Below, piece after piece: positions 1 to 47,267 of a DNA stretch of 47,267 bases (position 1 is the stretch's first letter; every line of letters starts with the position of its first letter). Source of the DNA: Octopus bimaculoides. Its lineage: Eukaryota. Both the position numbers and the translations under genes were made by a program. The notes beneath the pieces were generated by a model, which searched no databases, was not told where the DNA came from, and worked only from the letters and a program-made list of their open reading frames with translations. The DNA is taken from the NCBI RefSeq assembly GCF_001194135.2, contig NC_069001.1:20718231-20765497 (forward strand), written 5' to 3'.

Positions 1-10799: not shown

Positions 10800-13200
10800 T
10801 ACAAGAACTCAGTTTGTTAGAAGTGGGTGTGTCTTCTCAAGAACTGCACGCTGCCTGTCATATTGGTCCATTGTCATCTCCTCGATGCAGTTCAATATCT
10901 TGTGATCAACCTTCACCACTTCCTCCCATGCCTTCCTTAGTCTCTCTTTTCCACAAGTTCCATCTATATTGTGATCAGCACCTCTTTATGCTGTTGTTCT
11001 TATCCACATACATCACATGTCCATACCAATGCAGTCTTCCTCCAAGCATACTACATCTAATTCTTCTTATGCCCAGTTTTTCTCTTGGTAGATTTGTACG
11101 ATGTCATTCATGCACACATTGTCAAATGTCTCACTATCATAGAGCATCATACAATCTGTCCTTCACTCTGAGGGAAAGGACCTTTGTTATCAGTAGTGGT
11201 GTGTAGCTCCTAAAGTTTCTCCACCCCATTCTTATTCTTTCAAAGCAACTACCTCCCTTGTTACATCTCCTACATGACAAAACCTATCCACTTACTGCTT
11301 TGTGATCCATTTGGTCATTTAAGAGGAACTGTTTTTGGTGTGCTCATAGTACTTATTGCTCCAGTGCATCTATCACATATGAACATGTTAGTCTGCCTGT
11401 GATACTACATTTCCAAATGACTTTAGCATTTGGAGTTTATGCCTCTACTTTTCTGCATAATGAGCAAGGCCATTTCCTTCAAGGTACCAGGGTCCTGTCT
11501 TCTTTCCCGCTTACTAAAACCTTTGGTTTTGCTGCCAAAGCTGCAATTTACTCTCTAATTCCCTTACAAATTCAGGTATGAGAACTAGACCAATAGCATA
11601 TAGGAGTTCTCATGGAGCCAATCTTAAACACCTTTGAGCTAACCTGTAGAACTATGATAATGAGGTCTGACAACCGAACCTTGATGAACTCTTATTTTCA
11701 TGCTAAATCCATCATTGAAATCACTGTTGGCACTCACTTCATCTTTGTACAGACCTTACAAGCCATTCATCTACACCAAGTTTCCTTAGTGATCACTAAA
11801 TTACTGAGTGTGATACTCTGTCGAATATATTCTTGAAATCAATGAAGGCTAAGAATAGCAGTATATTCTTAGCTAAATATTTCTTCTCCCAAAGAAGATT
11901 GCATTTGTGGGGCCTCTTGCAGTGGCAAAACGAAATCGCATCTCATCTAGGTCTACTCTGCTGTAGATTGATTGTACTATGACTTCCTTTGTGACTTTCA
12001 TAAACCTGATCTAATAGTTTGATTCCTCTATAGTTGCTTCTCTCTAGAGCACCTTATTTCTCTTTGTAGCATTTTACAATGATACTTCTTTACCAGTCAT
12101 TAGTTATGACACCTTCCTATATGACCTGATTAACTATCTGGGTGGTAATCAGGTATCTTACCTCACCATGAGTATCTGTGTTACAGGTATCTAAATCTTC
12201 CTCCCTGCAGTTATATGCATCAATTAGAATTTCTTAAAATCTGTTCCAAATTGCAGTATCTTATAGTTTCAGATTTTCCTTTTCCATTCTGTCTCTTGTT
12301 TCTGTATCTGTCTGGCCACTGATCTATATTGTTGCCACTGATCTATATTGTAGCCACTGATCTATATTGTATAGCACATTCTTTACCAGGAAAGTTTTTG
12401 TATTTACTGTAGTCCTTTTGCCCATTTCCTGATGGAATGTAATCTATCCAACTTGTGTGAACACTAAATAAGTTGGTGATGAACTTTTTTAGCTGATTTC
12501 CTAATATATGTTTTGCAAGTTGTTAAATCATTTGCATCACTGAACTCTCCATATATTCTCCTCATTTCTTGAACCATAACTGTATCCTCTGTGTATATCA
12601 CAGAAGTCCAGTGTGTTGGACATGTCTGTTGAAGATGCCAGCCATAATAATGTGGCCACACTCAGTTGTCATAGAGGTAATCTGCAGAAGGGTCTCATAG
12701 AAGTGGTCTTTCTATTCTTCTGGTAGTCTTGTCTGTGGGGCTTTTGCCGAGATATATATTTCTTTTGAAGTACCTATAATTAGTCTAAACTTAATTATCA
12801 TATTGTACATCTTGATCACCTCAGTCACCTTCTGTAAACATTTTTCAGCTAACAATATGTCTACTCCACACTTGTCATTATTACTTACCTAGAAGAATTT
12901 GTACTGCTATCTCTTGCCCATGAGAAGTTTGGTCAACGATCCCTTCCATCTTGCACACAGCACCTCATCTCTGCTCTAGCATCCCCACAATTTTACCAGA
13001 CCTAACTTTCATTGTGCTTATGTTAAGGTTGCTGCTCTAAAGTTTTCAAACTCAGTGGAGGTGGAGGTGCCTTCAGTGGTAAAGCTGCTTGGTTGTTGGT
13101 CTGACAGCGTCTGCACCTGGAAAAAATAAGAGAATTTGGACCATGCTTTGCTAGTAATTGGTAGATTTACATGCTTGATTGCTTTTTCCCCTTTCATTAA
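10800..13200 (-). mobile_element. Near full-length but degenerate RTE-clade LINE (APE endonuclease + RT)
   Basis: APE motifs GVDILLAEK, SAKAPQ, KDHFYETL and IMAGIFNRHV near 12600-12870; C-terminal PLLITKVLSLRVKDRLYDA near 11140-11200; many stops. Confidence 0.8.
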
Positions 13201-13959
13201 ATTTGCCATTATTCATTCGTCAACACTTATAGGTACCATTCAAAATATGAATAAATATATAGTTATTTCTTATGTTATTAAGAGTACTGTTGTTAGATGT
13301 TTGCTGTGATTTTTTTTGTTATTGTTATTATTACTTTCACTGGCAGTTCCCTGGTGTAGGTATAGCACTGTATAGAAATGAATTAGCTACTGGGATGCAG
13401 AGGGAGAGCACAGGCTGTCACGGAAAGTAGGAAGTGAGAGAGATAAAGACTTTTGGGTTAGGGTGGGTGCATTGTGAACAAGTCTTAAGTTACATGAGAA
13501 AGAAGAAAAAATATATTAAACAGAAGCTGGAAAAGAACAAAAGGTCTTAAAGGGGGTAATTTAACATTATGATAATAATAATAATAGTAATAATATTGTT
13601 GAATAAATGAATTGTTGGAGGACTTAGAAGAGAGAAAAGAACTAAAGATCTGCTTATCTTATCTTATCATATCATGTATCTGCCTGACAGGAATTGCTGA
13701 AGTAAAATAAAAATATGCACATGTAGAATACACTCACACAGAGGGTATGGATAAAGTGAAGCCTGAAGGTGAGACTAACAGAAGCAAAGAGATTTCATTT
13801 GAGAAGTGATCCTCTGAATTTCATTAGAGAAACATAAAAGAATGTTTTAAAAACAGAAGCTGGAAAGGGAAGAGGGAAAAATGAAACATTGCAAAAAGAA
13901 GGAATTTAATATAACGACAACAATAATTATAATGGTTTCAAATTTTAGCATATGGCCAA

Positions 13960-14579
13960 CAGCTATTGAGGAGAAGGGAAGTCATTTACATCAAACCCAC
14001 TACTTGTCTGGTACTTATTTTATTGTCCCCGAAAGGATGAAAGCTAAGTCAACCTTAGCAGAATTTGAACTCAGAATATAAAGCTGGATGAGATGCTGCT
14101 AAGCATTTTTGCCAGTTTGCTGCTTTAATGATAATAATAATAATAATAATAATAATTTTTGCTATTGGCACAAGGCCCGAAATTTTGAGGCAGGTTGATT
14201 ACATCAATCCCAGTGACCCTGAAAGGATGAGAGGCAAAGTTTATCTTGACAGAATTTGAACTCAGAATATAAATGTTTAGTGAAATACCACTAAACATTT
14301 TGCCTGGTGTGCTAACTATTCTGGCTGCTTGGGACTAGTCGATTACATCGACCCCAGTGTTTCACTGGTACTTAATTTATCAACTCCGAAAGGATGAAAG
14401 GCAAAGTCGACCACAGCGGAATTTGAACTCAGAACATACTGACAGGCAAAATACCACTAAGCATTTTGCCCGGCATGCTAACATTTCGGCCAGCTTGCTG
14501 CCTTCACCTTTACATTAATTTGAACTCAGAATATAAAGATGGATGAGATGCTACTAATCATTTTTGCCAGTTTGCTGCT

Positions 14580-14617
<38 letters not shown>

Positions 14618-14712
14618 TCTTGCTATTAGTACAAGACCCGAAATTCTGAGGCAGGGTGGCTTGTTGATTACATCAATCCCAGTAACCCTGAAAGGATGAG
14701 AGGTAAAGTTTA
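13960..14712 (-). mobile_element. Cluster of about five OK-like tRNA SINE copies/fragments with (TAA)n tracts
   Basis: Repeated CCCGAAAGGATGAAAGGCAAAGTCGAC...GAATTTGAACTCAGAA (reverse complement of box B TTCTGAGTTCAAATTC). The best copy is 14330-14505. Confidence 0.85.
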
Positions 14713-14714
14713 CC

Positions 14715-15100
14715 ATAATGGCTCAAAAATATTTCTCAATATACAGTTAGATATGACCATTTTTACTGACTGCGTAGAAAATAGAACTTCAGCATGAATA
14801 ACAAAAGGAAGGATAATGCTGATACAGGACAAAATAAAGTGGGGAAATGAGCAATTATAGACCCATTGCTTGTTTACCATTACTCTGGAAACTTTTAACT
14901 GGTTGCATAGCAGATGTATATAATTTTCTGAAAATGGACAATCTATTGCCAGAGGGGCAAAAAGGATTTCGGAAGAAATCAAGGGGATTGCTGATCTGCT
15001 ATATATAGATAGCAGAATGTTAAATGAGGTACAAACAAGGAAGAAGAATTTAGCTGTTGGATGGCTCGATTACAGGAAAGTCCCACACAGCTAGCTGTTA
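14715..15100 (+). mobile_element. R4/Dong-like non-LTR retrotransposon RT fragment
   Basis: ITKGRIMLIQDK, SNYRPIACLPLLWKLLTG, LLPEGQKGFRKKSRG, DLLYID and RKKNLAVGWLDYRKVPHS. Confidence 0.75.
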
Positions 15101-15104
15101 GTGT

Positions 15105-15240
15105 TTTCACACCCATGTGGTTCCAGTTTTAGTTTCACTATGAAACACATTGAGCAAGTGCCTTTATTCTTTGGCTAACCAATGCTTTGTGCTTGAAATT
15201 GGTGGTAGGCAGTAACTGTGTGGAAGCCTTTCATTTATCA
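15105..15240 (+). mobile_element. Degenerate CORE-type (OR1-like) SINE fragment
   Basis: CCCATGTGGTTCCAGTTTTAGTTTCACT...TTGAGCAAGTGCCTT...CCAATGCTTTGTG resembles 22555-22650. Confidence 0.5.
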
Positions 15241-15569
15241 ATATATATTTTATACACACATCAAAAATTACTATTGAAGATTGTGTAAGCATATGGTGCT
15301 TGTGCAATAGTACTTTAACATCTCAAAGAATCTGTATAAAAAATCTTTTTCTGCTGAGTCAGAACAGATATTTGTCAATACTGACCTGTCTGGTTTGTAA
15401 CCTCTCAACTGTTCTCTTCCAGTTGACTTTGTGATTAGGGCAGTAACCAATGAAAGTACTGTATGTTTGCAATGGGAATACATGTAAAAGCTTTGTGAGC
15501 CAGTCCTTGCTTATTGCATTGCACTACTGGTAGATCTCTAACTTTTTTCCTTCTTCTGAGCCCTCCAGT

Positions 15570-16215
15570 AATTAACTACAATGCTCAAAGAACATGCAGG
15601 TTAGCTTGCACCAAGACTAAGATGATGCAAGTAAGTACTACAGCCCAATCTTCCATCTTCATCGAATGGCTGGTTGTGGAAGATGTAAACAGCTTCCCCT
15701 ATCTGAGTAGTGTGATCTGTAGTAACATAGAAGCATAGAAAATGACGTGAACACCAGGCTTAGCAAAATAGGTGCTGTTCTCCAACATTTGCAAAAAGAA
15801 TCTGGATAACAACAAGCATCAGTAATGACATGAAGGGCCAGCTATTAACTACAATAGTTCTGACAATGGTTTTGTATGGTAGCTAACATTAAGAATGTCA
15901 GTGAAGGTAGCAAAGAAGGAAGACACATTCCATTAATAATGTATGTTTCCTCCAAATTATCTTGTCAGATAGAACTACAAATGAGAACATCTCAGTGAAA
16001 CAAATCCTAGCCAATTCAAAACATTGTAGTGTTGCATCAGTTTTATTTGGCAAGTTACATTTTGCATCTGACAATCACTTGTATGCAAAGTCTACAATAA
16101 TCTGGACACCGGAAGAAGGAAACTAGGAAAAGGGCCAACCCCCAAACAATTGGCACTGGACATAAATTTTGAGAACATGTTGGACAAGTGCATGAAAAAC
16201 TGTTACAGATCTACC
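15570..16215 (+). mobile_element. Degenerate RTE-clade LINE 3' fragment
   Basis: KTKMMQV, VEDVNSFPYLSSVI, NDVNTRLSK, VLYGS and WTPEEG motifs. Confidence 0.7.
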
Positions 16216-16378
16216 ACACTGGAGGTAGCTCACTGCCTTTTCCTTCTTATAATGCAAGAGGACTTGAGTCTGTGTGTGTTTGAGTTTTCAATATTGCTAA
16301 GTGCAATAGTTGGGTTGAAACCATCAGGAACATTGTTCTATCCAGTTATATATTCATAAAAGAATATTTTTTCATATA

Positions 16379-16720
16379 TCATTCATCATCATCATCCTTG
16401 TCATTTAACATTCGTTCTCCATGCTGGCATGGGTTAGTTGGTTTGACAGAAGTTGGCCAGCTGGAGAGCTACTTGGGCTTCATTTGTCTGTTTTGGTCAA
16501 TAAATCTTCATTTGTCTGTTTCTACAGCCACTTTACAGAGTGTGTTGGGTGTTTTAACATGGCACTGGCTTGGGTACTTTTATGTTGCACCATCACAGGT
16601 ACTTTTACACAACACCGTCTTGGGCACTTTTACATTGCACCAGCATGGGGGCTTTTGTGTGGCACTGGTACGGGTGCTTTTATGTGACACAACATCCACA
16701 AACCTCTTGGCTGATAGAGG
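16379..16720 (-). mobile_element. SINE with RTE-like (ATG)n tail and internal ~21-bp degenerate repeats
   Basis: (CAT)n followed by TTTAACATTCGTTCTCCATGCTGGCATGGGTT; same family as 39126 and 44100. Confidence 0.65.
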
Positions 16721-16840
16721 GATGTAGAGGACTATCTCTTCATATAAGCCAAGACATTTTATTTATGCAAGATTTATTGACCAAAAATCTTTTGTAACCC
16801 TTTATATCTTACTTTCAGAAAAGACTTGAATATTCTAATA

Positions 16841-17420
16841 TTTGGATCTTTTTTAAAACGGGGGCCACATTTTTCATTAACGAAACACTTTGAAACTTGG
16901 AACACTGGTAGAATGTGTCATATAAAACATCTTTTTCTCTTAGTCTTCTTAAAAAAAAAAGAAATCCCTAAGTTATTCCATGTTAAAGTTGTTGTATTTC
17001 TGTAATTTCAACCAATCACTGACGTCCATTCAGCCGATATACATTAAGTGCCGACTACATAAACAAACGATTCTGAAACAATTCTATCGGTGATAGGGTT
17101 AAGGGTAAAACAACAAATTTAAAAAGAAAAAAGCAAATAAAACGAAGAAAAAAAAAAGAAAATGAAAAAAGCAAATAAAACGAAGCTATGGCTTAATCAG
17201 CCAAAGGAGTAAATGTAAACAACTGAATACTTGTCAGTGATTGGTTGAAATTATTGAAATAAGACAATTTTTTACATGAAATAAATTCGAATACAAAAAT
17301 ATTTTTCTGTTCTATAACACAAAATAGATAAGTATACGAAGTTTGAAAGTCTTTCGGTACCAAAAACACTACGTAAAACATTAATGAAAAATGTGGCCCC
17401 CGTTTTAAAAAAGATCCAAA
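16841..17420. mobile_element. MITE with ~40-bp TIRs, TA flanks and a second internal inverted repeat
   Basis: TTTGGATCTTTTTTAAAACGGGGGCCACATTTTTCATTAA is mirrored by TTAATGAAAAATGTGGCCCCCGTTTTAAAAAAGATCCAAA. TA lies at 16839-16840 and 17421-17422. Internal AATTTCAACCAATCACTGAC pairs with GTCAGTGATTGGTTGAAATT. Confidence 0.88.
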
Positions 17421-18084
17421 TATTTTCCTTTCTGTTAGACACTGTCATTAAATAGACACTTCCAATTCTACTCCATTCACCAGAACAAATAAGTGTTTTT
17501 CTTAGGTTTTGTAATATGCAGATGGAATTTCACATATTCTAATACTCTACATTAAATCAGTTCAATAACATGTCCTGGTACTCAAAGGAAAAACTTATTT
17601 CTGATGTATTTTACCAATGAAAAGATTTTGAGGCATCGCAATACCTACCCATTCTTCCTGAATGATAAAACGCGTTCTGTTTTTGATCATTTTTCACATC
17701 TCTATATTTTCATATACATCTTGTGAAGAAATGGGAGAAGGTGCTTGTTACAGTGGTAGTAACAGTAAAGACACAAACAGGGAGTGGGGAAGTAACAACA
17801 AGCGGTCATAACAAATAAATAATTAGACTTGTTACAGATCAGCTCAATCTGAACAACTACCATGCCAACAACTGTGGCAACGTCACCAGCACCACCCATG
17901 ACAACAACAGCTACTACGCAAACAGCAGTGCCAGTAGCTGCAGCAGCAGCGAGAGAAGGAATTACAGCAACAGCAATAAACACAAATATTTCATGCCGCC
18001 CCCCCCCCCACTCCTGCCTTCATGTTAACACTTGGGATATTACATTCTAGCATTGTCATCACATCACCACACCCTTTGTAACCT

Positions 18085-18330
18085 TTGCCTCCTCCTCTTC
18101 CTCCCTTTTCTCCCTCCCTTTTCTCCCTCCCTTTTCTCCCTCTCCTCTCTCTTTTCTCTTCCTCTTCTCCCTCTCCTTCCTCCTCTTCAGCTCCCTCCCT
18201 CTTCCTCCCTTTTCTCCCTCCCTTTTTCTCCCTCTCCTCTCTCTTTTCTCTTCCTCTTGTACCTCTCCTTCCTCTTCCTCCTCACCCTCTCCTGCCTCTT
18301 CCTCGCCCTCTCATCTCCTCCCCCTGCTAC
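18085..18330. repeat. Polypyrimidine (CT-rich) low-complexity tract with internal duplication
   Basis: Direct reading; TTTTCTCCCTCCCTTTT..CTCCCTCTCCTCTCTCTTTTCTCTTCCTCTT occurs twice. Confidence 0.9.
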
Positions 18331-18449
18331 TACTGCTGCATTATTATTGTTCATATGATTACTACTGGTATTTGTATTTTTAATATAATCTTCATTTTTC
18401 TTTTCTTTGGTTGGTAGGCTTACTTCATGGTGCATATTTTAGCATCACC

Positions 18450-21135
18450 ATGTGACCCATGGGTACCTTTAACAGAGATTGCTCTTTTGCAGGCAGTCTA
18501 CCCAGGCTTCCAGCTGGTTTAACCTGATCTGTGCCTGCATAATCACCTTCTACACTTCCCTATGACTCCAAAAAATACAACTAAACCTAGATCCCAAATC
18601 TTACTTTTTATTCCCACACATCACCACTTACTCACTTGCAAACCATATAGCTTCTTCTGATCCAAGACACAAATTTCTCAGCCCTTATCTACAATCCACC
18701 TTCACTATCTAAACTACACTCTCTAATCAAACTTCATTCCAGAAGGTAGTGTCTCTCAGCTATTCTCACTCAAGGTCTCCTTCTCCCATCCTCTCAAATA
18801 CATCTGCTCTTTACCACTTTCTGAACTCCTTGAACCATCAGCAACTATTTGACCACATCTCCTCCTACATTGAAAGCATATATATCACTTTACCCATCTT
18901 CTAAGTTCTCTCACAACACTTTGTAACCCTCATAGTCAGCTCATGCTTATAGTTGCAGAAGCCAAGTCTTTTTGCAATTCTCATTCCTCTACATTTACAT
19001 GCATCTCAGATCAACTCACAGACACCCCAGACACTTTAGATCTCTTCCTCCCCTGAAAATCTTTTACCAAACCTTAACTGTCTCTGCACCTATTAAGGTC
19101 ATCTGACAGCAATGACTTCATTGCAACCAACCAACACATAATCACATACTACATAGTACCTGCTTCCTCCCAAGTCAGCTGACCAGTCAGAGCTCCACCA
19201 GTTTCATGTCAGTTATCTGGCAGTACAGGCAAAACATGTCCAACTGAAACAGCTGACTGAAAGTATTCTTTTCTACTCTAGTCACAAGGCCCAAAATTTT
19301 GGAGGAGGGGGGGGGGGCAGCCGATTAGATTGACCTCAGTATGCAGTTGCATACTAGAGTCGATCTAATCAACTGACCCTCTGCTTAATTTATCGACCCC
19401 GAAAGGATAAAAAGCAAAGTCAACTTTGGCGGAATTTGAACTCAGAACGTAAAGACAGACGAAATACCAGGAAGCATTTTGTCTGACATGCTAACGATTC
19501 TGCCAGCTTGCTGCCTTATTTGAACGAACATATTGGCCAACTCAGTATATGTATGTGTATACATACATATATATATGTGCAAGCACTCAATGTTTTAAGT
19601 GGATTACTCATTGCTGTGCTACTGTGGTTCAGGCAAAAGACAAGACTTGTAATGTCTGGAGAATCTCACCATCCTCAAGAAACTAGGTGGTGTTTACCCA
19701 GCAGTGTAACTCTTGCAAGACCACTCTCTGGACTTCAAAAAATGCCTCTGTAAATTGCAAGGTCTTCAGGCTTTTCCTACCTCTCTAACTGCTGCCAATT
19801 CTCCTGGTCTGTTATCAAAATAATCTCCGCCAACTTTGCTAAGTCCTCTTTTCATCCACTTTTCATCGAAAATGGTTTCTGGAACAGTACCCGACTGGAG
19901 AAAGTTTCCAACTTTGCATGTTTTGCTCCACAATACACATCATTGGCCAGTCTCCTCTGAACTCATCCTCTTCCACCTCACCAGGCTCCCTACCTTGCAC
20001 ATACACATTGAATAGAAAAATACTTCCTACCGCTTCAAACTGATAAATCTATTGGCCCTGATTGTATCTCTTCCATTATACTCAAGCATTATACTCCAGA
20101 ACTTGCCTCTGTACTCAACAAATTTTTCATTCTCTTATTTCCTGTGGTGACAATATTGATGAAGCTCTTTCTACCCAACTCCTATTCAGCTCTGGTGTGC
20201 TTCAGGACTTAGATGTGTTTTTCACTCACATCTTTACATCTTTCTGTCACATTCAACAATGCCCACTCTTATGCTAACAACATCACTTGTTGTTTCTTCC
20301 CACTTTTTCTGATCATCATCCGAACACAGCCTAGCCACCATACTGCAAGCATGCACTAATTTCATAAGTGGAGATCTTGAGAAAACTCTTCAGTAGAATA
20401 AAGTTAACTATGTAGGTTTTTTCTTTTTCCTAACAGAAAAAGTACTTAGGCATTTCTCATATCAAGAAAGCAGCACTGCACTACATCCCTTTTAAACATG
20501 AAAGGCACCCAGCTAGAGCCCTCATAGATGTTTCTATTATAAAGCCTCTTTGTCACTGAGGGTTTATCCTGACAAAAGCAACTCCTTAACATAGCAAAGG
20601 ACTGCACTCCAAAGGGTCAGAAAATATTTCAGTAACATTTCAGTATGCCACAATGGAGTATCATTCTCACATTTAGGATGGTGCTGTTGCTACACACATT
20701 GACATCCTGGCCCTCAGCTAGAGAAAGGCCATTTGTTATAAGTTCACTCATAGACACCTCTCTTTGCTTTTCTACTGTTATTATAATGGTCTTTTGTTTT
20801 TGAACTGGCTGGTCTAGTATCTCCTCAACTCAAGTGCTCCTAACCCACTTGCCCCAACTTCAGAGCCTCACAGTTATTGAATCCCTCCTGGCAAAAGCAT
20901 TGTCCTTTTTGTGCCCACTTTTATCAAACCCTGCACCTAGCACAATTCCCAGTCCTTCCTTTTCAGAAAATTGGTTCATTGGCTCTCCAGAATCTCTTCC
21001 CTGCTCATATCTGTCCTGCAGGTGTCAACTTAGAATTATTTAAATGGAACATTAATGGCATCAATCTCAGTGGTTTCAGAGGGCCTGCAAAGGCTATGGG
21101 CACTGCTCTTTCCTCCAGACCTAGCAAGTAAAATG
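18450..21135 (+). mobile_element. Old CR1-like (Zenon-type) LINE, highly degenerate, interrupted by a SINE
   Basis: Residual motifs LDLFL, PDCISSIILKHYTPELASVLNKFF, MEYHSHI*DGA and FYCYYNG. Boundaries are approximate. Confidence 0.6.
19275..19520 (-). mobile_element. OK-like tRNA SINE with an internal inverted duplication
   Basis: Reverse complement of head GGCAGCAAGCTGGCAGAATCGTTAGC...TTCTGAGTTCAAATTCCGCC; extra hairpin at 19318-19375. Confidence 0.85.
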
Positions 21136-22129
21136 GCAAAATTCTATTTAAGTGTATGTGTGATAGTGACACTCTTTGGAGCTGTGTGTTTGTGAAGATG
21201 TTATGAGAGTAATATGGAGGGTGTGTGCATGTGTGTGTAGAAAGATGATGTGTTAGTATGTATATATTTTGTAGTATGTATATATGTGAGATGTATATAT
21301 GTTAAAAAAAAAAGTGGGTAGCGATTGAGTCCATGGAAAGTGAACATTTGAAGGGAGAAGATAGGTTTTCTTTTGTTCACTTAACAATCGCTTCTTTAAA
21401 AAAAAAAGGGCTTTGGTGATGAAGATTAAGTGTTTATAATGTTCTCTAATGTTCTATTTTGTCTGCAGTTGTGATTTCAAACTCTCAAGTTGAGTAAAGG
21501 TGTAGAAAATATTCAGAGCCAGATGAGAATTTTAAAAAACTTTTTCTTTTTATATTTTCATTATAAAATTCAATATTTTAATTTTTAATGTTAATTTTCA
21601 TTTTTATATTTGAACCCGCAAATTTTGTTTGGCCATTTATTTGTTCTTGATACACGGGCAACTTCAGAACTAATATTTCATTCTATTCATTTATATGCTC
21701 TACTAGCTTCGTATTATATATTAGGCACAGTATACAGTGTTGTCCAGAAAGTCAACTACTGACCGGTTGCTCACATTTTCAATACCTCAAAGATGAAAGT
21801 TCATCTTCAGTGACCACATGTTCATAAAAATGTTCCCTTAAAAGATGCATTAGTGGAACTCCATAATATGGCCTAATGCTATGTTATTGCTAATAATATT
21901 AATTTGGGCAGCATTTGCACTGCTATGGGGATGTGTATTTAACAAATCTATAATTTATATAATTTGAGATTTAACTGAAGCCTAGTAGGACCTATAAACA
22001 CTTTCTACCTGAGCACTGCAGTCTTAAGCCAGTGATACACTGTTGACCTAATCTTAGTATGTAACAGTGTACTACTAACTTTCTGAAGCCTTTTTCCCGA
22101 GCAGTGATGTTTATCTGTCTGTTTGTCAG

Positions 22130-22282
22130 GTGAAACCCATTGCTATGTACTCGCACAAAATCAAGAAACATCACAAGAAAAGCAGCAGCAGCAGCAGCAG
22201 TAGCAGCAGCAGCAGCTCTGATGATGAATTCAAGCACCTGCCAAAGCATGAGCGTAAAATGCGGAAGAAAATGAAAAAAAAA
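22130..22282 (+). CDS. Host-gene exon A (probable start ATG 22145): MYSHKIKKHHKKSSSSSSSSSSSSSDDEFKHLPKHERKMRKKMKKK
   Basis: Acceptor ttatctgtctgtttgtcAG, a 153-nt open frame, poly-Ser encoded by mixed AGC/AGT/TCT codons and donor AAA|GTAATT in phase 0, compatible with the next exon. Below the ORF-track length cutoff. Confidence 0.72.
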
Positions 22283-22519
22283 GTAATTATCAAATAGACT
22301 TGATACTGATAATTCCAAAATAAATCATAATAATGGTGACCATAATCTAATTTTGATTCAGAAAGAGAGAGGTGGGAGAGAGAAAGAGGAGGTGGACAAA
22401 GAAAGTGAGAGGGTTTATGGCATCAATCTAAGTATATTAATCGTATTTATTTTAGTGATACCCAGAGAGGGATGAAAGGTGAAGTTAATTTCATATATTC
22501 AAATTCAGAATATAAGTGC

Positions 22520-22912
22520 AGGCATAGCTGTGCAGTAAGAAGTTTGCTTCCCAGCCATATGGTTCTTTGTTCAGTTCTATTGTGTGGCCCCTTAGGCAAG
22601 TGTCTTCTGCTGCAGCCCGAAGCTGACCAAAGCCTTGTGAGTGGATTTGGTACACAGAAATTGAAAGAAGCTTGTTTTCTATATACAGGGTTGGCCAAAA
22701 GTGCCCCAACAGTAAATCAAAATTTTATAAATACTATCTGTAATCCTGTATTGACTCAAATGGAAAAATGTGTCGCTCAAGAAGGACTTCAGTTTGAACA
22801 ATTTTCATGATGTTTCATATTTAGATGTTTTTATTAAATTCGTTCACTTGTTAAACATAAATCTTGGAATTAAATGGTTTTGATTTACTGTCAGGGGACT
22901 TTTGGGCAACCC

Positions 22913-22947
<35 letters not shown>

Positions 22948-23057
22948 TCCCTCCTCCCATCACTTGACAACCAATGTTGATTTGTTTACATCCCTGTAAC
23001 TTAGCAGTTCAACAAAGGTGGCTGATAGAATAAGTACCCAGCTTTAAAACAAAGTAC
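22520..23057 (+). mobile_element. CORE-type tRNA SINE (OR1-like) with internal microsatellite, interrupted by a MITE and ending at a gap
   Basis: Head GGCATAGCTGTGCAGTAAGAAGTTTGCTTCCCAGCC, CORE-like GTGGCCCCTTAGGCAAGTGTCTTC, and 3' body CTTGACAACCAATGTTG...GTAACTTAGCAGTTC. Confidence 0.8.
22686..22914 (+). mobile_element. Tc1/mariner-derived MITE (229 bp)
   Basis: TA|CAGGGTTGGCCAAAAGTGCCCCAACAGTAAATCAAAA ... TTTTGATTTACTGTCAGGGGACTTTTGGGCAACCCTG|TA. The interior retains a transposase-like C-terminus, MEKCVAQEGLQFEQFS*. Confidence 0.92.
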
Positions 23058-23654
23058 NNNNNNNNNNNNNNNNNNNNAAAGTAACGAAACCAAAAGTAGA
23101 TTTAGTCTGGTGTTTCACAGTTTTTCTTTGCTCTTTGCAGTAATGTTAGATTGAAGTTCCAAAACTTTATATTTTAAAATTGGGAAGCTGTAGCATTAAT
23201 GCCTTTTCAAAGGACATTAGCCAAGAGATTGAGCTACTTTGACTCAATTTTCCAGAAGTTTCCAGATCCAGATATTATGATGCATTTATTTCTTTAAAAT
23301 ACAAAGAAGGTTTTGATTAGAATGTGAGTTTTCACATACAAGACCACACTATATAAAATAGCAAGTTGAAAAATTTTGATCAACTAAGATTATCCAAATA
23401 GTTAGTAGACAAAAACTTCCTCTAAGGTTTGTTTAAAACTTAAAGCAACAAACAAAGGAAATAAATCTGATAAAAATCAGGTGCTCAAATTGTTTAGACA
23501 ATATAAACAATGCAGATTGAAGAGAATCCAGTCTTTAAAAATAGTGAAAGCAACATGTATGTTTTGGTCTTCTTAGACTTCTTCAGCCAACATCTTTGCT
23601 TGGCTTAGGATGCTACTTTTGCCAACTGAGATGACTGGAACAGGGACAGAACGC

Positions 23655-23728
23655 ACCACTGGGAATTGAACTCATGACCTTATGATTGTGAATCGAATAC
23701 CTTAACCACTAAGCTATGTGCCTTCACC
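23655..23728 (-). mobile_element. Isolated tRNA-derived SINE head
   Basis: Reverse complement GGCACATAGCTTAGTGGTTAAGGTATTCGATTCACAATCATAAGGTCATGAGTTCAATTCCCAG; same head type as 43326. Confidence 0.6.
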
Positions 23729-25441
23729 ATAATATTGACATTACATCTATAGCAAAGTTTCTTAACTAAGAATGATCTAGTCCAGATAGCTCTGAATATG
23801 TCTGCAAAATGTTCAAACAAAACGTTTTGTTTTAATTTTTGCCAGTACAAATCATCATTGGTTTCCTCAGTTTACTGTTATATTTTATAGATAGATTTTT
23901 TTTTTGTCACTTCTCTAAGAATTTCATTAGCTTGTTGTGCTAGACTCAAATTATTTAGAGACAAAACTTCATACATGAAAGCTTACATGGAATGGTATTT
24001 TTTGACCGAAAGTGGATGACAAAATACAATTATAAAAAAAATCTGTATTGAACATGATTCCATGTTCAAGGTTCTGATATCAATGATATAGTTAAGATAA
24101 TCAAATGAAATATGTAATGAAATTTGAGATCTTTAGAAATGTTGATATTAAATGTTGATTATATAATTTTAATTAATAATAGGTGCAGCTAGAATTTTTA
24201 TTTTGAAGCAATAAAATTTTATAACTTAGTTTCATCTAATTATCAAATGTTAAATAGGAATAGTGCCTACTTGCTGTGAAGCAAAGTGACAGATGACTTC
24301 CTTGGGAGCAATATATACCAGTTGAATAAATATTTAAACACATGGTTATGTGAGCAAAGGTCTAGCATCATAGTTTTGTAGCCATTTTGTTTGAGTTTAA
24401 ATAATTTTAAAGATAATTTTATTTTTTCTTTTGTTTACATTTAAGTATTTTCTTTGCCAGTTTTGTTCAATGAACATTTTTTTATGATTTAAGGAACGGT
24501 GTCCATGGCCTTCACAAGTCTTCAGAGACTGGTGAGATTGATATGATTGATGTTGAATTTGAAATCTCTAAGTTGAGATCTACAGAAAAAAACAGAGGTG
24601 GAAAGGATATTCCAGCATGTTGACAATTCGAGGAGGAAGGTTTTGGGTACCGCACTTTATACAAGCCTGGGAGGGGCAAAACTGTATGGGTTATGATGAG
24701 CAGAGATGGATGTATACATTATTGGTATGAAACTATCTAGTTCAGAGAATTAGAACCTATTATAGTGGTACTATATTAAGCAGAGTGAAGAAGCATGTCT
24801 GTAATGTGAGTGAGCTTTTTGTGTCAGTGAGTAAGATTTGGCCATTCAATTGGATGACTTACATTGAGATGCAGGCTCAAATATTGTATGTCACCAGCAC
24901 CATCCCAGATGTGGGAAACATACTCTATCATAGATCTTTCTTCCACTTTGAAAATGCAGGAGAAGGTTAGTTTTTGAGATGCAAATTGTGTTTTGCTATG
25001 TACATGACATTACCAGAAAGGATTATGAGAGTTTATGAAGTGTAGCAATTTGGGAGTTTTAATGGCTTGTCTAAGACAAGGGAAGTTCGGCACAAATTTG
25101 TTTCTTAAGAATAAGCAGTAATCATTGCTTGTGTGCTGTTGCAGAAACTAAATTGCTATGTTCAGACTGAAAAATGTTTTTGAGGTCCTTCTTTATGGAA
25201 GCAGTGCATGTTTGATGCAAGATGCATAGGTTGCATGTGGATGATGCCTGATGGAAAAGTTAAAAAGAGGAATAATGAGTTATTTCATTTGTAAATGATG
25301 TAATAGTAAGCAGTCATTAATGTAAAATAAGTGTAAAAAGGACATATTTGAAGGGCACATTGAAGTTAATTGAGTAAAGCGGAGAGAGCTGTGTCTCTGT
25401 TACTGTAGTGGTGTGATCTAGCAGAAAGCTTTAAGTCCAAG

Positions 25442-25626
25442 AAATGATAGGTGGAGTTCATAGCAATGGTGAGTATATTGGAAAGGCTTTGTTGATTTTA
25501 AATGCAGTGACTTGTTTTTGCTAAACTTCTCTAAATGATAGGTGGAGTTCATAGCAATGGTGAGTATATTGGAAAGGCTTTGTTGATTTTAAATGCAGTG
25601 ACTTGTTTTTGCTAGACTTCTCTAAA
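25442..25626. repeat. Near-perfect tandem duplication, 2 x 91 bp
   Basis: AAATGATAGGTGGAGTTCATAGC... starts at 25442 and again at 25533. Confidence 0.95.
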
Positions 25627-25649
25627 GTAAGAGAATATTGGCTTATGAA

Positions 25650-25920
25650 AGCAAGTGGGTAGTGGTAAGAATGTCTCAGGAAAGAATTGCTGGGCAGGTA
25701 TTACAGGTAAAAGCCAACTAGCAGGAGACACAAGGGTAGGCTGTGAACAAGACGGTTGGATAACATCCACAAGCTCAGTTGGTTTCACTTGGGGATCCAG
25801 CTGGGTCAATTGGAGACAGTTGCTTCTGAGAGGATCTGATGGAAGGCATGCTTGAGGACTCTGCTCCCACAACTCTCCCAAGAATAAGTGGGTGAAGAAG
25901 ATGAGGTGAGATGAGATGAA
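25650..25920 (+). mobile_element. RTE (Expander/Rex3-like) LINE 3' end
   Basis: RMSQERIAGQVLQVKPTSRRHKGR...DNIHKLSWFHLGIQ matches the typical RMPQERLARQVLLATPTGKRPRGR...WSRLGVE tail. Confidence 0.65.
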
Positions 25921-27545
25921 AGCTATACATATGAACATTGGGGATGAACTTTCATCTTCGAGATATTGAAATTGAGAGCCATAGGTACTGACCTATGGCT
26001 CCCAATTTCAGTCTGGAAGCTTGTTCTTTTCAGGGATAGGATACACTGTGACATGTTTTCAGAGACAGGGATAGATCCCTATCCTGTAGAAACTTTAGTT
26101 AATTAAATATATATTGCCTGGACTTGGTGGCTATGATTTCAAGTGACTGGAGATGTTTTTATTGTTGGTGGTAATGTATATATAGTGGTGATATTTGTAA
26201 AGTAAAGAAAAGCTTTCTCAAGTGCATATATTGTGGAGTTGGAGCAAAGCAGGAAGAAAATGTGAGAGCTTTCTTTTCAAGAATACTTCTTGTAGATTTC
26301 TCATGGTTGAAGAGTTGTGAATAAGAGAATCTGCAAAGTTGTTAGTAATCTTCTTGGCCAGAGAGCAAGAGGTTTAGCTGCAATTTGGGAAGTAAGAGAG
26401 CTTGCAGATTGTGATGTGTGAAAACAGCTTTTATTTTTTGGATAGTAATCTTGCAGAATTTGTGGTGGCTGGTAAAAAGCCACCCAGTTATTAAAGGTGT
26501 GTGATTTTTATTAAGGGGTGTAGGTCACATTCTGTATCCATGTCAGTGGGACAGAGCTACATAGGAGCCACTTGGGAGATTTGGTGGTATGAGGTAAGTA
26601 AAGAGATATGCCTGAGAAGACAGTTTCAGTCATGTGCTTGGCTGGATTCAGAGTGACATATATGTTACCAAGAATAATTAATATAAAACTAGCAGAGCTC
26701 TGAGGTTCTGCGTAGTGGTAGTTTGCCTTGATTAGACTGGTTGGACAAATTCTTGAATCTCTTGTTTCTTTTGATTTTAAATAAAACCTTTGTGAGGAGG
26801 TCCATATTGGTATTTATAATTTCCACTTATTTTAATAGTTTAAATATTTATCAAAGTTTATATATTAATGAAGATGTGTATATCAAATACTGACATGCTG
26901 TTTATATGTGAAAATATTTGTATGTATCTAAAAAGTATATGGCTGTCAATGTGTTTAATTTGAAAATGGCTTCCTTACTGAAGATTTTTTTCAAGGATCT
27001 TTTCATTAGATATATAATTTTTTGATAACTCAATTCAAACTTACTGATTGAAAAGAAGGAATGATTGGTTGTTCTCCATCACCGACATTTTGTTGTTTTA
27101 GAGTTTCTTAAAAAAAGAAAGAAATTGAGAAATGGAAGACAAATATATATTTTTGTTGATTTTTATTTATCAATGACCTGTTTGTTAATGTCTTGTCTAG
27201 TAATGGTAATGTTTAAGTAGATTGTTATAGTCTTATGGACATTGACATAAGGTCAAAAGAAGCTTTATGTTGTGATGATAGTAGTCGGGGAATGGGTTTC
27301 ATAATATAGCAACCCTGAAAGGACTAAATATAGTAGTGAACAAATTCTCAGCAGTTTTAAAAGTTGCAGTCACATCTTTTAAATTCTAAATCCCTGGGCA
27401 ATATACTCTGCTCTTTGTTTTATATGCTTCTTTTGTATTGTGGTTCAAAGAGCTCTGATCAAAGATACGAAACAATATGTTAATAAACAAATCACTGAGA
27501 CATATTTCTAAATATTTTTTTGTTATTGTCCTTTGTTTTTTCCAG

Positions 27546-27584
27546 ATGGCTAAAAATCCAGGATATGGCATGTACCCAGGAATG
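27546..27584 (+). CDS. Host-gene exon B (39 nt, phase 0-0): MAKNPGYGMYPGM
   Basis: Strong acceptor ctttgttttttccAG and donor ATG|GTAAGG; P/G/Y composition continues into the next exon. Confidence 0.85.
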
Positions 27585-28189
27585 GTAAGGATTCATTTAT
27601 CTCTTTGTGTTGTGTTGTGTAGTGTAGTTGGCTTGGTATGCTGATGGCTACTTCTTGATTAACTCTAGTTCATTTAACACAGATTTGAAGAATTAGAGCT
27701 GAACAAACATTTGGAAGTTAATCCACAGATCCATCATTTATTGTAGATAATAGCTGCAATTCTATTTTATTTGTAATATATTTATACAGAAATAGTGCAT
27801 AATTCTGAACTTAAATTTTAGTTGTTAATCTAACTCAATTATAAATCAACTGATATACATAGGAAAACAAATAAACTCTGAATGAGCCAGTGAAGGAGTT
27901 TGGTTAGTAATGCAGCCAAATGTCCACCAACATAATGTTATTCTAAATATGAATAATCACATCATTGAGATCTTGAAGACACAAGATAATGCATGATTAA
28001 TTCAAAACAAAATGAATAAATAAGCATTACATTTGACAGAATAATCTGAATGCTAAAGAGTTAAGAAAATGGAACTGAATATAACTGAAGTCAGTACAGC
28101 TGCCATAAAAGAGTCTTTGATTTCTACCACTGCTGATGTAGATTATTCAAAGTGACTAGGCTTCCACAGTTCTCATAAGTCATTCATAT

Positions 28190-28420
28190 ACACCTAGTTT
28201 CCTTACCATTCTTTATTGTTTGATGATTGTTATCATGTCAAAGGCCTTCTCTGGGTCAATGAATGCTGGTATAGAAGTTTGCACTATGTTAAGAACTTCT
28301 TTAGCAATGGAAGAGAGCTTCAGTGGTTGCTTGTTTTGGTTAAAACCTGGACTGCATCTCATAGAAGCTAATATCTTCCTAATTAGTTGGATTGATACTC
28401 TGTTACTTTTATAACTTGGT
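28190..28420 (-). mobile_element. Degenerate LINE RT fragment (RTE-like)
   Basis: Minus strand shows remnants of the QxGF / STTDAIF / FIDLEKAFD region (GFNQKQATTEALF, ..DPEKAFD). Confidence 0.5.
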
Positions 28421-30169
28421 CCACCAATTTGATGGTTCTGTAGTTACTTTATACTAGAACATTTCCTTTTCCCCTGTAGCTCTTGCAGTCTCACTCACTT
28501 TGTTCCTTCACACCTTCAGCTTTAATTGGTCTTACATCTGCCAAGTTCTCTTCCTACCTTTCATTCTCAGCTTAAAGATGACAATATTGTGCTCTGTCAA
28601 GCCTTCATGATTATTTGACCAATGTACCATAAATAGTCAACAGTTGATGTTGACCTACCCACTGCTTTCTGGATCTGTGCATAACAAATTATCACTCCAG
28701 ATTCCTCATCAAACTCAAAAATCCTCCTACCTTCTCCCTTCCTTGCACCATGGACTCCCTTCTTTACTCCTTCCTACACATTTACTACAGTCCCTTCCTA
28801 CTACAACAATTTCCTCATCTTTCATGTTTTCTATCATTTTCTCTATCCTTCACTTTCTTCAACACTTTGAACTTATCTGAAGTATATCTTGAGATGGTAT
28901 TCACTTACAACCCTAGAACTTTTCAGTCCTCAGTTCTACTAGTATCAATTTTTCACTCAAGTCACACTCTTAATTCTACAGAAATCAAGATAGTAACACC
29001 ATGCATAAATTCTGGACACCCTTGACATATAAACTTGTACATGTCCCTTACCATTGTCTCATTACTTTCCTTCCATACACAACATATGTCCACTCTTCTT
29101 CTGATCAGTGTCACCACCACTTCCTGTTATCATTTCCATATTTCATGTCCTAATCCATGTTTCTTTAGTCTCAAACTGTTTCATATTAAGATACTTGTGT
29201 AAAGTTAATCATATCAGCCCTGAGTGATTGGAGGTAACATATGTTTGTACCTGGACTCCATCTCCAGAACACTTAAAAACAAACTTGCCTTAAATAAAAA
29301 GAAATTGAGTGAAAAATTACTCAACAGAAACACCTAAAAATTGTATTATCTAGAATTGGCAATCTGTCAATCTAGTACCATTATTACACCTCTTGTTACT
29401 TTCTTGACTTCTTTCTCAATTATCTCTTCTTACAGTTCTAGAACTGGATTACTTTCCATGAGTAATCCTTTTGCAGGACTGGCAGTCTTCCCAATGTATG
29501 AACTTTCATTTTACATAGATGTTTCTTGTGCAAGGAACACCAAACTGGTTTTAAACAGTTTGCAGGAATATTTTTGCAGGTTACACCAGGATTATTCTTC
29601 ATGTATCTGAATTATTTTTTACTACAGTCAAAATTAACACCTGGCTTTCTAGTGTGTCCGCAGGAATAACAAAGTGATATGACGGTTATAAGTTAGCATG
29701 GTTTTTTTTCTTGTGCTGATGTGCAATAATCATCAATGAGTGATAAACACCTTTCTTGGATGAATCTAATAAAATAGTTGCTGTTTGACTGGTAGTGAGC
29801 AATTGACAAGATGTTGGAAATGTAGCCCACCTACCTACTTGGCCATCTGTAGTTTTTTCTGTTTTTGTGGAGTAATTATCAAGTAATTATTTTTGTCACA
29901 AATCTCCTATGTGCATTATAGTCATGAATAAGCTGTGGTATTAAGATTTCTGATACAAACCCACCCTTTTATCATCTGGTTGCCTGTGACTACAACATTG
30001 GACCCTTGGGGGTCCTACATGTGCAATAAATTGGTTATATTTCTACAATACACAAAATATATTAATAAATTTTTCTATACAATACCTAATAATATTTAAT
30101 TATTAAAATATAAGGTCATTTTATGAAACATCAAATGGCTATAGGGATCCAGTAGAGTAAAAACAGGAA

Positions 30170-30660
30170 TCAAAGGTGTTCATAGACAAAAAATGGTTGA
30201 AAACCATTTTCCTGGACTCTGATAATTAAGCTTTTTGTCTTGTTTACATTACAAACTATTCTGGCACAGAAAATGAAAATCTCCACGTTTTGCAAGATGT
30301 TTTTACTTTTGAACTCCTTACATAAGGTTTTTGATGTCATGGCTGTTCCCATAGCACCTTGTAGAAATGTCCAAATAGCAAGAAAACAATCATAAATTTT
30401 AACTTGGTGAAAACCAGGTGTGAACATCAGTGTCATCATGTTCTTCATTCAGCCAGTAGTCTCTGTAACTTGGTTTGAATAGAAAATATTCCACGTATAG
30501 TCCAAGTCTAGTGAATATTTTCTTGTCATCTGATGATACTGTTGTAAAGTGTTTAGCATGGTAAAACTTTGGCTTCTGCTCCCAAAATTTAAGAGGCATG
30601 TAAATGTCTATACAGGCACTTCTTCCTTGCACACTACGTTTGATTCTACTCAGTGTTTCT
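30170..30660 (-). mobile_element. Possible piggyBac-like transposase remnant
   Basis: YHAKHFTTVSSDDKKIFTRLGLYVEYFLFKPSYRDYWLNEE resembles the piggyBac EIKxFxGxLxxxGxxKLPSxRDYWS motif. No TIR or TTAA was identified. Confidence 0.35.
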
Positions 30661-31830
30661 GGAACACATTTATACAATGTCATTCATGCACACATACATT
30701 GCATATCCAATGGAGCATGCTTGCTTCATTTCTTCTGCATTCAAGTCAAATGTCTCACTTTAATTCAGCATCACATTTCTAACATACGCATCATGAAATC
30801 TGCCCTTCACTCTAAGGGAAAGGGCCTTTGTTACCAGCAGTGGTAGTTGCTCCATGAGCTTGTTCTTACCTTGGTTACTATTCTTTTAAAGCAACAATCT
30901 CCTCTGTTAATTATGTGTTGTAGGTAACAAAAGTATCAACTTCTAATGAATGATCCAATTAAGAGGATTTATTTTCGGTATGTTCATAGTATAAACTACT
31001 CCAGTGCATCTGTTGCATATGAAGCTTACTTTCTCTGTTAATTTGCCTGTGTTTATTGCTTATATTGTACACTGTGTATGAAGTTTAAACCTATTCCTTT
31101 TCTGCATATCAGGCAAAGCCATTTCCATGAAGATACTGGGCTTCAGTCTTCTTTCTTATTTACTAAAATCTTACTCTAGGTTTAGTTTCCAGGCCAGGAA
31201 TGTCTTCTCTAATTCCTCTCTGGATTCAGCTGTGAGAACCAAATCACCAACATATAGGAGTTCCCATGGACAACCAATCTTAAACTCCTTTGCAATGGCC
31301 TGTAAGACTGATGAATAGAAGGGAACTGAGGGCTGAGCTTTGTTAGACTTCTACCTTCATGCTTAATTGTTCACTGAAATTGTTGACTCACATTACTGCA
31401 TTTTTGTACGTAGCTTGTATATCCTTCATATGCCATTCATCTTCGCCTAGTTTCCTCAGTGACCACCAAATTACTGAATGTGGTTCTCTATCAAATACCT
31501 TTTCCAAGTAACAAATGCTAGGCATACTGGTGGTTTACTCTTAGCCAAGTATTTCTTTTGCAGTTGCCTTTCTGGAGAGATCGTATCCATGGTACTTCCT
31601 CCAAGCACAAAGACAAACTGCATCACATCTAGGTCTATTCTGTCATGGATCAGTTGTGCTATCCCCCCCCCCTCTCTCACAACCTGATCTAGTAGTCTGA
31701 TTCCTCCCTAGTTGCTGCTCTCTAAGGCATCTTTGCCTTTGTTGCAGTTTGTAATGTTACTTCTATGCCAGTAATTGATTATAACTCATTCCTGTATAAC
31801 TTGATTAACTATCCAAGTGGTAATCTTGAA
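30660..31830 (-). mobile_element. RTE-clade LINE fragment, same family as 10800-13200
   Basis: Collinear similarity with about 11090-12150, e.g. TTCACTCTAAGGGAAAGGGCCTTTGTTACCAGCAGTGG versus TTCACTCTGAGGGAAAGGACCTTTGTTATCAGTAGTGG. Confidence 0.8.
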
Positions 31831-32168
31831 ATTCCTTTTACTCTAACATAATAAAAACAATCCATTAGACATACATAGATCTATTTGGTTATAATGAGTT
31901 CTTAAAAAGACTGAGTGGGACAGTTAAACAGAACCTGATAACAGTTAATGAGCCTGAAATTGTTGTCAGTTTGATGCGTATGACTTTTAGTGAGAACTTG
32001 AAGTTGTCTTGATTTCATTGCTTAGAAATTTAGTTTTGAAACATAAATTTCAATAAACTGAATACTTTTTTAGTTTTTATATTGTATTGGTGTAAAGAGA
32101 CTGATTATACAACATCATTGATTACTTATTATTCAGTAATTTTGATTATACACTTTATTTTTTCACAG

Positions 32169-32310
32169 AACTACCCTCCAGGTACTGGGTATCCTGCTCA
32201 TCCCCCAAATCCAGCTTATCCCCCAGGTAGTGTACCTCCCTCTGGACCAGGCTACCCTGGATCTGTGATGCCAGGATACCCCCCACAAGCAGGGTTCCCA
32301 CCAGCTCCAG
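32169..32310 (+). CDS. Host-gene exon C (142 nt, phase 0-1): NYPPGTGYPAHPPNPAYPPGSVPPSGPGYPGSVMPGYPPQAGFPPAP(G)
   Basis: Acceptor ctttatttttttcacAG, donor CAG|GTATGT, synonymously varied Pro/Gly codons, and in frame with exons A and B. Confidence 0.9.
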
Positions 32311-32530
32311 GTATGTTATATTTGTATTCACTAGGTGTTATTCTGTAAACTGCTAATATCCATAAAGATTGTGCAAGTTATGATCTTAAATACTGCTCCA
32401 GCTTACTACAGAAGACTAGGTGTTACCTCGTAAGCCAGGTAGTTCTCAAGCAAACTCTACTGGATATCACAACTGAATGCCTACAAAGGAAAAATAGAAA
32501 GTGAGTGAGTAAAGAATGAATGCACTCCTT

Positions 32531-32585
<55 letters not shown>

Positions 32586-33747
32586 ATTAAAAGACCTGAA
32601 AGGAATTGATTACTAATCTTCCATTCCATTGTTTTTTTTTTAATATATTTTTCAATTTATTGAATGTTCTGGATTTTAAATCCTATGGCAACCAGTTAAA
32701 TACAGAAAGGATGATTACAGGCAGAAAGCTAATAATGATTCACTGCTTATTTCCAACATGCCTCTCATACCTTGTATTTGGTAATCATCATGTACACCAG
32801 GTCTACTGTTACAAAGTCAACTGTATTATTAATTGAAAAAAACACCACATATTCTGGTGTGTGAATATCTAAGCTATATTCTGCCCAGATTTCCACAGGT
32901 GTTTATCTTGTGATAATTATTTACTCTGTAAGTAGTTGTCAGTTCTTGATATTGGTGAATTAACTCTTAACTCCCTGTAAAACACAGTATTCCACTTGAC
33001 TGCATCGATCATCTGATCCTTAAATACATTGATTACTGTAAAAATTGTGTTTAATTTTCTTTACAATTATTTTGATGGATGAAAGCTACTCTCTAATATA
33101 AGGGAGAAAACTCTGATCCTTTCTGTGATTCATTTTCCTCTGTTACAAAATCATTTAAGCTAGCCATCCCTAACCCATTTTTGCACTACAGACCAGTTTG
33201 ATGTAAGACTATTTTTCCATGAACCAGGCTATCACAACCTGAACAAAATCCAATACAGTGAATAATATATAATTTAATTATTACATATATAATACATATA
33301 TATCATGCAAAACACTTTGTAGACTGTAATAGTCAATAAAATAGAAATAAAAGTTTGACATTTATTTTCTGTGCAGCTTAGTACCAAATGATCGATAGCC
33401 TGGAATTTGGCTGTGGTTCAGTAGTTGGGGGGNNNNNNNNNNNNNNNNNNNNNNNNNNNNNNNNNNNNNNNNNNNNNNNNNNNNNNNNNNNNNNNNNNNN
33501 NNNNNNNNNNNNNNNNNNNNNNNNNNNNNNNNNNNNNNNNNNNNNNNNNNNNNNNNNNNNNNNNNNNNNNNNNNNNNNNNNNNNNNNNNNNNNNNNNNNN
33601 NNNNNNNNNNNNNNNNNNNNNNNNNNNNNNNNNNNNNNNNNNNNNNNNNNNNNNNNNNNNNNNNNNNNNNNNNNNNNNNNNNNNNNNNNNNNNNNNNNNN
33701 NNNNNNNNNNNNNNNNNNNNNNNNNNNNNNNNNNNNNNNNNNNNNNN

Positions 33748-33779
<32 letters not shown>

Positions 33780-33984
33780 AATAGTTTACACCTGGTAGCT
33801 TACTGGTAAAGCACGGTCACTTTCATAATGTTTATTAGGTATATGGCAAATGAAAGACGGAAGATGGAATATACCAGTTGTTGAGTGTCCCACCCAAGAG
33901 GAATTGATCCTAGATTTGTTGAAACAGTTGTTTGATTAATAATAAATTCTCGTATATTCCATTTTTCGTCATTCATTTGCTGTC

Positions 33985-34185
33985 CTCACCAACATCGCTT
34001 GACAACTGATGTTGCTGTGCTTACGTCCCAGTAACTTAGCAGTTCATCAAAAGAGAAAAAGTACTACGCTTGTAAAGAATAAGTCCTGTAGTCGATTTGT
34101 TTGGCTAAAACCCCTTAAGGTGGTGCTCCAGCATGGCCACAGTCAAATGTCTGAAACAAGTAAAAGAAGAAAGGAATAGAAGAAT
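33985..34185 (+). mobile_element. OR-type SINE 3' body/tail; further copies at 34556-34690 (+), 35438-35660 (-) and a short tail at about 47170-47215 (+)
   Basis: CTTGACAACTGATGTTG...GTAACTTAGCAGTTC...GGTGGTGCTCCAGCATGGCCACAGTCAAATGTCTGAAACAAGTAAAAGA. Confidence 0.8.
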
Positions 34186-35296
34186 ACATATAGGCTTAAA
34201 TAGTAATTTTTGTGTTTTTTTATACAGAGATAAAAAATTAAAAACTTTTCCCCTCTTACATTCATTCTAATTGACTCAGTCAAATTTTCACACTCATAGA
34301 ACATTCTGTTATAAATAAATAAATGTAGATATAATGGAATCCCAGCATTTTTCTATTAAAGATGCCAAAATTTAAACATTTGTGTCAGTCCAGCTAAATT
34401 CTTTATCACTTGATGTGTGTACTCCTGACATATTGATGTAGAAGTCTTTTCGAATTCTTCCCAAAATGGGTTTCAGATGGGAATTAGAACAATTTGTAAT
34501 TCTCTAATAAATATTTAGTTTTGTATTTTTTGAAAGTTTTTCTAAATTTATGGCAGCACCAGTGTTGGTGTGTTTATATCCCCATAAACTTACAGTTCAG
34601 CAAAAGAGAATGATAGAATATGTACTCGGCTTAAGGAAGAGGTGGTGCCCCAGCATGGCTGCTGTCTAATGACTGAAACAAAAGATAAAGAAAACAAGTG
34701 TTTGCTTGGGAATAAATTATGTAAAAAAAAAAAAAATCTTCTAATTCTTCCAAATCTTTCTGTTAAACCATTTGTGGGGATTTTTTTTTTATCACAGCAA
34801 CTAGTCGTACACCACAAGGTTCAATGGAAACTACTGAAGCAAGCCAGCACACTTGCAGCATTACCATGGGTGATGGTGAGACTAAGGTCTTGGGAAAGCT
34901 AAGCGCCCTCATGGGCATCACCTCACAACTTGGTGAGGCAGAGCTACCAAAGTTGACAAGAAATTCGTGGTTAGTGATTCAGTCACTCCAAATGTTTTGT
35001 ATGCCACATAGGTCCCTATACTTCAGGGTTTCTTTAGTTCAGCTATGGAAGTAGTGACCCTCCCATTAACTGCTAAATATATAAATAAAAGTATACATCC
35101 GCACGCACACACATATATCGCAAGAAATATGAGTTGAAACCTCTTAATGACGTATATATAGATGTGTGCAAGCTGTCCAAGAGGCCATAAGTCAGGAAAA
35201 AATGCACTTGTAAATCTGTCAGTAGAGTGGGGATATTAATCGAATATATTAATCATATATCAATACAGCCGATTTTACCAATTGGTTTTGCATTAG

Positions 35297-35337
<41 letters not shown>

Positions 35338-35671
35338 TGCCGTCTTAAGGACATACTGAGTGGTTGGCTGGTGACCTATCGAGTCTAGGGTCACAATTCT
35401 GACCTATGCATGTTGAAGCTTGTTAAAATGGCATACTTTTTTTTTGTTTTACTTGTTTCGGTCATGTGACTGCTGCCATGCTGGAGCACTGCTTTTAGTT
35501 GAAGAAATCAACCCCAAGATTTATTCTTTGCAAGCCTAGTACTTATTCTTTCAGTGTGTTTTGCCAAACGGCTAAGTTATGGGGAGATAAACACAGCAAC
35601 GTAGGTTGTCAAGTGATGGTGGGGGTATAAACAAACATATGCACACACACACACACACATATATATATACG

Positions 35672-36165
35672 CTAGCACTATAGCCCGGCTTTGCTTGGGA
35701 TTAAGTTAGGATTACTTGAGTAATACCATCAATTGAGGCAAATTTGGCACCCGGATGTAAGTTTTGTAAGAGGAATAGAGAGGCCTGTCTTTTCCCACAG
35801 AGATGTGAGAGTGAGATCTCTCCTTTCGAAAACACGAACAGTTTCGTAACATTGTTTACAAAATAATAGGTGATCGTTTGCGAAGGAGCGTGTCTACAGT
35901 CAACACTTAGAATTTTTGCTCTGGTAACTTCTGCTCTCTCCCATGTTCACGCATGACCAGCTATATGTTGCTATGAGTAGAGCAACGGATTTAGCAAATT
36001 TGGAAATTAGTTGTGGAGAAATGGAGCATATCGTTTATATTGTGTCTCACTCACTAAAAAGACGAAATTTAAAAAATCTGTTATCTCTCTCTCTCTCTCT
36101 TTACACCGTCAATAGAAGGGGACTTTACTCGTGTTAGCAAATGCTGGTGTATTTCTCCAACTTGA
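35672..36165. mobile_element. Helitron remnant (RepHel helicase C-terminus plus hairpin/CTAG end)
   Basis: + strand MFTHDQLYVAMSRATDLANLEI...HIVY matches PIF1-type motif VI (VFSHGQLYVALSR). Minus strand CCCAAGC-AAA-GCCGGG hairpin followed by CTAG at 35672-35700. Confidence 0.7.
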
Positions 36166-36668
36166 AAATTGTTAGAAGTTATGGTTTAAAATTATTTTTA
36201 ATGCAACTCACCCTTTTAGATCTCTTTATCTCTTTATCTATCTTTATTTCTTTTTCTACTTTTAGGTTTTTTCTTATCCCCCTTCTTTTTACCTCTGTTA
36301 TTTTATTTCTTTACTTTTATATTTACCACCCTTCTCCAACCCTTCTAAATAGTTTATATGCATCTTACTTTGCTATCCGGATTTTTTCTTATATTATCCC
36401 CCCCCCCCCCGATTTGACTTCTATTATTTTTGTAATAATATTTGTGTATTTTTTGTATTTTTTATATTGGTTTTTTTCGTATTTTATATTGTTGTAACCT
36501 CCAACTTCTTCCTCTTTTGGACCCTCTCCTTCTAGCTCATATAAGCTAGTTATGTTTATTTAGCATTCACTCTACCCTGAATTGTGGCACAATATGGACA
36601 GATTTCGGAATACCGATGAACTTTTATGTAAATGTATCAACTTATATATGTATATGTAAGTATATATG

Positions 36669-36703
<35 letters not shown>

Positions 36704-37553
36704 NNNNNNNNNNNNNNNNNNNNNNNNNNNNNNNNNNNNNNNNNNNNNNNNNNNNNNNNNNNNNNNNNNNNNNNNNNNNNNNNNNNNNNNNNNNNNNNNN
36801 NNNNNNNNNNNNNNNNNNNNNNNNNNNNNNNNNNNNNNNNNNNNNNNNNNNNNNNNNNNNNNNNNNNNNNNNNNNNNNNNNNNNNNNNNNNNNNNNNNNN
36901 NNNNNNNNNNNNNNNNNNNNNNNNNNNNNNNNNNNNNNNNNNNNNNNNNNNNNNNNNNNNNNNNNNNNNNNNNNNNNNNNNNNNNNNNNNNNNNNNNNNN
37001 NNNNNNNNNNNNNNNNNNNNNNNNNNNNNNNNNNNNNNNNNNNNNNNNNNNNNNNNNNNNNNNNNNNNNNNNNNNNNNNNNNNNNNNNNNNNNNNNNNNN
37101 NNNNNNNNNNNNNNNNNNNNNNNNNNNNNNNNNNNNNNNNNNNNNNNNNNNNNNNNNNNNNNNNNNNNNNNNNNNNNNNNNNNNNNNNNNNNNNNNNNNN
37201 NNNNNNNNNNNNNNNNNNNNNNNNNNNNNNNNNNNNNNNNNNNNNNNNNNNNNNNNNNNNNNNNNNNNNNNNNNNNNNNNNNNNNNNNNNNNNNNNNNNN
37301 NNNNNNNNNNNNNNNNNNNNNNNNNNNNNNNNNNNNNNNNNNNNNNNNNNNNNNNNNNNNNNNNNNNNNNNNNNNNNNNNNNNNNNNNNNNNNNNNNNNN
37401 NNNNNNNNNNNNNNNNNNNNNNNNNNNNNNNNNNNNNNNNNNNNNNNNNNNNNNNNNNNNNNNNNNNNNNNNNNNNNNNNNNNNNNNNNNNNNNNNNNNN
37501 NNNNNNNNNNNNNNNNNNNNNNNNNNNNNNNNNNNNNNNNNNNNNNNNNNNNN

Positions 37554-37609
<56 letters not shown>

Positions 37610-37618
37610 GTATATATA

Positions 37619-38880
37619 CGAGGGGTGTCTGAAAAGTCTTGAGCCTCAAAAAAACTAAACATGGTACAAGATTTCTGATGATTTATTTTTCAACATAGTC
37701 CCTCTCGATGGCTGAACACTTTCTCCAGGTGTAGAAGAACTCTTTTGTTTGGGACTCTAAGAAACTTCCTACAGCGTCTATGACGTTATTGTCACGGGCA
37801 AAATGGTGACCCGCCAGGGCTTTTTTCATTTTTGGAAATAGATGAAAGTTAGAGGGAGCTAAGTCTGGCGAATAAGGCGGATCGGGAACAAGTTCGGATC
37901 CACAATCACGAATTGTTGCCATGGCAACTGAGGTGTCGGCTGGAGCATTGTCGTGATGAAAAAGGACTCCTCTGGTGAGCATTCCCGGCTTTTTTTCTTT
38001 GATTGCTTCTCAGAGGTGTTTCAGTAGCTGAGAATAATACAGCCCTGTCACAGTGTGACCCTTTTCAAGGTAATCGATCAGCAAGACACCCTGAGAATCC
38101 ACAAAAATGGACGCCATGACCTTGCCAACTGAAGGAATGACCCTGGCCTTCTTTGGGGTAGTATATGTGTGCTTCCACTGCCTTGATTGTTCTTTGGTTT
38201 CAGGCTGGTAGTGATGAACCCAACTTTCGTCCATAGTAATGAAACAAGCAAGAAAATTCTCTTCATCAGCTTCAAACAGTTCCAGATTGCTCGTGGACAA
38301 AGTGCACCTGGTGCATTTCTGTTCAGGAGTCAAAAGGCGAGGGACCCACCTTGCAGAAACCTTTGAGAACCCAAGTTCTTTTGTAACAATGTTGTCTGCT
38401 CTTTCAGTTGAGATGTCCAGTCTCTAGGCTATCTGACAACATGATATTCGGCGATCTTGCATTATCATACCAAGAGCAAGGTCAAGGTTGTCCTTGGTGG
38501 TTGCAGTTGGAGGTCTCCCTGGTCTTGGTTCATCTTCCACACTCTCCCTGCCACGCTTGAATTCATTTACCCATCGTTTGTCTGTTGCATATAAAGTAGC
38601 ATTGTCTGTTAAGGTTCTCACCGTATCTTCATGGATTTCTGATGGAGTCATGCCTTTCAAATGAAGGTACTTTATGACAGCACGATACTCAGTTTCCTCC
38701 ATTTTCCTTGTAAATTCGAAGCATGTTTATTCAAAAATCTGCAACAAAAAAATTAAAATATCAGAATCATGAAAATGAGCAAGAATACTCCGAAAAGACT
38801 GTACTTACCAGAAAAAATTGTTTCAACTATATAGCAGCACCTATTCTAGGTTAGGCTCAAAACTTTTCAGACACCCCTCA
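37619..38880 (-). mobile_element. Full-length mariner (DD34D) transposon, 1262 bp
   Basis: 28-bp TIRs CGAGGGGTGTCTGAAAAGTCTTGAGCCT and AGGCTCAAAACTTTTCAGACACCCCTCA, with TA on both flanks inside (TA)n. Confidence 0.96.
37683..38702 (-). pseudogene. Mariner transposase pseudogene (340 codons, two in-frame stops)
   Basis: The three track ORFs lie in one frame. Motifs WVPRLL, ITMDESWV, HHDNAP and YSPDLAPSNF; the third catalytic Asp is changed to Asn. Confidence 0.95.
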
Positions 38881-38941
38881 TATATATATTTGTATATGTA
38901 TATATATATGTGTATATATATGTGTGTATATATATATCTAC

Positions 38942-38974
<33 letters not shown>

Positions 38975-39125
38975 CCGGAGTAAGCACATAAATGTGCAAC
39001 AAGGTGCAAAGAAGAGTACTCAAATACCAAAGGATGAGTAATATGCTTTATTTAAAAGCAGCAGAAATATAACAAAACACTGTTACTCGGAGTTTCATGT
39101 TCCTGTTCATGTTCCTGTTCATGTA

Positions 39126-39483
39126 TATCATCATCATCATCATCGTTTGACGTCTGCTTTCCATGCTAGCATGGGTTGGACGATTTGACTGAGGACTGGT
39201 GAACCAGGTGGCTACACCAAGCTCCAATCTGATTTGGCAGAGTTTCTAAAGCTGGATGCCCTTCTTAATGCCAACCATTCCGAGACTGTAGTGGGTGCTT
39301 TTACTTGCCACCGGTATGAAGGCCAGTCAGGAGGTACTGGCAATGGCCACACTCGAAATGGTGTATTTTACGTACCACCTGCACAGGAGTCAGTCCAGCG
39401 GTACTGGCAACAAGCTCGCTCGAATGTCTTTTCACGTGCCACTGGCACAATTGCCAGGAAGGAGAAGTTGGTAACGGTCACGC
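39126..39483 (-). mobile_element. SINE with RTE-like (ATG)n tail, running into a gap
   Basis: (CAT)n CGTTTGACGTCTGCTTTCCATGCTAGCATGGGTTGGACGATTTGACTGAGG, the reverse complement of 44100-44321. Confidence 0.8.
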
Positions 39484-39599
39484 NNNNNNNNNNNNNNNNN
39501 NNNNNNNNNNNNNNNNNNNNNNNNNNNNNNNNNNNNNNNNNNNNNNNNNNNNNNNNNNNNNNNNNNNNNNNNNNNNNNNNNNNTTCTACAAACGTAAGA

Positions 39600-41915
39600 A
39601 TAAAAATATGAATGAAAAAATTAGGAAAGAAAATAATTATTAAGAATAAAAGATTAAACTTTATATACAAAGTTTTAATAAAAAAAACCTTTAACGATAT
39701 TATAAACAATAAAGACTAATTATTAATCAAATATTATCAATCTGAAATAATCAAAAATATATCAACACTATTCAAATCGGAGTTCTAATATTATGTAGAA
39801 ATAAAACTATAACTTCTAAATAATTTAGTGTTAAATAAGTTATCTATTAAAAATAATCTATAAAGAACCAAATGAATAATATAAAAAACAAGAATACATA
39901 TTATTTTCAAATAGTAGAAAATCTTTAGCAAAGTAAAAACAGTACTTATCCATATTTTTCCGTAATTCAAACTGAAACTAAGACGTTATCTAATAGCGTT
40001 TTAAGCAAGAGGTTGCGCGAAAATACTACGTTAAAATAGAGAATAGAATACGAAAACATGAATGAAATAATAATACTTAAAAAATGAATGAGAAATTTAA
40101 AATTTATGGTACTTAGGTTTAGGGATAAAATCGTTATTCTGTTAGCTAGAAGAACTATTATTGAATTTGTTGGAAAACTCTTGACTAGGGCTGACACTCC
40201 AGATAACTTCGATATAGCTATGGGGTCGAGTGACTCAGCTGAAATTACGAATCTAGTAGGTGCGTACGTCTTGTATAGCCGAAATAAAAAAATCCCGGAG
40301 CAGCGGTGCAGTTTATACAGGGATGATGCCTTATTCATCATCCCTAGTAACAATAAATCAACCATTGAAAGAATAAGAAAGAAAATTAGAAAATTTTTTA
40401 GAAGCTTCAACTTAAGTATTATATATAAATATAGTACTAAGATAGTAAATTTTTTGGACACTACTCTAAACATAGACTCTAAATTGTACTACCCCTATAG
40501 AAAAGAGAACGAGGTTACAAGATATGTGAATAAATTATCCAATCAGCCCCCCCCCCCCCCAATGTATTAAAATCAATAGTAAAAAGCGTTTCTGAGAGAA
40601 TTACTAAGTTATCTTCAAATATTGATATTTTTAATTTCCATTCACACCACTACAATGTTGCTTTGTCTAAAGTGGGATATGACCAGAAAATTTCTTTCCT
40701 CAGTCCTGGAAGGCCAACTCATTTTGATAGAGAAATTAATAATGATGTTAGTAATATTAAGTCTAATAACTTAACTTGTGATGAAAGACTAAATGAAAAA
40801 CCATCCTACATACCTGATATTTTAAGTAATAAGAAAAATAATAGAGTACATTTTGATAGGAGACTACATACTAATACTAGCAAAAAACCTAGGTTAGATA
40901 AAAGTAATGGCAATGTAAATGATATAGTTACTCCACAAAATAGTAAGGATTCCACAAAAAAGATGTGCAAAATTATAAATCATCATAATAATATTGTCCT
41001 AGAAAATAATGGTAATCAAAAGATATCCTATACTCACTCACACAATAAATTTAAAATTAAAAATCCTGTCTGCCTCAATATCTCTTTCAACTGTGCAGTA
41101 TCCAGCAATATTAACAAAAAATTTATGGATATTTTACAAAAAAATTTGCCTTCCCACAGATATAGTAGAATCTTTTCATGTTATACAGTCCTAATCTCTT
41201 ACTCAGCCCTTCCTAATATAGGTACAATCATAGCTAGGTTAAATAGAAAGAAAATAAGATTAGCTAGAATCGTTGAAAATAAGAATGGTGGTAATAGTTA
41301 TAGGAATATCAATAATAATTTAATCAATGTCAATAATAATATTACTAATAATTATAGAAATGGAAGTGGAAATAACAATGACAATAGCAATTATGAATGT
41401 AGCAGCAATATACTTAGTCCTGTCAACCATAACTTAAACCAGCATAATGAATATAGTGGTATTGATGTTGGAAGTACAATTGAAATAAATAGTAGTAACA
41501 CCTCTAATGATAATAATGTGAATTATGGGTCTAGTTCATATATGGAAATAGAAAATATTAGTATGCCTGATGCTGCAGGAATGATTCTATCTGATAGCAT
41601 GTTGGAAATGGAGTTAGATGGTAATAGAAGTGATCATAATAAGCCTGATAACAGAATTAAAATAGGGGAAATAATATCAATGTGAATAATTGTAACAACA
41701 ATAATTTAAATCTTAGTAATATTATTGGTGTTGCTGATGGTTCCACTGGTTGCAATTGTAGAAATAAGTCCCGTTGTCCGTTATTAGGCCAATGTCTCAC
41801 CAGAAACGTAGTATATAAATGCATTAATAAGTACTATAACTGATAATTATATTTACTTGGGATGTACGATTAATTTGAAACAGCGCATATATAACCACTT
41901 GTCAGTTAGTTTTAG
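39600..41915 (+). mobile_element. Penelope-like element (RT + Cys-rich linker + GIY-YIG), Nematis-like motifs, with long Asn-rich insertions
   Basis: FDIAMGSSDSAEITNLVG, LYRDDALF, NFLDTTLN, YRKE..RYVNKLSNQP, ISYSALPNI, CNCRNKSRCPLLGQCL, VVYKC and YIYLGCT..LKQRIYNH. Frameshifts at the C14 run (40547-40560), near 41660 and near 41840. The 5' part is degenerate. Confidence 0.88.
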
Positions 41916-43281
41916 TGTGTATCTTACTTACTTTACTTTATTTAACTTAAAAGAATAGGATGTTTTGAAATTTTCTTAATAGTTTTTAATACTTTTCAAA
42001 CCTTTCTGAATTTTATTTAATGCCTGACCCTAAAGGATCCATGTTATTCCATTATTCCATTGTTTGTGGTAGTATTATTACTGTTATTTTATGCGTGACT
42101 TAAATAAATCTAATCCTTGTTCCATAATTATTTTGTACTTGGCCCTTGTTAGTGAACACAAGTTCCTGATTGTTTAAGATAGTGTGGTCTAATTAAATTA
42201 GTGCATAATTATCATGTTCTCTATTAGTTGTTTAGTTCACCATTATATTCTATGTTAATTCCAACCATTCATTTTATCTATTTCTTAAACCTTGATAAGT
42301 CCATCATTATAAACCATGTAAATCCTATGTATCAATTCTTTATAGTAGTTATAAAATAAATTTTATCTCATGTGTCCTTTAAATAATATTAGATATATGT
42401 TTAATCTTAATTTTTTTAAAATAATTTTTAGTCCAATATCTATACAAAAATTTTAATTTCACATCTTATCTATGGTTCTTTATATTGGTGTAAATAAGTC
42501 TAAATGTACTTTACCAAAGCATTTTAAATTAATACTACTTCATGGTTTTTGCATACTGAATGTATTGATTAGTTACATTACTATACACTATTTCTTTTTA
42601 TTTCTTATTTCATTATTAATTTTGTAATTTATAATTAGCTTTTATTTATTCACATATTAATTAAGCAAATATTGGTATCCCAAATTTTCCAAACTTAGCA
42701 TATGTAAAACAATACTGATACATTATTCTGATTAATGAAAACTATGAATAAACATATACTGTATCTGTACACATATAGCAACTTTATTTTATATACTTTT
42801 GACCTAGGTGCCTTATGTTAAACTTCCCCTGCTCCATTATAAACTGGTCTGCTAGTAGAGAAAAAAACCCCAACCTATAATAGTTTGTCACTAAAACCAA
42901 ATGAATCTTTATAACCATATCATCCATGTATATTGTTTACTCCTTTCCCTTTCCCTATAAGGAAAAGGCTGGTGCCCTCTTAAGCTTTGAATCACTAGGT
43001 CTGATAAGATGAAACAAAAAAAAACAAATAAAATCAGTGACAGTTAAAAATCTGCTCAGAATTATTTACTAGCCTGTATGGTCTAGCTAAGTCAAAATGG
43101 TTTTTTGTATTCTTCCTTTCCACTTGGATGGTTTAAATGTAGTTACAACAATATGTCCTTCTGTTGAAATAAAATTTCAGTAAATTTCTCTATCTTTGTG
43201 CAGCTGAGGGTTGCTCTACATTTTACATTTAATGTAATGTTCACATTGCATTAACTTTGAATATCCTTGTTGCTTATTTTG

Positions 43282-43325
<44 letters not shown>

Positions 43326-43657
43326 GGCGCATGGCTCAGTGGTTAGGGTGTCGAGCTTACGATCATGAGGTTGTGAGTTCGAATCCCGGACTGGGCTGTG
43401 TGTTGTGTTCTTGAGCAAGACACTTTATTTCACGTTGCTCCAGTTCACTCAGCTGTAGAAATGAGTTGCGACGTCACAGGTGCCAAGCTGTATCGGCCCC
43501 TTGCCTTTCCCTTGGATAACACTGGTGGCGTGGAGAGGGGAGGCTGGTGTGCATGGGCGACTGCTGGTCTTCCATAAACAACCTTTCCTGGACTTGTGCC
43601 TTGGAGGGTAACTTTCTAGATGCAATCCCATGGTCATTCATGACCGAAGGGGGTCTC
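43326..43657 (+). mobile_element. tRNA-derived SINE: head + CORE-like segment + distinct tail
   Basis: Box A TGGCTCAGTGG, box B GAGTTCGAATCCC, then GTGTTCTTGAGCAAGACACTTTATTTCACGTTGCTCCAG. Confidence 0.85.
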
Positions 43658-43672
43658 AGAATATATATACAA

Positions 43673-43950
43673 TGGCCCAGTGGTTAGGGCTGTGGACTTG
43701 CGGTCAGAAGATCGTGGTTTCGATTCCCAGACTGGGTGTTGTGTGTGTTCATTGAGCAAAAACACCTAAAGTTGTATGAGGCTCCGGCAGGGAGTGGTTG
43801 TGACCCTGTTGTACTCTTCCACCTCAACTTTCTCTCACTCATTCTTCTTTTTTCTTGAGTAAAAACCTGCGATGGACTGGTGTCCCGTCCAGCTAGGGGG
43901 GAACACACATGTCATGGAAACCTGGAAATCGGCCCTATGCTCCACAAGGG
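43673..43950 (+). mobile_element. tRNA-derived SINE with V-domain-like segment
   Basis: Box A TGGCCCAGTGG (43673), box B GGTTTCGATTCCC (43716), and CCTGCGATGGACTGGTGTCCCGTCCAG (43866-43892). Confidence 0.8.
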
Positions 43951-44004
43951 CCTAAGAGGATTTCCATATATATATATGTATATATATATGTACAGATATC
44001 ACAC

Positions 44005-44053
<49 letters not shown>

Positions 44054-44099
44054 CAGATGTCACATGTACATATATATATATATGTATATACATGTACTA

Positions 44100-44321
44100 C
44101 ACTCTCTGAGTGGTTGGCGTTAGGAAGGGCATCCAGCTGTAGAAACTCTGCCAAATTAGATTGGAGCCTGGTGTAGCCATCCGGTTGCACCAGTCCTCAG
44201 TCAAATCGTCCAACCCATGCTAGCATGGAAAGCGGACGTTAAACGATGANNNNNNNNNNTCCTCAGTCAAATCGTCCAACCCATGCTAGCATGGAAAGCG
44301 GACGTTAAACGATGATGATGA
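44100..44321 (+). mobile_element. SINE 3' part with RTE-like (ATG)n tail; 3' end duplicated across a 10-N gap
   Basis: GAGTGGTTGGCGTTAGGAAGGGCATCCAGCTGTAG...CAACCCATGCTAGCATGGAAAGCGGACGTTAAACGATGATGATG. Confidence 0.85.
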
Positions 44322-44331
44322 TGTACAGATA

Positions 44332-44409
<78 letters not shown>

Positions 44410-44429
44410 GCACAGATATCACACCCATA

Positions 44430-47090
44430 TTCCTACTGAATCCACCAAATGCCTCAATGCAGGAGGGTCCTAGGTGACTTTAACCTCCCAAATGTTAAAT
44501 GGCCTGAAGGTCACATCCTCTCTGGGATGTCACTGCATGAGCAAAGCCAGGCAATATCTTTGTTAGAACTCTCCAACATGCTATGCTGTTCATGGAACAA
44601 GTGATACTCCAACCAATCAGGGGAAACAATATTTTAGATCTCTGCTTCATGAACAATGTGAGTCTAATCCATAATGTGAAAGTAACACCTACATCTCTCT
44701 CAGAGCATAACATTATAGAATTAACAATGTATGGTCCTAGACAACCCACTGACACCCATCCCATCAGGACCACTCAAGCCATTTCCAACCTGAATTTCCA
44801 CAGGGCGGACTGGAAGTCAACTCGCAAAGAGATTCAAAATCAAAACTGGCATGACAGCCTTTCTATACAAGACAATGACCTCAAACTAAGTCATTTTATG
44901 TCAACCATACAAGATATATGCACCAAATATGTGCCAGCAAGAAAGGCCAGCAAACATGCCAATAGAATTCCCATAGACAGGAAAATCCTTATGAGACACA
45001 AACAAAGTTCTCAAACCAGTTGAATAGAGAACTGGAGGTTAGTAAAAGGGCTAAATTAAAACTAACACTGTTAGAAATAGAAAATAAGATTAAACTCTCT
45101 CATGAAAAGGAGACAGTGGAGAAGGAGAAGAGAGCAGTAGAAAGCATAAAAACAAACCCCAAGGCTTTCTATAGATTTGCAAAGGAGACTGCTACGGTGC
45201 AGTATAAGATAGGACCCCTATTCCTGCCTAATGGCTCACTGACTGCAGATCCCACANNNNNNNNNNNNNNNNNNNNNNNNNNNNNNNNNNNNNNNNNNNN
45301 NNNNNNNNNNNNNNNNNNNNNNNNNNNNNNNNNNNNNNNNNNNNNNNNNNNNNNNNNNNNNNNNNNNNNNNNNNNNNNNNNNNNNNNNNNNNNNNNNNNN
45401 NNNNNNNNNNNNNNNNNNNNNNNNNNNNNNNNNNNNNNNNNNNNNNNNNNNNNNNNNNNNNNNNNNNNNNNNNNNNNNNNNNNNNNNNNNNNNNNNNNNN
45501 NNNNNNNNNNNNNNNNNNNNNNNNNNNNNNNNNNNNNNNNNNNNNNNNNNNNNNNNNNNNNNNNNNNNNNNNNNNNNNNNNNNNNNNNNNNNNNNNNNNN
45601 NNNNNNNNNNNNNNNNNNNNNNNNNNNNNNNNNNNNNNNNNNNNNNNNNNNNNNNNNNNNNNNNNNNNNNNNNNNNNNNNNNNNNNNNNNNNNNNNNNNN
45701 NNNNNNNNNNNNNNNNNNNNNNNNNNNNNNNNNNNNNNNNNNNNNNNNNNNNNNNNNNNNNNNNNNNNNNNNNNNNNNNNNNNNNNNNNNNNNNNNNNNN
45801 NNNNNNNNNNNNNNNNNNNNNNNNNNNNNNNNNNNNNNNNNNNNNNNNNNNNNNNNNNNNNNNNNNNNNNNNNNNNNNNNNNNNNNNNNNNNNNNNNNNN
45901 NNNNNNNNNNNNNNNNNNNNNNNNNNNNNNNNNNNNNNNNNNNNNNNNNNNNNNNNNNNNNNNNNNNNNNNNNNNNNNNNNNNNNNNNNNNNNNNNNNNN
46001 NNNNNNNNNNNAAATTAGGAGAGTGACTGCATGACTTCCTGAATGGTAGAAGTCAGACAGTTGCAGCCAATGGAGAACTATCTAGGGAAATGCAAATATT
46101 GAGCGTTGTTCCGCAAGGAACTGTCCTGGGGCCACTACTGTTCATAGTGGCCCTTCTGGATATGCCCACGGTCACTCGGACAGCCATTGTCACTAGCTAC
46201 GCTGATGACACAATACTATCTCAGGCAATAAAGAATCCTGATGATATCATAAGCCAGCAGAATGACCTAAATGCAATATACAAGTGGGCAGAGCAAAATA
46301 ATATGCGGTTCAATGTTAAAAAATTTCAAGTACTGTGCTACAAGGTCACAAGTGCCTCCCAACTGGCATACACAGGGCCTGGAAGTACTGCAATCCCAAA
46401 ACCACAAACGGTGAGAGACTTGGGCATCAGCATGTATAGTGATGCATCATTTCACATGCACATTGTCAAGTTGATAGCAAAGTGCAGACAACTGGCAGGG
46501 TGGATACTGAGGACATTCCGAACAAGGGATCAAAAAGTCATGTTGACTCCATGGAAGACATTTGTTCTGAGCTGCCTAGACTATTGTTCTCAGTTGTGGT
46601 CACCACACAGTGTCAAGCTAACAACAGAACTCAAGGCAATTCAGCGTCACTATACTAAAAAGATTGCCACAGTCCAGCAGATGAACTACAGGGAGCGAGT
46701 GAAGGCACTAAGTCGTTATTCCATGTAGTGCAGGTAAGAGAGATATGTAATAATTTGCATATGGGAAATACTGGACGGACTGATACCAAACTTTGGGATC
46801 AAGTTCTACATGAATGCCTGCACAGGTGGCCACTGTGTAGTACCAAGGGTACCGTCCAATGCATCTCACATAAGAACAAGGTATTGTAACAGCCTCAATT
46901 TCAGAGGCTCTTTAATGCCCTGCCAAAACAATTGAGAGACCGGCAAGACATGGATGTAGAGGTCTTCAAGACAAAACTCGACACTTTCTTATTCACGATA
47001 CCAGACGAACCGATGGCTCAAAATGCGACACAGTTGAGGGCAGCGATGTCAAATTCTCTTATACACCACCAGATGTGCCATCAAAACTCT
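44430..47090 (+). mobile_element. CR1-clade LINE ORF2 remnant (end of APE endonuclease + RT), spanning a gap
   Basis: RGNNILDLCF, LSEHNII, FHRADW, KAFYRFAK, VPQGTVLGPLLF, YADDT, LDYCSQLWSP and FKTKLDTFL...PDEP; several stops. Confidence 0.92.
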
Positions 47091-47232
47091 TGATTGGACT
47101 ATATCAGGTGGAGGAGAAGAGCCATGCAAGGAATGTGCAGAGAGCAAAGCATCTGGAGGGAAAGTCATGGTGGTGCTCCAGCACAACCGCAGCCACTCGG
47201 CTGTAACACATAAATAAGAATACATAAATATA

Positions 47233-47267
<35 letters not shown>

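What the first reader, a model, noticed from the sequence alone, without database searches (positions are those of the whole stretch)
22130..32310. Hidden three-exon gene whose modules look like PRR13 in reverse order
Seen: exons 22130-22282, 27546-27584 and 32169-32310 have canonical splice sites and join in frame. They give MYSHKIKKHHKK-(S)13-DDEFKHLPKHERKMRKKMKKK-MAKNPGYGMYPGM-NYPPGTGYPAHPPNPAYPPG...FPPAPG (106+ aa), mostly invisible in the ORF track. Known (from memory of human PRR13): a Pro-rich region with NPAHPP/FPPG, then KKMQKKMKK, then His/Lys-rich + poly-Ser + DSD at the C-terminus. Inference: the same three modules occur here as [HK-polySer-acidic]-[RKMRKKMKKK]-[GYPP/PAHPP], a full reversal rather than a circular permutation. 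This is either a rearranged PRR13 relative or a convergent low-complexity protein combining an NLS-like basic patch, a CK2-type Ser/acidic tract and a P/G/Y domain like those of annexin A7/A11.
Basis: partly seen in the sequence, partly recalled or inferred. Interest (0 to 1): 0.72.

Follow-up and report, generated by a model that had tools for sequence, protein, structure and literature searches.

The report
Annexin gene start with conserved leader
The three small exons are real and most likely form the start of an ordinary annexin A7/A11-type gene whose calcium-binding core lies beyond the window, preceded by an uncharacterised 46-residue leader that is conserved in bivalve annexins.

Summary
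Exons 22130-22282 (ATG at 22145), 27546-27584 and 32169-32310 have AG/GT sites and join in frame. The assembly gap 23058-23077 lies inside intron 1 and crosses no reading frame.

Five annotated bivalve annexins (annexin A7-like or B12-like, isoform X2, in Mya, Mercenaria, Ruditapes and Dreissena, plus a Sinanodonta annexin) start with the same leader. Its order is His/Lys-rich run, poly-Ser, DDE, [FY]KHLPKHERK, basic helix. A 9-13 codon mini-exon follows, then a Pro/Gly/Tyr-rich head and four annexin repeats.

In the 71-kb Sinanodonta gene the exon layout matches the window. Its first core exon lies 36 kb downstream of the leader exon. That explains why no core exon appears in the 15 kb that remain in the window.

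It could not be checked in the window itself.

BLASTP with composition adjustment shows no similarity to human PRR13 as I recall it (best E = 0.82; that sequence is unverified). However, the same module, including DDEFKHLPK, also forms the C-terminal tail of two small stand-alone Pro-rich proteins laid out like PRR13 (loci L003 and L008). The resemblance therefore has some substance.

Verdict: a new member of a known kind, of modest interest.

The parts
22130..22144 (+). 5' end of the leader exon, upstream of the ATG. It is probably 5' UTR and follows a 3' splice site (AG at 22128-22129).
   Evidence: A polypyrimidine tract plus AG lies 15 nt before the ATG. The same arrangement, an acceptor 8-31 nt before the ATG, is found in L001, L002, L005 and Sinanodonta L009. 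In those loci an in-frame stop lies between acceptor and ATG. In the window these 5 codons are open.
22145..22180 (+). Start codon and His/Lys-rich run MYSHKIKKHHKK
   Evidence: The Met aligns with the initiator Met of the bivalve annexin leaders (MGKHKKH...).
22181..22219 (+). Poly-Ser run of 13 residues (AGC x6, AGT, AGC x5, TCT)
   Evidence: Relatives carry 7-13 Ser here, written with mixed Ser codons, so the run is kept at the protein level.
22220..22258 (+). Acidic DDE followed by the signature FKHLPKHERK
   Evidence: H, L, P and K are invariant in 10 of 10 aligned sequences. The match to L008 over DDEFKHLPKHER has E = 2e-6 after composition adjustment.
22259..22282 (+). Basic Met/Lys patch MRKKMKKK, ending at a phase-0 donor (GT at 22283-22284)
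   Evidence: AlphaFold2 predicts a helix over residues 34-45; mean pLDDT is 91 for residues 31-40 and 82 for residues 41-46. Every relative has K|GTN at the same point.
22283..27545 (+). Intron 1, nominally 5263 nt, containing the assembly gap 23058-23077 and a MITE-like element
   Evidence: No reading frame of the model crosses the gap.
27546..27584 (+). Mini-exon MAKNPGYGMYPGM (39 nt, phase 0 at both ends). It begins with an ATG that could act as a second start.
   Evidence: Both splice sites are strong. GMYPGM is identical to the start of the L001 Pro/Gly/Tyr exon. The counterpart is the 27-nt mini-exon GLIPPGSVP in Sinanodonta and GKIPPGSVP in L002.
27585..32168 (+). Intron 2 (4584 nt)
32169..32310 (+). 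First Pro/Gly/Tyr-rich head exon (47 codons plus 1 nt, donor GT at 32311). Further head exons and the annexin core are expected downstream of the window.
   Evidence: It is the only such stretch in the window. Exons 2-3 together are 33% Pro, 20% Gly and 11.5% Tyr, like the bivalve annexin heads. tblastn matches the heads of P0001 and P0009.

Best explanation
The three segments are the first three coding exons of an annexin gene of the A7/A11 type, meaning an annexin with a long Pro/Gly/Tyr-rich, low-complexity N-terminal head. They belong to the isoform that carries an extra 46-residue N-terminal leader.

Gene layout:
- One or more non-coding 5' exons, not identified.
- The leader exon.
- A 13-codon mini-exon.
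- Pro/Gly/Tyr head exons.
- Four annexin repeats. The rest of the head and the whole core lie 3' of the window or in its gaps.

How the leader probably works (inferred, not shown): it is a disordered, charge-patterned segment. A His/Lys run and a Ser13-DDE tract that resembles a CK2 substrate precede the invariant HLPKHERK motif. That motif caps a short, strongly basic helix with a narrow Met/Leu stripe. The helix could act as a classical NLS, as a binder of acidic lipid or RNA, or both. Phosphorylation of the adjacent Ser/acidic tract would neutralise it. The leader would then be an electrostatic switch that sets where the phase-separating, Ca2+/phospholipid-binding annexin sits: nucleus or nucleolus versus cytoplasm or membranes.

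Because exon 2 is 39 nt and starts with an ATG, transcripts that skip exon 2, or that start translation at 27546, would give isoforms without the mini-exon or without the leader.
For: Shown:
- Splice sites and frame are correct.
- phmmer of the spliced peptide against 1.84 billion proteins hits the N-terminus of Mya arenaria ANXA7-like protein.
- Five annotated bivalve annexins share the order leader, mini-exon, Pro/Gly/Tyr head, four annexin repeats. They are P0007 Mya, P0009 Mercenaria, P0010 Ruditapes, P0011 Dreissena and P0014 Sinanodonta.
- In the Sinanodonta gene (L009) the leader exon is 46 codons from ATG to a phase-0 K|GT donor, the same as in the window. A 27-nt phase-0 mini-exon and then Pro/Gly/Tyr exons follow. 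The first annexin-repeat exon lies about 36 kb from the leader exon, with a 23-kb intron inside the head. Finding no core within 15 kb in the window is therefore expected.
- The K|GT donor is conserved in the window, L001, L002 and L003 and in L009. An acceptor lies just upstream of the ATG in the window, L001, L002, L005 and L006 and in L009.
- Codon changes in the 21-codon core are mostly synonymous.
- GMYPGM is shared with L001.
- AlphaFold2 predicts a helix at residues 34-45; mean pLDDT is 91 for residues 31-40 and 82 for residues 41-46. The rest is disordered.

From established knowledge and the literature:
- The annexin A7 proline-rich domain phase-separates (PMC10634317).
- The Pro-rich regions of annexins A7 and A11 carry type-1-like ALG-2 binding motifs (PMC5037681).
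- PRR13/Txr1, which I recall as having a similar His/Lys, poly-Ser tail, is described as a nuclear protein (PMC11936294).
Against: - No annexin-repeat exon, and no further Pro/Gly/Tyr exon, was found on the + strand between 32311 and 47267. The annexin identity rests on orthology of the 5' exons only.
- About 2 kb of that stretch is gaps.
- No transcript data were available, so the junctions 22282/27546 and 27584/32169 are not demonstrated for this genome.
- No annexin from the window's own species could be retrieved. The first protein search found nothing.
- In the window, unlike the bivalve loci, no in-frame stop separates the acceptor at 22130 from the ATG. An upstream coding exon is therefore not excluded.
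- The bivalve mini-exon boundaries differ from those of the window's exon 2.
- The functional model of the leader is inference only.
Confidence: 0.8

Rival explanations
1. There are two separate transcription units. Exon 1 is the last coding exon of a stand-alone small Pro-rich protein with the PRR13 layout. Its Pro-rich exons lie upstream, its donor is unused, and the protein ends ...KKMKKKVIIK*. The annexin gene starts independently at the ATG of exon 2 (27546).
For: - The same module is the C-terminal tail of stand-alone Pro-rich proteins in L003/L004. There the ORF stops one codon after the conserved K|GTA (KQKV*), and the next gene is Isy1.
- It is also the tail in L008, a complete 185-aa uninterrupted ORF.
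- In the window the 5 codons between the acceptor at 22130 and the ATG are open.
- Reading through the donor reaches a stop after 4 codons.
- Exon 2 starts with an ATG.
Against: - No Pro-rich open stretch exists anywhere in the 22 kb upstream, on either strand.
- The Met at 22145 aligns with the proven initiator Met of the bivalve leaders, which have in-frame stops just upstream.
- The leader is 46 codons from ATG to donor in both the window and Sinanodonta.
- The phases of exon 1 and exon 2 match.
- The leader exon lies on the same strand, 5 kb upstream of annexin-type head exons, as in annotated bivalve genes.
Confidence: 0.08
2. One reading: a small stand-alone 'reversed PRR13' protein made of leader plus Pro/Gly/Tyr domain, with no annexin core, that is either a rearranged PRR13 relative or a convergent low-complexity protein.
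For: - No annexin exon is seen in the window.
- The compositional modules resemble those reported for PRR13: proline about 30% of residues and a conserved run of ten Ser at the C-terminus (PMC11911201).
- Small proteins that combine the module with a Pro-rich domain do exist (L003, L008).
Against: - Exon 3 ends at a good donor in phase 1, not at a stop.
- The orthologous 5' exons in five bivalves continue into annexin cores.
- No composition-corrected similarity to the recalled PRR13 was found (best E = 0.82, E = 8.4).
- A DNA inversion cannot reverse module order while keeping the peptides, because the AGC Ser repeat would read as Ala on the other strand, as the antisense ORF 21992-22318 shows.
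Confidence: 0.07
3. Not a gene: chance open frames around an (AGC)n microsatellite and a Pro-rich low-complexity patch.
For: The poly-Ser run is an almost pure AGC repeat in the window, and all three parts are low-complexity.
Against: - The non-repetitive motif is conserved across species with mostly synonymous codon changes.
- The splice sites are conserved.
- Database E-values reach 5.8e-20.
Confidence: 0.02

Closest known systems
Bivalve annexin A7-like / annexin-B12-like isoform X2 (Mya arenaria P0007, Mercenaria mercenaria P0009, Ruditapes philippinarum P0010, Dreissena polymorpha P0011) and the Sinanodonta woodiana annexin P0014 (gene locus L009)
   Same: - The same leader: Met, His/Lys run, poly-Ser, acidic residues, [FY][KR]HLPKHERK, basic helix.
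- The same phase-0 K|GT donor, and the same 46-codon length in Sinanodonta.
- A phase-0 mini-exon, then Pro/Gly/Tyr head exons.
   Different: - The window starts MYSHK rather than MGK or MPK.
- Its mini-exon is 13 codons, starts with Met and already contains GMYPGM. In bivalves GMYPG or GLYPG opens the next exon.
- Its poly-Ser run is an almost pure AGC repeat.
- Its annexin core is not in the window.
Vertebrate annexin A7 (synexin) and annexin A11
   Same: - A long Pro/Gly/Tyr-rich, low-complexity N-terminal head in front of a four-repeat core.
- The head starts M-x-x-PGY-like. This comparison is from memory of the human sequences.
- That head mediates phase separation (PMC10634317) and binds ALG-2 through type-1-like motifs (PMC5037681).
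   Different: To my knowledge the vertebrate proteins have no His/Lys, poly-Ser, HLPKHERK leader. Orthology to A7 rather than A11 was not resolved here.
PRR13 / TXR1 (vertebrate proline-rich protein 13)
   Same: - A proline-rich protein with a conserved run of about ten Ser at its C-terminus (PMC11911201).
- Described as a nuclear protein (PMC11936294).
- From memory, the Ser run is flanked by a His/Lys run, DSD and a KKMQKKMKK patch, much like the leader's composition.
   Different: - In PRR13 the module is C-terminal to the Pro-rich region and ends the protein.
- From memory, the K/M patch precedes the His/Lys run, and the [FY]KHLPKHE signature is absent.
- There is no annexin core.
- No composition-corrected similarity was found. 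The PRR13 sequence I used is unverified.
Unnamed small Pro-rich proteins with the same module as C-terminal tail (L003/L004 from ENA metagenome contigs; L008 from JGI record Ga0206687_1092350)
   Same: - Collinear module: His/Lys run, S11-13, DDEFKHLPK, basic K/M/Q patch.
- DDEFKHLPKH is identical to the window in L008.
- Of the 21 core codons compared with L008, 9 are identical, 8 differ synonymously and 4 non-synonymously.
   Different: - The module is at the C-terminus, after a 130-155 aa Pro/Gly/Tyr(/His)-rich domain, and is followed by a stop.
- There is no annexin core. In L003 the next gene is Isy1.
- The source organisms are unknown.

Membership tests
Annexin, A7/A11 type (long-head annexins) | C-terminal core of four annexin repeats (Pfam PF00191) | tested here: inconclusive
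   No PF00191 or annexin-like exon lies on the + strand between 32311 and 47267 (Pfam scan of all three frames; tblastn with P0001 and P0009). About 2 kb of that stretch is gaps. In the orthologous Sinanodonta gene the first core exon lies about 36 kb from the leader exon, which is beyond what the window holds.
Annexin, A7/A11 type (long-head annexins) | Long Pro/Gly/Tyr-rich, low-complexity N-terminal head encoded by several small exons | tested here: met
   Exons 2-3 are 33% Pro, 20% Gly and 11.5% Tyr, close to the bivalve annexin heads. tblastn matches those heads.
Annexin, A7/A11 type (long-head annexins) | Orthology of the 5' exons and intron positions with annotated annexin genes | tested here: met
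   The leader alignment has invariant HLPK. The 46-codon leader exon, phase-0 K|GT donor and phase-0 mini-exon match the Sinanodonta gene L009.
Annexin, A7/A11 type (long-head annexins) | ALG-2 / sorcin binding motifs in the head (type 1: PPYP, PYP or PxYP, then YP) | tested here: inconclusive
   By eye, PAYP (a PxYP form) and YPPGTGYP (YP, four residues, YP) occur in exon 3. The motif definition is from PMC5037681.
PRR13 / TXR1 | Small protein (about 150-190 aa) with a Pro-rich N-terminal part and the Ser run at the C-terminal end | tested here: not met
   In the window the Ser run is N-terminal to the Pro-rich part, and exon 3 ends at a donor in phase 1, not at a stop. The PRR13 features are taken from PMC11911201.
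PRR13 / TXR1 | Sequence similarity beyond composition | tested here: inconclusive
   Composition-adjusted BLASTP of the window peptide against recalled human PRR13 gives a best E of 0.82. Recalled PRR13 against the L008 protein gives E = 8.4. The PRR13 sequence is from memory, and its exact look-up failed.
PRR13 / TXR1 | Conserved run of about ten Ser next to basic and acidic residues | tested here: met
   S13 is flanked by HHKK and DDE. This is a compositional feature only.
Leader/tail module (un-named; His/Lys run, poly-Ser, acidic, [FYW][KR]HLPK, basic patch) | Signature [DE][DEG][EQ]-[FYW][KR]HLPK followed by a Lys-rich patch, directly after a Ser run | tested here: met
   Alignment A2 of 10 sequences has invariant H, L, P and K. 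The profile search reaches E = 5.8e-20. Window versus L008 gives E = 2e-6.

The most novel reading that the evidence does not exclude
The roughly 45-residue module (His/Lys run, poly-Ser, DDE, [FY]KHLPKHE, basic helix) is a single conserved, portable unit that has moved between two kinds of Pro-rich protein. It is the C-terminal tail of small stand-alone proteins laid out like PRR13 (L003, L008). In molluscs it has become the N-terminal leader of an annexin A7/A11-type gene.

A possible route is capture of a terminal exon. In L003 the stop codon sits one codon after the conserved K|GTA, so use of that GT as a donor would turn a last exon into an internal one. If this is right, vertebrate PRR13's tail could be a degenerate relative, and the module would be a shared localisation or phospho-switch device.
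Probability: 0.3. Interest if true: 0.5.

Novelty: new member of a known kind. Interest (0 to 1): 0.3.

Why it matters
As a gene, this is an ordinary annexin 5' end, and orthologous models are already in public databases.

Three points give it modest value:
- A very low-complexity, multi-exon N-terminus that ORF finders miss can still be validated by cross-species conservation of a short non-repetitive motif and of its splice sites.
- The leader is conserved in at least five bivalve genera and in the window. It has no Pfam family, no relative in the PDB and no mention of its motif in the searched literature.
- It sits directly in front of the kind of low-complexity annexin head that drives phase separation in annexin A7 and is tied to neurodegeneration in annexin A11. 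It is therefore a natural test case for how a charge-patterned, probably phospho-regulated leader controls such a domain.

The shared module with PRR13-like small proteins hints at exon shuffling among low-complexity proteins.

Tried and rejected
- A word-indexed search of 5.8 billion proteins with the spliced peptide found nothing. The exhaustive phmmer search was needed instead.
- Pfam on the peptide gave only sub-threshold, composition-driven hits (SR-25, Dehydrin and others). The L003 and L008 proteins gave the same kind of result.
- A Pfam scan of all + strand open segments downstream of exon 3 found only a LINE RVT_1 hit. No further Pro/Gly/Tyr stretch exists anywhere in the window.
- Exact look-ups of the window's exon-1 ORF, with either start, found no contig. 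The organism is therefore not identified.
- Exact look-ups of P0009, P0007 and P0001 genes were not on record. P0014 worked.
- An exact look-up of human PRR13 as I recall it failed. All PRR13 sequence comparisons are therefore provisional.
- The Txr1 paper PMC1536059 is not held.
- A scan of JGI metagenome contigs with the leader profile found nothing. A degenerate DNA pattern for DDEFKHLPK found L008 plus one chance match in an unrelated ORF, L007.
- A profile search of the PDB found nothing.
- Pfam on reverse-transcriptase-like and transposase-like fragments in the introns and elsewhere in the window gave no hits.
- Considered and rejected: N-myristoylation of the leader. The bivalve MGK start would allow it, but the window has MYS.

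Full report
**1. Observation**

- Exon 1 is 22130-22282. Its acceptor is tgtttgtcag|GTGAAA and its donor AAAAAA|gtaatt. The first ATG is at 22145.
- Exon 2 is 27546-27584. Its acceptor is ttttttccag|ATGGCT and its donor GGAATG|gtaagg. It is 39 nt long.
- Exon 3 is 32169-32310. Its acceptor is ttttcacag|AACTAC and its donor CTCCAG|gtatgt. It is 142 nt long, so one base is carried into the next exon.

The gap flagged by the scan's program (23058-23077) lies inside intron 1 (22283-27545). No exon or reading frame of the model crosses it. Its left flank ends in a dispersed repeat and its right flank is unique. Continuity across it cannot be judged from the window. This affects only the intron length and the small chance of a hidden mini-exon.

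**2. What lies around it**

The window is AT-rich (36% G+C), has nine assembly gaps, and is full of microsatellites and transposon debris. Exon 3 is the only Pro/Gly/Tyr-rich open stretch on either strand.

A Pfam scan of every + strand open segment of 18 residues or more between 32311 and 47267 found only a LINE reverse transcriptase. The rest of the gene is therefore not in the window, or sits in its roughly 2 kb of downstream gaps.

**3. Relatives**

The word-indexed protein search found nothing. An exhaustive phmmer search of 1.84 billion representative proteins gave four hits, all to the exon-1 part.
- One was the N-terminus of Mya arenaria 'ANXA7-like protein' (WAQ96410.1).
- Three were short ORF fragments that read from the leader into an intron.

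Searching with the Mya protein and reading the top hits showed five bivalve annexins that all begin in the same way. They are Mya annexin-B12-like isoform X2, the annexin A7-like isoform X2 proteins of Mercenaria, Ruditapes and Dreissena, and a Sinanodonta annexin. Each one runs through:
- Met, a His/Lys run, 7-11 Ser, then D-S-S-D or DDE;
- [FY][KR]HLPKHERK, then R.KKL[RK]KQMKK;
- in four of the five, G[KL]IPPGSVP and G[ML]YPG (Dreissena has HGHHMPHGMYPG instead);
- about 250 residues rich in Pro, Gly and Tyr;
- four annexin repeats.

The window peptide aligns with these along its whole length.

**4. Gene structure**

The Sinanodonta gene could be fetched as locus L009. Mapping its protein back onto the DNA gives this layout:
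- a leader exon of exactly 46 codons, from the ATG to a phase-0 donor AAG|gttagc;
- an acceptor 22 nt upstream of the ATG, with an in-frame stop between the two;
- a 27-nt phase-0 mini-exon (GLIPPGSVP);
- Pro/Gly/Tyr exons from 8 kb downstream, with a 23-kb intron inside the head;
- the first annexin-repeat exon about 36 kb from the leader exon, in a 71-kb gene.

The window has the same plan: a 46-codon leader, a phase-0 K|GT donor, a 39-nt phase-0 mini-exon, then a Pro/Gly/Tyr exon.

Three other loci carrying the leader (L001, L002, L005) share the acceptor just before the ATG and the in-frame stop upstream; L001 and L002 were also checked for, and share, the K|GT donor. L001, L005 and L006 also have a Pro/Gly/Tyr exon downstream.

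The L001 Pro/Gly/Tyr exon starts GGMYPGM, which matches GMYPGM in the window's exon 2.

**5. Selection**

In the 21-codon core (DDE... to the donor), L001 and L002 differ at 10 codons, and all 10 changes are synonymous. The window differs from L005 at 9 codons synonymously and 5 non-synonymously.

The bivalve Ser runs use mixed Ser codons. The run is therefore kept at the protein level. In the window it is an almost pure AGC repeat and is probably length-polymorphic; that last point is an inference.

**6. Best explanation**

The exons are the 5' coding end of an annexin A7/A11-type gene, in the isoform that carries the leader (confidence 0.8). The annexin core itself is not seen in the window. 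This is the main weakness of the explanation, and it is what the decisive next steps address.

**7. How the leader may work**

Everything here except the structure prediction is inference.

AlphaFold2, run with the 11-sequence alignment, predicts a helix at residues 34-45 (KHERKMRKKMKK). Mean pLDDT is 91 for residues 31-40 and 82 for residues 41-46. Everything N-terminal of the helix is disordered.

The helix is strongly basic, with Met/Leu at i, i+3/4 and i+7. It contains K-K-x-K-K type NLS cores.

The Ser13-DDE tract upstream matches the CK2 preference for Ser followed by acidic residues, which is established knowledge.

I therefore propose a phospho-regulated electrostatic switch. When unphosphorylated, the basic helix targets the annexin to the nucleus or nucleolus, or to acidic lipid or RNA. 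When phosphorylated, the Ser/acidic tract masks the helix.

The context fits this idea:
- The annexin A7 proline-rich domain phase-separates (PMC10634317).
- The Pro-rich regions of annexins A7 and A11 bind ALG-2 through type-1-like motifs (PMC5037681). Exon 3 has PAYP and YPPGTGYP.
- PRR13/Txr1, which I recall as having a compositionally similar tail, is described as nuclear (PMC11936294).

Because exon 2 is 39 nt long and starts with an ATG, isoforms lacking the mini-exon or the leader are possible. In the spliced mRNA that ATG sits in the context AAAATGG.

**8. The PRR13 idea**

The literature confirms that PRR13 is about 30% proline and has a conserved ten-Ser run at its C-terminus (PMC11911201). 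My recalled human sequence could not be verified.

With that sequence, composition-adjusted BLASTP finds nothing. The window peptide against PRR13 gives a best E of 0.82. The L008 protein against PRR13 gives E = 8.4. As recalled, PRR13 also lacks the [FY]KHLPKHE signature.

A literal 'reversal' is not a plausible event either. An inversion would turn the AGC Ser run into Ala, as the antisense ORF 21992-22318 shows.

The lead is not empty, however.

One fragment (P0006) comes from compact-genome contigs L003 and L004. There a Pro/Gly/Tyr-rich exon (MSYPNQNPGYP...) splices in frame, by my reading of the splice sites, to an exon encoding ...HHKKHKHHKHHKH-S11-DDEFKHLPKWQRKQAKKQKV*. The next gene downstream is Isy1.

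A degenerate DNA search for DDEFKHLPK in JGI metagenome contigs found L008. L008 holds a complete, uninterrupted 185-aa ORF. It has about 130 Pro/Gly/Tyr/His-rich residues and then HVKHHKKHKKHHG-S13-DDEFKHLPKHQRKQMKKMKKAQKKAHKMYY*.

These two proteins have the PRR13 layout, and their tail is collinear with the annexin leader. The window against L008 gives E = 2e-6 over DDEFKHLPKHER after composition adjustment. Of the 21 core codons, 9 are identical, 8 differ synonymously and 4 non-synonymously.

So the module occurs in two contexts. Whether PRR13 proper belongs with them is open.

**9. Rivals**

(a) Two genes: exon 1 is the terminal exon of a stand-alone PRR13-like gene, and the annexin starts at 27546 (confidence 0.08).
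- For: the L003 and L008 precedent; the five open codons before the ATG in the window; the stop four codons past the donor.
- Against: no upstream Pro-rich exon in 22 kb; the conserved initiator Met, donor and exon length.

(b) A stand-alone reversed-PRR13 protein (0.07). It is opposed by the phase-1 donor at the end of exon 3 and by the bivalve orthologues.

(c) Chance (0.02).

**10. Novelty and verdict**

The gene kind is known, and orthologous models are public. The window adds a new member.

The leader has no Pfam family, no relative in the PDB and no literature mention of its motif. That, together with its second life as a tail of small Pro-rich proteins, gives modest interest. I score interest at 0.3.

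Noticed in passing
window 53-1433: A roughly 700-nt palindrome. The arms are about 53-740 and 816-1433 and are 84-95% complementary. A 10-N gap (603-612) lies inside one arm. It is either a real inverted repeat or a fold-back assembly artefact.
   Followed up: partly
window 22681-22947 (intron 1): A MITE-like element with 42-nt terminal inverted repeats (22681-22722 and 22878-22919, 90% match), followed directly by a (GT)n microsatellite. The assembly gap 23058-23077 sits just past a dispersed repeat whose other copies are at 33993-34051 and 35539-35663.
   Followed up: partly
window 37686-38726, minus strand: A remnant of a Mos1/mariner-type transposase, broken into three ORF pieces (Pfam Transposase_1 at 1.3e-18, plus HTH_48 and HTH_32).
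   Followed up: yes
window 6162-6941 (+) and 46027-46725 (+): LINE reverse-transcriptase fragments (RVT_1 at 7.8e-12, and 2.6e-10). The second is cut off by the gap 45257-46011.
   Followed up: yes
window 40088-41682 (+): Two overlapping long ORFs. One is 160 aa and carries a reverse-transcriptase-like YRDDALFI motif. The other is 383 aa and Asn-rich. Neither has a Pfam hit. They may belong to an undescribed or decayed retroelement.
   Followed up: partly
window 21992-22318, minus strand: A 108-aa antisense ORF across exon 1 with a poly-Ala run. It is a by-product of the (AGC)n repeat and not a gene.
   Followed up: no
L003 7143-7997 (also L004) and L008 (minus strand, whole contig): Small stand-alone Pro/Gly/Tyr-rich proteins (about 223 and 185 aa) that end in the same module as the annexin leader: His/Lys run, poly-Ser, DDEFKHLPK and a basic patch. 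They share PRR13's layout. The source organisms are unknown, and there is no Pfam family for them.
   Followed up: partly
P0001 (Mya arenaria WAQ96410.1) residues about 56-190: The GenBank model reads through the mini-exon donor (GSVP|V...) and carries about 130 residues that are not rich in Pro, Gly and Tyr. The RefSeq model P0007 has a Pro/Gly/Tyr-rich head there instead. This is probably a mis-annotated intron or a frame error in the GenBank model.
   Followed up: partly
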